A stretch of 64,000 nucleotides of DNA, from the NCBI GenBank assembly GCA_964430885.1, contig CAYSHM010000004.1, positions 32,001 through 96,000 of the forward strand, in the 5' to 3' direction. The stretch is from an uncultured archaeon (lineage in GTDB: Archaea; Thermoplasmatota; Penumbrarchaeia; JASLWR01). The notes below the pieces were generated by a model. It saw only the letters and a program-made list of their open reading frames with translations. It made no database searches and was not told where the DNA came from. The translations under genes were made by a program, and so were the position numbers. Positions 1-64,000 of this stretch are shown piece after piece (position 1 is the stretch's first letter; each line of letters starts with the position of its first letter).

Positions 1-2100
1 TCTGTTGTTGCGGTATTCGTTATCTGTAAGATAATTATTATTTCCGGAAATGATAGTACCTATTGTGTTATTGGAGAATGTTGAATTGGAGATGGAGCAG
101 CCATTGGAATTGTAAAGGACTACTGGCGACCATAATCCCCCTCCAGTAAAATCCGATATGGTGGAATTTGTGCAGTTTACCAGAACTAACTGTCCATAAT
201 CTTCTCTCAGCATGATTTCTGTGTAATTTACAGCGTACTTGAGCTTACCGCCTTGGACCGTATTGGAGGAATCTATAGTATGAGAATTCCAGTTTTGATC
301 ATGTTCTCCATGGATCCTAATCCCGCTTTCAAAGTGGTTGTCGTAAACAGTAGCATCCCTTACTTCGGATAACAAAACGGAACCTGCACACTGGCGGATA
401 ACGCAGTTCTGCACTCTAACCCCGTCCCCGTAAACAGCGATCCCTGGAGCCCTGTTCACCTTGTTACCTGTAATGTTGATGCCCGAAATATAACAGTTAT
501 CAGCATTGACAATGATTGCAGGCATTTCATTTTTGAAGGTGGTCAATATGGTTGGGTCGTTGTGTACAGCAGTTAGAATTACGCTTTTATTGAGGTAGAT
601 TGTCTCAGTGTAGTTTCCAGGGGATAGAAAGACAGTTCCGCCTTTCTTGACCCTGTGAACAGCTCTGGCAGGATCAGCAAAGCTTGTCCATCCGAAACCC
701 GGGGTGTCGGTACCATAATCGTCATCCACATACACCATATCAGGTTCAAAAAGTATCAGGGACGGGTCTCCCAGTATGACCATTCCGTAATACCAGCTGA
801 TATCGTTATATCCGCCAGGATCATCGGAATAAGGATACTGGACCTCGAACCATTCCCTAAGTGCCTCGCCGAATGAATTGCCTCTTCCTAGCGAATCATA
901 GAACCATGAAAAACCAAGCATTGATCCCGTTTTTGTGCTCCCCAAAGATATTAGGGAATCGGTCCCGGTATTCATTACATAGGCATGACCCAGACAGTTA
1001 TTGCTGGTGAATCTTGCCCCAGAACAGCAGAATAGGTTATAGAATAGCGCTTCAGGAGGAGCTGCCCGAAGGTTATTGCTGTTGGTGTTTCCGCCGGTAT
1101 GGAAGTAATGAGTAGTTGCTCCTGAATGGCAGGATAGCTGAATGAACTCATAGGAAGCATTGGGAACCCGGTTGGACATATAATCGTTCTTATTAACTGG
1201 ATTGTCGGTATCACTCCACCACATGGCATCGTAATCGTCGTAAGCGTTACCTATACCGTGCCTGAAATCATTTCCTCCCGCCCAGTCGTGATCAGTGTAG
1301 GTGAGCCCGTACCTGGTCCTGTTCATCTGTCCTGTCCAGTACCTGTGGACCTTCCCGAAGTAGCTCTTGAGAACCTCGATCTCTACCCCTGGCACTCTCG
1401 AAGCGTCGATTCGGCCGGTGAATATTTCCGGTGCAGTATCGCCCACCCCGTCAGTGTGCGACTCGTACTTGTTATCGCTATTTGCATCTGTCCAGTTCCC
1501 GTCCATGTCCATGTAGTATAGGTCGCATGGGAAAGAGGACGGGTTTCCGTCGAAATCGTTCACATGATAGAACCAGGGAACGGGAAGATCGCCTACAAGT
1601 ACAGCTCCGACAACGTGATAATTTGGGTCGTTATAATAGCTTAGTATAGTGTTCTTAATATCTACGTGGTTTCCTCCGGAGACCGTAAGCTTGACAGGAG
1701 TATAGCCGGCATTCTGAAGATCGGCAATATAGGTATCCAGCTCAGAGGTCAGGAGGACTCCCAGAGACTGCTGAACGAAAACCAGCATGGTTGAGGGATG
1801 AAATTCCGGATCTCTGGACCTGGTCAATTCCGGATCCGGTGAGATATGGAAGGGGAGGTTAGGTCTGATTGATATATAGTCCTCATATGTATCCACTGGA
1901 CCTATGGTTCTCATGCTCTGGTTAAGAAGAAGTGAATATTGATCAGAATCCACGGCCCAAGAAGGTCTATTGCTGATATCAGAATTATTTCCTTTGTCAT
2001 CATACTTTATGCTGAAATAGGCCGAAGCCGAGGTGGAAGTAAGAATTATAATTAGAATAGCTAAGCATATAAGCGGTATGGATGAGCCACTCTTTGCCAT
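1..2100 (-). CDS. Secreted C25-family (gingipain-like) cysteine peptidase fused to a right-handed beta-helix (NosD/pectin-lyase-like) region; 3' end runs off the window
   Basis: Not in the ORF track because it has no stop in the window. Manual translation from ATG at 2100 is open to base 1. It shows a signal peptide MAKSGSSIPLICLAILIIILTSTSASA, GAVLVGDLPVP, FPCDLYYMDMDG, PEIFTGRI, candidate His in LSCHSG (~1126) and Cys in LFCCSGARF (~1024), YGMVILGDPSL, then VYVDDD...VFLSPGNYTE and Asn/Ser/Ile-rich beta-helix repeats. Confidence 0.85.
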   Translation of the reverse strand, partial: MAKSGSSIPLICLAILIIILTSTSASAYFSIKYDDKGNNSDISNRPSWAVDSDQYSLLLNQSMRTIGPVDTYEDYISIRPNLPFHISPDPELTRSRDPEFHPSTMLVFVQQSLGVLLTSELDTYIADLQNAGYTPVKLTVSGGNHVDIKNTILSYYNDPNYHVVGAVLVGDLPVPWFYHVNDFDGNPSSFPCDLYYMDMDGNWTDANSDNKYESHTDGVGDTAPEIFTGRIDASRVPGVEIEVLKSYFGKVHRYWTGQMNRTRYGLTYTDHDWAGGNDFRHGIGNAYDDYDAMWWSDTDNPVNKNDYMSNRVPNASYEFIQLSCHSGATTHYFHTGGNTNSNNLRAAPPEALFYNLFCCSGARFTSNNCLGHAYVMNTGTDSLISLGSTKTGSMLGFSWFYDSLGRGNSFGEALREWFEVQYPYSDDPGGYNDISWYYGMVILGDPSLILFEPDMVYVDDDYGTDTPGFGWTSFADPARAVHRVKKGGTVFLSPGNYTETIYLNKSVILTAVHNDPTILTTFKNEMPAIIVNADNCYISGINITGNKVNRAPGIAVYGDGVRVQNCVIRQCAGSVLLSEVRDATVYDNHFESGIRIHGEHDQNWNSHTIDSSNTVQGGKLKYAVNYTEIMLREDYGQLVLVNCTNSTISDFTGGGLWSPVVLYNSNGCSISNSTFSNNTIGTIISGNNNYLTDNEYRNNR

Positions 2101-2193
2101 GATTACAATAACGCGAAGTTGATATTTAACCGTTCTTACCTGTTCTGTTCACTGGTAAAAATATGTTAATAACGGAGTTATATGACCTAACAT

Positions 2194-2940
2194 TCACCGA
2201 TCAATATCGGTGATGACGATGACTTTTCCCGCTCCGAGGGCAATTTTTGCAGGGCATCTTTTGCAGTCAATATTCTCATCCATGAACATATCCAATGCCT
2301 TTCTTTTACCTTCACCGAAAAAGAGAAGCAGGCAAAGGTCGACATCTATTATAACCCTAGGTCCAATGGTCATCCGGAGTGAGGGCGGTTTTGGAGAATC
2401 CTCAATGATAAAAAACGGCTGCTCTTCATCTTCAAGCGCAGGATGTCCCGGAAACAGTGAAGCGATATGCCCGTCCTCTCCAACTCCCAGGACCAGAATT
2501 GTGCTAATTCCTGCATTATCTTTGGACTTCACCTCATTGTAGATGCATTCATATCTATCTAGAAGCATCTGATAGATAGCAGGCAATTTGAGGGCACCTT
2601 CGTCCCTATATCCTGATGTAATAAAGGGATGGATCATTTTTTGAGTTAATATTTCCTTCTTCAGCAGATCATCAAAAAATTGTTCCTTTGCCAGTCTGAA
2701 GTTACTCATTTCGTGTTCCCAGGGTACCAGCCTCTCATCGGCCCAGAAAAAATGGATGCAGCTCCATGGTATGGAGGTATTGCCAACCTTATTGAAATTA
2801 TCGAACAAAGGAATTATACTTCTGCCGCCAGGAATAAAAAGCATTACAGTATCAAGATTCCCTACGGATCCGTTGAACTCAGATACAATATCCGCCGCTA
2901 TTTCACCAGCTTTTTCCATTTTGCATCTGATCATATCCAA
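2194..2940 (-). CDS. pgl: 6-phosphogluconolactonase (DevB/Pgl, NagB-like fold)
   Basis: Motifs PGGRS, HFFWADERLVP, SNFRLAKE, LGVGEDGHIASLFP, DSPKPPSLRMT; AGGTGA SD before TTG. Confidence 0.85.
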   Translation of the reverse strand: MDMIRCKMEKAGEIAADIVSEFNGSVGNLDTVMLFIPGGRSIIPLFDNFNKVGNTSIPWSCIHFFWADERLVPWEHEMSNFRLAKEQFFDDLLKKEILTQKMIHPFITSGYRDEGALKLPAIYQMLLDRYECIYNEVKSKDNAGISTILVLGVGEDGHIASLFPGHPALEDEEQPFFIIEDSPKPPSLRMTIGPRVIIDVDLCLLLFFGEGKRKALDMFMDENIDCKRCPAKIALGAGKVIVITDIDR

Positions 2941-2987
2941 AATATCACCTTAGATCATATAATTTAAAAATTTGATAAAAAACGGAT

Positions 2988-4052
2988 TCAGCTAACAGGT
3001 AGGCCGATAGTGAATTCAGTTCCTTCTCCGGGTTCGCTGACGACCTTCACACTGCCGCCCCCTCTTTCTACAACAGAGCTAACCAAGTAGAGTCCTAGTC
3101 CAGTCCCCTCCCCTGCATCCTTTGTGGTATAGAATGGATCGAATATCTCGGACAATTCTTCCTGGGTTATTCCCCTGCCTTCATCTGAAACAGATATTTT
3201 GATAAATCCATCATCAACCCATGTTTTTATCTCTATCAAACCGCCTTCGGGGGAGGCTTCCACAGCATTGATTATTAGGTTGACCAGACTCTGTTTCAGA
3301 TCACCTGAGCCGATAGTTACACCCGGTAGTTCATTCAATTCCGTTTCAATTTTATATTTGTTTATATCGAATGAGTAACTTGCGATGTTCAAGCTTTCTT
3401 CAACGATCTGGTTGACTTTATCTCCTACCGGTAGATCATTCCTCAAGTCATTGGAATACTTGCTCAATCCCCGGACAATATTCTTTATCCTCTCTCCCGC
3501 CTTAATCACTTCGCCGATATCTTCGTGAATTTCCTCAATCTTATCTGAGTCCAGTATGATCTCCGATAGTCCGGTGATTATCTGAAGGGGATTGGAAATC
3601 TCATGGGCTACACCGGTGGCAAGGTTTCCAAGTCCGGCAGCCCTGCTGGTCCTTACAAGTTTGGCCTGAGCTTCTTTCAGCTTGGTAATATCCCTGAAAA
3701 CACCGGTTGTCCCACTGAATTCTCCATCCTTGAACTGGGCATTAAGATTTCCTTCTACATAGATCTCCTTTCCATCCTTCGTCACGAAAATTGTCTCTAC
3801 GTTATCAAGAGCCATCCCTTTCATGAGAAGCCCGAACATCTCCTGGCATTTTTCTAGATGATGGGAATGGATGATCTTCCAGACCTTCATTCCCAAAGCT
3901 TCTTCCCTGCTGTATCCGAGCTTTTCCAGCCATTTCTTATTCACGAAAAGTATATTCCCTTCTATGTCAACGCTCTGGATGAGATCGTTTGCGCTCTCGA
4001 TGATATTTTTATATAAATATAGTTCAGAACCGTGACGTGCATTCAAAACCAT
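2988..4052 (-). CDS. Soluble PAS-domain sensor histidine kinase (PAS-HisKA-HATPase)
   Basis: PAS/PAC (IQSVDIEGNILFVNKKW...GVFRDIT), H-box GVAHEISNPL, N-box NLIINAVEA, DEGRGI, FDPFYTTK, GTGLGL. Start moved from 4124 to ATG 4052 or TTG 4046 because of an AGGTGA SD. Confidence 0.9.
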   Translation of the reverse strand: MVLNARHGSELYLYKNIIESANDLIQSVDIEGNILFVNKKWLEKLGYSREEALGMKVWKIIHSHHLEKCQEMFGLLMKGMALDNVETIFVTKDGKEIYVEGNLNAQFKDGEFSGTTGVFRDITKLKEAQAKLVRTSRAAGLGNLATGVAHEISNPLQIITGLSEIILDSDKIEEIHEDIGEVIKAGERIKNIVRGLSKYSNDLRNDLPVGDKVNQIVEESLNIASYSFDINKYKIETELNELPGVTIGSGDLKQSLVNLIINAVEASPEGGLIEIKTWVDDGFIKISVSDEGRGITQEELSEIFDPFYTTKDAGEGTGLGLYLVSSVVERGGGSVKVVSEPGEGTEFTIGLPVS

Positions 4053-4144
4053 CACCTGAAAAAAATTTGCCGATAGTGGGAAAAATTGAATATCAAATGG
4101 AATATGAGTAGTTGATAATTCCAATTATTTTATAGATTTGCCTG

Positions 4145-6487
4145 TTAATTTTTATTCTTCTCAATAGCCTTGAGTATCTTCTCAGCTGTGAAAGGACCTT
4201 TCGTCAGCCTTACCCCCACGGCGTCGTAGATGGCGTTGGATATGGCCGGCAGAGCTCCGTTTATACAGAGCTCGGCCACAGATTTTGCACCGTAGGGTCC
4301 AGTGGGTTCGTGTGTCTCTACAAGGAAGGAGTTAACTTCTGGAAGGTCAGATGTACGGTATATCTTATAGTTCTTGAAGTTAGGATTGAGCATTTTACCT
4401 TTCTCATCAAAGATGTATTCCTCCACAAGTGCATATGAAAGTCCATTCAGCAGGGCGCCTTCAGTCTGCCCTTCTGCCAGTGTGGGATTGATTGCCCGTC
4501 CGCAGTCGGTTCCGGCAACATACTTCCTGCATTTGATCTCGCCGGTTTCGGTATCTATATCTACCATTACAAAGTGTGCTGAGAAGGGAGGGGGTGATTT
4601 TTCAGTTATATGTGATGCATGTCCCATTATCTGGAACTGGTCGTGCTGATAGAGTGAGCGTAAAGCAACATCCCTGAAGGTTACCCTTTTGTCGCCGCTA
4701 CATGAAACCACTTCTTTTTTGCCAAGCTTCAGTTCAGAAACGGGGATATCCAGCATATCTGAGGCCACTTTCATGATCTGCCCCCTTACTTCCTTTGCAG
4801 CCTTTTTAACTGCCATTCCAGTCAAATATGTAGTGGATGATGCATAAGCACCAACATCGAAGGGCGTGAGGTCGGTATCAGACGAATAGACGATCATATC
4901 CTCTAGATAGCAGTGGAGCTGTTCTGCTGCTATCTGCCCCATTATTGTGTCCGACCCCGTACCAATATCCGTAGCACCAAGAAGCAGGTTGAATGAACCG
5001 TCATCGTTCATCTTCATGCTGGCGGCTCCCATGTCCACCTTTGGAATTGAAGAACCTTGCATAAGACACGCTTCTCCGAAACCTCTTTTTATTGGGCCCT
5101 TAACCTGTTTTTTCAATTCTTCCCGTTTGTCCCATCCGATGAGTTCCCGGCCCCTGTCGATACACTCATCTAATCCGCAGCTCTCGATGGATTGGGGAAC
5201 GCCCTCTCCACCTTCTCCAAGTGCCTTGAATATTGGTGAGGTCTCCCCAACCTTAATATGGTTCATTTTACGCATTTCCAAGGGATCCATACCAATCTCA
5301 TTCGCCATCCTTGTGACGTTGCATTCCATGGCAAAGGCGGCCTGGGTCGCCCCGTAGCCCCGGTAGGCTCCGGGAACGGGCAGGTTGGTATAGACCACAT
5401 CAGCCTTGAATCTCACATTATCGCATCTGTATAGAGGCAGCACCTTGGACCCGCAGTTGCATACCACAGTAAGTCCATGGGAGCCGTATGCTCCGGTGTT
5501 GCTAAGGCAGAACATATCTATAGCAGTGATTGTCCCGTCCTTTTTGCATCCTGTTCTTAGAATGGTTTTTATAGGGTGTCTTGTCCTAGCTGATACGAAC
5601 TCTTCTTTCCTGGTGAATTCTAGAAGTGCAGGTCGCCCGGTTTTCTCGGTGACCATTGCAACTACAGGTTCCAGAAGTACTTCCTGTTTTGTACCGAATC
5701 CTCCACCGATACGAGGTTTTATTACCCTAATCCTTTTTACAGGTACATCCAGTACCTGAGCGGTTATCCTTCTGGCATGAAAGGGGACCTGGGTTGATGA
5801 AACAATAGTGATCCTTCCATCGCCTTCTGGCATTGCCAGGGCGATATGAGGTTCTATTGGACAGTGCTGGCCGTAATGTGCGTAATACGCGTCCTCGACG
5901 ATGACATCAGCCTCTTCAAATCCCTTATCGAGATCACCGATCTCCATATCAACGCTGGCGGCGAGGTTTCTCTTTGGTTCGTAAGGTACTGGAATTATTA
6001 CCTTTGCATCCTCCTCGTCATGAATTACGGGGGCGCCTTCTTCAAGTGCCTCCCCCATATCAAGAACCGCAGGCAGTAAGTCATACTCCACCTCTACTGC
6101 ATCTGCAGCTTTTTTTGCAGTTTCTAGGTCTTCAGCAGCGACTATGGCCACTCTGTCGCCTACATACCTCACCTTGCAGTCCAGGAGATATGAATCATAG
6201 GGTGAGGGCTCCGGGTAACCTTGACCAGCTGTTGTGTGAGGAATGCGGGGAACGTTCTCGTGGGTTAATATTATTGCGACACCAGGGATATCCATGGCTT
6301 TTGAGGTATCTATCTTCTTAATCCTGGCATGTGCATGGGGTGAACGGAGCACCTTCACATGAAGGGGTTCTTTGACATCCCAATCAGCTACGAACTTTGA
6401 CATTCCGGTAGCCAATGACATACCGTCAACTTTGGTTTCCCTCTTCCCTACAACCTCCAGTCCCCCATGTTTTTCCCCGCAGCTCAT
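4145..6487 (-). CDS. Xanthine dehydrogenase-family molybdopterin-binding large subunit (XdhD/YgfN-like)
   Basis: LRSPHAHARI, TTAGQGYPEPSPYD, GGGFGTKQE, GAYRGYGATQ, GAYASSTT, GAKSVAE (catalytic Glu). Confidence 0.9.
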   Translation of the reverse strand: MSCGEKHGGLEVVGKRETKVDGMSLATGMSKFVADWDVKEPLHVKVLRSPHAHARIKKIDTSKAMDIPGVAIILTHENVPRIPHTTAGQGYPEPSPYDSYLLDCKVRYVGDRVAIVAAEDLETAKKAADAVEVEYDLLPAVLDMGEALEEGAPVIHDEEDAKVIIPVPYEPKRNLAASVDMEIGDLDKGFEEADVIVEDAYYAHYGQHCPIEPHIALAMPEGDGRITIVSSTQVPFHARRITAQVLDVPVKRIRVIKPRIGGGFGTKQEVLLEPVVAMVTEKTGRPALLEFTRKEEFVSARTRHPIKTILRTGCKKDGTITAIDMFCLSNTGAYGSHGLTVVCNCGSKVLPLYRCDNVRFKADVVYTNLPVPGAYRGYGATQAAFAMECNVTRMANEIGMDPLEMRKMNHIKVGETSPIFKALGEGGEGVPQSIESCGLDECIDRGRELIGWDKREELKKQVKGPIKRGFGEACLMQGSSIPKVDMGAASMKMNDDGSFNLLLGATDIGTGSDTIMGQIAAEQLHCYLEDMIVYSSDTDLTPFDVGAYASSTTYLTGMAVKKAAKEVRGQIMKVASDMLDIPVSELKLGKKEVVSCSGDKRVTFRDVALRSLYQHDQFQIMGHASHITEKSPPPFSAHFVMVDIDTETGEIKCRKYVAGTDCGRAINPTLAEGQTEGALLNGLSYALVEEYIFDEKGKMLNPNFKNYKIYRTSDLPEVNSFLVETHEPTGPYGAKSVAELCINGALPAISNAIYDAVGVRLTKGPFTAEKILKAIEKNKN

Positions 6488-6954
6488 GCATCTTCCTCCC
6501 TGATCTTTTCCGCAGCTTGTTTCACAGCATCAATTATCTTGATATAACCTGTACATCTGCATAGGTTTCCATCCAGAGCAGTTTTGATATCATCTTCTGT
6601 TGGATTAGGATTTTTGTCCAGCAGAGCCTTGGTTGCAAGTATCATTCCGGGGGTGCAGAATCCGCACTGTATGGCTCCGGCATCCACAAAACATTTCTGA
6701 ATAATACTGGGTTTCTTGGGGGTTCCCATACCTTCAATGGTGAGTATTGTCTTTCCGTCTATCGACGGCGCAGGAACGATACATGAATTTATAAGCTTGC
6801 CATCAATTAGAACTGCACACGCTCCGCAGTCTCCTTTCTGACAGCCTTTCTTTACTCCTTTGAATCCTGATCTTCTAAGCAGATCGGTCAGCATTTCCCC
6901 GCCGTGTGTATCCAAGACCATATTTTTCCCGTTGATATTTACACTGATGTTCAT
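6484..6954 (-). CDS. Xanthine dehydrogenase-family [2Fe-2S] small subunit
   Basis: GCQKGDCGAC...SC, QCGFCTPG, GNLCRCTGY; ATGA overlap with the large subunit. Confidence 0.95.
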   Translation of the reverse strand: MNISVNINGKNMVLDTHGGEMLTDLLRRSGFKGVKKGCQKGDCGACAVLIDGKLINSCIVPAPSIDGKTILTIEGMGTPKKPSIIQKCFVDAGAIQCGFCTPGMILATKALLDKNPNPTEDDIKTALDGNLCRCTGYIKIIDAVKQAAEKIREEDA

Positions 6955-7802
6955 GATTTCACCTCCTCTAGGAAGGATGATATGTCAATTTGAATGGACC
7001 TTCTGACCATAACCTTTAACACTTTTTCAAGGTAGTTTTTGCTGTATTTGAAGTCCCTTCCAGATATGGTAAAGTTCCATTTTTTAATGATCTCCGAAAC
7101 GGAGGATTCCTCCGGTTCCTTTCCTTCTAGCTCCTCCTCCAGCAAACTCACTCGTTTGGGTAATGGATAAACGCCTGAAACGGCGATATGCAGGTTTATC
7201 ATACTTCCGTATTCATCGAGCTTGTAACTGCAGGCCACATCCATGGCTGCAAAGTCGCCCTGGCTCTTATTGAAAGTAAGGAAAGCAGCTTTTCTTCCTT
7301 CCACCTTTTTGATCTTAATTCCGGTGAGTATTTCTCCTTTTTCAATAAGTGATATAGGTTGCTTGTCATAATATTCTTCAGTAGAATATGAATATGTTTC
7401 TCCGTCCAGATAGGTTTTCATTTCAGCATCGAGACAGAGCATGACAACTGGGAGGTCCGACCACGGATAGATCATTGTGACATTGCCACCTAGGCTGACC
7501 TGATTTCTTATAGGGGTTGTACCTATGTTCTCGGCAGCTATTCCCAGAATATCAAGAGACGATTCTTTATTCTTGTAACCCACAAGTTGGGATATTTTCA
7601 TGGAAGGCCCCAGAAGTATATGTCCCCCTTCCTCTTTGATATTTTTATCAAGTAAACGGCTCACATCAACCATTCCATCGTATCTGTCAAGGTTTCTGAA
7701 CTTGACTGAAGATGCACCATTTATGAGAAGATTTCTTTGATTTTTCAATAGCTTACAGGCCGAGTCCATGTTCTCGGGATAATAATATTTTATATCGGTC
7801 AT
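6951..7802 (-). CDS. Xanthine dehydrogenase-family FAD-binding medium subunit (divergent)
   Basis: YYYPEN, IGTTPIRNQVSLGGN, PWSDLP, GEILTGIKI; ATGA overlap with the small subunit. ATG 7802 preferred over 7853. Confidence 0.8.
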   Translation of the reverse strand: MTDIKYYYPENMDSACKLLKNQRNLLINGASSVKFRNLDRYDGMVDVSRLLDKNIKEEGGHILLGPSMKISQLVGYKNKESSLDILGIAAENIGTTPIRNQVSLGGNVTMIYPWSDLPVVMLCLDAEMKTYLDGETYSYSTEEYYDKQPISLIEKGEILTGIKIKKVEGRKAAFLTFNKSQGDFAAMDVACSYKLDEYGSMINLHIAVSGVYPLPKRVSLLEEELEGKEPEESSVSEIIKKWNFTISGRDFKYSKNYLEKVLKVMVRRSIQIDISSFLEEVKS

Positions 7803-8067
7803 GGTAATGCCTCTTTGGATGAAGAAATCAACATTCTTCATATCAATTTTCAAGTAAATTTTTCACTTATTTATGTCTAATAATACTGCTGGATACAAGT
7901 AGAGCAATGATCAAAGCAATATTCAGCCTTAATAAATTATTATGTTTTATTAGTTGTTCCCCCTGTGTTTATTCCCAGGATAATGCTGTAAAGGGATATT
8001 TCAGAGCTAAATTATTATTATCATCAATTGAATAAGGAATTTGATTAAAAAACGGGGATAAATTGGT

Positions 8068-8847
8068 ATGAAATCGTGTGTTCTTGGAAGTGGAAGCAAG
8101 GGAAACAGTATTTTTGTAAAGACCAGGGAATTGAAACTGCTCGTTGATGCAGGTCTTTCCTGCAGACAGCTGGAACTCCGTTTGAAAAAGATCGGTCAGG
8201 ATCCCTCTGATATCGATCTGATTCTGGTAACCCACGAGCACAGCGATCATGTGGGGGGAATATCCCGATTTGTGAAGCTTCATGGGCCCAAGGTATATGC
8301 CAATAACGGAACCCTAACTGCCATGAAAACCGAACCGCATGTGAAGCATAATCACATTCCATTTGTAACCGGGCAGACCTTCACAATAGAGGATACAGAG
8401 ATCACGCCTCTGCCGGTGTCCCACAATGCAGCCGACCCCGTATGCTTTCATATTGAGTCCAATGGTAAGAAATTAGGAATTCTCACTGATCTGGGTTTCG
8501 TTTCAAATAACCTCATTAATACCTTCAATGACCTGGATGTTCTTTTTATTGAGAGCAATTACGACCCTGACATTCTTCTTGGAAGCAGATATCCGGTTTT
8601 CCTGAAAAAACGTATTAGCGGATTGTCAGGGCATCTTTCAAATGCGTCCGCTGCAGAGGCGATCTTGAAAATAAATCCTTCTCCTAAAACCCATCTGGTG
8701 CTAACTCATTTAAGCCAGAACAATAATCATCCAGATATTGCATATTCCTGCGTCAGAGAGCTTATGGAGACCAACGGGATATCGGGAAAGAACCTGTCCG
8801 TCAGTTCACAGGATGAACCCACTCGGCCTTTCAGTGTATGGGATTGA
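8068..8847 (+). CDS. MBL-fold metallo-hydrolase (YycJ/WalJ-like)
   Basis: LGSGSKGNS, THEHSDHVGG, SHNAADP, TDLG, ESNYD, GHLSN, HLSQNNN. Confidence 0.9.
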   Translation: MKSCVLGSGSKGNSIFVKTRELKLLVDAGLSCRQLELRLKKIGQDPSDIDLILVTHEHSDHVGGISRFVKLHGPKVYANNGTLTAMKTEPHVKHNHIPFVTGQTFTIEDTEITPLPVSHNAADPVCFHIESNGKKLGILTDLGFVSNNLINTFNDLDVLFIESNYDPDILLGSRYPVFLKKRISGLSGHLSNASAAEAILKINPSPKTHLVLTHLSQNNNHPDIAYSCVRELMETNGISGKNLSVSSQDEPTRPFSVWD

Positions 8848-8938
8848 TTTTGGTATCTGATAACTCATGATTATATATAGGTCTCAATACCACCGCCATC
8901 ATAAAATAATATCCCGCCGCTAACCGCAGGTTGATATC

Positions 8939-11002
8939 ATGGGTCAAGTTTTTTTAGGTAAAATGAGCCTACGCTGGTGTGATCATTGCGATCTTCCAAT
9001 TTTGGAGAAGAAAGAATGCCAGCTCTGTTCCGGGCCCACCCGCAAAGTTGATTACACTCCTCCAGGCGATGTAAGGCCGGCATTCGAGAGGGATGTCCGC
9101 CAGATCAGGAATATAATAGCTGAACAGTTTGGAAAGGATGCTTCGGAAAGCATATTTGCCGAAGATTCCTTGGTACTTCTGAACGGTGTACCTTCACTTG
9201 ACAGAATGGACGAGGTTGTGGTTCATGGCAGGGCAATTGGAAATTTGAAATATCTGCCGATTGCAGAAAAATATGTGTTCATACCCCGGCAGTTCGGGCT
9301 CCAATTATTTCAGGGACATATCGAATCAAATTTTATTGTAGCTGATGACGGAGCAATACCTTTCATAAAAAAGGGGGCAAATTGTCTTGCCCCTGGAGTC
9401 CTTGACGCTGTTGGAGATTTCAGGGTGGGCGACGAGGTGATAGTGATTGACAAAACCGGTAATATTCTCATGTCCGGTAAGGCCAGGATGGGCCCAGGTG
9501 AGATGATTGAGGCCAAAAGAGGGGAAGCGGTGAAAGCTAGAAGAAGACTGAAGGATAAGACAGTTGCATTGACCGAACCTGAAATTAAGCCGACCTGGGA
9601 TCGTGCGGTCCAGGCCAATAAGGATTATCTCAAAGGGAGAATTGCAGGATCAAAGAAGTTCATAAACAAGGTAATAAAGGCGAATAATCTTCCCTTCACA
9701 GTATCATACAGCGGGGGTAAGGATTCCTTGGCCACATTACTTCTCGTACTGGATGCCGACCTAAAACCGCCAATTATGTTCGTGGATACGGGTCTTGAGT
9801 TTCCCGAAACTGTAGAAAATGTTCACCAGGTGGTAAAGAGGTACGGGTTGGAATTAATAGAGTACAAGGTTGGAGATTCCTTCTATGATTCATTGGAGCA
9901 TTTCGGTCCCCCTGCCAAGGATTTTCGGTGGTGTTGCAAGATATGTAAACTCGGACCAACAACAATGTTGATTGATGACCGATTCCCTGAAGGTGTTCTC
10001 TCATTCATAGGTCAGCGACAATATGAATCCACCCAGCGGATGGAGAAGGGAGATATTTGGGACAATCCATGGGTGCCCAATCAGAAGGGAGCTTCGCCGA
10101 TCCAGAGGTGGGATGCCTTGACGGTTTGGTTATATATATTTTACAAGAAAGCAACCTATAATCCATGGTATGAAAGGGGATTGGACCGAATCGGATGTTG
10201 GTGCTGTCCCGCTTCAAGCCAGGCCGAGCTCAAGGAAATAAAAGAACATTTTCCCCAAAGCAGCCGATTCTTCGGTATGCTCAAGGATTGGGCGGAAAAG
10301 AAAAAATTCTCCCAGGAATGGTATGAACTTGGACTCTGGAAGTGGAGAAAATATCCGGGGAGCGTTCAGGAGATAATGCAGAGATCAGGATTCAACGCTG
10401 AAAGAATATTCGGTGATGATGACCCTGAAGAGAGATGGAAGGCGGCACTTGTGGATTTCAAGGATGTTGAGTGGAAGTTCATAGGCCAGGGGCCTAATGG
10501 TATTGATGAGATGGAAATGATTGAGGTGAAAGCCGATTTTACCAGAAATGTTGATATCAGTTCAGTCGTACCCTTGCTTCCTATATTGGGGGAGATTTCC
10601 TTTAAACCGTCTGAAATTTGCAAATCAGGAACTAATATAGGCGATTCAGCTGGAGACGATCCGGGAAATGCAGTGATTATGACCCCCAAAGGCGATATTA
10701 TCACCTTGCACTCTAGAGGCGTTGAGCTAATAACGCCTGGCGATGATGAAATAGTTGTGCTTCCCAGAAGGGTGCACCATGAATTGGATAATATCATAGG
10801 GGTAATAAAACGGGCTCTGTTCTGCCAGGCCTGTGGGGTTTGTACTGGGAGATGCCCTCAGGATGCAATTGCTTGGCGGGATTTAAGAGGCAGGAGAATG
10901 ATAGTAATAGACCCGGAGAGATGTATATCATGCCGGAACTGTCTCGGCCCGTGTCCTGTGGTGAACTTCGATCCCGATGAAGAATACAGGATGGCTAAAT
11001 AG
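8939..11002 (+). CDS. Archaeal PAPS-reductase-family PP-loop protein with Zn ribbon, PUA domain and C-terminal 2x[4Fe-4S] ferredoxin
   Basis: WCDHC..CQLC, PUA (DDGAIPFIKKGANCLAPGV), SYSGGKDS, DTGLEFPET, RWCCKICK, RIGCWCCP, CQACGVCTGRCP, CISCRNCLGPCP. Confidence 0.85.
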   Translation: MGQVFLGKMSLRWCDHCDLPILEKKECQLCSGPTRKVDYTPPGDVRPAFERDVRQIRNIIAEQFGKDASESIFAEDSLVLLNGVPSLDRMDEVVVHGRAIGNLKYLPIAEKYVFIPRQFGLQLFQGHIESNFIVADDGAIPFIKKGANCLAPGVLDAVGDFRVGDEVIVIDKTGNILMSGKARMGPGEMIEAKRGEAVKARRRLKDKTVALTEPEIKPTWDRAVQANKDYLKGRIAGSKKFINKVIKANNLPFTVSYSGGKDSLATLLLVLDADLKPPIMFVDTGLEFPETVENVHQVVKRYGLELIEYKVGDSFYDSLEHFGPPAKDFRWCCKICKLGPTTMLIDDRFPEGVLSFIGQRQYESTQRMEKGDIWDNPWVPNQKGASPIQRWDALTVWLYIFYKKATYNPWYERGLDRIGCWCCPASSQAELKEIKEHFPQSSRFFGMLKDWAEKKKFSQEWYELGLWKWRKYPGSVQEIMQRSGFNAERIFGDDDPEERWKAALVDFKDVEWKFIGQGPNGIDEMEMIEVKADFTRNVDISSVVPLLPILGEISFKPSEICKSGTNIGDSAGDDPGNAVIMTPKGDIITLHSRGVELITPGDDEIVVLPRRVHHELDNIIGVIKRALFCQACGVCTGRCPQDAIAWRDLRGRRMIVIDPERCISCRNCLGPCPVVNFDPDEEYRMAK

Positions 11003-11021
11003 AAAACCACTGGTTTTTCAA

Positions 11022-12191
11022 TTACATATCGAGTGGAGCAAACCTTCTTGTTCTTTCAAGTGCCCTGAGCTTCTCCTTGTCGCCTGCCCTGCTTGCGGTT
11101 ACGGCATCATTATAGAGGTGAATGATCTCATCGTAAACTTCCCGGTTCACCGGGAATGGCACCCCGTCCTTTCCGCCTACGGCATAGGAGAATTTAACAG
11201 GATCCGACCAGGATGCTTTCTCGCCGTATATCACTTCCGCAACCAAGGAAAGGGCCCTGATGGTCTTAGGCCCCAAACCCCCGATAAGAAGCATTTGCTC
11301 ATATCCCTTAGGCTGTATCTCGTAAGCCGACGAAAGGGCCTTCCAGTTGGTCAGCTTGGGCATGTTCAAAATTGGGAGATTCTCAGGGATATCTGCAGTC
11401 ATTTTTTGGGACAGAATACTTTGAGGTTCAATTATTTCAGTATAGCTGTTCAAAGTAGCCTGTTCTTTTGGCAATTTCCTTTTTATTTCTGCAGTCCTGA
11501 GAAGGTTTATGTCCCTTTTCAGATGGCCTAGACCGTCCTTTACCAGATCTAACTGGACATTGCGGTTGTCCTTTGAATCTTTGGCACTTAGATCAAGCAC
11601 TTCTTTGGGATTAAGATCTGATAGAATGGATTTGTGGGGATCATTGAGATAATTCTCCCCGATATCCGAATGCCAATGATATCTTCTTGCATAGCCGTAT
11701 CTGTCGCTCATACCCTGCTGGAGCACTGCCCAGTCTCCCCCTTCAGCCAGGAACATTGAGTGAAGGTAGAGCTGATAGCCGTCCTGAAGGGCGGTATTAT
11801 CCACTTTTGCCACCAGACGGGAAGTGTCAGCAAGTTTATCACCGGGCAGATCAAATTCCCTGCAGATCTGTTCAATTTCTTTTGGTGCACCCTTAGAATG
11901 CCCGCCCTTACCGCCCGTACCTCTCACCGGGGCCGAAATGTTTGATAATGCCTTTTTCAGTGCATAACAGGTTACCGTGGTAGTACCGGAGGAATGCCAA
12001 TCAAATCCAAGAACGCACGACAGCGCTTGGAACCAGAAGGGATTGCATATATGTCTGATGAAATCCTCTGCCCCCCTTTCCTCGATAAAAACCCCTGAGA
12101 TGCTCTCGGCAAGCTCCACCATACGGGAGAACAGCCATCTCGGGGCTTTTCCTCCATGGAGGGGAAGATATGCAGTCCCGCTTCGTTTCAT
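11022..12191 (-). CDS. DUF763 family protein
   Basis: LPLHGGKAPRWLF, PFWFQAL..VLGFDWHSSGTTT, AKVDN...QDGYQLY, ARRYHW, GGKDGVPFPV. Confidence 0.9.
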   Translation of the reverse strand: MKRSGTAYLPLHGGKAPRWLFSRMVELAESISGVFIEERGAEDFIRHICNPFWFQALSCVLGFDWHSSGTTTVTCYALKKALSNISAPVRGTGGKGGHSKGAPKEIEQICREFDLPGDKLADTSRLVAKVDNTALQDGYQLYLHSMFLAEGGDWAVLQQGMSDRYGYARRYHWHSDIGENYLNDPHKSILSDLNPKEVLDLSAKDSKDNRNVQLDLVKDGLGHLKRDINLLRTAEIKRKLPKEQATLNSYTEIIEPQSILSQKMTADIPENLPILNMPKLTNWKALSSAYEIQPKGYEQMLLIGGLGPKTIRALSLVAEVIYGEKASWSDPVKFSYAVGGKDGVPFPVNREVYDEIIHLYNDAVTASRAGDKEKLRALERTRRFAPLDM

Positions 12192-12414
12192 AGAGATCTG
12201 GCCTCTCTGGTGGCGTGAAAGCTTTTACAGAAGAATTGGCCCAATAGATTGAGTAACGTCATGATTATTATGTTTATTTTGATATTTATTGGATTTTTCA
12301 TTGGGTGAGTAAAAGTGTTCTTGCTCTCGATAGTATTTTCATCATTTTTTGTCATGTTACAAATATGCCCTTTTTATACCAAATGCCGTTAATTATGAAG
12401 TCAAGGTGATATTA

Positions 12415-12618
12415 ATGAAACTGAAATGGGAGACGATATTCGGCGAAGCGATTTACTACAAGACCGAGAAGGATTTTCATACCAATGAGATCCGAAAGGT
12501 CCCTATGGACATTGAATATGACATCCGTCGGGCCAAGATACCCGGTGGCTGGCTTGTGGGTAAGGTTGGTTCGGACAGCATTACTTTTGTTCCTGATGAA
12601 AAACAGGAATGGAAGTAA
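12415..12618 (+). CDS. Small hypothetical protein (67 aa)
   Basis: AGGTGA SD before ATG 12415; RAKIPGGWLV...SITFVPD..EW resembles a recurrent small uncharacterised family. Confidence 0.65.
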   Translation: MKLKWETIFGEAIYYKTEKDFHTNEIRKVPMDIEYDIRRAKIPGGWLVGKVGSDSITFVPDEKQEWK

Positions 12619-12656
12619 TGGAACTAAGGCAAAAAAGTGGCGTATCCATCTTGCAG

Positions 12657-12974
12657 TTATTCCTCACTTTCAATTGGTACATATACCTCGTACTTGCCCG
12701 ATAAAACATCCTCGGCTACTTCGGATAGTTTTACAAATTGATGGTGGATGAAAAATAAGAAGGCCCCCGAAAGAATGAATATTCCTCCTATTGAGAGTAT
12801 TGCGGGGATGGTCTTCCAGGCGGGATCATCGATGATCTGCCAGTTGCTTTCAGCATACACGATTTTGGATAGGAAGAACAGGATCAAAAAGGTCACTAGG
12901 AAAAAAATACCGGTGATTATTAAGCCTTTTCCGATCATACCAAAATCTAGATATTTTTTTTTCACTAAGAGCAC
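12657..12974 (-). CDS. Hypothetical two-TM membrane protein
   Basis: Two hydrophobic segments and an acidic C-terminus; fills the intergenic space; start uncertain. Confidence 0.65.
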   Translation of the reverse strand: MLLVKKKYLDFGMIGKGLIITGIFFLVTFLILFFLSKIVYAESNWQIIDDPAWKTIPAILSIGGIFILSGAFLFFIHHQFVKLSEVAEDVLSGKYEVYVPIESEE

Positions 12975-13172
12975 CTTGTTCTTTTTCTTTTAGCCCACGT
13001 ATGAAAAGCGCTTTAATTAATATGGGATTCATACGTATATAAATTATTCCTTAAAACATTTTTATCGGAATCAGTTCATTATCCTGGGATTTTTATTTGG
13101 TCCAATACGTTTAAATCGATTCTGATTATTATCTGAAACTCTGAACAGGTATGGAATAGAGGTGAATGGTAA

Positions 13173-13853
13173 ATGTATCTCAACAGGTTTTGTCATGCAA
13201 TCGTATCTCTTATTATTGTTATGGTGTTGGTAACTGTAAGTATTCCATATACTTCAGCCGAGGAAAACCCGGTAATTGTCCTGGAGACGAATTACGGTAA
13301 AATCAAGGTGGAGCTATATCCTGATTCAGCTCCAAAGACTGTGGAGAACTTCCTGAAATATGTCGAGAGCGGTTTTTTTGATGGACTTATCTTTCATAGG
13401 ATAATTGCTGATTTCATGATCCAGGGCGGTGGATTCAATAAGGAAATGACTAAAAAAAATCCATCCTATGCACCAATAATCAATGAAGCCTCAACTGCTC
13501 AGATCCGTAACAACAGAGGTACTATAGCCATGGCCAGGACTAACGATCCGAATTCGGCAACAAACCAATTCTTTATTAACGTGGTAGATAACAATTTCCT
13601 TGATTGGGATACCAGTGCTGATGGTTACGGTTATTGTGCTTTCGGCAGGGTTACCAAGGGTATGGATGTGGTAGACGATATTGCTTCAGTAAAGACTGGT
13701 AATCAAAATGGATATTCCGACGTACCTAACGAGGACGTGATAATTGAAGAAACTTACGTGAAAGAAATGGAAGCATCTCCTGGTTTTAGAGTGACTCCCC
13801 TACTGATAGCTCTCGGTATTCCAGCAGTGCTTTTTTACTTCAGACGTAGGTAG
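13173..13853 (+). CDS. Secreted cyclophilin-type peptidyl-prolyl isomerase with PGF-CTERM-like anchor
   Basis: Signal peptide; FHRIIADFMIQGGG, GTIAMART, SATNQFFINV, YCAFGRV; C-terminus SPGF-hydrophobic stretch-RRR; GAGGTGA SD. Confidence 0.92.
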   Translation: MYLNRFCHAIVSLIIVMVLVTVSIPYTSAEENPVIVLETNYGKIKVELYPDSAPKTVENFLKYVESGFFDGLIFHRIIADFMIQGGGFNKEMTKKNPSYAPIINEASTAQIRNNRGTIAMARTNDPNSATNQFFINVVDNNFLDWDTSADGYGYCAFGRVTKGMDVVDDIASVKTGNQNGYSDVPNEDVIIEETYVKEMEASPGFRVTPLLIALGIPAVLFYFRRR

Positions 13854-13876
13854 TGCTAACAATAAGTATCAGAGTA

Positions 13877-16800
13877 TCAATCCATGTATCTCTCCCAATC
13901 TATTTCGATCTCGTTGGAAGGCAGTTCGTCCTCCCATGGTTCCTGCTCTCCCATGGCGTTCCTTCTTTTTGTGTAAAGCGCAATAACGACGACTATGGCC
14001 AGAACTACAGCTAATATTATTATTATCAGTATGGCGAATCCAGAACCGCTAGTGGTCGGAGTTCCAGTGTCGCTGTGCTGCTCTGCCATTGGAGCGAAGA
14101 TGGTGAAATGGGTGACATTGGCATAGATAACATTGTTCTCAGTATCGATCCAGGTTTCCTCAGCCACCTGCCATCCGTTGCTGTTCTCGTCCCAGTAGTA
14201 CACCTTGAGACTATCTTCGCTGATCCCATAAGGCAGATCATCCTCTGAATAATCGATCATCATCCAGTACCAATTTATCTGCCCAGTTATATCTGCCTGA
14301 TATGTGTCCCCAATAAGATATTTATCTGTCGGCAGATCATCCTGTGCCTTCTGAGGCAAACCTGTGAGGTCCTTTAGCTTCCAGGATACTGTCCCCTCAC
14401 CGAAGAACTTGGCCTTGACCAGTCTTCTACCCAGTTCATCAAGGAAATCCACCTCCTTTACTGAATCAAGTGTCAGCGGGATCTCGGCTCTTTTGTCATA
14501 TCCTGCAGTGAATCTGATGCGACCATCCACAATCTCAGGGATAATTATTTGACCGCCTAGAGGTATGAACATGTTATTGGAGGCCGAAAAGCTGCTGCCG
14601 TGTTCAATCTTGTAGGCCGCAGGATAAATAAAGCCACCCTCCATCAATAGAGCATTGAACTCGCCTTCATGTTCTGAATCCAGGGTGAACCAGTTAGGTC
14701 TCTTTTCCAACCTTTTTGTATCAAGGATGTAGTAATGCACAGGGACCTTTAAAGGATCATTGGAGGTATCATTCTTCCAGATAAAGGCATGTGAGTCCCA
14801 GCGGAATTTTCCAATGTCCTGCCAGTTATCCTTGAAATATAGTCCATTATCCCCTGCTTCGCCCTTTTTCTCAATAAGACCCCAATAATCGATGTCCAGA
14901 AATATCTCAAGTTCCCTGAGTTTTTCCATAATTTGCTCGAACAGGGTTTCATTTATGCCGGAAATGTCCGCATTCTTTACGGCCCAGTAAATTATATAAT
15001 AAAGATCTTCTTCCGAAAGGGTTTTGTTCTCATATCCTTTGATCAAAGCTGCCAAAAACAGGGCCAAGTCTGCATGGGCCAGGTCCTGTTTTGATATCAG
15101 ATTAGATAAGATGATTTTGGCTATGATGTCACGGCCGATATGGTCTTTCTCTCTCAATGCCATAAGTAATCTGATGAGTTCATAACCCTCTATGGATCCA
15201 TGTTCATACAGCCATTTAACTATGCCAGTCAGGTTTTCCTCTTCGAATATTCCGTTTTCTCCCAGCATTTCTATGATGTGGGCAGTATCATCGATGGTGA
15301 TGACCGATGAATCCAGGCACATTCCCAGAAGCTCACCCAGGTGGGTTCTGTTGATCTCCTCACTGAGCAAACTTACCAACAGCAGTTCCGTGAACTCATC
15401 CAGGTCGAGTTCACCAGTGTAGTAGGCCTGACCTATGATCCATTTCACATCTTCCAATGTCAATTCGTTTTCCTTGAATGCCATGAACAGGATCCATCTG
15501 ACATCATCCAAAGTCAATTCCCCTTCCTCATAAGCATTGATCAGTATCCATTTCAAAATTGGTTTTGTCAAGAGCTCTTCATTGTAAGCGTGGATAATTA
15601 TCCATTTCATATCCTTTCGGGTCAATTTTCCTTCATTGTAGGCATGAACGATAAGCCATTTCACATCCTCTTTTGTAAGTTCTCCCTCATCATAAGCCTT
15701 GAAGATGATCCATTTCACATCCTCTCTTGTCAATTCCCCCTCCCCATAGGCATGGAAGATAAGCCATCTCAGATCGCTTCTTTCCAGTTCATCCTCGGAA
15801 TACATCATAACAGCCAGATACCAAAGGTCATCCCTTGTAAGCTCTCCTACCTTGTATGCGTGGAAAATGAGCCATCTCAGATCATCCCTTGTGAGATTTC
15901 CCTCCTCATATGAGGAGTGAAGCAGCCATTTCAGCTCATCTCTTGTCAGCATTCCATCATCATATAGAAGCACCAGCAGTTTTTTTACATGGGTCCTGTT
16001 CAGACCATTTTCCTTGTAGAGCATTACTATGATCCATTTCAGTTCGTGCTTGCTGAAATCACCGCTGGCATGAATATCCTTTATTATTCTCCGGATATCC
16101 TCGTGGGTGAGTTCCCCATTTCTGTAGAATAGCGATAACAGCGTTTTGAGTTCTTCGAGTTCAATGTTGCCATCCATATAGGCTTTGGATATGGCCCTTT
16201 TAAGATGGGTGATGTTGATAAGACCGTCATCAAAGGCCCTTTTCAGAAGAATGTGAATATTTTCCAGTTCAAATACATCTTCCATCTGAGCCCTGAAAAG
16301 GATGACTGTGAGATCGTCAATGGATATCTTTCCCTGATGCATGGCCCTGAAAAGGATATCATGTATGTCGTTGATGGATAGGTCGCTCTTATGGTAGGAG
16401 AGAACAAAGAAATCATAGAGTTCGTCAGTGGAGATCACTTCGTTCAAGAATGCATCCATGATCAGATCCCGCATCTCTGAAAAAGTGATGAATCCCTCGT
16501 CATAACCCCCTATGACCAGCCACGCATAGGTCCCGACTTCATCATCGATTGTGTGGTTGTAATGACCAAGGAATGCAACTGACAGCTCAAGTAGGTCCTG
16601 GTAACTTATTTCTCCTCTATTATAGGATTGGAAAAGGGCTAGCCTGATTTCATTCTCCTCGTCCTCATGATTTTTAAAAGCATTCATAATATTATCTATT
16701 ACATTCCCCATCTCCGTGTTGTCATTCTCAAGTATGCTCATATTGTTCTGGGCTGAATCGTAGACCGGGGGCTCGTTTGTTGTATCGTTGGAGTGCTGAT

Positions 16801-19800
16801 CGTTCGCTACATTCTCATTCTGCAGTTCTCCAAGAAGCTCATCGGTGCCGTTCTCGTCAATCTTTTCAGATAGGAAAGCCATTTGAAGTAGGCTGCCTAT
16901 ATCTGCATTGCTGAGATCACTGCTGCCGTGAAGATGAACAAGAGTGCCGTTGATGTCTGTAAGGGAGAACCCGATCCTTTTGTGAAGGTCAAACAGCATT
17001 ATGCGTAGATCGTCCAGGTCCATAAATGCATTATCGTCAGTATTAAGGCCAGCTTCGTTGCTCACCTTTGTTTCAGAATACAATCCGGCTATCACCAAGG
17101 CCATTCTATTATAACTCAAATGCTGATCTAGATGTACAAATATATCAGTTATATCCCGTCTTGTCAATCTATTCTCACTGAATGCTATGGTGAACAGCTG
17201 AACAAGCATTTCTTCATCCAGATAACTCTCGTTTATTCCGTGGGAAATGAATCTGATCCACGCCTCCAATTTCACACCGTCAATGTGGTAAGTATCTATT
17301 AGATGGTGGAGCAAAATTTCAGGTTCGAGTTCGTGAATTTCCTTAGTCCAGAATACCAGGCCGATCCATGTTCCCTCATCTATTACGCCTTTCTCGTAAA
17401 CAGCCTGAAGAAAACTAAGCCAAACCTGGTGCTCCATTATATCATCAAAATATAAATATTGAATAATTTCTTTTATCATATCCGAATCCAGATGGCCGTC
17501 CCTCTTGGCATGAGATAATATCTGAGCAATATCATCGAGTTGGATGTATCCATGGAGGTAACCGATATGCAGAAGTTCGGTCCATCTCTCCCATCCAAGC
17601 AGTTTCTGGTCGTAGACCATTTTCAATAGTTCCAGGTACTCATCACGGCCTATTTTCTCCTCGGAATGCATATCGAACAGTACCAAAAGCAGATCATGCT
17701 CGCTTATCATCTCAAGATCCAGAAGGGATTCCAGTATGTATAGGAAATCTCTTTTATCAAGGGCGCCGTGCTCGTATAGGACCTGCAGAACATCATAGAG
17801 CAGATCGAGGTGTACATCGCCGTGTATGAACTTCTCTATAATAATATCAACAATATCGTTCTTCTCGATCAGTCCTTCATTGTATCCGTGAAGTACCAGG
17901 TCGGCCCAATTCTCAGTTGTTATTACTTCTTTATCATGTATGAGGGTATAGATGTCCTTCCAGTAAAGGTTTTTATCATGGTAGGAAAGTTTTTTCAGAT
18001 AGGTCAATAGCTCTTCACAATCCAAATAACCTTCTGCGTGGGCCCATAGGAATATCTCCACAAGTTCTTCGGAAAGAATGATATCGTAACCATTCTCAAT
18101 GTATCTGTGCATCAGTTCCATTAGCTCGTACGCGTCCAGATCCAACTCCTTTTCTACCTTTATCAATATCCATATTATATCATGAGCATCAATGATGCCA
18201 TATCCATCTGCTTTGATCAGTATTAGCACCATATCGCTTTTGGTTATTATTCCCCTGTTATGGAGCACTATCAGCGTTTCCTTGATATGTTCCAGGGATA
18301 AACCCCTGTCCCTGAAGGCCTCGACCAGTGCAAGTATGTATTCGTCTATGGCCCCTTCACCCTTCTGTAGTTCGTTGATAGCTTCATCAAATTCAATTTC
18401 TTCATGAGAGTATATAACAGCCGATCCTGCTTCATCTTCCCCTTCTCGCCCGTCCAATTCTTTCTCCATTGCATATTCATCAAGATAATTAGCATCCCCG
18501 TCTCCTTCTATGCTCTCAAGCACCTCCTCCTTCAGCCAGGCAGGAACATAGGGTGATATGTGATTTCCCAGTAGTGTAAAACTTTTCATAAAAAGAGATG
18601 TATCCTTGAATCCCTCACTATTTGAGGCTGTTTCCTCATTAACTGGTTCCACATCCCAACCTATAATGCTCTTGCTGTAGCTGAACCTCAATTCTATCAA
18701 TACTCCTGTGCCGCCGTTTTCATAGCCCATTTTACTGCTGAATCCATCATCGGATACCTCGAAGTCATATGATGGGACCCTGTCAAGTGGAACTTCCTTT
18801 ATAACAAGCTCCATTTCAAAATCAAGCTGGAAGGAGTCGAGGACCTCCTCTGGTTGGTTGTATTCCTCTCGCGTCTTATCCTCCACAGCTCCTGGTGAAG
18901 CAGCATATTCATTTTCACCGTTGCCTGTTCCATTATCTTCATAGGTCTTGTATCCAATATTTTCTCTTGTAAGAGTGAATCCCCATACTTTCTTTTCGTG
19001 ATCGCTATTCTTATCAATTGTCTTGGATAGGGTCCATGCCCCTTCCAGGTTGACACTTCTCAGCAGCTCGTGCATCTCACTTTCCTCACTACTGGGATAT
19101 TCGTCCCCTTCCCTTGTCCTGGGACTTTCCGTTCCATCACTTTCCTCATAGGACCAGGTATCGTCATCCTCAAACTCATCGGGGTCAATATCATCATGCA
19201 CAGGTTCGTAGTAATCCTCTTTGAACTCGTAGATGCTGTCGAGTCTCTGGGAGAAAATTGTCTGGACAGGTATTCCGACCCCTTCTTCATCCAAATAATC
19301 ATCTGACCCCTCGATATCAGCCACTCCCGCATATCTGGTGTACATTGATACCAGGGTTATGGCGTTGGGGTTTTCCTCCGTGCCGTAGATGACTGCAAAG
19401 AAGGTATCCTTGTCCATATTGATACCTACATAGTTGCCGCCTCCCAGATAATCAGTGCGACCAGTATCCAGTATTATATCGGCAATATCCGGAAGTTCGG
19501 GAGATTTAATAATTCCTTCATTATTTGAATTGTCATCCTTTTCATCCTGGCTCGAATCTTCCTTTTTGTTACTTGCACCTTCGTCACCGCCGCCTTTCTC
19601 ATCATTTTTGTTACTGGGTTCCACTTCATTGTCCGGTTTTTCCTCTCCTTCGGAATATTCCTCGTTTGCACCTCCATGCTCACTGCCGGACGAATCGACT
19701 CCTCCGGCACTGCTGTTACCATCCTCCTCTATCATCAATGCCAGTACATTGCTTCCTATTCCAGCGGTAAGGAGCATCAACATCCCCAAAACGCAGATAA

Positions 19801-19837
19801 TCCCTCTTAATTTGTCAGTTTTCATAAATATCACCAT
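13877..19837 (-). CDS. Giant membrane-anchored surface protein with ~50 18-aa helical repeats
   Basis: 1986-aa ORF: signal peptide, acidic linker, beta-rich segment, 18-aa repeats, second beta-rich segment, LKVYYWDE...YANVTHFTIFA module, TM helix, KRR and acidic tail. ATG 19825 is the likelier start (GGTGA SD). Confidence 0.9.
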   Translation of the reverse strand: MVIFMKTDKLRGIICVLGMLMLLTAGIGSNVLALMIEEDGNSSAGGVDSSGSEHGGANEEYSEGEEKPDNEVEPSNKNDEKGGGDEGASNKKEDSSQDEKDDNSNNEGIIKSPELPDIADIILDTGRTDYLGGGNYVGINMDKDTFFAVIYGTEENPNAITLVSMYTRYAGVADIEGSDDYLDEEGVGIPVQTIFSQRLDSIYEFKEDYYEPVHDDIDPDEFEDDDTWSYEESDGTESPRTREGDEYPSSEESEMHELLRSVNLEGAWTLSKTIDKNSDHEKKVWGFTLTRENIGYKTYEDNGTGNGENEYAASPGAVEDKTREEYNQPEEVLDSFQLDFEMELVIKEVPLDRVPSYDFEVSDDGFSSKMGYENGGTGVLIELRFSYSKSIIGWDVEPVNEETASNSEGFKDTSLFMKSFTLLGNHISPYVPAWLKEEVLESIEGDGDANYLDEYAMEKELDGREGEDEAGSAVIYSHEEIEFDEAINELQKGEGAIDEYILALVEAFRDRGLSLEHIKETLIVLHNRGIITKSDMVLILIKADGYGIIDAHDIIWILIKVEKELDLDAYELMELMHRYIENGYDIILSEELVEIFLWAHAEGYLDCEELLTYLKKLSYHDKNLYWKDIYTLIHDKEVITTENWADLVLHGYNEGLIEKNDIVDIIIEKFIHGDVHLDLLYDVLQVLYEHGALDKRDFLYILESLLDLEMISEHDLLLVLFDMHSEEKIGRDEYLELLKMVYDQKLLGWERWTELLHIGYLHGYIQLDDIAQILSHAKRDGHLDSDMIKEIIQYLYFDDIMEHQVWLSFLQAVYEKGVIDEGTWIGLVFWTKEIHELEPEILLHHLIDTYHIDGVKLEAWIRFISHGINESYLDEEMLVQLFTIAFSENRLTRRDITDIFVHLDQHLSYNRMALVIAGLYSETKVSNEAGLNTDDNAFMDLDDLRIMLFDLHKRIGFSLTDINGTLVHLHGSSDLSNADIGSLLQMAFLSEKIDENGTDELLGELQNENVANDQHSNDTTNEPPVYDSAQNNMSILENDNTEMGNVIDNIMNAFKNHEDEENEIRLALFQSYNRGEISYQDLLELSVAFLGHYNHTIDDEVGTYAWLVIGGYDEGFITFSEMRDLIMDAFLNEVISTDELYDFFVLSYHKSDLSINDIHDILFRAMHQGKISIDDLTVILFRAQMEDVFELENIHILLKRAFDDGLINITHLKRAISKAYMDGNIELEELKTLLSLFYRNGELTHEDIRRIIKDIHASGDFSKHELKWIIVMLYKENGLNRTHVKKLLVLLYDDGMLTRDELKWLLHSSYEEGNLTRDDLRWLIFHAYKVGELTRDDLWYLAVMMYSEDELERSDLRWLIFHAYGEGELTREDVKWIIFKAYDEGELTKEDVKWLIVHAYNEGKLTRKDMKWIIIHAYNEELLTKPILKWILINAYEEGELTLDDVRWILFMAFKENELTLEDVKWIIGQAYYTGELDLDEFTELLLVSLLSEEINRTHLGELLGMCLDSSVITIDDTAHIIEMLGENGIFEEENLTGIVKWLYEHGSIEGYELIRLLMALREKDHIGRDIIAKIILSNLISKQDLAHADLALFLAALIKGYENKTLSEEDLYYIIYWAVKNADISGINETLFEQIMEKLRELEIFLDIDYWGLIEKKGEAGDNGLYFKDNWQDIGKFRWDSHAFIWKNDTSNDPLKVPVHYYILDTKRLEKRPNWFTLDSEHEGEFNALLMEGGFIYPAAYKIEHGSSFSASNNMFIPLGGQIIIPEIVDGRIRFTAGYDKRAEIPLTLDSVKEVDFLDELGRRLVKAKFFGEGTVSWKLKDLTGLPQKAQDDLPTDKYLIGDTYQADITGQINWYWMMIDYSEDDLPYGISEDSLKVYYWDENSNGWQVAEETWIDTENNVIYANVTHFTIFAPMAEQHSDTGTPTTSGSGFAILIIIILAVVLAIVVVIALYTKRRNAMGEQEPWEDELPSNEIEIDWERYMD
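15430..15950 (-). repeat. 54-bp coding tandem repeat, about 10 well-conserved copies within a longer degenerate array (~14910-18420)
   Basis: Units LTRDELKWLLHSSYEEGN / LTRDDLRWLIFHAYKVGE / LTREDVKWIIFKAYDEGE / LTKEDVKWLIVHAYNEGK; atccatttcacatc-like words recur every 54 nt on the + strand. Confidence 0.9.
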
Positions 19838-19877
19838 CCGTTTTCAAGACGATTATAGAATAAAAAGTTCATGAGTA

Positions 19878-19893
19878 GTATATAAACTGTTTT
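19878..19893 (-). promoter_or_regulatory. Candidate BRE-TATA promoter of the repeat surface-protein gene
   Basis: Minus strand reads AAAACAG-TTTATATA about 40-55 nt upstream of the candidate start codons. Confidence 0.5.
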
Positions 19894-19999
19894 GGTATAT
19901 ATGCGTGAGATATATCATGCTTCTTATAACGTGGGAACAGTTTATAGCTTGTAACTTAAGAGAAAATTCCACATAACTAAAGGAAAGAATGCACGAATT

Positions 20000-22819
20000 C
20001 TAAAGTAGTTCAATAGTTCTTTGGATTGCTTTAAGTGCTCCTTTTGATAACAGGGGATTTTCATCCTGGAATGCGACCAATTTTTCTTTAGCTTCTTTCC
20101 CTTTGTCCATAAGTTTGAGCAGTCTGGCTTGAATAATGTGCCCTTCAGATAGAATATCCATATTATCTGCGGAATTTCCCAATTCGATTAACTCATAGGT
20201 ACAACCCAAGGACTCTTGAATGTCATTTTTAAACCAATTCATACCGCATTTTAAAAGGAGAAGTTCCCGTTTCAGATTGATCATCCGAGGATCAAGTATG
20301 TCCTTACCCACGAATTTGGACAGTCTCCCTGCCTTATTTTCCTGCTTCTTGATAATTGCCAATCCACTGTCTATCTTTATTATGAGCTTGTCCAAAGGTA
20401 TCTCGTTCAAATCCACTGGATCCGATTGTTTAAGGAAGGATGTCCTGAAAACCCTGTTCAGTATTCCAAGATGGGCGAGTTCGCATTTCACCTCATTATA
20501 GATGATATCTGATATAACATGAGGCATTTGATAGGTTTCCAGGAGTCCTCTTGCTTTGGCAAATAATTTTTTAGCCTTTAGGTATTCGCCTTTGGAATAT
20601 AGACTCTCAGCAATCAATCTATTGAAGAGGGCTGTGAGATGGTCGTCCCTTCTTCCAGACTGGTTAAGTGCCTTTTTAGCCAGTTTTTCAGCTTTTTCCG
20701 GCAGGCCACAATCAATATAGGTTTTGATAAGGCCCAAATAGATCCTCCCTGCTCTGGCAAATCCGCCGTCTTCATTTGATGATATGCATTTTTCGATCTC
20801 ATTTTCAGCCTTTTTGAACCATTTGGACGCTTCATTATGATCCTGAAGAGATACCTGTTTGGCTATCTCCGTACAAACCCTAGCTTTTTCGAAGCTGTCA
20901 TTTGATGTGTACAGGCCTTTTTCAAGTTCTATGACCTTGGCATTCATGATATCGTGTTGGCGGACCTTCCGCTGCATCTCTTTTAGGGCTTGATATACTG
21001 ATTTTTTGGATATACTTCCCAATTTTCCTTTTCCCCAATAGTCCCATTTATTTTCCTTCAATAATCTTTCAGCCCTTTTCAGATGCTTTTTTGATCTTCT
21101 AATGTCCTTTTCCTGGTATGATATTTCAGACATGTAGACCTCAATGGAAGGGTGGGATTCCCCGATTTTTTTTCTGATCCTTGATAAGAACTCCTTGAGG
21201 ACCTGTGAATGAGGTCCGCGGGTAAGCCATAGGTCCGTCTCGGAAAGAGCTATAAGGGCCTTTTCAGCCGATCCAAGACTGATAAGATGATGCATATATT
21301 CCAGAAAATATATGTCCAGATCCTCAATAATTGATTTTGGGAGGTAATCGCCCTCCTTTTCCCGCTGAAATATCTCCTGAAGGTATTCCCCAAGGTAGTT
21401 GAGAAGTTCTTTCCGCTCCCTGTAGCCGATTTCCTTGGTAATGATCTCAGCTATATGATCATGTACTATATACAGTCCGCCTTCAGTACGGTCAACCAGA
21501 AGGATCGAGTTCAATTTCTCCATTAATTCAGTACCATTTGGTATAATATCTTCTTCCACAGGGACCGTGCACAGAGAAAGAGTTTTCAATAATTTGGTTG
21601 TGTCTTTTTCCAATCCGGCAAGAACCTCTCTTCCTAGTGAACCTTCCTTTCTTGCGGCGATATTTCCTGTCAGCACCTCTTCTTTCCTCAATAATTCCAC
21701 CTGCAACGGTATCCCACCAGTGGCTTTAAGGATCATATTACCCATCTTTTCATCCAATTTATCAGCCCTGCCAAAGATCCTGAGGGAAGCAAGCTGACAG
21801 CATTCAATTTGGGTCAATGGATTAAGCACTATCTTATTCACCCTTTCACCAAGCTTCAATGTGGAATAATCCATTTTTTTTGTTTTTCCCCTTGAAAGAA
21901 GCAAAAAAACTATGTGGCCGCAGCTGCTTGAGACAGTAAGGATCTCTTTTAGCATTTCCTCTAGGCCATCTGGTGCATTGTGCAGGTCGTCAAGGACAAT
22001 CAATATTTTTTTCAGCGATTCGCTGCGCCTGAGCGTTTCGGATAGTTTATCAGATTCAGACCTGTCGAGGAATTCAATCAATTCTTTTCTTAAGGACTCC
22101 AATCCATACCATTTTCTGAACCTTGCATAGAATATATTGTGGCTGGATTTCATTGATCTTATGATTTCACTGGCTAAGGCACTCTTGCCCATTCCGGCCA
22201 TGCCGTACACCCTAAAGCATCGGAAGCCTCCTTTAATCAAGAAGCTAATAATTTTCTTTATTGCGCTCTTTCTTCCAATGAATTCCCCTGTATTAACCAG
22301 ATCCGATAAATGGTGTTTTTTTCTAGATTCCTCCGAACTGCAAGTGGCCCCCCTATCATCCAAAAGATCTGGCAGTTGAGTAAGGTCAATAGTACTGTTT
22401 TTATTAGTCAATATATCAATAAGATGGAAATAAGATACATTTGGATTTATCTTCCTAGCCTCCCTGAAAACATTTAGTATTTTCATTCTTTTCTGTGCAT
22501 CGGCTATGATTACAAGGACGGATTCCCTTTCAATAAAATCAATTATCTTTTTCCCCTGTTCACATCCTGAAGATGACAGTCGATATGCTTTCATCTTTCT
22601 TTTCTGCCCTTTGAAATGGCTGTTCTTAGTCTCCAAAACACCATTTTTTTCCAATTCCTTAAGAGCTCGGGAAACATTGGACTGGGCCATGTTCAGGGCT
22701 TGGGATATCCCCTTCTGGGACACCTGGAGCGGCTGGACGAATTCTTCTCTAAGAGATCGGTATCTCATCAGCCAAAGAATAATTTTTTCTATGATGGATA
22801 GATTGATATTCAAGTTCAA
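20000..22819 (-). CDS. wHTH-STAND (NB-ARC-like) NTPase-TPR-like protein, putative transcriptional regulator
   Basis: N-terminal HTH (SQKGISQALNMAQSNVSRALKELEKNG), FIGR, Walker A GMAGMGKS, Walker B LIVLDD, TGGIPL (GxP), VHD, helical TPR-like C-terminal half. Confidence 0.85.
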   Translation of the reverse strand: MNLNINLSIIEKIILWLMRYRSLREEFVQPLQVSQKGISQALNMAQSNVSRALKELEKNGVLETKNSHFKGQKRKMKAYRLSSSGCEQGKKIIDFIERESVLVIIADAQKRMKILNVFREARKINPNVSYFHLIDILTNKNSTIDLTQLPDLLDDRGATCSSEESRKKHHLSDLVNTGEFIGRKSAIKKIISFLIKGGFRCFRVYGMAGMGKSALASEIIRSMKSSHNIFYARFRKWYGLESLRKELIEFLDRSESDKLSETLRRSESLKKILIVLDDLHNAPDGLEEMLKEILTVSSSCGHIVFLLLSRGKTKKMDYSTLKLGERVNKIVLNPLTQIECCQLASLRIFGRADKLDEKMGNMILKATGGIPLQVELLRKEEVLTGNIAARKEGSLGREVLAGLEKDTTKLLKTLSLCTVPVEEDIIPNGTELMEKLNSILLVDRTEGGLYIVHDHIAEIITKEIGYRERKELLNYLGEYLQEIFQREKEGDYLPKSIIEDLDIYFLEYMHHLISLGSAEKALIALSETDLWLTRGPHSQVLKEFLSRIRKKIGESHPSIEVYMSEISYQEKDIRRSKKHLKRAERLLKENKWDYWGKGKLGSISKKSVYQALKEMQRKVRQHDIMNAKVIELEKGLYTSNDSFEKARVCTEIAKQVSLQDHNEASKWFKKAENEIEKCISSNEDGGFARAGRIYLGLIKTYIDCGLPEKAEKLAKKALNQSGRRDDHLTALFNRLIAESLYSKGEYLKAKKLFAKARGLLETYQMPHVISDIIYNEVKCELAHLGILNRVFRTSFLKQSDPVDLNEIPLDKLIIKIDSGLAIIKKQENKAGRLSKFVGKDILDPRMINLKRELLLLKCGMNWFKNDIQESLGCTYELIELGNSADNMDILSEGHIIQARLLKLMDKGKEAKEKLVAFQDENPLLSKGALKAIQRTIELL

Positions 22820-23559
22820 ACCTCAATTCCGCATTTCCTGCACTTGCTGGATAGCATGACATTAACCTTGGATTTGCATCTTAGGCATAGGTATTCTGCT
22901 CGGCAAGATATACACTTGGTAGCCATCAATGGCATGGGTTGGCTGCATTCAATACATCTGTACTTTTTACCGCAGAACCTGCAGTTCAATGAAAAACCTG
23001 AAATGAACTTGCTGCATTGGGGACATTGAACCTTGAAATTTCCTTTACATGTCCTGCATCGCCCGCTTCCCCTGCAAATTTTGCACGGTCTTCTAAGCAA
23101 ACCTCTTTTCCCTTTACCGGAACATTTTCTGCATTTAAGGGTATTCTTGCAGTCCGGGCAGAAAATTCCATATTCCTTTCTATTCCTCTTAACCTCTTTA
23201 AGCTGTTTTCCGGCCATTCTTTCCAGCTCTTCCTTTGATACCTCCTCAACATTCTCTTTTTCCTTATCGTAATATTTGTGTCCGTCATGATCTATCTCAT
23301 GGATCCCATCCACTCCAACCACCTTGACATTGTCCATTGTTATAACCTTTTCGTCTCTGCTCCAATCATATTCCTTGCTCACGCTGGACATGTCCCATTC
23401 CTTCACCTCTTCCTTCTGGTAGGCCACGAGGTCTACATCTTTGTAGTCTTTTACCTCATTCTTAGCTTCGTGATCTACGATTAGATGTGTTCCATCCATC
23501 CAGCCTTTTTCCTTTCCATCGTCTTTTTCATCCTTTCTCTTATTGTCTTTTTCCGACAT
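22816..23559 (-). CDS. Multi-zinc-finger protein (DnaJ-type CxxCxGxG plus double zinc ribbons)
   Basis: Charged N-terminal half, then 10 CxxC pairs including CRKCSGKG and CKICRGSG; stop overlaps the start of the STAND gene by 4 bp. Confidence 0.8.
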   Translation of the reverse strand: MSEKDNKRKDEKDDGKEKGWMDGTHLIVDHEAKNEVKDYKDVDLVAYQKEEVKEWDMSSVSKEYDWSRDEKVITMDNVKVVGVDGIHEIDHDGHKYYDKEKENVEEVSKEELERMAGKQLKEVKRNRKEYGIFCPDCKNTLKCRKCSGKGKRGLLRRPCKICRGSGRCRTCKGNFKVQCPQCSKFISGFSLNCRFCGKKYRCIECSQPMPLMATKCISCRAEYLCLRCKSKVNVMLSSKCRKCGIEV

Positions 23560-23738
23560 ACTGAACAATTATAGACCTTTCTTAATATAAACCAATTTTG
23601 TGTAGAAAATATCTTATTCAAATAGTATTTCAATGAGAATAATATATTTCATTCCTCAGGGCAGTATCATATTTATAAAGCTTGGATTACATACCGATTA
23701 AACGCAGTGAATTTAGATTATATGGAGGATGTAAATCT

Positions 23739-24305
23739 ATGGTTCGGAGGATATTGGTAGGGATAACCGGAGCCAGCGGGGTCAGGTACGGAGCGGCCTT
23801 GGTAAGGGCACTCAGTTCAGCATATATGCCATTAGATCTCATTGTTTCTAAATATGGTATGGAGGTTCTCGAGGACGAGGCTCCTGATGCAATTACTGAA
23901 ATAAAGGAACAGGTGAACAATCTGTATTCAAATGAGGATATGTTCAAACCGCCAGCATCTGGTGGGGCGGATTATTCAGCCATGGTAATAATGCCGTGCA
24001 CCCTCAATACCGCAGGCAAGATATGCAATTGTCTAGCGGATAATCTCATCACACGGTCTGCTCAGGTCATGATGAAAGAAAGAAGAAAATTGATCATAGT
24101 TCCACGGGAAACGCCACTTTCCACCCTCCATCTAAAAATGTTCTATGAGCTTTCAAAGAATGGTGTGACTGTTGTCCCAGCATGCCCGGGATTCTATCAT
24201 TTCCCCAGGAGCCTCAACGATCTTGATACATTTATGGTGCAGAAGATACTTAATTTACTGGACATTCCTCATGAACTGATGGAACCTTATAAAGGGCGGG
24301 AATAA
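23739..24305 (+). CDS. ubiX: Flavin prenyltransferase UbiX
   Basis: VGITGASG, ASGG, MPCTLNT, ADNLITRSA..MMKERRKL...PRETP, PGFYH; GGAGG SD before ATG 23739. Confidence 0.9.
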   Translation: MVRRILVGITGASGVRYGAALVRALSSAYMPLDLIVSKYGMEVLEDEAPDAITEIKEQVNNLYSNEDMFKPPASGGADYSAMVIMPCTLNTAGKICNCLADNLITRSAQVMMKERRKLIIVPRETPLSTLHLKMFYELSKNGVTVVPACPGFYHFPRSLNDLDTFMVQKILNLLDIPHELMEPYKGRE

Positions 24306-24496
24306 GAAGAAACGGGAATCCTAAGGATTCATGTTATTACTGTGTAATTATGTTTAAAGGAATAATTGGGGATAAATAAGTTATATTAAAATATATAATT
24401 TGCCGGAAGGTATTGACTTGATATACCTTAACATAACCAATTATTATAATTGTTAATTTCATTACGCGAATCTAAAATATTTGCAGGGGCGAGAAA

Positions 24497-24763
24497 ATGA
24501 AGTTCAGTGAGAAGATAAATCAGATAGTAGCGGTCTTGGACGATTTGGCAGAAGATAATTCAGTACCTAGGAACATTCGTAAGGGCGCAAAGGATTCCAA
24601 GGCATTGATTCTAAATCAGGATGAGGAAAAGGATGTAAGAATGGCCAGCGCGATTTTCATACTCGATGAACTTGCTAATGATCCCAATATTCCACTTCAT
24701 GGGCGGACCCGAATCTGGAATATTATTTCCCAATTGGAAACCGTGGCGGAACTGGAAGATTGA
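24497..24763 (+). CDS. UPF0147 family archaeal protein
   Basis: EDNSVPRNIR, LDELANDPNIPLHGRT.IWNIISQLE. Confidence 0.9.
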   Translation: MKFSEKINQIVAVLDDLAEDNSVPRNIRKGAKDSKALILNQDEEKDVRMASAIFILDELANDPNIPLHGRTRIWNIISQLETVAELED

Positions 24764-24835
24764 TTATCACTAGATTAGGTGAAAATTTATCATTTCAATG
24801 ATCTCCTTCTGCTTTATTTAGGGGATCAGGCGAAT

Positions 24836-25672
24836 TCAATTTGTATCTATTGACCGATCATTTTTATTAATGTGCAGTAGATTTGAGATTTCTACATAGT
24901 CCTTTATACTTAGCTCTTCAGCTCTTTTATCTAGAAATTCTTTCATTTCGGGGATGATCAAGGACTGATTCAGATATGATTCTTCAGCATTTTTAAAGGC
25001 ATTAGCTAGTTTTTTCCTCCTGTATTTGAAAGCTTCCCTTACAACACTTAGGAATATGGAATGATCCAGAAGATTTTCCTTATTATCACGTTTTCTTAAC
25101 CTGACCAATGCGGAGTTGACCTTGGGTGCCGGGTAAAAAACATTCTTTGAGACCTTTTTTATTATCTCAATATCGTAATAATATTGGCTCACCACACTAA
25201 TACGGGAATAGGAACCGCTTCCCAATCTAGCTGACAATCGTTCTGCAAATATGTCCTGATACATTAATACGGCAAGATCTACATTCCTCTCTGAAAGCTG
25301 GAGGGTCAGAGGTGTTGAAAGATTATAGGGCGGATTTGAAACAATTTTATTGAACCCTGTCAAATTCACCTTCATTATGTCATCAGATATCAGTTCCAGA
25401 TTGGGATATCTCGGTAACAATTTATTTTTGAGGTATTCGAAAATCTTTTTATCCTTCTCCACAGCAATTACTTTTGATCCCCTGAGGAGCAGTTTTTCAG
25501 TAAGAAAACCCAACCCTGGTCCAACTTCCAGAATGACATCTTTCTCGGAGATATCGGCAGTTTGGACCTCTATTCGTAGGATATTATCATCCATTAAAAA
25601 GTTTTGACCCAATCCTTTCTTTGCCCTAATGCCCAGCCCCATTAAAATTTCCTTTACCTTCTGGACCTTCAT
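24836..25672 (-). CDS. ksgA: 16S rRNA adenine dimethyltransferase KsgA/RsmA
   Basis: KKGLGQNFL, LEVGPGLGFLT, SNPPYNLS, FYPAPKVNSA, RRKKL. Confidence 0.95.
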   Translation of the reverse strand: MKVQKVKEILMGLGIRAKKGLGQNFLMDDNILRIEVQTADISEKDVILEVGPGLGFLTEKLLLRGSKVIAVEKDKKIFEYLKNKLLPRYPNLELISDDIMKVNLTGFNKIVSNPPYNLSTPLTLQLSERNVDLAVLMYQDIFAERLSARLGSGSYSRISVVSQYYYDIEIIKKVSKNVFYPAPKVNSALVRLRKRDNKENLLDHSIFLSVVREAFKYRRKKLANAFKNAEESYLNQSLIIPEMKEFLDKRAEELSIKDYVEISNLLHINKNDRSIDTN

Positions 25673-25697
25673 GAACTAACCACATCTAAAAAAAGCA

Positions 25698-26948
25698 TCA
25701 AACCCCTGCGAGAGTGAGGTCCTTATCGCACAAAGACATTTCCTGTTCTTCCCTTATCACCTTGCCGAGTCTTTTAATACCTTCCTCAATATTTTCATTG
25801 GTTGAATAGGAGAAGTTCAGTCTGAATGTTTCCTTTTGAGCTCCATCGGAGAAAAAAGCATCTCCAACAACATAGGCCACCTGGTTTGAAATCGCTCTTT
25901 TAAACATGGATCTGGCATTCATCCCTGCTGGGAGGGTGACCCATAGAAACATTCCTCCTTTTGGAATGGTCCATTTTACATCATCGGGGAAATGTTCGTT
26001 GATAGCATTGAGCATGATCTTCTGTTTTTCACTATATAATTCAATGGTCTTTTTTAGCTGTTCATCAAGGTATCCGCCATTGATGTATTTGAAGGCAACA
26101 TATTGTCCGAAACTGTTGGAGCAGAGGTCCATAGATTGTTTAACCAAGCAAAATTTGTTCAATAATCGATCGGAGGCAATTATCCAAGCCAGCCTAAATC
26201 CAGGGGCGAGTATTTTTGAAAAGGTTCCCAAATAGATGACCCTTCCCTTTGTATCAAAGGTTTTTATTGAAGGGGGCGCTTCACCATCAAAGGTAAGTTC
26301 TCCGTAGGGATCGTCCTCGACTATGAGCATATCATAGGCCGAAGCGACATCAAGTAGGTTCTTTCTTTTATTGACGGACATGGTAATGCCGGATGGATTC
26401 TGGTATGTGGGGACGGTATAGATGAACTTGGGATGTATCCCATTCCTTTTCAGCCGCTTGATATTTCTTATGAGTCTCTCAATGTTGAATCCGTCCATCT
26501 CAAGGGGAATGGATTCACATTTTGCCTCGTATGCCCGGAAAGATTGAATGGCCCCTAGATATGTGGGTGCCCCAACAATTATGGTATCGCCTGGATCGAT
26601 AAGGGCATGAGAAATCAGCGATAATCCCTGCTGAGATCCGTGTGTGATAAGAATGTTATCCTTTGTGCAATCAATATTCTTTATCCTTCTCATTCTATTG
26701 GCAATTTCGGCACGGAGGGACGGTAGACCTTCAGTGGTCCCATACTGAAGAGCTTGAGCAATATCATTTTCAAATATATCATCAATACATTTCTTCATGG
26801 CCTTCACTGGAAAGCTTTTCGGATTCGGCAGTCCGCCGGCAAGAGATATCATGCCCGGTACTTGTGTTATCTTTAAAAGCTCTCTGATCTCTGAAGCCTT
26901 CAGTTTTTCGCTTCTCGCTGAAAATAATCTGTCAAGATTGACTACCAT
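25698..26948 (-). CDS. PLP-dependent class I/II aminotransferase (LysN/aromatic-type)
   Basis: SEIRELLK, ISLAGGLP, YTVPTYQNPSG, EDDPY, GTFSKILAPGFRLAW, GGMFLW; ATG 26948 follows GGAG. Confidence 0.92.
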   Translation of the reverse strand: MVVNLDRLFSARSEKLKASEIRELLKITQVPGMISLAGGLPNPKSFPVKAMKKCIDDIFENDIAQALQYGTTEGLPSLRAEIANRMRRIKNIDCTKDNILITHGSQQGLSLISHALIDPGDTIIVGAPTYLGAIQSFRAYEAKCESIPLEMDGFNIERLIRNIKRLKRNGIHPKFIYTVPTYQNPSGITMSVNKRKNLLDVASAYDMLIVEDDPYGELTFDGEAPPSIKTFDTKGRVIYLGTFSKILAPGFRLAWIIASDRLLNKFCLVKQSMDLCSNSFGQYVAFKYINGGYLDEQLKKTIELYSEKQKIMLNAINEHFPDDVKWTIPKGGMFLWVTLPAGMNARSMFKRAISNQVAYVVGDAFFSDGAQKETFRLNFSYSTNENIEEGIKRLGKVIREEQEMSLCDKDLTLAGV

Positions 26949-27097
26949 ATGATTACGCTCCAAAGCAATCTATGATCTAATATTGAATTATTCGAAATTG
27001 GGGAATTAACTGACAATGACTGGATTGTTACAACAACTGGAATATAATATTTTATATTTTGCGGAGAATTATTCTGCTTGTGCGAATTCACCCATAT

Positions 27098-27685
27098 TTA
27101 TACTCTCCAGAGATGCAGCAGAAAATCAATTTCCTCTTCAACTATCAAAGAATGACTCTTTTGTTGGGCAGTGAAAATGTTTAGAGAATTTTTAAAATAT
27201 TCATCAGGTCCAATATCGGAAATTTCCAAAATGGTATTTCCGAGACTGCATTGAATACTATAATGAAATATTCTTATTCTGCTTCCGTTGCCAAATGTAT
27301 ATGAGGTCAGATTGTCTAGAACATATTCGATAGGCCTTTCTATACCCATCACGAGACTATTTTCATCCACCCTGCTGATGTTATCGCGAAGCAAAAGGTC
27401 CTCAGTAATAAGCTGAAATACATTCCTATTGATTAATTCCACATTGACAAACTCACCGTCATTGTTCTTGGTGTAATTGGTTCTTTGAATCGTACACTCT
27501 AAAAGCGTGTCTAGAGTATCTCTGCAGTAGTTAGCATCATCTCGGAGCAGTACCGTTCTCTCTACATTTTGGACAAATGACACATTGAGAAAAACCGATC
27601 CGATGATCATGATAAAAAAGAAAAGCATAGCATCAATAAGTGCCGATTGCCCATCCCCATCACTTCCGAAAACCTTCATGACCAT
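27098..27685 (-). CDS. Hypothetical protein with single N-terminal hydrophobic helix, possibly pilin-like
   Basis: DG|QSALIDAMLFFFIMIIG followed by a soluble domain; overlaps the upstream gene. Confidence 0.65.
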   Translation of the reverse strand: MVMKVFGSDGDGQSALIDAMLFFFIMIIGSVFLNVSFVQNVERTVLLRDDANYCRDTLDTLLECTIQRTNYTKNNDGEFVNVELINRNVFQLITEDLLLRDNISRVDENSLVMGIERPIEYVLDNLTSYTFGNGSRIRIFHYSIQCSLGNTILEISDIGPDEYFKNSLNIFTAQQKSHSLIVEEEIDFLLHLWRV

Positions 27686-28182
27686 ACCTCCACCTTTAAT
27701 TGTCCCGGTCTAATATGCTCTTCATCGACCCAGATGTTCACAGGAGAAGTTAAAACATATCTATGCTCCAAAACGTTCATATCCTTTTGATCAGCCGCAT
27801 TGGTGATAGAGAGGTTGTAATATTCGATTGAATTAGATAGGTCTTTCAATTCAATATTATAGTGTTTGAAGGGAGCGGTATTCAGATACCCAGTAAAGTT
27901 TTCATGGTTCAGGGTCAATATTTTTTGGTAATGGAACATTCCATTCCTACCATTATAGGTTAGTATAGGTGAGTTTCGGATATTTTTTATAATCCTTTCT
28001 GAATTGCCATAATCTCCGATGTCATCCTTTTGATTACCGTAGTTTTCATATACTCTAATAGCAGAATGGAAGAAGATGAACAATGATATTACAACAACGA
28101 AGAATACGACCATCTCATCATAGAAACCAGCGATCCCATCGGATTCTTTTTCTTTCCCCCATCTTTTTCTGTTGAATTTCAA
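27676..28182 (-). CDS. Hypothetical protein with single N-terminal hydrophobic helix, possibly pilin-like
   Basis: Basic leader, DG|IAGFYDEMVVFFVVVISLF, ends in the beta strand GQLKVEVW; TTG 28182 after AGGTG (track start 28191). Confidence 0.65.
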   Translation of the reverse strand: MKFNRKRWGKEKESDGIAGFYDEMVVFFVVVISLFIFFHSAIRVYENYGNQKDDIGDYGNSERIIKNIRNSPILTYNGRNGMFHYQKILTLNHENFTGYLNTAPFKHYNIELKDLSNSIEYYNLSITNAADQKDMNVLEHRYVLTSPVNIWVDEEHIRPGQLKVEVWS

Positions 28183-28267
28183 TTCATGCACCTGATGTCA
28201 GTTTAATAGATGTTTCCTAGGAAATCACCCAAATTCAGATGATTAAATTATAAATAAATCCGATTAG

Positions 28268-31200
28268 TTACATCCAATCCTCATCTTCCTCCAGGAAAAG
28301 TTCATCGTCTGATTCATCATCACCTTCTCTTCCTTGAGGCAAAGCAAGTGTATTATCATCTTTTGGTCCCCCAGTATGAAGGCTGAGGGGTTTTTCATCT
28401 TCCTCATCACCGGATAATATCGGTCCGCCGGAAGTGAAGGAAACCGCATTCTCTTCCTCTTCAACCTCACCCTGAAATACAATAGTGTCTTCTTCAGGTT
28501 CTTCATTCTCATCCTCCCATTCATCCGGCGCAAATATGTCATCATGATAATCTTCTTCTTCCTCTTTATTGTGTTTTCTCTGTCTTAGGGCCAAGAATAC
28601 CAGTATTATTATTATTAATGCAATTATTAGAAGCCCCACAATAAGTAAACTGTCCCTTCCTTCGGAGGATTGTCTTACAAAATCAGAATATGTGTCGAGG
28701 TTGTCTTTAATCCAAGAAAATGGTTTTTCCTTTGAGTCATCATTATAATCCAAAGTGATCATGGTATCATCGGCCAGTTCTGAACCGAAGTCTATTTCGA
28801 ATGTGACGCTTCCCGAGTCGTCTGTGGTCCCTGAATATTTCCTCCCATCCAATTCAAAGGAAATACTGATGCCGGGAATGTTGTTTCCGTTGGAATCTCT
28901 GAAAGGTCCAATTGTAACTTCTTCGGTAATTCCTAATAATACAATCAAGTATCCTCTGATATCTTTGGAAATGTTCATTGTCGTAGTAAAATCCTTGTAT
29001 CCTTCCTTTTTGCCAAGTATTTCATAGGTTCCAGTAATCAGTCTCATAGTGAAATTTCCATTGAATGTTTCGATGAGAGTTCCATCAATAAAAATGTCTG
29101 CATCAACAGGAACTATCGAGCCTGAAAATGTGTGGTTGTAATCCAATATGTCCTCAATATTTTCTTCTAAAGTGATTAAAGCCGTACTAGTGAACTCCTT
29201 TTTAAAAAATACGCTGGTAGCCGCTGGATCATAAATTGTCCGATTGATTACCGTATCGTGACTGCCTTTCCTAGAGAATGTTCCATAACCATATTCATAT
29301 TCCTCCAATTCGGCATGAATCTTCCAGTAACCTGTTGTTGCGGATTGAGGGAGATCCTCCCTGTCCTCCCGGTAGGTTTTTAGTCCGGTCTGGGGATATG
29401 CCTCTATCTCGGTATTTGATAAGGGAATGTCCAGGAAGTAGAACTTTCCCTCATCATCGGTAACGGCAGTTAAGTTATACCAAGTCCTGTTGGTAACGTT
29501 TATCAAGGATTTTTTGACGACCCCGGCAATAGTAATATCCACCATCATTGAGTCCTTTTCATCAACAAATACGATTAATTCAATTGAAACGCCTTCCAAA
29601 TAATTGCCAACAGTGTCATTTACCGACCCATTCAGTTGTGCGGGGGAGGGAATGGTCTTCTTTATGATGATAAAGTTCTGGGTAATCGGGAATGTGTCCA
29701 AATTTAATTCCAATTTGATCATGCGCTGGGATGGATAACCTTGTGGATATCCGTCTTCATATCCGTTTTCAACTATCCAGTCCCAATCCAATTTGGCAAT
29801 ATAATCTTTCATTGGAAGGTTTATGGAATAAAAACCGGACGAATCTGATGTAATGTTGTAATAATTCCCCCCGTCGTAAATGACAATAGTGGCACCTTCA
29901 ACAGGCATACCTTCCTGATCTATCACCTTCCCGCTGATAGAGCCGTCATCTGGTGGAAGTACCAACAAAGAATAATTAAGTCCGTTATTGGTATAATTTC
30001 TCCCATTACCCTGATCATCTTCGGTATAGAAGCTGTAATAATGTTCCTGACCTATATGATAAGGATCGGATTCCTCATCCCATGTTGCAATCCATTGAAA
30101 CTGGAAATTCACGATATCGTTCCACTGATTGCCCTGGGGTTCCATTTGATGCTGAACGCCGTCAATAATAATATTCACAATTCCCTGGTCATTGTCTATA
30201 TCACTATAGTTCAAATTAAAGGTTACGGTGTCCCCGGCAGTGATGGAATCGTATGGCATATGCGTTATATTGTTCAGAGCTGGAGGTTGGTTGGGGAATG
30301 AATCCACATATATCGTGGATGTATTGACCGTTCCAGTAGTTGTTTCTTCCATTTCAATAACATATTCTCCTTCTTCTTCGATCACGATCCCCTTGTAAGA
30401 TAGTTCTATGGGATGTCCAGACATGCTTATTGGCGGAATGTTCCTATCGGTGGTATTGATATGTGTAGAGTCACCGGGATTGTTCGAGGGATAATATGAG
30501 AGTACCAATTCTGCCTGAAGCAGACTGTTGCCAGTATTTTCCACAAATACTGATAGCGCAAATTCATAGCCAGCAAAGACATTTGGAGGTTCGGTTTCTG
30601 AAATGTTGAGTTCCACAGCACTGATATTTTGAATGATTATCTGAAAAGTGGTGGAATTGGTTGTGGCATTCGGTCTCGTCAAGAAATCATTGGATATGGT
30701 AAAGGTGACTTGAAATGTATCTTCGTGGGTAGGCGTCCATCGGAAGTTATTTAATATTGGCTGATCAACAGTATCCAGATAGTCAATATCTACAGTGTCA
30801 CCATCTATGGTTTGATCATTTTGATTGCTGTCTTCTATTTCAAGTTTCAGCTGATAATTACTTGCCGGAATGTTGCCAGTATTATTGATAATGCAATTAA
30901 GGCTAGTTGTACTTTTGGAGTAGACTCCATTATCGTCACCAATACCGTAAATCTCATAGTTCAAACTGAACTGAACAATGTTTCTGAACTCAATATATCG
31001 AATTATTTGATCATTGACCATACTGCCAGCAATAGTAGACCATCCTTCAATAATGACTGTTATCTCATACCAGCCCTCCTCCTGAAAATTCAATCCGAGC
31101 TGTGAATTATGCCTTCCATTCTGGAGATCCCCGTTTCCAGTATCATTATTATCAGTATAGGTTTGATTGGCATTATCTATAGCGACAGATGTGTTGACGT

Positions 31201-31441
31201 TAAGAATATTTTCAGCAAGAGTAAAAGATATTCCTAAAACATGAGGTGTGTTCGAAAATACACCATTCACATTCGGATCACCCTTTATTTCCAATGAATT
31301 GATTGTTATTTCACCAGCCCGGCCGGAACGGTTTTCACTTCTTTCATTATATTCTCCAAAAATATTTGGACTGAGACTGTTTATTAATATCACAACTAGG
31401 GCAAAATATAGGTATTTCAATAACGATTTTTTGTTTTTCAT
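28268..31441 (-). CDS. Membrane-anchored surface protein with CARDB/Ig-like and carboxypeptidase-regulatory-like domains and an acidic cytoplasmic tail
   Basis: Signal peptide; INNTGN and VENTGN; GSISGKVIDQEGMPVEGATI; many N-x-S/T sequons; C-terminal TM, RQRK and a ~100-aa D/E-rich tail. Confidence 0.85.
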   Translation of the reverse strand: MKNKKSLLKYLYFALVVILINSLSPNIFGEYNERSENRSGRAGEITINSLEIKGDPNVNGVFSNTPHVLGISFTLAENILNVNTSVAIDNANQTYTDNNDTGNGDLQNGRHNSQLGLNFQEEGWYEITVIIEGWSTIAGSMVNDQIIRYIEFRNIVQFSLNYEIYGIGDDNGVYSKSTTSLNCIINNTGNIPASNYQLKLEIEDSNQNDQTIDGDTVDIDYLDTVDQPILNNFRWTPTHEDTFQVTFTISNDFLTRPNATTNSTTFQIIIQNISAVELNISETEPPNVFAGYEFALSVFVENTGNSLLQAELVLSYYPSNNPGDSTHINTTDRNIPPISMSGHPIELSYKGIVIEEEGEYVIEMEETTTGTVNTSTIYVDSFPNQPPALNNITHMPYDSITAGDTVTFNLNYSDIDNDQGIVNIIIDGVQHQMEPQGNQWNDIVNFQFQWIATWDEESDPYHIGQEHYYSFYTEDDQGNGRNYTNNGLNYSLLVLPPDDGSISGKVIDQEGMPVEGATIVIYDGGNYYNITSDSSGFYSINLPMKDYIAKLDWDWIVENGYEDGYPQGYPSQRMIKLELNLDTFPITQNFIIIKKTIPSPAQLNGSVNDTVGNYLEGVSIELIVFVDEKDSMMVDITIAGVVKKSLINVTNRTWYNLTAVTDDEGKFYFLDIPLSNTEIEAYPQTGLKTYREDREDLPQSATTGYWKIHAELEEYEYGYGTFSRKGSHDTVINRTIYDPAATSVFFKKEFTSTALITLEENIEDILDYNHTFSGSIVPVDADIFIDGTLIETFNGNFTMRLITGTYEILGKKEGYKDFTTTMNISKDIRGYLIVLLGITEEVTIGPFRDSNGNNIPGISISFELDGRKYSGTTDDSGSVTFEIDFGSELADDTMITLDYNDDSKEKPFSWIKDNLDTYSDFVRQSSEGRDSLLIVGLLIIALIIIILVFLALRQRKHNKEEEEDYHDDIFAPDEWEDENEEPEEDTIVFQGEVEEEENAVSFTSGGPILSGDEEDEKPLSLHTGGPKDDNTLALPQGREGDDESDDELFLEEDEDWM

Positions 31442-31878
31442 GGACCTTCCCCTTTTTTGGTTTATCCATCTGAATTTTAAGGATTACTATAAGGTGTTGC
31501 CTTTATAATCGTTTATTCATAATTATGTTGAAGAAATCTAATATCGGCAATCTTGAACCTGCTTGCTATGTATAAGAATATATATAATATTTTTCAACAA
31601 GGTATGCGCACCTACTTGTATTATTGCGTCTTGCTTAGCAAACTGTATTAAGTAAGAATGATTTTGCTATTGGATATAAATATAATATTAACTCTAAAAC
31701 CTCAAATAAAAAAGTTAAATTAATATATCATATTTCGATGTAGGAGAAAAATTGAGGAAAAAAAGTAATAATGTTTATTAAGGTAGTTCCCTCTACGCCG
31801 TAAGGAGCATTTCAAATATTCATTAATAAATATTATCGTTTGAAATAAAAAAGTTCGTAGAGTCTTAACAGGGCATAT

Positions 31879-33075
31879 ATGGTTCACATGAAGGAGGATC
31901 CTTTGATGAGAAACTTGGTAGATGATATATTAAAGAGAAGGAAGTCTAAGAATAAGGAAACAGTCACACCGAAAAAAACATTCACCCCGGAAAAAAAACC
32001 GCCGGTTAGGAGGCCTGAACCACAGATGGTCTCTGACCCTCAGGAAGGTATTAGCGATGCAGCGCTAAAAGCTATTGCTGACAAGATAAAACCTGCAATC
32101 AAGATAGTTGGCTGTGGCGGTGCTGGCTGTAATACTATCAATAGGTGCAATGAAGAGATCACCAATGTTGATATGTATGCTCTAAATACGGATGCTGCTC
32201 ATTTATATAAAATCAAATCCCCCAACAAACTCCTTATTGGAGAGCATGTTACCAGGGGATTGGGGGCTGGTGCAAAACCTCAGATAGGTGAGAGAGCCGC
32301 CCAGGAAGTAGAACATAAGATAAATGAACTTCTGATGGATGCCAAGATGGTCTTTATAACATGCGGAATGGGAGGTGGAACCGGAACCGGATCTGCTCCA
32401 TATGTTGCCAAACTTGCGAGGGATATGGGTAAAGCTATGACCTTGGCAATAGTGACCTATCCATTTGAAGCGGAAGGCCTTGCCAGAAGGCAGAATGCAC
32501 TATGGGGTATTAACAAGCTGAAATCCGTTGCCAATACGGTAATTGTGATCAAGAACGACAAACTCCTAGAATTGGTACCACGTTTGCCGCTTGATTCGGC
32601 TTTCAGGGTAGCTGATGAAATACTCATGAGGTCAATTAAATCCCTTACTGCAATAATCACTGAACCTGGTCTTATTAATTTGGATTACAACGATGTGGCA
32701 AAGGTTATTGTTGACGGTGGCGGATTGGCTATGATAGGAATGGGTAAATCCGATGGTGATGACAGAGTTACTGAAGCTGTTGATGAAGCCATAAATTCTC
32801 CACTTCTGGATATGGACATCTCAAACGCCAGGAGCTGTTTGATAAATGTTGTAGGCGGTCCAGGAATGACTGTAGAGGAAGCAAATGGAGCAGCCGAAAT
32901 GGTTCAGCAGAAGATAGATCCCAATGCTGAGGTGATATTGGGAGCCCGGATAGATCCGACACTGGAAGGGGCTTTGGAAATAATGATAGTCCTTACAGGT
33001 GTAGTATCTAAAGATATCGATAAAGCTCAAATGAATGATCCATTCGGGGCTTCCAACATACCGTATATTGAATAG
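31879..33075 (+). CDS. ftsZ: Cell division protein FtsZ (FtsZ1 context)
   Basis: [41 protein letters not shown]; upstream of secE-spt5. True start may be 31906 (AGGAGG SD). Confidence 0.97.
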
Positions 33076-33152
33076 ATATATTTGTTCATGCAGTGCTGCA
33101 ACCGATGAGACATCCGTTTTTGGTGTGATAACAATAGGGGTAGGCGATTTTT

Positions 33153-33392
33153 ATGGATATAATGGAAAAAACATTTTATTTACAGAAACGATTAGAAGGG
33201 CGAACTAAGAATCTGGGAAAGGGGAAATACGGCAGGGTATTGCGAATGGCTAGGAAGCCAGGTAAGGAAGAATACGTTAAGACTCTGCAGATAACGGGTG
33301 CGGGATTGGCCCTCATAGGTGCACTTGGTTTTGTCATATTCCTATTTTGGAAAGAAGGCCTTCCATTTTTGGGCGACCTTCTGGGATTGTAA
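33153..33392 (+). CDS. secE: Protein translocase SecE / Sec61 gamma
   Basis: GKGKYGRVLRMARKP..EEY, TM GLALIGALGFVI; conserved synteny. Confidence 0.92.
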   Translation: MDIMEKTFYLQKRLEGRTKNLGKGKYGRVLRMARKPGKEEYVKTLQITGAGLALIGALGFVIFLFWKEGLPFLGDLLGL

Positions 33393-33516
33393 GGCGGTTT
33401 TTTAATCAAATCAATTGCCCATGGGGAAAATCTTGCTGATTCAGGAATATAAAAGAAAATGAGTTTCTGTTCTTTGAATTATTACTGTTTAAAAAGATGA
33501 ATTATGTGGTGGAATA

Positions 33517-34173
33517 ATGTTTGAAAATGAATTTGATATAGTGGAAGAATCCATGGATACGGAGGATTATATCAGCCTCAAAAAGCTGGAGGATAAGGCG
33601 AGGTTCATAATAGCAATAAAAACTACAATTGGCCGGGAAAAAGATGTGGTTGTCAGCCTCCGGCATAGGGTCAAGAGTAAGAATAGAGCTAGTTCGGAGA
33701 TTTTTTCTCTTTTAGCTCCTGGTCGGCTTAGGGGATACGTAATGGTGGAATTTGGATTAAATTATCAACAGATCGAGGATATGATAACTGACCCCCATTA
33801 CCGAGAGGAAGTATTGGAGGAGCTTAACGATCATAAGTTAATAGGCAACGAAAACTCCGTGGTGGGCAGAATAATCAAAGATAAAATGGATGTGCTCATC
33901 AAAGGTTTGAAATATGCTAAAGGTGTTGTAAGGGGAATAACTACTATCGATGAAATTGAGCATTTCCTTTCACCGCCGCCGCTAGTAAGAGGTATAGATG
34001 TAGGAGATATTGTTGAGATTATCAAGGGACCATTCAAGGGTGAAAAGGCGAAGATATCACATAAGGATGAGTCCAAAGAAAAGGTGACAGTAGAACTGCT
34101 TGATGCCATGGTTACCATTCCATTGACAATTAAGGCAGGCCATGTAAGAGTAATTGAAAAGGAGAGGGAGTAA
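33517..34173 (+). CDS. spt5: Transcription elongation factor Spt5 (NusG family) with N-terminal extension and NGN-domain insertion
   Basis: KTTIGREKDV, LRGYVMVE, KOW GDIVEIIKGPFKGEKAKI, VTVELLDAMVTIP. Confidence 0.93.
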   Translation: MFENEFDIVEESMDTEDYISLKKLEDKARFIIAIKTTIGREKDVVVSLRHRVKSKNRASSEIFSLLAPGRLRGYVMVEFGLNYQQIEDMITDPHYREEVLEELNDHKLIGNENSVVGRIIKDKMDVLIKGLKYAKGVVRGITTIDEIEHFLSPPPLVRGIDVGDIVEIIKGPFKGEKAKISHKDESKEKVTVELLDAMVTIPLTIKAGHVRVIEKERE

Positions 34174-34650
34174 ATGCCAGAAACTACAGTAGAAGCTTTA
34201 GTAGAGGGCGGCAAAGCAACAGCCGGACCACCCATAGGTCCTGCGCTCGGCCCCCTTGGAGTAAACATAATGCAGGTCATTAAGAAGATAAATGAGAGAA
34301 CAAAATCCTTTAAAGGTATGAGCGTCCCAGTAAAAATAATAGTGGATGATAAGACCAAGGAATTCAGGATAACCGTGGGTACGCCCCCCACTTCCTCGCT
34401 CATTAAGACGGAACTAGGTATATCATCGGCATCAAAAGAACCAGGAAATGAAATGGTTGGAAACATTACTATTGAACAGGCAAAGAAAATAGCGGATATG
34501 AAGGACGATGTCATGTATGGAAAAGATCTCAAGAACAAGGTAAAGGTGGTGTTGGGAACATGCGTTTCCATGGGAATCACATGTGAAGGTAAACATCCGA
34601 AAGAGGTCTGCGAAGAAATATCTAAAGGTTTGCATGATGATAAGTTCTAG
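34174..34650 (+). CDS. rpl11: 50S ribosomal protein uL11
   Basis: [34 protein letters not shown]. Confidence 0.97.
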
Positions 34651-34896
34651 ATGCCGGGAATAATTTAACTGAAAAGGATAGATTTGGAAAAATGATAAAT
34701 AAATCAAATCGAAACATCTGTCAAATCAATTATAAAATATTATAATGAGAACTTCAAACCGTATAATATATAATTAAAGAGGTATTTTCCCCAAGAGAAA
34801 TCAAAGGATGATATGATATTGAACCATTAAAATGGTCATATATCATTGAATCCTTAATATAATATCAATATCATATATAAATCCTGAACTGGATTG

Positions 34897-34934
34897 CCTG
34901 ATGTAGGAGGATCATATCCGTTTAACTACACAGG
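34897..34934 (+). promoter_or_regulatory. Candidate uL1-binding autoregulatory mRNA hairpin
   Basis: CCTG-a-TGTAG-GA-GGAT-cat-ATCC-GTTTAA-CTACA-CAGG: nested helices around an asymmetric internal loop, abutting the rpl1 SD. Confidence 0.6.
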
Positions 34935-34937
34935 GAG

Positions 34938-35591
34938 GTGATTCAAATCGTTACTGAAGATAATCTGTATGTGGAAGAGATTAAAAAAGCAATAGAAGAT
35001 GCACCAAAAAGGAATTTTATTGAAAGTGTGGATCTTGCTATAAACTTGACTGATGTGGACATGAAAATCCCCACCAAGAGGATTAAGGAAGAGATTATTT
35101 TACCTAAAGGTAGGGGTAAAACGGTCAAAGTGGCAGTATTTGGTTCTGGTGAATTCGGTCTGAAAGCCAAAGAGGCAGCGGATCTAGTTATTGAACCTGA
35201 GGAAATAGAGGAATTAGCCAAGGACACCCGTAAGGCTCGATTGATTGCGGATGATCATGCTTTCTTTATTGCCGAAATACCTTTGATGCCCGTGATAGGT
35301 AAAAGCCTGGGTATTGTTTTAGGCCCCAGAGGTAAGATGCCTCAACCGCTCCCCCCTCAGGCCGATCCTGCGCCCATCATCAATTCTCTGAAGAACAAGG
35401 TGAGGATACGGTCCAAAGACAGGCTGACTTTTCATGTCCCAGTTGGAACTCTTCAGATGTCTGCCGAGGACATTGCATCAAACAGTCGAGAGGTGCTTAT
35501 TAGAATAGAATCCCGATTGGAAAGGGGCAAAATGAACATAAAGAGCGTTTTTGTCAAGACCACCATGGGTCCTTCTGTTAAGTTGATGTGA
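34938..35591 (+). CDS. rpl1: 50S ribosomal protein uL1
   Basis: KRNFIESVDLAINL, LGPRGKMP, VKTTMGP; start codon ambiguous (see findings). Confidence 0.97.
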   Translation: MIQIVTEDNLYVEEIKKAIEDAPKRNFIESVDLAINLTDVDMKIPTKRIKEEIILPKGRGKTVKVAVFGSGEFGLKAKEAADLVIEPEEIEELAKDTRKARLIADDHAFFIAEIPLMPVIGKSLGIVLGPRGKMPQPLPPQADPAPIINSLKNKVRIRSKDRLTFHVPVGTLQMSAEDIASNSREVLIRIESRLERGKMNIKSVFVKTTMGPSVKLM

Positions 35592-35600
35592 GGTGTTCAA

Positions 35601-36611
35601 ATGGCGTACGTTGCAAAATGGAAAAAAGAAGAGGTTGGAAATCTCACCAAATTAATGGATGATAATGGTTTGATCGCCTTGGCGGATATCAGAGGCATTG
35701 CAGCCCCTCAGATGCAGCAGATGAGGGCTGTGCTCAGGGAAAGAATGAATGTCCGGGTGGTCAAGAACACTTTATTGAAACTAGCGATTGAGAATTCAAA
35801 GAAGGATAATATCGAGGAATTGATGGATTATATAGATGGTCAAGTTGCCTTGATCACTTCCCAGGAAAATCCATTTCAGCTTTATCAGACACTGAAACAA
35901 AGGAGGACAAAAGCCCCGGCCAAAGGCGGAGAGATATCTCCCAGCGACATTGTTGTTGAAAAAGGTCCTACATCCTTCAATCCAGGTCCAATAATCTCGG
36001 ATCTCCAGAGAGCAGGTTTCCCAGCTTCTATCCAAGGCGGTAAAGTTGTTTTCAGGAAGAAAGAGACAATAATAAAGGAAGGAGAGGTCATCCCTGAGAA
36101 TGTGGCGAAGCTATTGACCAAACTTGAGATATATCCTATAGAAGTAGGATTGATGCCTGCTGCGGTATATGAGGACGGCTTGGTCTATATGCCGAAGGAT
36201 CTGGATGTTGACATGGATCAATTCCGTGCTGATTTTCAAAGTGCGGCTGGAAGGGCATTCAGTCTTGCGTTATCGATTGCTTACATGACCGATGTGACCA
36301 CGGTCCCTTTACTGCAGAAGGCTCATATGGAAGCACTCTACTTAGCAGTATCCCAGGGCATTGTAAATTCATCTACTGTAACTCATGTCATGGGGAGAGC
36401 ACATTCACAGATGCTTTCCTTGGCCTCAAAAGTGACTTCCGAGGGTTTGGATGGAGATCTTCAGACCATGTTGGATTCATCAGCTCAAGTTTCATCAGCA
36501 AATGTCACAGTCCGAGAGGATGTTAAAGTGGAAGAAAACGATGAAGAGGATGAGGAAGAGGAGATAAGTGAAGATGATGCCGTGGGAGGTCTCGGAGCCC
36601 TTTTCGGTTGA
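35601..36611 (+). CDS. rpl10: 50S ribosomal protein uL10 (P0)
   Basis: VAKWKKEEV, VVKNTL, APAKGG, GPTSFNPGP, acidic tail ending GLGALFG. Confidence 0.97.
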   Translation: MAYVAKWKKEEVGNLTKLMDDNGLIALADIRGIAAPQMQQMRAVLRERMNVRVVKNTLLKLAIENSKKDNIEELMDYIDGQVALITSQENPFQLYQTLKQRRTKAPAKGGEISPSDIVVEKGPTSFNPGPIISDLQRAGFPASIQGGKVVFRKKETIIKEGEVIPENVAKLLTKLEIYPIEVGLMPAAVYEDGLVYMPKDLDVDMDQFRADFQSAAGRAFSLALSIAYMTDVTTVPLLQKAHMEALYLAVSQGIVNSSTVTHVMGRAHSQMLSLASKVTSEGLDGDLQTMLDSSAQVSSANVTVREDVKVEENDEEDEEEEISEDDAVGGLGALFG

Positions 36612-36673
36612 TGATGAAAGATTGAATTAAATTAAAATTAACATTAATAAAAATTAATTAGGAGGGAATAAAA

Positions 36674-36991
36674 ATGGAATACGTATACGGAGCAATGCTG
36701 CTTCATTCAGCTGGCAAGAAGGTCAGTGAAGATACCTTGAAAAAGATCCTGCAGGCTGCAGGAGTAAAAGTTGATTCAGCCAGAATAAAGGCATTGGTTT
36801 CCTCACTTGAAGGAGTTGATATTGAAGACGCCATCAAGAACGCTTCCTTTGCTGCGCCCGCCGCCGGAAGCGCTGGAGGTGCTTCTGTCGCCGCACCCGC
36901 TGCCGAAGCAGCAGAAGAGGAAGAAGAGGAAGAAGAAGATGCAGCAAGTGAAGAAGATGCAGTAGAAGGACTCGGAGCACTTTTCGGTTAA
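36674..36991 (+). CDS. rpl12: Ribosomal stalk protein P1/L12
   Basis: [11 protein letters not shown], Ala-rich hinge, Glu-rich tail ending GLGALFG. Confidence 0.97.
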
Positions 36992-36992
36992 A

Positions 36993-37022
36993 CTTTTAAT
37001 GGGTTTTAGTACTCATTAAAGG
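36993..37022 (+). terminator. Stem-loop immediately after the rpl12 stop, likely terminator or 3' end structure
   Basis: CTTTTAATGGGT-tttagt-ACTCATTAAAGG forms a 12-bp stem with two G-U pairs. Confidence 0.5.
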
Positions 37023-37096
37023 CATACTAGCATTTAAATAGGGTCCAATCCGTTCATATTATGATCGTGATTGGGTCCTATGCATCATTTAATTGA

Positions 37097-37564
37097 TTGG
37101 AGGTATGCCGTATCATAGAAGTTACCGTTGGTATGATCCTGATAATTGTCGGAGTTATTCTATTAATCGCAGAGGTCATAATACCTGGATTCTTCGTAGG
37201 GGTTGTAGCTACAGCCTTTTTGTTCGTAGGAATAATCAGTCTAATCTTTGAAGAAGTATTATCCAATCCGGCGATTCTAATTGGAGTCGCAATAGTTGGA
37301 TTGGCCATTGGAATGACAATATCAATTTTATTCTATAAGAAGCTTGGCAAAGAGCAAAAACCCATAACCTCCACAGGTGAAAGCCTTGTTGGTAGAACGG
37401 GGATAATAACTGTTCCGACGGAACCTCACCACCCCACAAAGGGCAAGGTAAGATTGGGTAGTGAAATTTGGTCTGCAGAGGCGGATAAAATTATTACTGA
37501 GGGTGCCAAGGTCGAAGTTGTTGATTCCATAGGTGCCCATGTCAAGGTTGTAGAGATGAAATGA
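37097..37564 (+). CDS. nfeD: NfeD family membrane protein (short form)
   Basis: LLIAEVIIPGFF, three TMs, SLVGRTG, GKVRLGSEIWSA (OB fold); directly upstream of an SPFH gene; start uncertain. Confidence 0.88.
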   Translation: MEVCRIIEVTVGMILIIVGVILLIAEVIIPGFFVGVVATAFLFVGIISLIFEEVLSNPAILIGVAIVGLAIGMTISILFYKKLGKEQKPITSTGESLVGRTGIITVPTEPHHPTKGKVRLGSEIWSAEADKIITEGAKVEVVDSIGAHVKVVEMK

Positions 37565-37593
37565 TTTTGATATAATCCATAGAAAAAAGGAAG

Positions 37594-38706
37594 GTGTTGT
37601 ATGTGATTGAAGCTTGTCTGATATCCGGTGCAATAATTGTGGTTATTGCTTTAATAATGGTCCTGATGACTGGTGTGAAGATTATACGGCCCTATGAACA
37701 GGGACTTCAGGAGGTTTTGGGAAGTTTTAAGAGGAGACTGAATCCTGGATTTAATTTCGTCATACCCCTGGTTTCACGTGTTATGAAAATAGACTTGAGA
37801 ACTCAGACTCTGGATGTTCCTAAACAGGAAGTGATCACCAAGGATAACTCCCCTACATTTGTGGATGCTGTAATATATATCAAGGTCAATGATGCCAAGA
37901 AGGCTTATTATGAAGTAGACGATTTTAAAAAAGCGACCATTTACCTCGCCCAAACGACACTTAGGAGCGTTATTGGTGATATGGAGCTTGATGATGTTCT
38001 TTCCAATAGAGATAAAGTAAATTTGTCCCTCAGGGATATACTTGACAACTCCACGGATCCGTGGGGAGTAAAGGTTGTTTCAGTAGAGATAAGAGAAGTG
38101 GATCCAGCTAGAGAAGTTAAGAGAGCAATGGAGCATCAGACCTCGGCCGAAAGGGAGAAGAGGGCCACTATCCTGAGAGCGGAGGGAAGTAAGAGGGGTG
38201 CAATCTTGAGTGCCGAGGGCTCCCGGCAATCCAAGATACTTACGGCAGAAGGTATTCGACAATCCAAAATACTAGTGGCGGAAGGTGAGAGGACCGCCCG
38301 TATGTTGGAGGCCCAGGGTGAGGCGCAGAAATTGAGAATATTGTCCTTGGGTTCCGCCACACTGGATCAGAAATCATTAACTGTTCTTTCACTTGATGCA
38401 GTAAAGAGTCTTGCAGAGGGACAGGCCACAAAGATAGTATTGCCTTTCGAGATTACACGATTGCTTGAGGGAGTTTCAGAATATATTGGCAGTAGCAGGA
38501 AGATCCCTGAGCACAAGCTGACGGATCTAGACATGCTGCAAAAGAGGTTAGGCAATGTTGAGAAGGTACTGGGGGACATACCGTCCTCAACGGATCTTAT
38601 AAAAGATGCAAAAAATAGTATTGAGAACATTTCATCTGATAAGCCTTCGGTCCCTCTGCCGCCAAGCTCCAAAGGTCATGTCAGAAAGATAGTTAAACCT
38701 ATATGA
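37594..38706 (+). CDS. SPFH/band-7 (stomatin/QmcA-like) protein
   Basis: N-terminal TM, QEVITKDN, LAQTTLRSVIG, WGVKV, AERE.RA and repeated IL.AEG units. Confidence 0.95.
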   Translation: MLYVIEACLISGAIIVVIALIMVLMTGVKIIRPYEQGLQEVLGSFKRRLNPGFNFVIPLVSRVMKIDLRTQTLDVPKQEVITKDNSPTFVDAVIYIKVNDAKKAYYEVDDFKKATIYLAQTTLRSVIGDMELDDVLSNRDKVNLSLRDILDNSTDPWGVKVVSVEIREVDPAREVKRAMEHQTSAEREKRATILRAEGSKRGAILSAEGSRQSKILTAEGIRQSKILVAEGERTARMLEAQGEAQKLRILSLGSATLDQKSLTVLSLDAVKSLAEGQATKIVLPFEITRLLEGVSEYIGSSRKIPEHKLTDLDMLQKRLGNVEKVLGDIPSSTDLIKDAKNSIENISSDKPSVPLPPSSKGHVRKIVKPI

Positions 38707-38879
38707 AGGAAATATTGATGTACGATAGAATATAAAATAGACGCTGGTGAAATCAAGCCAATGGATAGTTTTGTTGGCTTACATGAACAAAAGTTACTTA
38801 AATAAGAAATACTATCATCAACGTCATTCCTATTTACTACTAATAATCTTATATAGATGATATGCGTGGAGTGAGTTCA

Positions 38880-41717
38880 ATGGGTTTTTGTCAAGCTTGT
38901 GGTAAACCTACAGTGGGAGATTTCCCTTACTGTTCGGAGTGTGCTTCTAGGATGGGTTCTTCCATTAAGGGCAGCGATGCATATGGTTCCAGCTATGGTT
39001 CCTCAGATCAACCAAAGGCCGTCGTCCTGTATGAAAAGGTGAAGACGGAGATAGATAATCTTAAGGATTCTATAGATACTACGGAAGCTGAGAATCTATT
39101 AAAAAAGGTCAAGTTGGCCATAGATATCAAAGATTATTCATCTGCTGAGGAGAACGCCAAAGAGTGTGTGAAGAAGAGCCATTCACTAAAAAAGATATAT
39201 GAAGATGCTGCAGAGTCCCTTAAGACTGCTTGGCCCGAGGTGAAGGAGGCCAGGGATGATGGTAGGGATGTGTCTCGGTCCGATGAACTTATTAAAGAGG
39301 CCCGAAGGGCTTTAAGGTCAAAGCAACCAGAAAAGAGTAAACAGTTGTCCACTTTAGCAGTTGATCTTCTGCTCACCCCTACAGAGAGAAAGAGGAAAAA
39401 GTGTGAAGAGGTCCGTAAAAAAGCCTCAGCTACACTTGAGGCCGTATCGGCCTTTGGAGAGATCAAAGGAGTAGGCCTATTACTGGTACATGAGGCGGAG
39501 AGTCTTATCAGCAAGGGTGAGCGGTCCTATGCCAAGGAAGATTATGATACTGCTACCCAGCTTTATAAGAAATCTGATAAATCCTTGAATCAGTTAAAGG
39601 AACAGTATCTTTACAGGCAAGCATCCGATATCTATCAGAAGGTCGCTAGGATGGTGGAGGATCTGGAGAAAAAAGGTAAGGCGATCCCAGGTACCTCGGT
39701 AGCATTGATGAAGGCCAAGGATGCATTGGAATATGAGAACTACGACGAAGTGATTTTCCAGGCCATCGATATCAAGAAAAAGATAGATGAGTGGGAGGAG
39801 GAGAAATCCGATGAAGCTGCCATTCAGATAATTACTAAGGCTCAATTCCTTCTCGCGGATCTGAGGAAAACAGGGGAGGAAATATCTCATTTTGAGATCA
39901 AGTTTGAAAGAGCCAAGAAAGCCCTGGAGACCGATGATTATCAAAAGGCGGAAGAATTGGGTATAGAGGTGAACGAAGAGGTTCAAAAACTGCTAGATGA
40001 GATCAACAGAAGGAAGGCGGCAGAATTCGTCCGTGAAGTTGAACATGAGCTGGCGGAATTAAGGACCACTGATATCAGTACAACCAGGTTCGAGAACGAT
40101 CTTGATCTGGCTAAGAGATCATTGGCTCAAGGTAATTTCAAGGATTCATCACAGCTTCTTAGAAAGGTCCTCAGCCGTATGAACAAGGCTAGGAAGAATG
40201 CTATTGCGCCCATGATGCAGAAATCCATAGATGATGCCGATAAGGATATCAAGAAAGCTAAAAGGGAAGGCTTGGATGTTCTGGAACCTGAAGATTGCTT
40301 AAGGCGGTCCCGTTTTGCTTATGAGACCAAGAGCTATGAAGAGGTCACAAAACTCATTAAGAATATTGAGATTTTTCTCAAAAAGGAGCGATCCAAAAGC
40401 GGAAAGAAAATTGTAGAGTACAAGAAATTGATACCCGAGGCAATGAAGGCAGTCCAGCGTCTAAAAGAACAGAAATGGAACGTTGATAGACTGGTCAGTG
40501 ACCTCAAGAAAGCCCCTGTACTTCTGAAAACCAAGAAATATGCTGAATTGGAAAGGGTTACAGTGAATGTTAAGACAAGGTCTATAGCTATTTTGAAGGA
40601 TGAGATTATTCTTCCTGCGAAGGACAGGCTGGATGAGGCAACCACGGCACTGAAGGAAGCCAAGAAGGAAGGCGTTGATGTGAAGGAACTTGTGAAGGAA
40701 CTGAACGAGGCCATGAAACTCTTCACTAGCAAGGAATATTACAAGGTTTCTCCCAAGGTTGATTCCATTTTCAAATATATTGAAGAGCTTAAGGAAAAGG
40801 CATCTCTCCAGCGTTCTCAGATAATAATAGAATATTCTGAAAAACTCATAAAGGCTTACAAGATGTGGAAGATCAAGGTCAAGGACCTTGAAAATATCAT
40901 CAAGCAAGCTAACAAAGCTATTAACGACGGGGATGTTTCAGGAGCTACAAAATTGACCCGTAAGCTTGAAAAGGAATTGAACGAACATCGGCAGGAATTC
41001 TTGAAGGAACAGACTGATATTGCTTACAAGAAGGCAAAGAAGTTCATTAATACCGCTGATTCAGATGATAAGGATCAGGCGCTGATCCATCTGCGTCAGG
41101 CGCAGGATAAATTGGAGAAAGGAGAATATATCAAGGGCTGGGAAATTATCCTGGACAGCAATAAGGAAGCAGGAATGGATGAGCAAAAATACTACAGACT
41201 TAAGTGTGATATGGCGGAAACAATAGTTATTCCGCGCATGAGCTATCTGAAGGACTACGATATCGATTTCGAAGCCGTTGACGGAGAGTTCAAGTCCTAC
41301 AAGGAATTATATAAGAATGGGGAGGACTTTGAGGAGGCATACGATAAAATTTCGGAGGTGGCAAGTACAACCCATAATCTTGAAGAATTAACAATTACCA
41401 ACAGAGCTTTGGGGTGGGTAGATGAAATTTCAAAAACCTACGTTGAAGATGGATATGTTTCGGATGATATGGGTGAACTTCTTGAACAAAGCCGTTCACA
41501 GATAGAGGACCAGATGTACATTGATGCACTTAAGACAATGGATGAAGTTATGAATCTGGCCATGGCGTCTTTGGATAAGGTAGGTGAATCATACAAGGTT
41601 GATGAGGTTGATTGTCCTTCATGCGATTACAGTGTTTTCTCCATAGTTGAGGAGGAAAGCTCGACATTGGACTGCCCTGTATGCGGCAATGCCTTCATAC
41701 CAAACTTCGAGGAATGA
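38880..41717 (+). CDS. Large cytoplasmic helical-repeat/coiled-coil protein with N- and C-terminal zinc ribbons
   Basis: CQAC..CSEC at the N-terminus, CPSC..CPVC at the C-terminus, Ala/Lys/Glu-rich helical units between; ATG 38880 after GGAGTGA (track start 38862). Confidence 0.8.
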   Translation: MGFCQACGKPTVGDFPYCSECASRMGSSIKGSDAYGSSYGSSDQPKAVVLYEKVKTEIDNLKDSIDTTEAENLLKKVKLAIDIKDYSSAEENAKECVKKSHSLKKIYEDAAESLKTAWPEVKEARDDGRDVSRSDELIKEARRALRSKQPEKSKQLSTLAVDLLLTPTERKRKKCEEVRKKASATLEAVSAFGEIKGVGLLLVHEAESLISKGERSYAKEDYDTATQLYKKSDKSLNQLKEQYLYRQASDIYQKVARMVEDLEKKGKAIPGTSVALMKAKDALEYENYDEVIFQAIDIKKKIDEWEEEKSDEAAIQIITKAQFLLADLRKTGEEISHFEIKFERAKKALETDDYQKAEELGIEVNEEVQKLLDEINRRKAAEFVREVEHELAELRTTDISTTRFENDLDLAKRSLAQGNFKDSSQLLRKVLSRMNKARKNAIAPMMQKSIDDADKDIKKAKREGLDVLEPEDCLRRSRFAYETKSYEEVTKLIKNIEIFLKKERSKSGKKIVEYKKLIPEAMKAVQRLKEQKWNVDRLVSDLKKAPVLLKTKKYAELERVTVNVKTRSIAILKDEIILPAKDRLDEATTALKEAKKEGVDVKELVKELNEAMKLFTSKEYYKVSPKVDSIFKYIEELKEKASLQRSQIIIEYSEKLIKAYKMWKIKVKDLENIIKQANKAINDGDVSGATKLTRKLEKELNEHRQEFLKEQTDIAYKKAKKFINTADSDDKDQALIHLRQAQDKLEKGEYIKGWEIILDSNKEAGMDEQKYYRLKCDMAETIVIPRMSYLKDYDIDFEAVDGEFKSYKELYKNGEDFEEAYDKISEVASTTHNLEELTITNRALGWVDEISKTYVEDGYVSDDMGELLEQSRSQIEDQMYIDALKTMDEVMNLAMASLDKVGESYKVDEVDCPSCDYSVFSIVEEESSTLDCPVCGNAFIPNFEE

Positions 41718-42013
41718 GCAAAAATAAGTTATTTATCCCTCGCTCCATTTTTTCTTTTTTTTCAGGTCTACCACTCAGTTTATTACTTTTATCTGAGAAA
41801 TTTCTTGTTCGGAATGCTTTTTCTCAACTGCATTACACTTCCAAATACGGTGGTTTTCTTTGAAATGTGTGCTAAAACTTAATAAAGCAGTTGTTGTAAA
41901 ATACCCTTTGACAATGAGAAATATTACTAACCAAAGGACCTTACATGGTTTGTATTGGCATAGAATATAATAAATTGCTCAAATGAATAATAATAATTGG
42001 AGAGATGATGCTT

Positions 42014-42175
42014 ATGGGTTTCAAGTTTACATGCGACATTTGTGAATCTGAGGTCGGCAGTCCAAAACATATCACCGGATTGAAGTCAGGTCTTCTAACT
42101 GTGTGTGAAGATTGTAAGAACCACCTTAGAAAATATGCATCTCACTTAAGGAAGAAGGCAAAATCAGGAAAATAA
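42014..42175 (+). CDS. 53-aa zinc-finger microprotein (below the ORF-track cutoff)
   Basis: MGFKFTCDICESEVGSPKHITGLKSGLLTVCEDCKNHLRKYASHLRKKAKSGK*; two CxxC pairs; GGAGAG SD and AT-rich upstream region. Confidence 0.65.
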   Translation: MGFKFTCDICESEVGSPKHITGLKSGLLTVCEDCKNHLRKYASHLRKKAKSGK

Positions 42176-42456
42176 TCTGAAAAATGATTGGCAGTTCAAT
42201 TTAAAATACCCTGATTCATAATTCATGTTTCAGTTTGATATCTGCCCAAAGGTTTGTGTGCACTTTTAAATTAACCATTTAAGAAGTAGCGGTTTCACGA
42301 TTGGAATATGAATATCATCGTTAGTCACCGTTCATGTCCCACCCCAGTGCTGATAACGTTAATCTATTCTTTTCAGTCAAATAACTTTCTAAAAAGATTT
42401 TTTATACTTTCCCCTATTTTTGAGACACAATTTCATTAATGATGATATAAATCTGA

Positions 42457-43794
<1,338 letters not shown>

Positions 43795-44050
43795 TGAAAT
43801 TAAGTGTCATTAACAATCATTATGCAAATAATCCGGTAGATATGCATGCCGGCTAAATGTTATTGATCATTCACTAGATTTGAATCTATTTATTCCGAAT
43901 AATCCAATCACTACATTTTTTATTTCAATAGCAATATATATATTCGGTTAGCAATTGGAAATTTTAATGGAATTGCCTGCCAATTTATGTTTCAAATCTG
44001 TAAGACAAAATCTGTTTGTGGTCGGAATGTGACCGGAACCGGGTGTTACC

Positions 44051-47000
44051 ATGAGAGGTAAACTATTCATTGTACTGATATGTATTGTACTGATACTGAC
44101 TGCTATTCCGTATATCGCTATTTTTCCCCAGAAGGAATCCGGTCATGAGAAATATTCGGACACATCTCCTGATACTATTATTCCAGGTGTTGACAGTGAC
44201 GGTGACGGCCTCCAGGACGGCGAGGAGGACTATAATGATGATGGAATACTAGATCCTCTTGAAACAGATCCCTTCGATGCAGATACCGATAGCGATCTTC
44301 TTGAAGATGGAATTGAGTACGGATATTGGGAGAACAAAATGGCTCAGGTTGCTCAGGATGGAATTCCCGTTTGGGTCCAGGATGCCTATTTGAACGAATC
44401 TCCTGCTGACATGGAGAAAAGGTTTGGGCCTGTTGCAGATCTGGATGATGATGGAGCGGTGAATATCAGAGATCCAGATTCAGATAATGACGGTCTTATG
44501 GATGGCCATGAGTTAGACATAGGAACTGACCCTGCAAATCCTGATACAGATGGTGACGGCATACCTGATGGTCAGGATGAGCAGGCTACGGACAGCAGGG
44601 ATGTGGACGGCGACGGCATACCCGATGATTGGGAGGATCATTATGATGTCGATGACCCTGATGCCGACCCGGACAATGACGGCAAGACCAATAAAGAGGA
44701 GTTCGAGGAAGGGACGGATCCCACCCATCCAGGAGAGGGCGAATCGGAACTGGGTACCGACATGGTGCTCTCGGATATGGGTTTTCACCCGGGAGACCCT
44801 GAGAAGATATTATTCTACGTAACCCCTGATGATCCTCTTGAACCCCCTTCTTACTGGCGTCTTAGAACCTATGATCGATATACTCTTAACGGCTGGACCA
44901 ACAATTATGATAACAGCGCCCCGTATTCCGGTGAGGAGATAGATACTGAAGTTACTTTTGGGGTGAATGTCACCTATAAGAAGTTCCAAATAGTGTTCTG
45001 GGGAAGTTCCAAGGGATTTCTTCCAACCGCTCTTCATACCAACATATTGTATGATGTAATATACAATCAATCAGTCCAGAACACATCAGCTCCCCTGGTG
45101 AGGTATGACACAGGGGAGTTTTATTCTAGCATTCTTGTGAAGTCATATTATTTCTCCCATGATTCATATTATTTCTCCCCCGCGAACCTCCATAATGCCA
45201 CGGTACCCGCCAGGGTTGAAATGCCTCTCATGTACGAAATTCCCAATTCAACTTTCAATTTCGTATCCGATATTGCGTCGGATATACCCGGCTTGGACGC
45301 CCCTGCTCCTTACCAGAGGGCACTGAATATAATGCAGTACCTGGATGAGAACTGCGAATACAACATATCAACAACAATGGATCCGGATCAGGATTGGGTT
45401 ATAGATTTCTTAGGAAACAAAACTACAGGCAAATGCATAGATTTCGCCACAGCCTTTGTGGTACTGGCTAGAATGGGTGATCTTCCTGCAAGATTGGTCA
45501 CTGGCTACAGCCCTGGTGTCATGGTCAATGGGCAGCGCGTTGTAAAGGCCGGGCATAAGCACGCTTGGGCCGAGGTATATTTCAATGATCTGGGTTGGGT
45601 TCAGTTCGAGGTCACGCCCTACAATAACGGCCGGGAGGGCGGCACTGGTGTTGATACCAACGGGAGCGATCCGTCGGTTCACACTTGGGATGGCTCTCCA
45701 GCAGACGGTCACGGCACTAACAATGGCAAGGTGGAAAACAAGACAAGGGATAGTGATGGTGACGGTTTGACTGACTGGGAGGAGAACAACGTTTTCAATA
45801 CCGATCCTCTAAACGTTGATACTGACGGCGACGGTCTGAACGACAGCGCTGAATTATTTGATTTCTTCACCGATCCTCTGGATTACGATACGGACAAGGA
45901 TAATCTTACAGATTACGAGGAGATAATAATCCACAACACCAGTGCCCGTTCGCCCGATACCGACAATGACGGTCTGAACGATGGAGCAGAGGTCCAGATA
46001 TATTTTACAAATCCCCGAAATCCCGATACTGATGATGATGATATTGATGATCTCAGGGAGATAAAATACTATCATACTGATCCAAGATTGAAAGATACTG
46101 ATGATGATGGTATAGATGACAATGAAGAGGTCCTTTGGGGAAAAGATGGACAGGTATCCGATCCAACGTCCGCCGATAGCGACGGCGACGGTTTGAGCGA
46201 CGGAGCTGAGATTAATGAGAATGGGACCGATCCGGCCCAGATGGACAGCGATTACGACCAGCTTATAGATGGCGATGAGGTTTACCAATATCATACTGAC
46301 CCAACCTTGCCAGATACCGATGGTGACGGCCTCATGGATGGATTGGAAGTACTGCAGTTCAATACCGATCCCAACGAAAGGGACACGGACGGCGATGGTG
46401 TAGAGGATGGAATGGAGATATGGACCGGAACCGATCCGCTGGAGGCGACCAGGGCTTCCTACCAGACCGACGAGGACGGTGATGGCCTACAGGAATTCAT
46501 GGAGGGTCTTTTCGGGACGAATTCTTCTATGATGGACACTGATAATGACGGGCTCTCGGATGCCTCTGAGCTGTTTGCCTTCTTCACCAATCCTTCTTCC
46601 AATGATACGGATATGGACGGTATAGAGGATAATGTTGAGCTGTTCCAGACATTTACTTCCCCTCGGCTTTCCGATTCCGATTCCGATGGTTTGTCAGATT
46701 TAATGGAGATTGATGAATTGGGTACTAATCCCCGCTCTGTTGATTCGGATCATGATGGCCTCTCTGATGGAGCTGAAATTGATAATGGCACTTCACCTAA
46801 GGATTGGGATTCCGATGGAGGTGGTCTGTCGGATGGTTATGAATTGGGGAATTCATTGGACCCGCTTGAACCCGGGGATGATAATTCCCTTATGGACAGT
46901 GACGGTGATGGCCTAAGCGATGCCGATGAATTGAACCGCGCTACAGATCCTGCTTTCTGGGATTCTGATGGCGATGGCATTTCCGATGGTCAGGAAGTTT

Positions 47001-50000
47001 TCTTCCTGAAGTCAGATCCTTTATCAAATGATACGGATAATGACGGTCTTTTGGATAGATTTGAAGCTTTCAATACTGGTTTATCCCCCATTAAGAACGA
47101 TACAGATAGTGATGGATTGGATGATTGGCAGGAGAGAGAGGTATATCACACGAGCCCTGTTTTCCCTGACACCGATACCGACGGCATAAACGATTATGCC
47201 GAAACCCAGGATGCAAGAATATCTCCTCTTGATTTGGATACAGACCGCGATGGTTTGGCAGATGGTGTAGAGGTACTGCATTTATGTGATCCGGGCAACC
47301 CCGATACTGATGGTGGTGGAGCATTGGATGGTGTAGAGATATTTGCAGGAGGTCATGATCCGCTGGTTCCTGCTGATGATGTGGATCTTATAGATACTGA
47401 TAGGGACGGTCTCAATGATTACCAGGAAATGAATGTATATGGAACTGACCCCAATGATCCTGACAGCGATAATGACACTATATGGGATGGTATGGAGATC
47501 GAAGATATTGGATCAGATGCCCTTGACAATGACACGGACAATGATACAATACTGGACGGTATGGAGGTTTTTACATACGGTACGAATCCTCTTTCAAATG
47601 ATACTGACATGGATAATCTGACTGATGATGCCGAGATCAATACCTATCAGACCAGCGCCACCAGTAACGATACTGACATGGATAATCTAAATGATTGGAT
47701 GGAGATCTTCATTTATCAGACCAGTCCTCTGACGAGCGATACTGACAGTGATGGTCTTACGGATAGCGAAGAACTGTTCATACAGAACACCAATCCTTTG
47801 GATGAAGATACGGATATGGACGGTGTTCTTGACGGATGGGAGGTTTTTTATGGTTTTGATCCTCTGAACGGAACCGATGTTTTCACTGATGAGGATGCCG
47901 ACGGTCTTACTACCATAGAGGAATTTTTAAATGGAACGGATCCCACCTTGAACGATACTGATGCCGATGGTATCAGTGATGGTCAGGAAGTGTTAAATTA
48001 TGGGACCGACCCCTTGGACACTGATACAGATTCCGATACGATTGATGACTGGGATGAGATTTTCACTTATGGGACGGATCCCCTTCTCGTGGATAGCGAC
48101 GGTGACAATATGACCGATGGATGGGAGGTAGTGAACAATCTGAATCCAAATAGCCCCATCGATAGAGGTGAGGATCCTGACGCTGATGGTATGACTAATA
48201 TTGGCGAATTCTACAATGACACTGATCCCTGGTCAAATGATACTGATGCCGATGGCCTTTTGGATGGTAATGAGCTGAGTCTAGGATGCAATCCCCTTCA
48301 TAATGATACTGATGCCGATGGCCTTTTGGACGGCGAGGAGGTTTTTGTATACTCCACCGATCCATTGAGCGGCGATAGCGATCTAGATGGATTGGATGAT
48401 TGGGATGAAATATTTGATCATCTAACGAATCCCATTAGCAATGATACGGATGGTGACGGCCTTCTGGACGGCGAGGAGGTGGATGATTATTCCACTTCAC
48501 CTCTCTTGAACGATACAGATACAGATAATCTGACGGATTACCAAGAGATAAAAATTTACTTCACTGATCCCTTGGAATCCGATTCAGACAGTGACGGCCT
48601 GACCGATTACGATGAGATTATCTTCCATAATACGTTGCCCTTGGAGCCTGATACAGATCAGGGCGGTTTGGATGACGGAACTGAAGTGCTTCTGGGCCGT
48701 GACCCCTTAAATCCAGACGACGACGAGGACCCTGTTTCAGAGATACCTTCTCTTCCAACTTTCCTTAAGATCGATTATTATCCTGAGAACCTTACAAAGC
48801 TGGAGACAGGAGAATTCATAGTGAGAGGAACTGTGGTCGATATGAACGGGACACCACTTCTCGGTATTCACGTGGATGTACTCATGAACCGAACCCTGAA
48901 TGAGACCGGCATCAGCATTGGATCGGCCACGTCTGATTCCCAGGGTCATTTCGAAGCTGAATGTGAATTGGAGCCTGGGTTGGCGGTAGGCATTAATTTC
49001 CTCAGGACCCATTCCGTTACCCGCCGGATCGGGAATTATCTCTATAAAGGTGCCTGGGATGGTGGTGATTCAACGATTTCTATTTCTTCCCCAACGATAT
49101 TGAGATTTATCAGCCCCTCTCCTGGAGCTCAGGTGCCTCATGGCAGAAAGTTCAACGGTACGGTGGTTCTGAAGGATGGAGATGGAATATCCCTTTCCGA
49201 TCAGCCCCTCTCAATCTTTTGGGAAGGAGGCCAAAGACAGGATATCCGTACGGATTCCGAAGGTCTTGCAAGATTTACCTTTACGGCACCTGAAACGTTG
49301 GGTAAATATAATCTGTATGGTGAATACTTTGGATCCCGATTCCTTTTCACCTCGAATGCCACTATTGAGATCATAGTATCCGCTTTTGGTGTGGATATAT
49401 TCCTTGATAACATCACTGATACCAATCCATCCGACGTTTTCATGTGTGACGGATCCATAAATATATCCGGTAGGGTATTGGCTGTGAATGGAACTCCGGT
49501 CCCCAACGGAAGGGTACAAGTAACACTCAAGGGCCGGGAGATAAATAATGTTCAGATATTTGACCGGTTCGAGCTTATCACAGATGCTGCAGGCAGCTAT
49601 TCCAAGAACTATGAACTTATAGCTGATGTTTGGAGAGCTGGTAGATATGAGCTGTATGCTTCTTTCATGGGCAGTATATATTATCCGGCAAGCTCTGCTC
49701 CAACCGATGAACAGTTCATATATATTACTGGCAAGACCTATTTTACCTACACGTCTTTGGAGGTTGACCGGGGCAGTTCAGTTACTTTCACCAGCGTTCT
49801 TACCGATAACACAGGTCAGGGACTGTCCGGCGAGGAAGTCAATATCACCTATTTAGGGAGCACTCTGCCTCCCAAAATAACTGATTATAACGGGCAGGTA
49901 TCATTTGAATTCGAGGTTCGCGCTGATTTTCCTCTAGGCCCTGTGAATGTTTTCCTTTATTATCCCGGCAGATATCATGACGGGAAGGAAAAATTCCTGT

Positions 50001-51109
50001 CCTCATCCGGGACTGGGAGAATAGTAGTATCCACCGATACCCAGGTGGAGCTTTACGGGGAACCGGGCAATGTTACGAGAGGTGAAGGGGTCACCATATC
50101 CGGAAGAATACTAAATGATAAGGGTGAGCAGATATATCCTTCCCCGGACCTTGATGAGGAAGACTATTTGCTTCTAGTTCATTTTTTCATAAATGAGAAA
50201 GAGATACAGAACACTACGGTTGATATCGACGGGACTTTCATTGATAATCTAATGGTCCCTCTAAGCGCTGACAGAGGTAAGGCGATCCTTAAAGTGGTCT
50301 TTAACGGATACGGTAATGGCTACCGGCAGAGCCAGACTGAAATGCCGTTCTATATATATGCAAATACCCATCTCAACATCATTGTTGATGAGGACCAGGA
50401 AATACTGCCTGGTTCTCTGGTCAATGTCAAGGTTAGGCTATTGGGTGATAGAGGTCAGGGATTAGGGGAAAAACCCGTGGAAGTGAAGCACGGGGATATT
50501 ACCCGTAATATGTTCACTGATTATTTCGGCCGGTTGAACTTCACTCTGGAGTTCCCCACGGATCAGAAAGAAATGAGTATTAGGGCCATTTATCCCGGCT
50601 CCCGAATATCCTTCTACGAATCTGCGGATGATAGACTTACTGTGGAATTATCGGAAGAGGGTAAGAAAACACTATCCTCCTCCTCTGAATCTGATATGGG
50701 AGGATATCTACCTATTCTTGTAAGTATCTGTCTTATAGCAATAATACTTTTCGCATGGTATAAATGGCGAAAACGGCACGTTAAAGAGATGAAGACCCTA
50801 TTCGAGGAAGCCTTGGAACTCTTGGAGACCAGTGATGAGATCAGAAACGTGATCTACCTTACATACATAGAGATGATGGAGATATTGAGGAAATACGGTT
50901 TCATGCGTAAGAAACACCAGACGCCCATGGAGTTCTATATGATAGTATCAAGGATGGTCCCTTCAATAAGCTCCCGCAATATCTATAGGCTCACTGACCT
51001 TTTCCAGGAAGCAAGATACTCCGAACATGAATTCGAAGAAAAGGAAAAATTCAGGGCTAAGAAATATTTCAGGATGTTCAGCCGGGGACTTGACAGTCAA
51101 GGTGAATAG
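44051..51109 (+). CDS. Giant transglutaminase-like (TgpA-type) surface protein with TSP3-like Asp-rich repeats, Ig-like domains, TM and DUF4129-like tail
   Basis: YWRLRTYDRY..W, GKCIDFATAFVVLAR, PARLVTGY, HAWAEVYF..GWVQFE; DxDxDGLxDxxE repeats; C-terminal TM then TPMEF...LTDLFQEARYS. Confidence 0.9.
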   Translation: MRGKLFIVLICIVLILTAIPYIAIFPQKESGHEKYSDTSPDTIIPGVDSDGDGLQDGEEDYNDDGILDPLETDPFDADTDSDLLEDGIEYGYWENKMAQVAQDGIPVWVQDAYLNESPADMEKRFGPVADLDDDGAVNIRDPDSDNDGLMDGHELDIGTDPANPDTDGDGIPDGQDEQATDSRDVDGDGIPDDWEDHYDVDDPDADPDNDGKTNKEEFEEGTDPTHPGEGESELGTDMVLSDMGFHPGDPEKILFYVTPDDPLEPPSYWRLRTYDRYTLNGWTNNYDNSAPYSGEEIDTEVTFGVNVTYKKFQIVFWGSSKGFLPTALHTNILYDVIYNQSVQNTSAPLVRYDTGEFYSSILVKSYYFSHDSYYFSPANLHNATVPARVEMPLMYEIPNSTFNFVSDIASDIPGLDAPAPYQRALNIMQYLDENCEYNISTTMDPDQDWVIDFLGNKTTGKCIDFATAFVVLARMGDLPARLVTGYSPGVMVNGQRVVKAGHKHAWAEVYFNDLGWVQFEVTPYNNGREGGTGVDTNGSDPSVHTWDGSPADGHGTNNGKVENKTRDSDGDGLTDWEENNVFNTDPLNVDTDGDGLNDSAELFDFFTDPLDYDTDKDNLTDYEEIIIHNTSARSPDTDNDGLNDGAEVQIYFTNPRNPDTDDDDIDDLREIKYYHTDPRLKDTDDDGIDDNEEVLWGKDGQVSDPTSADSDGDGLSDGAEINENGTDPAQMDSDYDQLIDGDEVYQYHTDPTLPDTDGDGLMDGLEVLQFNTDPNERDTDGDGVEDGMEIWTGTDPLEATRASYQTDEDGDGLQEFMEGLFGTNSSMMDTDNDGLSDASELFAFFTNPSSNDTDMDGIEDNVELFQTFTSPRLSDSDSDGLSDLMEIDELGTNPRSVDSDHDGLSDGAEIDNGTSPKDWDSDGGGLSDGYELGNSLDPLEPGDDNSLMDSDGDGLSDADELNRATDPAFWDSDGDGISDGQEVFFLKSDPLSNDTDNDGLLDRFEAFNTGLSPIKNDTDSDGLDDWQEREVYHTSPVFPDTDTDGINDYAETQDARISPLDLDTDRDGLADGVEVLHLCDPGNPDTDGGGALDGVEIFAGGHDPLVPADDVDLIDTDRDGLNDYQEMNVYGTDPNDPDSDNDTIWDGMEIEDIGSDALDNDTDNDTILDGMEVFTYGTNPLSNDTDMDNLTDDAEINTYQTSATSNDTDMDNLNDWMEIFIYQTSPLTSDTDSDGLTDSEELFIQNTNPLDEDTDMDGVLDGWEVFYGFDPLNGTDVFTDEDADGLTTIEEFLNGTDPTLNDTDADGISDGQEVLNYGTDPLDTDTDSDTIDDWDEIFTYGTDPLLVDSDGDNMTDGWEVVNNLNPNSPIDRGEDPDADGMTNIGEFYNDTDPWSNDTDADGLLDGNELSLGCNPLHNDTDADGLLDGEEVFVYSTDPLSGDSDLDGLDDWDEIFDHLTNPISNDTDGDGLLDGEEVDDYSTSPLLNDTDTDNLTDYQEIKIYFTDPLESDSDSDGLTDYDEIIFHNTLPLEPDTDQGGLDDGTEVLLGRDPLNPDDDEDPVSEIPSLPTFLKIDYYPENLTKLETGEFIVRGTVVDMNGTPLLGIHVDVLMNRTLNETGISIGSATSDSQGHFEAECELEPGLAVGINFLRTHSVTRRIGNYLYKGAWDGGDSTISISSPTILRFISPSPGAQVPHGRKFNGTVVLKDGDGISLSDQPLSIFWEGGQRQDIRTDSEGLARFTFTAPETLGKYNLYGEYFGSRFLFTSNATIEIIVSAFGVDIFLDNITDTNPSDVFMCDGSINISGRVLAVNGTPVPNGRVQVTLKGREINNVQIFDRFELITDAAGSYSKNYELIADVWRAGRYELYASFMGSIYYPASSAPTDEQFIYITGKTYFTYTSLEVDRGSSVTFTSVLTDNTGQGLSGEEVNITYLGSTLPPKITDYNGQVSFEFEVRADFPLGPVNVFLYYPGRYHDGKEKFLSSSGTGRIVVSTDTQVELYGEPGNVTRGEGVTISGRILNDKGEQIYPSPDLDEEDYLLLVHFFINEKEIQNTTVDIDGTFIDNLMVPLSADRGKAILKVVFNGYGNGYRQSQTEMPFYIYANTHLNIIVDEDQEILPGSLVNVKVRLLGDRGQGLGEKPVEVKHGDITRNMFTDYFGRLNFTLEFPTDQKEMSIRAIYPGSRISFYESADDRLTVELSEEGKKTLSSSSESDMGGYLPILVSICLIAIILFAWYKWRKRHVKEMKTLFEEALELLETSDEIRNVIYLTYIEMMEILRKYGFMRKKHQTPMEFYMIVSRMVPSISSRNIYRLTDLFQEARYSEHEFEEKEKFRAKKYFRMFSRGLDSQGE
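45749..48730 (+). repeat. About 42 tandem ~22-23-aa D-[TS]-D-x-D-G-L-x-D-x-x-E...T-D-P coding repeats; about 7 more at 44190-44730
   Basis: Counted from the translation; some copies are near-identical in DNA (aatgatactgatgccgatggccttttgga at ~48236 and ~48302). Confidence 0.9.
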
Positions 51110-51153
51110 ATTGAACTCGGTTACGCTTATGCAGATTCCTCAAAAAGTCCCTT

Positions 51154-54024
51154 TCAAAGAGGGGGCGGAGGGATGTTCCTGGGCGGATCATTAATTTTTT
51201 GATCCGGCTCAGTTGGTAATTTGGCTTTGGCGGTTCGCACTTCAAAATTCAGCTCTTCCATATTCTTGCTCATTTCTCCGTTATTATCTTCATTGGACAA
51301 CATACTATTTTCCGATTGGTCATACTGATAGGGCATGCCTTGGTTGTCCATGTTTGCTCCAGGATCTGGCAAGGTGTAATGATGCTGAGGCTTCAAGCTT
51401 CTTTTAATGCAGGTATCTCTTTCTGATTCCCCCACCCTCTCCATTTCCACATGCCCCTCAAGACTGCCGTTCGGTTTATCTTTTCTTTTTTTCATAAATA
51501 CCAGCAATATGATTGCCGTTATGATGATTATTATAATTATGATAATCAGGCTGACCAATCCGCTGCTAAATCCAGCCTTTTCCTTTTTTCCGTTTGGTTC
51601 CCCATCGCTCCTCGGTTTCTCATCACCCGCCACCGTATCATTATCGTCATCATCCTCCATTTGGACGACGGGTGCGATTACCGTTATGTTCTTTGTTGAG
51701 ATGCTATAAAGTCCGGCGGAATCGGAAACAGTAAGGGTGACAGTATAATTACCGCTTTGGGCGTATGTATGGTTGACCAATAGCCCTTCTTCGTCATTTT
51801 TTATTCCGTCCCTTGAATCAAAATCCCATGAATAGGTGAGCATATCGCCGTGGATCAGATCGGGATCCTGTGCATCCTCATTGGAGAAAGATACAGTTAG
51901 GTTTTCTTTTACGGTAGTATTACCCTGTGCATCTATAATCTTCACAGTAATGTTCCCTGAAACCGGAGGGTCGTTGACATTGATCACATTAATTGTAGTA
52001 TTGAACCAGTCAGCTCCATCATATTCGTCTTTTACGGAGAAGTTTACTCTATATGTGCCGATATCATCATTATCAGGTTTAAAGGTGAAGTTACCGGTTT
52101 CTTCATTCAGCGACCATTTATCAGAACTTATTCCATTTTGGCTGAAATTTGTTGCAAAAGTTAGTTTCTCGTAGGGGTCATGGGGAAGGTCAGGGTCAGC
52201 CGTTTTAAGGCTGAAATTCAGCCACTGTTTCTCTAAAACCTCCATTTCTTCCATTTCACTAATTATTGGTTCATCATTTGTGTTTACTATCGATATATTG
52301 AGGAAGTATGAACTTTGAAGTGCGTTCTGGGCCGACCCGTTCATGTCATTGATCATCAGGGAGAAGTTAATGTTTCCAATATGATGATCGTCAGGTTCGA
52401 TCGTCAGGTTTACTGCAAGGGGGTTATTGTTGTCAGGAAGCAGTTCAAGTATTTCGGAATATGAAAAATGGTCTTTCAGTGTTACAAGAGGGATATCCCC
52501 GTCTACATCACCTGCCAGGAATTTAAAGTAATTGATCTGTCCTTCCTTTGCTTCCAAATTGATGTCCGTTTGCTCTCCATCAATCTCAGTTCCGTTAATC
52601 GATAGGAAATGCGGAGGATCATTTGTGGGAATTACAGTGACCATAAATGGCTCTGTTCCGACCGATAATCCCTCTACATCTTCGGCTGATAACACAAAGA
52701 GAAGTTCTCCGAAATAGTCTTTTTCAGTTCTGAAATCCACATGCATAGTGGATAGATTTACCCCTGCTGTGATTTTCGATGTATTACCAGTTATATGAAA
52801 GGTTAGATTATCAAACGGTTCATCATCTCTGAAGTGATCCCGCAGGTCAATCAGGCCGATGCCTTGGTTGGAGTCCTCATGAAAACTATACATGCTGTTA
52901 TCGATATCAAGTATCAATTCAGGCGGTTGGTTGGGATAGATAACCTGATAATCAATGGATAGATTGTTTAATCTCAGTATTCCCGGTGAGTCAGCAAAGA
53001 GCGTTAGAGGAATATTTACAACCGCATCATCGGTATTGCTATTGACGCATTCCTGAAGTTTTTCTTTGAATGAATGCTGGTCGTTGATGGTTACCTTTTC
53101 GCGGTATTCCCCTTGATACTCCCATTCGGTATCCCCTGCATTGTTCACGTTCAGGGAAGGGTCCCAGGGATAGGAGGATATGTTGCCTCTGAACTCTACA
53201 TTGACAAAATCGGTCATGATCTCGGTGGTGCTTCCGTTGCCTGGGAGCGGTGTAGTAGCTATGAGATGTAATTTTTCATTGATGTCAAAAAACCTTTCGG
53301 GATTTGGATAGTATTCCCTTTCGAGTATTTTAATTGCTACAAATCCGCCCATGCTGAAGGTCTCTACCAGGTCCCAATCTGAAGTATCGTTGTTGTATAT
53401 GTAAATACTTCCGCAACATATACCTTGCCCATATGGGAAATTCCTAAATCCACTTCCTTTCCATTTGACTATTATTGAATCAAATTCCCAATCCACCTTA
53501 GAAAATGAAAAATGGTGGTAAACGAACTTGTTCATCTCACTGACTGATGAGAAAAGATCGTTGTTGTCGTCATTTATCTTCATATAATCCATGTTCCCGA
53601 AAGGAGTATCAGTATATTGCGATGGTTCATCTACGGGTATGGAATCGGAATTCCCCCACCAGGCTGAATTGTTGATAGTATCTGTAAAATTTCTGTTTTC
53701 GGAAATGCTCTCATTTAGAAATAATCCTTGGATGTCCATTGATGCGGATATTAATTCAGTATATTGCGGAAGATCAATGCTGGCCGAATGGTTATACCCA
53801 CCTTCAAGGAACTCGGAATCGATTGCTTCATTTCCGTTGCTGAATGTGTTCATTGTATGGCGCGTTCCGAGGACATCAATATTGTTCCAGTCATCCTTAT
53901 CAATATTGAAAATATCTTTTGATGATGAGGCGTGTTCAGTTAATATTCGGTTCAAACCCAATTGAGCGTTCATTGCGAGCAATGCAAATATCATCAATGT
54001 AATTATTAAAATCCTTTTTTTCAT
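51154..54024 (-). CDS. Membrane-anchored cadherin/Ig-like plus PKD surface protein, paralog B
   Basis: Signal peptide; NQPP, TNDPP, TNDEP and NVNDPP linkers; PKD YSWDF..NHTYAQSGNYTVTLTVSD; TM, KKRK; tail ends PPPPL. Confidence 0.88.
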   Translation of the reverse strand: MKKRILIITLMIFALLAMNAQLGLNRILTEHASSSKDIFNIDKDDWNNIDVLGTRHTMNTFSNGNEAIDSEFLEGGYNHSASIDLPQYTELISASMDIQGLFLNESISENRNFTDTINNSAWWGNSDSIPVDEPSQYTDTPFGNMDYMKINDDNNDLFSSVSEMNKFVYHHFSFSKVDWEFDSIIVKWKGSGFRNFPYGQGICCGSIYIYNNDTSDWDLVETFSMGGFVAIKILEREYYPNPERFFDINEKLHLIATTPLPGNGSTTEIMTDFVNVEFRGNISSYPWDPSLNVNNAGDTEWEYQGEYREKVTINDQHSFKEKLQECVNSNTDDAVVNIPLTLFADSPGILRLNNLSIDYQVIYPNQPPELILDIDNSMYSFHEDSNQGIGLIDLRDHFRDDEPFDNLTFHITGNTSKITAGVNLSTMHVDFRTEKDYFGELLFVLSAEDVEGLSVGTEPFMVTVIPTNDPPHFLSINGTEIDGEQTDINLEAKEGQINYFKFLAGDVDGDIPLVTLKDHFSYSEILELLPDNNNPLAVNLTIEPDDHHIGNINFSLMINDMNGSAQNALQSSYFLNISIVNTNDEPIISEMEEMEVLEKQWLNFSLKTADPDLPHDPYEKLTFATNFSQNGISSDKWSLNEETGNFTFKPDNDDIGTYRVNFSVKDEYDGADWFNTTINVINVNDPPVSGNITVKIIDAQGNTTVKENLTVSFSNEDAQDPDLIHGDMLTYSWDFDSRDGIKNDEEGLLVNHTYAQSGNYTVTLTVSDSAGLYSISTKNITVIAPVVQMEDDDDNDTVAGDEKPRSDGEPNGKKEKAGFSSGLVSLIIIIIIIIITAIILLVFMKKRKDKPNGSLEGHVEMERVGESERDTCIKRSLKPQHHYTLPDPGANMDNQGMPYQYDQSENSMLSNEDNNGEMSKNMEELNFEVRTAKAKLPTEPDQKINDPPRNIPPPPL

Positions 54025-54165
54025 TATAAACACCGGCCCAATAGAAACTCAATCTTCGTTATAAGTATGTTTTGGAACGATGGTCGAAATGATTCCCGCT
54101 TAAGATTTGTTATTTCGATCCTTTCTGACTTAATAAACATCCCCTCCCCACTCTTCTCCTCTCCT

Positions 54166-57048
54166 TTATATTGGCGGAGGCGGGGGATAGTAAGGTTTTT
54201 CTTGAAGATTCTCATACTTGTGATTCTGGTGAGTTATGTATTTTGGCGCGGACTGTAGGGGATGCGGTGGTGCCAAGCTCTGCTCAGAAACTGAAGGCGA
54301 AATATCTTTATTTATCATATTTTGGTCATAGTAAGGATAATAAGCCTCGTTCTGGCGAATGTTGCTTTCAGGGTTGTTTTGGGTGGAATATGGATCATAT
54401 TCCTGCGGTTCATAATTCGGAAAGCGATCAAGTTCTTCTCCATCTTTATTTTCACCGCCTTCTGCCGGGATTATTTCTTCTTCACTAGCTCTCTTCCTTA
54501 CCTTTGCAATGAATCCAATGATCACAAGAACGGCAATAAGGATTATAATGGAAAAAATAATTAAAAGCCAAATTCCGGCACTCAGCCCTTTTTTTCCAAA
54601 CCCGCTTCCCCCAGTTTCATCATCCGGGCTATTGTCAATACCTGTATCATCGTTATCATTGTCATCCGGCAAGATGGGAGCAATCACTACAATATTGCCG
54701 GATGAAAGGTTGCTCATCCCATTTGAATCGATAACAATCAACGTTACTCCATAAGTGCCGCCTTCAGCATAGGTATGATTGACCTGCCGCCCCACCGCTT
54801 CTTTATCTATTCCATCCTTCGCATCGAAATCCCATGAATAGGTAAGAGTGTCGCCGTGTATCAGATCTGGATCTTGCCCTTCTTCAGTGGAAAACGATAT
54901 TGTTAGGTTTTCCTTTTCCGTTGTATTGCTCAGGGCGTCTTCAATAGTTACAATTATTTCCCCGGCAGTGGGGGGATCGTTAACATTCAGCACTTCGATA
55001 GTGGTATTGAACCAGTCCTTACCATCATATTGATCCTCCACGGAGAAATTGACAGTATATAGGCCTACATCATCATTGTCGGGTTTAAAGGAGAAATTAC
55101 CCGTTTGTCCATCCAATGACCATTTATCGGATCCTATGTTCCATTGGCTGAAATTTGTATGATAGATAAGCCTTTCAGAAATATCGCAGTCCGTATCTAT
55201 ATCATCCGCATCTAATGTGAAATTAAGCCATTGGTCCTCCAAAACATCCATCCCTTCCATTTCAATGATCACCGGAGCATCGTTAGTATTGGAAACTGAA
55301 ATATTTATTGTATATAATCTCATCATCGAGTTCTGAGCAGAACCGTTCACATCATTGATGCTGATGTTGAAAATGACTGAACCAATATTCTGGTCTTCAG
55401 GTTCAACTGCCAGCGAACCTACCAAAGAGTTGTTGTTATCCGATAGGAGATAAAGAATGTCTGAATATTGATAATGATCGTTCAAAGTCAGCAAAGGTAC
55501 ATCACCGTCAACATCTTCCGTCAGGAAAGGGTATGAATTGATCTTGCCTTCCATTGCTTCAATCTTAATTTCATTATCTTCAGGTCTGATTTCAATTCCG
55601 TTGAAAAAACTGAATGAAGGTGCATCGTTTGTTGGGGTGACACTCACCCAAAACGGATCCGTCTCGATATATAATCCTTCATTATCCTCGGCCTTGATCC
55701 TGAATCTTTCCTTTCCGAAATAGTTTTTATTGCTGACGAAGTCAATGCTATTGGTGCTAGTGTTGATGAAAGCAGAGATGCGGGTATGATTCATTGTAAC
55801 CGTAAAGGTAATGTTGTTGAAATCATCATCATCCTGGAAATAATCCTCAAGGTCTATCAGCCCGATTCCTTCATGGCTGTCTTCGGGAAAATTGAAGTTC
55901 TGGGAGTAGAAGGATCCCGTAAGCTCCGGCCTCTGGTTCTCAATAACGATATCGTATTGGATGGATAGTTCCCTCAATCCCATTATTCCAGGTTTATCGG
56001 AACTCAAGGATAAAGTAATATTGACGCTGTCACCTGAAGAATTGTCAACTAAGGACTGCAGCGTTTCCCTGAAACTGTAAGTATCATTTACATTGACAGT
56101 GGTATCGAACACTCCCTGGTGGTTCCATTCGACGTTTCCCTCCATATCCAGGTTCAGGGAACAATTTTCAGTATATGAATCAATATTATAGGTTGCTACG
56201 GCATTGGTAAAATCCGTTTTCATATAGGTTGTGAAACCGTTTCCGCCAACTCTTGTGACTGCCAAATAGTACATATTACCTGAATTATCAAGAATATTCG
56301 CCTGGTTGCATAGATATGTTCGGGATAGGGCTTTTTCATCAGGGACTTCACCCGTATGGAATTCGTCCACTAGTTCCCATAATCCGCTGCTGTGATCGTA
56401 AATCAACCATTTTACTCCGTTGGTTCCGAAACCCATATCTGGATTCCCCATTCCTCCTCCTTCCCAATTTGTTCGCATGGTCCAGATATTATTTGTACTG
56501 ATATTGGAAAAATGGAACATCTGGTAAGCATACTGATCGTCAATGTTTCCTGTGTTTGCTCTAAGATTATCCCTGTTCTGGAGGAGTATAAGCTGTGGCA
56601 GATTGTAGGAATTGTTCTCATAGGTGCCCGGAGGTGAATCAGGGAGGGAATGGATGCCGCCCCACCAGGCAGAATTATTAATGGTATCATTGTAGGAATA
56701 CTCCCTGTCAACCATGGATGTCAGGGGCAGTCCGTCAATTGTCATGCTTGCACTTGTAATCTCGATATTTGAGGGAAGTATTAACTTAACCGTATTGTTC
56801 GTGCCGCCTTCCATGAAGTATACTTCTTTGGTGATGGTACCGTCCTTGAATTGGGTAATTTCGCCTCTTGTCAATTCAGAATTTAGATCCGAAACAGTTT
56901 CGGAGGTTGGACCGTCTGAAAAAAAAATCCTGACAAGTATTCCATTTTGAAATGATATCATAAACACCAGAAGCAGTAACCCCAGTATACAGAATTTTTT
57001 TCCACTGCCATTTTTCACTTGAACACCTGAAAATTCTAATTTGTTCAT
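54166..57048 (-). CDS. Membrane-anchored cadherin/Ig-like plus PKD surface protein, paralog A
   Basis: Same architecture as 51154-54024; PKD YSWDF..NHTYAEGGTYGVTLIVID; TM, KVRKR; tail ends YYPPPPPI. Confidence 0.88.
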   Translation of the reverse strand: MNKLEFSGVQVKNGSGKKFCILGLLLLVFMISFQNGILVRIFFSDGPTSETVSDLNSELTRGEITQFKDGTITKEVYFMEGGTNNTVKLILPSNIEITSASMTIDGLPLTSMVDREYSYNDTINNSAWWGGIHSLPDSPPGTYENNSYNLPQLILLQNRDNLRANTGNIDDQYAYQMFHFSNISTNNIWTMRTNWEGGGMGNPDMGFGTNGVKWLIYDHSSGLWELVDEFHTGEVPDEKALSRTYLCNQANILDNSGNMYYLAVTRVGGNGFTTYMKTDFTNAVATYNIDSYTENCSLNLDMEGNVEWNHQGVFDTTVNVNDTYSFRETLQSLVDNSSGDSVNITLSLSSDKPGIMGLRELSIQYDIVIENQRPELTGSFYSQNFNFPEDSHEGIGLIDLEDYFQDDDDFNNITFTVTMNHTRISAFINTSTNSIDFVSNKNYFGKERFRIKAEDNEGLYIETDPFWVSVTPTNDAPSFSFFNGIEIRPEDNEIKIEAMEGKINSYPFLTEDVDGDVPLLTLNDHYQYSDILYLLSDNNNSLVGSLAVEPEDQNIGSVIFNISINDVNGSAQNSMMRLYTINISVSNTNDAPVIIEMEGMDVLEDQWLNFTLDADDIDTDCDISERLIYHTNFSQWNIGSDKWSLDGQTGNFSFKPDNDDVGLYTVNFSVEDQYDGKDWFNTTIEVLNVNDPPTAGEIIVTIEDALSNTTEKENLTISFSTEEGQDPDLIHGDTLTYSWDFDAKDGIDKEAVGRQVNHTYAEGGTYGVTLIVIDSNGMSNLSSGNIVVIAPILPDDNDNDDTGIDNSPDDETGGSGFGKKGLSAGIWLLIIFSIIILIAVLVIIGFIAKVRKRASEEEIIPAEGGENKDGEELDRFPNYEPQEYDPYSTQNNPESNIRQNEAYYPYYDQNMINKDISPSVSEQSLAPPHPLQSAPKYITHQNHKYENLQEKPYYPPPPPI

Positions 57049-57165
57049 AAGAACAAATGCACTACATTATCAAGATTAATGCAAAAGGTATATTAAATTT
57101 ATAGAGCGAAATTCGAAAAAAATCTTCAGGATGCAGTAAGATTTCCCATCAACCTTTGGGGACGA

Positions 57166-57405
57166 TCACTCTTCCGTAGCTTCCTTTTTCTCCCGTGCCC
57201 TGAAAAGAAGAAATCCGAATAATCCGAAGAGAAAAGGAATGATAGTTACTGCGTAGAGGCCGATGTCACCAAAGGCTTCACCGAAACTCAGCCCCTCCTC
57301 GTTCATACCGATTATACCCCAGGTTATGTATATTCCCAGAGCTACCAGCATCAGGAGTATGAATGCAATTTTCTGTCCGAAATATTTACTCCTTCCCTCG
57401 TCCAT
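57166..57405 (-). CDS. Small two-TM membrane protein
   Basis: GAGGTG SD before ATG 57405; two hydrophobic helices around FGDIGLY. Confidence 0.7.
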   Translation of the reverse strand: MDEGRSKYFGQKIAFILLMLVALGIYITWGIIGMNEEGLSFGEAFGDIGLYAVTIIPFLFGLFGFLLFRAREKKEATEE

Positions 57406-57600
57406 TTTATGCACCTCGGTGGCTCCAGTCCTTAAAGACCGGATACACACCCTGAATCCTTGCCATGTTAAATAAACCTTTTCTATAATTATATTTACAG
57501 GTATAACGATGAAAATTGAATGTGAAATATGGGGTTTTCGGGCCTATATGAAAATAATAGCCCGTCATGCAGATGGATATCTTATTAATGGTAGATCAGT

Positions 57601-60537
57601 TTATTCGACCATTACCTCTTCGCCGCAGTTCTTGCAGGTTATATTGAAGGGTCTTTTATCTCCAGTATCGGGAATTATGCTTTGACATATGTGGCAGTAA
57701 ATTATCTCCTCTTCCTGGGGGTCTTTAGGCTTGATAATATCGTCCGCGGCCCCAACTATCTTGGGTTTAGGCACTTTCGGTGTTATCCGAGGATCCTTGC
57801 CTGATTCAGTATAGTGCCCGTCCCCCTCCATCAGGTCGGAATAATTCAGATTTCCTTCAATGTCATCAGCAAATAGCTGACTGAAATCAGGGGGTTCTAT
57901 CTCGGCCCCTAGCTGCCCATAGCTTCCCACGGAGCTACCCATTTGAGGTGGGGGGGGCATTACGTTCTGGGAAGGGCCTACGGGCATACCTTGGCCCGGC
58001 GGCGGCGGAATCTGCCCAGGAAAATTAGAAGGTGGGAATGGGGGCATTTCTCCCGGCGGTCTCGGAACTCTGCTGTCCACCATGAACGGATTAATTTCAT
58101 TATGTCCCATCATGTCCTGCTCCCCCGGCGGTCCAGGCGGCAGAGCCAGTCTTGGTGGCGGATAATCATAACCATCTGAAGGTGTATGAGCAGAATATGT
58201 CTGATAAGGGGAGATTCCCGGCGGAAGCAGTGGCTGACTGCCGGTGTAATTGGTCCCAGACATGTTAGCCGGAGGTAGTGCCAATGGAGGATTGCCGTAT
58301 CCAGCATATTGAGGCATTCCAGTTCCGATCATGTTCTGGAGGTAGTTTAATTGATGCTGAAGGCGCTGGACCTGAGTTTGCTCCTGAGCATATTGCCCGA
58401 GGCCAGCATCGATCCCCATAAGATCATCTTCGAAATCGTCTTCGTCATAGCTTGCGGTCTTGGATACCACCAGGAATATTATGCCGCCTAGAACCAGCAG
58501 TCCCAATAAACCTATAATCAGCCACAGCCACAGGGGCACTCCGTCGCTCTCACTTCCCTTCTCCTTAGGGGTTGCCGTTTCCTGTGCAATATTGCCTCCG
58601 CCGTTGGAATTACCAGTTATGGCCTTTATATCTTCGGCATCCAGGTCATCCCCGTCGACCTTGACATAGAGTTTTGCCTGTTCCTCCACTATCCAGCTGT
58701 AGGTTATTTCATCGGAATTGCCAGCGGACAGGTTTGCAATGTTCCAAAGCGATCCGACAATTTCATAGGGTTCAAAATCCTTGTTCCCACTCTTGTCATT
58801 GTATAGTATTATGTCGATATCTTCAGCTGAGGCATCACCGATGTTTGTCACTTGGACGGTGATGTCAGCTTTTTCCCCTTCGATTAGGGTGTCTTCTATG
58901 ATTATCTTGGCAGTTAATTTGGGGTATTTCTTTTCCATCATTTTTATTGTTACTTCTTTCTGGACAGTGTCCTTGCCGTCGAATACCTCTAGTACTATCT
59001 CATTGTCGCCGAGTTCGAGAGGATTGTTTTCTATGATGTAGACCTGCTCTTCTCCATCATAAAGGGTCTTGGACCCTGATCTCCATCGGTATATAAGAGT
59101 GTCAGTCAATTCATAGGGATCTGTATTATCCGGATCATATGTTCCCATGGCGCTGAGGACCAGGGGGTCCACATCATAAATGACCTGCCCATCAATGGGG
59201 TAGGCTATTGTCACAACAGGAGGGGTGTTAATGATTGTGGTTGAGATCTTACCTAATATTCCCTGGTGTATGCCGTCATGAGGAAGGACCCGTGCCTCCC
59301 ATTTCTGTCCTGCAATAAGTTCGGAACGGGGTATCTCATACTTGTCCTCGTATATTTTCATCTCCTCCCCGTTCCTGAACCAGGTGATGGAATATGATAC
59401 CTTATCCCCATCCTTGTCTTGGGACTCTTCAACTATTCCCAGGGTCAAATCGTCGTTTATTGTGGGGTCATCAGGTTTGATATCTAATTCCGGTTTTGTA
59501 GGCTGGTTGTTTACCACTTGAAGGGTCTGTTCAACATCATCCGACATCTCCCCATACTCATCGACCGCCATTATCTCGAGATAATAGTTCTTCACGCTTT
59601 TTCCATTGGAGTATGAAGTTGAATATGAAAGGGCATTATCCAAGGTATAGAAGCTCTTGGTAGTTTCGATGTCCAGTATGTCGGTTTTACCGGCTGAAGA
59701 ACCTATTGACAGGTAGTAGGTGATGGAATCACCATCTTCATCAGTTGAAGGGTACCAGGTTAACTGAGGGGATAGAGAATGCGTTGCTGTTGGAAGGATA
59801 TCCCGGGGGTTGGTAGGGGCATTGTTCTCTTCAATAGTTAGCTGGACAGATGAATCCTCGGTTATAGGTGACCATTGGTTCTTGTTATCCATGGCTCTGA
59901 AGACGATCTCATGATTTCCCGGGGACAGCTGGTCGTATGTGAAGCTCTTCTGCTCTGAAAAAATACCGTCCAGCGATGATTCCCACTGATATTTGACTAC
60001 GGAATCTCCATCACTGTCCTGCGCTTCACCCCTGAATTCGATATCCACCGAAGCTCTCTCTGTTCCGGATAGAGGTTTTACTATGTCCGTATCAGGCGGG
60101 AAATTGGTGGTGAACTTCCAATCGGAATAATCACCCCAACCATCTTCATCATGGGACTTGACAGCCCAGTAATAGGTAGTGGCCATGTCTATTGAGATCT
60201 CTAGACTGGTTCCGTCCACACTCCCATCAAATATATCTGCAGGTGCGGAATCGCTGTAAGCGGGACCCAGTGTGGATACTTTTACCCAGCTCTGATCAAT
60301 CTCCTTGTGGTCTCCCCGGTAATCTGGCTGCAGCCGCCACATAAGGGTGACGGTGTCCCCTACTATGCCCTTGGCATTATTCGAGGGATTAGGATTGGTA
60401 GGGGGGTCTGGTGGGTCTGTCGCCCGGCTGCCTGAATTCTTTTCGCTGAAAACGGAAATGCTGACGGCAAAACAAACCGCCAGGAGTGCAAGGACAACAA
60501 TGCCCGCTTTTACTTTGATAGTATCTCTTCTCTGCAT
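57601..60537 (-). CDS. Single-pass surface protein: FN3/Ig/CARDB ectodomain, Pro-rich cytoplasmic tail and C-terminal Zn ribbon
   Basis: PPDPPTNPNP, TYYWAV, DSDGD..YQWES, VTNIGDASA; TM GVPLWLWLII...; ~280-aa P/G/M/Q-rich tail; CHIC...RPFNITCKNCG. Confidence 0.88.
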   Translation of the reverse strand: MQRRDTIKVKAGIVVLALLAVCFAVSISVFSEKNSGSRATDPPDPPTNPNPSNNAKGIVGDTVTLMWRLQPDYRGDHKEIDQSWVKVSTLGPAYSDSAPADIFDGSVDGTSLEISIDMATTYYWAVKSHDEDGWGDYSDWKFTTNFPPDTDIVKPLSGTERASVDIEFRGEAQDSDGDSVVKYQWESSLDGIFSEQKSFTYDQLSPGNHEIVFRAMDNKNQWSPITEDSSVQLTIEENNAPTNPRDILPTATHSLSPQLTWYPSTDEDGDSITYYLSIGSSAGKTDILDIETTKSFYTLDNALSYSTSYSNGKSVKNYYLEIMAVDEYGEMSDDVEQTLQVVNNQPTKPELDIKPDDPTINDDLTLGIVEESQDKDGDKVSYSITWFRNGEEMKIYEDKYEIPRSELIAGQKWEARVLPHDGIHQGILGKISTTIINTPPVVTIAYPIDGQVIYDVDPLVLSAMGTYDPDNTDPYELTDTLIYRWRSGSKTLYDGEEQVYIIENNPLELGDNEIVLEVFDGKDTVQKEVTIKMMEKKYPKLTAKIIIEDTLIEGEKADITVQVTNIGDASAEDIDIILYNDKSGNKDFEPYEIVGSLWNIANLSAGNSDEITYSWIVEEQAKLYVKVDGDDLDAEDIKAITGNSNGGGNIAQETATPKEKGSESDGVPLWLWLIIGLLGLLVLGGIIFLVVSKTASYDEDDFEDDLMGIDAGLGQYAQEQTQVQRLQHQLNYLQNMIGTGMPQYAGYGNPPLALPPANMSGTNYTGSQPLLPPGISPYQTYSAHTPSDGYDYPPPRLALPPGPPGEQDMMGHNEINPFMVDSRVPRPPGEMPPFPPSNFPGQIPPPPGQGMPVGPSQNVMPPPPQMGSSVGSYGQLGAEIEPPDFSQLFADDIEGNLNYSDLMEGDGHYTESGKDPRITPKVPKPKIVGAADDIIKPKDPQEEEIIYCHICQSIIPDTGDKRPFNITCKNCGEEVMVE

Positions 60538-60893
60538 TCAAAACCCTCAATTTAGCGATCTTTAGGATTGATGGGAACTCTGTGTCCTCACTTCTATCAT
60601 TCAACATTTGTCGATATTGGATTCCACAATATCTATTCCGCATTTATAAACGTTTAAACAGGTAAACTATATTATAATTTTTTCGGCAATAAATGGGTTT
60701 ATAATGACCTCACCCAGCCCAGCCCTCCAATTGAGGTTTTACTTTCAGTTCCCCTCATTTAAACAATTTTTAGGTATTTTCTCTATTTGGAAATATGTAA
60801 ATATCCAATGTTTCATTGTTGAAAAGGATTTTGAGAAAGGTATTATTGCATATGATGCCTTCTATGCCGAACTGAATACTTAGAGTGATTTAA

Positions 60894-62033
60894 ATGAGAA
60901 TATTTCACTTAGCCGATACCCATCTTGGATATATGAACTACAAAAGGGTGGACCCGGAAACCGGAATTAATCAAAGGGAGCAGGACGTATACATTGCTTT
61001 TAGAAAAATGATAGATGTCGCCCTTGAAGAAATACCTGATCTGGTGGTTCATGCCGGCGATCTATTCAACACTGTGAGACCCACGAATAGAGCCATAACC
61101 TTTGCCTTCAATCAGCTTTCCAGGTTGGCCGAGGCAGGTATCCCTCTTGTGATAATTGCAGGGAATCATGAAACACCCCGTCTAAGAGGGACGGGTTCAA
61201 TTTTTCGAATATTCGAATACCTGCCCAATATTTATCCAGTATACGGCGATGAGCTGGAAACAGTAGATCTTCAGATAGCTGGGAAGAAAGTGGAAATTCA
61301 ATGTTTGCCTCATATCGATTCGGAGGACCTATATTCACAAGAGCTATCAAAGATGAAACCGGGAAGTGCCGATTACAGCATAGGATTGCTTCATGGAACA
61401 ATGTCCGGCCTTGAGTTCGACTATACAATGGGCCAGTTCAGTGAGATGGCCATTGGCGGAAATATTCTGGATAGGGGTTTTGACTATATCGGCTTGGGCC
61501 ACTTTCATAAACACACTTTCATCACTGAGAACTGCGCCTATTCAGGCTCACTTGAGCGTTTCTCCTTTGCGGAAGCGGGTCAGGAAAAGGGTTTCATAGA
61601 GATAGAAATGGATAATGAGGTTTTTTCAGCCAAATTCCGAAAACTGGCAGTACGCAGTATGACGGATCTGGGATTTCTTGATGTGGAACGGTTAGATATA
61701 GGACAGGCAATGGAAAGAATAAAACAGTTAATAGATACGACGAACATCCAAGATTCGCTAGTAAGATTGAGGGTATACAATGTCGGAAGAGAGGTTTATG
61801 ATAATTTGGATTTCAATCTTTTGGACAAATTAGTGTCGGATTCACTATATTTCCAGTTCGATTGGTCATTCACCGATGACAGCATTTATTCGGCGGATTA
61901 TTCTGCACATTACGGAGGCCTGATAAAGGAGTTCGGACAGTTCTTGAAAGGTTCCATCATCGAGGGTCTTGACAAGCAGCGATTGAAAGATTTGGCATTG
62001 GATTACTTTCAGAAGGAGGGCGTTGAAGAATGA
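60894..62033 (+). CDS. mre11: Mre11/SbcD family nuclease
   Basis: ADTHLG, AGDLF, AGNHE, LHG, LGHFH, YSGSLERFSF.E. Confidence 0.92.
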   Translation: MRIFHLADTHLGYMNYKRVDPETGINQREQDVYIAFRKMIDVALEEIPDLVVHAGDLFNTVRPTNRAITFAFNQLSRLAEAGIPLVIIAGNHETPRLRGTGSIFRIFEYLPNIYPVYGDELETVDLQIAGKKVEIQCLPHIDSEDLYSQELSKMKPGSADYSIGLLHGTMSGLEFDYTMGQFSEMAIGGNILDRGFDYIGLGHFHKHTFITENCAYSGSLERFSFAEAGQEKGFIEIEMDNEVFSAKFRKLAVRSMTDLGFLDVERLDIGQAMERIKQLIDTTNIQDSLVRLRVYNVGREVYDNLDFNLLDKLVSDSLYFQFDWSFTDDSIYSADYSAHYGGLIKEFGQFLKGSIIEGLDKQRLKDLALDYFQKEGVEE

Positions 62034-64000
62034 GGCTGGACAGCATAACCCTTTGTAACTACCGAAAGTTCAAAGAAACCCAGGTCTCATTCCCAAAAGG
62101 TGTGGTTGCCATAATCGGTAGGAATGGCGCAGGGAAATCCACGCTCATGGAAGCGGCAGCGTGGGTCCTATATGGAAATAAGTCCCCCATAGCTAGAGCC
62201 GGGAAGGATACCATTAGAAATGTGAACGCTCCAACCAATCAGCCTGTATCTGTAGAACTGATGATCACAATTGCTGATCAGGAGTATAGGGTTTTCAGGG
62301 AGATGAGGGGTAAGAATCTCACATCAAATGGACGTGTTAGTTCAGGGGGCGTGGTACTAGCTGAGGGTGCTGAAAAGCTTGATGAATTCATTATAAAATT
62401 GCTTGGTCTTGACTATCAGGGATTCTTTGCATCCGTGTTTGCTAGACAGAAGGAGTTGAATGCTTTTTCTGGAGAGAGTCTTTCCGACCGTCAAAAATTG
62501 ATAATACGTATGCTGGGGATTGATTCCATAGATGGAGTGATTAAGAGGATAGGTGGAGATGTTCGGGAGATGAGGGCCCGGCTGGAGGAGAAACGCAGAT
62601 TCATATATGACGAGGATGGGGGAAGTCTAGTTGAGAAGATAAGGACCAAGATATCTGAAATGGATACCGAATTTGAAAAACTGGTTTTACTAGAGAGCAG
62701 GGAGCAGGAATTGTATTCGGGACTCAAGAAAGAATTTGAATTAATAAGGACCGAGAGGATTTCTAGTAAAGGTTACAAGCAGAGATACGACTTACTTCAG
62801 AGAGACAGTTTTTTGCACAATTCCAGGTTAAATGATTTCAGGGAAAAAAGTAGCAAACTTACCTTTGAGATTGAACAATTGAAGGAATCTGAGGATGAAC
62901 TGGTCGATGTCAATAAGAAGCTGAATGATATGGCTGATGTTAGAGATCGATTGGGCAGATTGGAGAAACAGGCCGGATTGGTTGATCTCAGAAGAAACAT
63001 GGGACAAAAATTGACCGAACTGAAGGGACGCAGGTCGAAGAGCATTCAGGAATTGAAAGAACAGACGCAGATACTTGATAGAGATGCGGTCAATCAAGAG
63101 ATAAATGTGAAAAAAAGAGATTGCGAAAGGCAGGAATTGGAGATAAGGGAGCTGGAGAAACATATAGGACGACTGAGGGCCGATATCAGTAATCATAAGA
63201 GTAGAATTGATATTTACCTGGCCCGTTCGAAGGATGTGCAAAAGCTTGGACCAGAGAGCATATGTCCAACATGCGAGAGGCCACTGGGTGAAACATGCCT
63301 GCATCTCAAGGGAAAATATGATATGAAGATAAAGATTATTGAGGACAACATGGGAATAATTGAAAAAGAAGCCGATGATTCAGGGTTCAAAATTAAGGCC
63401 TTGGCAGAAAACAAGTTGAAATTTGAATCAGAAATTTCGGAACTTCAGAAACGGATCGACCGCATAAATGAAAAGGAAAAGGTCTCCATGAAAATAAGGG
63501 AGCGTCTTAGAGGTCAGAATGAACAAATAAGGGTTTCCCAGGCAGATTTGGATAATTTAGAAGTCGGTGAATATGATGAGACAGCCCATGAAGAGTTTAG
63601 AAGTAAATATCGTGAGCTGCAGGAAATAGAACAGCTTTCGAGCTCTCTTGAAAGGAATGTTTATCGTTTATCCCATCTGCGCGCCGAGGGAAGGTCCATT
63701 GACCTGAAGATTGATGATGAATTATCCATTATTGATGATCTAGAAGTAGGTCTGAATGAGTTGGATTTTGATCTGGGTCGGCATTATGAATTGGAAAAAA
63801 TGGAAAAAGAGATGACCTATGAACTGAATACACTTGAAAAGGCGCTTTCAAAAATAAAGTGGAATATGGATAGTATAGGGAAGAGCCTTTTCCAGGAGAG
63901 AGAACGCCTAATGGATATGAACAAATGGATGGAAGAGATAAACGATCTTGAAGAGAACCTCCTCCATTGCCAAAAGCTCAGAAATATAATGAAGGTTTTC
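62030..64000 (+). CDS. rad50: Rad50/SbcC SMC-like ATPase (partial, runs off the window)
   Basis: Not in the ORF track. ATGA overlap with mre11; MRLDSITLCNYRKF, Walker A GRNGAGKST, Q-loop FARQKEL, coiled coil, in-frame zinc hook CPTC at 63263. Confidence 0.93.
   Translation, partial: MRLDSITLCNYRKFKETQVSFPKGVVAIIGRNGAGKSTLMEAAAWVLYGNKSPIARAGKDTIRNVNAPTNQPVSVELMITIADQEYRVFREMRGKNLTSNGRVSSGGVVLAEGAEKLDEFIIKLLGLDYQGFFASVFARQKELNAFSGESLSDRQKLIIRMLGIDSIDGVIKRIGGDVREMRARLEEKRRFIYDEDGGSLVEKIRTKISEMDTEFEKLVLLESREQELYSGLKKEFELIRTERISSKGYKQRYDLLQRDSFLHNSRLNDFREKSSKLTFEIEQLKESEDELVDVNKKLNDMADVRDRLGRLEKQAGLVDLRRNMGQKLTELKGRRSKSIQELKEQTQILDRDAVNQEINVKKRDCERQELEIRELEKHIGRLRADISNHKSRIDIYLARSKDVQKLGPESICPTCERPLGETCLHLKGKYDMKIKIIEDNMGIIEKEADDSGFKIKALAENKLKFESEISELQKRIDRINEKEKVSMKIRERLRGQNEQIRVSQADLDNLEVGEYDETAHEEFRSKYRELQEIEQLSSSLERNVYRLSHLRAEGRSIDLKIDDELSIIDDLEVGLNELDFDLGRHYELEKMEKEMTYELNTLEKALSKIKWNMDSIGKSLFQERERLMDMNKWMEEINDLEENLLHCQKLRNIMKVF

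Follow-up and report, generated by a model that had tools for sequence, protein, structure and literature searches.

An array of about sixty 18-residue helical units predicted to be inserted in the ectodomain of a giant, putatively self-cleaving archaeal surface protein

A single ORF on the minus strand at 13877..19837 of the window (the whole 64,000-nucleotide stretch of DNA that was analysed, from a Thermoplasmatota archaeon) encodes P0001, a protein of 1986 aa (plus stop) that the models suggest is probably a self-cleaving surface protein. Its most unusual part is an array of 18-residue helical units. Taken as a whole, the explanation that we prefer, with moderate confidence, is a surface protein in which a solenoid arm of ~60 units, shaped as a hairpin or loop, has been inserted and which also bears a self-cleaving domain resembling the MAIN domains of microbes.

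The repeat array and its predicted fold

Autocorrelation of aa 473-1642, scored with BLOSUM62, displayed peaks at lags 18, 36, and 54 (0.56, 0.22, and 0.14, respectively), every other lag being at or below -0.70, while no 18-lag peak was obtained by the same measure in the N-terminal 470 aa or the C-terminal 344 aa. The units span approximately aa 486-1654, corresponding to 14876-18382, and it can be observed from the autocorrelation and the register rows that they form two blocks split by a spacer rich in N, D, and Q, as a preliminary description of this DNA had proposed. That description located the array correctly, although its limits (14910-18420) are revised here; similarly, the spacer that it placed near 16700-16830 is present, with corrected limits of 16664..16822 (minus strand, aa 1006-1058). 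Its figure of ~50 copies is too low, since register rows and AF2 helices give a total of ~59-61.

Block A (aa 486-1005, 16823..18382, minus strand) contains ~27-29 degenerate helix-turn units according to the register and the AF2 helices: 24 rows of 18 residues at aa 495-926, with a local wobble of +/-2 near aa 585-638, and, after a short break, 3-4 further units at aa 939-1005. Block B (aa 1059-1654, 14876..16663, minus strand), assigned on the same basis, contains ~32 units, and aa 1063-1638 can be arranged as 32 rows of 18 in a single perfect register. The consensus of this block is L-T-x-x-D-L-x-x-L-L-x-x-A-Y-x-x-G-x, with hydrophobic positions 1, 6, 9, 10, 13, and 14, and its similarity to block A is weak (E 2e-8). 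A PSSM derived from block B identified 45 non-overlapping units in P0001, 43 of which are located within aa 513-1624, the two outside the array (aa 359 and aa 1906) being probably false. Shuffled controls (n = 50) averaged 4.9 units (maximum 13) over the full length of P0001 and 3.6 (maximum 10) within the repeat region.

The units had been described as very hydrophobic, which is overstated: GRAVY is -0.03 in block A and -0.12 in block B, L+I account for 25-27% of residues and D+E for 19-20%, and net charge is -67 and -54, respectively. The reported richness in His is moderate, at 5.5% in block A, 3.6% in block B, and 3.8% in the spacer, compared with 0.9-1.8% in the leader and non-repeat domains. 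The spacer itself consists of 24.5% Asn and has a GRAVY of -1.26, and is a candidate hairpin tip. At the DNA level, repeats are limited to four short arrays of 54/108 nt with 73-76% identity, all inside 15437-15979; such sparse and diverged arrays imply that the repeats are old, with no recent amplification. Furthermore, three orthologues retain the repeat number and register at 31-35% identity.

The two blocks were folded separately with AF2, using shallow input alignments of 4 sequences. Every unit was predicted as a 13-residue helix followed by a 5-residue turn, with pLDDT up to 96, confirming at the level of prediction that the units of both blocks are helical and solenoid-forming, as first suggested. 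Block A displayed 29 helices (pLDDT 70-88) and block B ~32 (pLDDT up to 96), 26 of them at exact 18-residue spacing. Within the spacer, aa 1024-1040 are of low confidence at the end of one model (mbb8910a3cc35), and aa 1041-1058 form helices of modest confidence in the other (pLDDT block means 48-57, mf5dfbdbc56ae). The check by AlphaFold and Foldseek that had been recommended thus returned helices, and Foldseek matched them to generic alpha-alpha solenoids only (TM 0.08-0.2). With VIA-align the best helical Z scores were 10.2 and 11.3, and the structures matched by one or other of the two tools included designed helical repeats, PPR, HAT, Sel1, and the clathrin leg. On the basis of these models the array is predicted to belong to the alpha-alpha solenoid class in the sense of tandem helices in an open elongated stack, with no homologous family implied. 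Each unit would consist of an amphipathic helix of 13 residues and a G-x-[LI]-[TS] turn of 5 residues that closes it, and adjacent helices would stack antiparallel, giving two solenoid blocks (A ~29 and B ~32 helices) joined by the flexible N/D/Q-rich spacer. Owing to its regularity and high predicted confidence, the repeat is also a candidate for use as a scaffold in the design of repeat proteins.

Position of the array within the ectodomain

The array is flanked by two parts of a core ectodomain. The N-part (aa 116-485, 18383..19492, minus strand) is beta-rich, with low AF2 confidence, and was delimited by BLASTP against paralogues of ~500 aa, which align at aa 121-485 (E 1e-28) and aa 134-451 (E 1e-24). 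The C-part (aa 1655-1765, 14543..14875, minus strand), recognized by BLASTP at aa 1664-1770, carries the motifs F-x-D-N-W and G-G-[FY]-I-Y-P. In the short paralogues the alignment runs from aa 121-485 straight on to aa 1664-1770, with a low-complexity linker of ~30 aa at the insertion point, and in the 15 whose C-terminal sequence was inspected the G-G-Y-x-Y-P part directly precedes the TM. Many Thermoplasmatota possess this form of the family, consisting of a signal peptide, ectodomain, and TM in ~500 aa: the N-part profile matched in 52 of 401 Thermoplasmatota genomes, in open frames of 143-721 aa, nearly all of 416-721 aa. As judged from these alignments, the array has been inserted into a membrane-anchored family of ~500 aa, separating two parts that are otherwise contiguous; it is not a free-standing stalk, and would be located at the linker between the two parts of the beta-rich ectodomain. 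The simple stalk or filament initially envisaged is therefore replaced by an insertion between parts for which mutual binding is predicted; nothing tested favours a filament.

A sequence search returned no solved relative of either part, and both were modelled poorly when folded apart (pLDDT <50). When predicted as a complex, the N-part and C-part reached an ipSAE of 0.67 (0.62-0.70 among runs), compared with 0.00 for the best of 3 controls; this mark was attained by 58 of 80 solved complexes and 2 of 110 mismatched pairs, a calibration that is only rough because the score is a model confidence from self-made alignments. The runs share at least 69% of contacts, with partner pLDDT of at least 65, and an antiparallel strand pairing is predicted between aa 414-423 and aa 1730-1738, implying that the ends of the array should lie close together. 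According to these models, a straight stalk is less likely than an array that stands out as a hairpin or loop. In that arrangement a head close to the membrane would carry the array, and the spacer would form the tip of the hairpin or loop.

A straight stalk, in which a linear alpha-solenoid rod lifts the N-part off the membrane while the C-part and the domain next to the membrane serve as its base, is a distinctly less probable arrangement that nevertheless deserves consideration. It is consistent with the order of the chain (N-part, array, C-part, TM) and with rod matches resembling the clathrin leg (model residues 155-603, 305 aligned, Z 8.2, rmsd 7.6). The low-complexity linker of the short paralogues also suggests that the N-part and C-part could be separate domains in vivo. 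Against this, the pairing of the two parts is predicted through conserved strands at a score far from that of any control, both flanking parts fold poorly if modelled apart, and the array is divided midway by a flexible spacer into blocks of nearly equal size. If the hairpin arm is correct, P0001 illustrates a route to a giant surface protein, in which a small, widespread ectodomain acquires two insertions, an array of repeats and a module that cleaves itself.

Relationship of the repeat unit to known families

As the preliminary description had stated, no described repeat family is confidently recognized in P0001. Pfam returned only DUF7229 (PF23875), at 27.3 bits summed against a cut-off of 27 with no single stretch passing, and the "SHOCT-like" DUF1707 (PF08044), at 17.4 bits (E 0.0045) and below its gathering score of 27.6 bits. 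The best DUF7229 stretch covers only positions 59-88 of the 90 in the profile. PF23875 is listed in the database annotation of the identical cluster, while a search with the DUF7229 family gave no match in a six-frame scan of this genome and a literature search found no mention of it. Neither SHOCT itself (PF09851, gathering score 27 bits) nor TPR, HEAT, Sel1, or PPR matched P0001 in Pfam at E <= 1. The repeat is rare, its profile identifying 22 proteins among 1.84 billion.

The loose resemblance to SHOCT that had been noted is substantiated. Compared by hhalign with P0018, a SHOCT-positive array of 18-aa units, the repeat profile aligned in register with 96.4% probability (E 1.3e-9), whereas the reversed profile reached 6.2% and 20 column permutations at most 6.3%. 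Among the features of SHOCT given in the paper on that domain (PMC3581485) is a pair of amphipathic helices connected by a turn that carries conserved Gly and Glu; the unit consensus (..A-Y-x-x-G-x-L-T-x-x-D-L..) and its predicted helix-turn-helix agree with this. Both thus share a helix, G-x-[LI]-[TS]-x-[DE]-[DE], and a second helix, and SHOCT-type tandem arrays of 18 residues exist, as P0018 demonstrates. According to the same source, SHOCT mostly occurs as one copy of ~30 aa within 50 aa of the C-terminus, multi-copy proteins being rare (PMC3581485), whereas in P0001 ~60 internal units, which have W-L-I and A-Y as an additional core, follow one another in tandem, and the Pfam thresholds of SHOCT and DUF1707 are not attained. 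The P0001 repeat is a real, unnamed variant resembling SHOCT-type helix-turn motifs, without a family of its own.

It is unlikely that the array is a divergent member of the SHOCT family serving binding or self-association, as in a lattice, coat, or filament, and not reach. The strong alignment to P0018 points in this direction, as do weak DUF1707 and DUF7229 matches that, when summed, pass the cut-offs in some of the secreted repeat proteins described below. P0001 itself is without a SHOCT match at E <= 1 and below the DUF1707 cut-off, and the available text on SHOCT reports mostly single C-terminal copies and no oligomerization in its own test (PMC3581485).

The same unit is used by P0007-P0014, secreted proteins of 314-929 aa without a name that match the repeat profile at E 6e-114 to 5e-45, with arrays of ~7-16 units and a signal peptide wherever the N-terminus is complete (among them P0007, P0011, and P0014). 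Unlike in P0001, their array is N-terminal and a long, helical domain makes up the C-terminus, and they lack both a TM and an H-x-T module. In their arrays lag 36 exceeds lag 18, indicating a two-helix super-repeat, and a sample of 401 Thermoplasmatota genomes yielded no protein of this type. TPR, HEAT, and Sel1 solenoids and the leg of the clathrin heavy chain resemble the P0001 model in their antiparallel stacked helices and short turns, and two P0001 units (36 aa) are comparable with one unit of TPR (~34 aa) or HEAT (~40 aa), as given in the accessible portion of PMC11514114. In P0001, by contrast, the sequence period is one helix of 18 aa, not a two-helix unit, and the predicted location is extracellular. 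If this assignment holds, P0001 is one of the rare archaeal proteins for which an extracellular alpha-solenoid is predicted, and the unit of that solenoid, a single helix in a period of 18 residues, has no family of its own.

The juxtamembrane domain, the anchor and topology

Beside the TM lies a feature absent from the preliminary description, a predicted beta-sandwich resembling GAIN-B and ZU5 domains (aa 1766-1923, 14069..14542, minus strand; pLDDT ~70-80). Its model matched ankyrin ZU5 by VIA-align (6m3q_E, Z 10.6, rmsd 3.5, 128 aligned; 3ud1_A, Z 10.3; another, Z 9.9), followed by the CARD8 FIIND (7jkq_B, Z 9.0) the BAI3 GAIN (4dlo_B, 8.6), and CD97 (9mqr_A, 8.5), although Z values of 8-10.6 are just modestly over the 7-8 that is typical of this tool for unmatched models. 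At the sequence level, Pfam GAIN, GPS, ZU5, and FIIND gave no match to P0001 at E <= 1, and no link could be established between the domain and either bacterial MAIN or Pfam GAIN/ZU5. A candidate autoproteolysis triad, H1910-F1911-T1912 (14102..14110, minus strand), with the predicted cut between F and T, lies where the chain turns from the penultimate to the last predicted strand (model residues 864-869 and 874-880). H-F-T is invariant in 4/4 orthologues, and H-[FL]-T occurs in 9/9 aligned modules. Moreover, the alignments of the cleaved N-terminal fragments of NLRP1 (ending at F1212) and GPR56 (ending at L382) extend as far as model residue 872, which is F1911. The module also terminates 21 other large proteins and 3 more giant ORFs of this genome (3.1 Mb), which has four copies of it in all.

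MAIN domains are microbial, GAIN-B-like autoproteolysis domains, described by Brogan and Rudner (bioRxiv 10.64898/2026.05.12.724683), with the GAIN-B of adhesion GPCRs and ZU5/FIIND as relatives. In the available part of that preprint, the architecture consists of a signal peptide, ectodomains, MAIN, and an anchor, with cleavage at H-F|S in YfkN, and the proteins are secreted and surface-anchored, sortase or SLH anchors being stressed. As far as that part allows comparison, P0001 is similar in its anchor-adjacent beta-sandwich, the H-x-[ST] triad positioned at the turn leading into the last strand, the large ectodomain behind a signal peptide, and a module common to many large proteins with adhesion-type domains. 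It differs in that its anchor is a TM helix with a conserved cytoplasmic tail, not a sortase, SLH, or cell-wall anchor, and in that archaeal modules carry H-F-T or H-L-T in place of the H-F-S cut in YfkN. The archaeal module family may already figure in the supplementary tables of the preprint. If the assignment is correct, the newly described microbial GAIN-like domains gain a TM-anchored archaeal subfamily, whose members have an H-[FL]-T triad and a conserved cytoplasmic tail.

Most likely, the MAIN-like domain between head and TM is self-cleaved at the F1911-T1912 bond; the ectodomain of ~1,900 aa would then be retained by the last beta-strand alone, and a pull on the arm, acting as a long reach or adhesion element, could release it. 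It is quite unlikely that the force-bearing hairpin arm and the self-cleaved domain together constitute an archaeal counterpart of adhesion-receptor mechanosensing that includes signalling by the stub. Such a process would require that a pull strips the ectodomain and that the stub (last strand, TM, and tail) signals intracellularly, perhaps to a HTH-STAND ATPase encoded by a neighbouring gene.

Regarding topology, Kyte-Doolittle values above 1.6 (19-residue windows) were obtained in two segments only, aa 9-37 and aa 1926-1959, which fits a signal peptide and a single C-terminal TM, with the bulk of the protein between them as originally proposed. The signal-peptide-like N-terminus (aa 1-35, 19733..19837, minus strand) presents K6, K9, and R11 and then a hydrophobic stretch, and is followed by an acidic low-complexity linker rich in Gly, Ser, and Asn (aa 36-115, 19493..19732, minus strand; pLDDT <30). 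The TM helix (aa 1934-1955, 13973..14038, minus strand), with hydropathy up to 3.85, precedes K-R-R, so that positive charges border both hydrophobic segments on the same, cytoplasmic side. Orthologues in 3/3 other genomes of the same family (2003, 2011, and 1988 aa) are 31-32% identical over their full length. Most alpha-solenoids are intracellular, and His and a few Cys occur in the repeats; a cytoplasmic bulk, or an ORF not expressed as one protein (mis-called start, pseudogene), is nevertheless highly improbable given the uninterrupted 1986-aa frame conserved in 4/4 family genomes with both ends, the charges on the inner side, the description of the H-x-T module family as secreted and surface-anchored in the part of the preprint at hand (bioRxiv 10.64898/2026.05.12.724683), and the signal peptides preceding the same repeat type in P0007, P0011, and P0014. 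The short acidic cytoplasmic tail (aa 1956-1986, 13880..13972, minus strand) is conserved in orthologues and ends in D-W-x-R-Y, with D1980, W1981, R1983, and Y1984 invariant in 4/4. The gene next door to that of P0001 encodes a HTH-STAND ATPase.

The giant protein and its 18-residue repeat

The predicted surface protein P0001 is encoded by one uninterrupted open reading frame of 1,986 aa on the minus strand (window 13877..19837). Hydropathy of membrane-span grade is confined to two stretches: aa 9-37, ahead of which lie K6, K9 and R11, and aa 1926-1959, followed by K-R-R. On the basis of hydropathy and the positive-inside rule, these stretches with their flanking basic residues predict an extracellular location for the ~1,890 residues between them. 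Membrane-embedded repeat helices were considered and rejected, since no repeat window exceeds a hydropathy of 1.6 and the net charges of the two repeat blocks are -54 and -67. Three orthologues of 2003, 2011 and 1988 aa were found, with an overall identity of 31-32%. A search of the full-length protein against 5.8 billion proteins returned the self-match and one chance match, nothing else; the NCBIfam search gave no meaningful match, and Rfam and tRNA scans across the window found nothing.

Autocorrelation of aa 473-1642 displayed peaks at lags 18, 36 and 54 only, and no comparable peaks were displayed by the terminal domains. In block B (aa 1059-1654), 32 rows of 18 residues share one register (aa 1063-1638). 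Block A (aa 486-1005) holds 24 rows in a single register with slight local wobble (aa 495-926), and 3-4 additional units follow after a break. A single 18-position HMMER model recovered only 13 seed units and 2 weak matches, and a PSSM parse was used instead. It located 45 units, 43 within the repeat region and 2 probable false matches outside it, against a mean of 3.6-4.9 units in shuffled sequences. The preliminary description had counted about 50 copies of an 18-residue repeat; autocorrelation, register and the comparison with shuffles confirm the repeat with corrected numbers.

The consensus of the unit is L-T-x-x-D-L-x-x-L-L-x-x-A-Y-x-x-G-x, in which positions 1, 6, 9, 10, 13 and 14 are hydrophobic. 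Both the register and a near-identical number of units are kept in all three orthologues. At the DNA level, just four short 54/108-nt arrays with 73-76% identity are left; the array is old. An antisense open reading frame of 190 aa lies inside block B (window 15341-15913, plus strand), and its own translation is periodic; this frame is most likely no gene but an artefact mirroring the repeat.

Predicted fold and relatives of the repeat

The two halves of P0001 were modelled separately by AlphaFold2 with 4-sequence alignments. Each unit was predicted as a 13-residue helix followed by a 5-residue turn. The block A model contains 29 helices (pLDDT 70-88), and that of block B ~32, 26 of them spaced by exactly 18 residues; pLDDT here reaches 96. 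A beta-solenoid, which a period of 18 would suit, was rejected since every unit is predicted helical. Foldseek and VIA-align matched the repeats to generic alpha-alpha solenoids only, including designed helical repeats, PPR10, HAT/TPR proteins, Sel1, MIF4G/HEAT-like domains and the clathrin leg. These matches had TM-scores of 0.08-0.2 and helical Z values of at most 10.2 and 11.3; the tool cautions that for helical repeats a Z below ~13 may reflect no more than a common arrangement. The alpha-solenoid proposed earlier is supported at the level of prediction. A TPR unit is described as ~34 aa and a HEAT unit as ~40 aa (PMC11514114); a pair of 18-aa units (36 aa) is equivalent to a single helix-turn-helix of TPR or HEAT type.

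For relatives in sequence, a profile alignment (A6) of 72 positions was built from 33 in-register segments of the four orthologues. Out of 1.84 billion representatives, just 22 proteins matched it at E <= 1e-3, and within the phylum matches occurred only in the 4 genomes of this family among 401 sampled. The best matches, P0007-P0014, display a second architecture, in which a run of about 7-16 units of the P0001 type precedes a long helical domain; members with a complete N-terminus display a signal peptide. In these proteins lag 36 outscores lag 18, and units with and without Trp alternate, giving a 36-aa super-repeat. This lag pattern is consistent with a two-helix structural repeat.

The loose resemblance to SHOCT suggested previously stood in part. 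It should be noted that the Pfam family thresholds were not reached: SHOCT itself gave no match in P0001, and DUF1707 ("SHOCT-like") scored 17.4 bits, under its cut-off of 27.6. P0018, a weaker A6 match, carries an 18-residue array above the Pfam SHOCT cut-off (37.8 bits), and hhalign aligned A6 to this array in register with 96.4% probability, compared with 6.2% for the reversed control and at most 6.3% for 20 column permutations. The resemblance is therefore genuine as far as the helix-turn motif goes. As a rule, SHOCT occurs as one C-terminal element (PMC3581485). DUF7229 scored 27.3 bits (cut-off 27), with no lone stretch passing and a match to profile positions 59-88 of 90 only. Its scan of this genome was empty, 0 of 14 control genomes matched, and no mention of it was found in the literature searched. 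The ESM Atlas gave no usable match for the repeats, and the phrase "18-residue repeat" was not found in the literature on alpha-solenoids and archaea among the matches listed. The repeat is a rare, unnamed variant of the SHOCT-like helix-turn motif.

Position of the array in the ectodomain

Of 401 Thermoplasmatota genomes, 52 contain a match to the profile of the N-terminal domain, and these represent 37 of 162 genera. The matching open frames are 143-721 aa long, almost all of them 416-721 aa. One such short paralogue, of 534 aa, is located in this very genome (G000:C13). The short paralogues run from a signal peptide through the N-part to a ~30-aa linker, beyond which a segment bearing F-x-D-N-W and G-G-Y-I-Y-P leads directly into a TM; Pfam has no family for them or their parts. 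By BLASTP they align to P0001 first at aa 121-485 and then at aa 1664-1770, and therefore the repeats sit at the junction of parts that are contiguous elsewhere. Judged from these alignments, the ~1,170 repeat residues are an insertion placed exactly where the two parts join.

Contact between the flanks of the array was predicted with predict_complex, for which the N-part was given as aa 110-480 and the C-part as aa 1655-1753, with an alignment of 14 rows each. The complex scored 0.67 (0.62-0.70 in three runs), and the best of 3 controls 0.00. Of 80 solved complexes 58 attain this mark, as do 2 of 110 mismatched pairs, a calibration that is approximate here because our own alignments were supplied. 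The runs share at least 69% of contacts, with partner pLDDT of at least 65. The tightest predicted contacts pair aa 414-423 with aa 1730-1738 in antiparallel orientation, both being conserved motifs. In a PDB sequence search the N-domain profile had 0 matches and the C-domain profile 1 insignificant match (E 0.93); with no solved relative by sequence, memorisation by the predictor is an unlikely source of the score. The prediction supports binding of the N-part to the C-part.

Such binding, if real, would put both ends of the array together. With the ends so placed, we infer a hairpin or loop of blocks A and B that would project from a head close to the membrane and have the N/D/Q-rich spacer (aa 1006-1058) at its tip. 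A hairpin or loop arm within a conserved ectodomain is judged more likely than the stalk of the preliminary description.

Juxtamembrane domain, cytoplasmic tail and neighbouring genes

Foldseek against the PDB listed helical repeat proteins alone, by which the C-terminal domain was masked; VIA-align, with a library of 48,161 representative chains, exposed it. The region of aa ~1766-1923 matched ankyrin ZU5 (Z 10.6, 10.3, 9.9), the FIIND of CARD8 and NLRP1 (Z 9.0, 7.9, 7.2) and the GAIN of BAI3, CD97, CELSR1, Gpr126, GPR56 and GPR110 (Z 8.6-6.3). The ZU5, FIIND and GAIN folds are regarded as one ancient autoproteolytic domain, a view reportedly set out by Liao et al. (2014). Pfam GAIN, ZU5 and FIIND gave no match in P0001, and for this H-F-T module the ESM Atlas returned only unnamed clusters (0.91-0.93). 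In the model, H1910-F1911-T1912 is located in the turn preceding the last predicted strand, and each of the 4 orthologues has an unaltered H-F-T-I-F-A-P-M. Two natural N-terminal cleavage fragments, one of NLRP1 (last residue F1212) and one of GPR56 (last residue L382), have cut sites confirmed in published accounts (PMC9700037, PMC13123842); their alignment extends as far as model residue 872, equivalent to F1911. GAIN-B-like MAIN domains, cut at H-F|S, are described from bacteria and archaea in proteins ordered as signal peptide, ectodomains, MAIN and surface anchor (bioRxiv 10.64898/2026.05.12.724683). P0001 conforms to this architecture, its anchor being a TM. As a whole, P0001 is best interpreted as a TM-anchored surface protein that probably cleaves itself.

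The same type of module terminates 21 other large proteins with beta-helix, CARDB, PKD, Big_2 or fn3 domains, and those named are from Thermoplasmata or Thermoplasmatota MAGs. Three further giant open frames of this genome, of 2116 aa (G000:C1:280-654), 2179 aa (G000:C10:10015-10428) and 1630 aa (G000:C13:15432-15818), carry the module with H-L-T, then a TM and an acidic tail. The cytoplasmic tail of P0001 (window 13880-13972, minus strand) closes with D-W-x-R-Y, conserved in 4 of 4 orthologues. Long acidic tails, some with zinc ribbons and D-W-D-like ends, are observed in other H-x-T-module proteins (P0028-P0032, L032-L034). These tail motifs may represent a shared intracellular contact.

The gene directly upstream of that for P0001, on the minus strand (window 20000-22819), encodes 939 aa that combine an HTH at the N-terminus with a STAND-type ATPase (AAA_16/NB-ARC) and TPR. 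It is absent from the orthologous position in the same-family genomes G001 and G003; in a different genome, a similar HTH-ATPase frame (L044 2012-3001) adjoins a short paralogue. Convergent with the P0001 gene lies that of a cyclophilin-type PPIase (window 13173-13853, plus strand), which carries a signal peptide and has a TM at its C-terminus, and G001 and G003 have a cyclophilin with an extra fn3 domain at the equivalent position. Further along, the minus strand encodes a 1057-aa protein with matches to CarboxypepD_reg and macroglobulin MG4 (window 28268-31441), which is probably another large surface protein.
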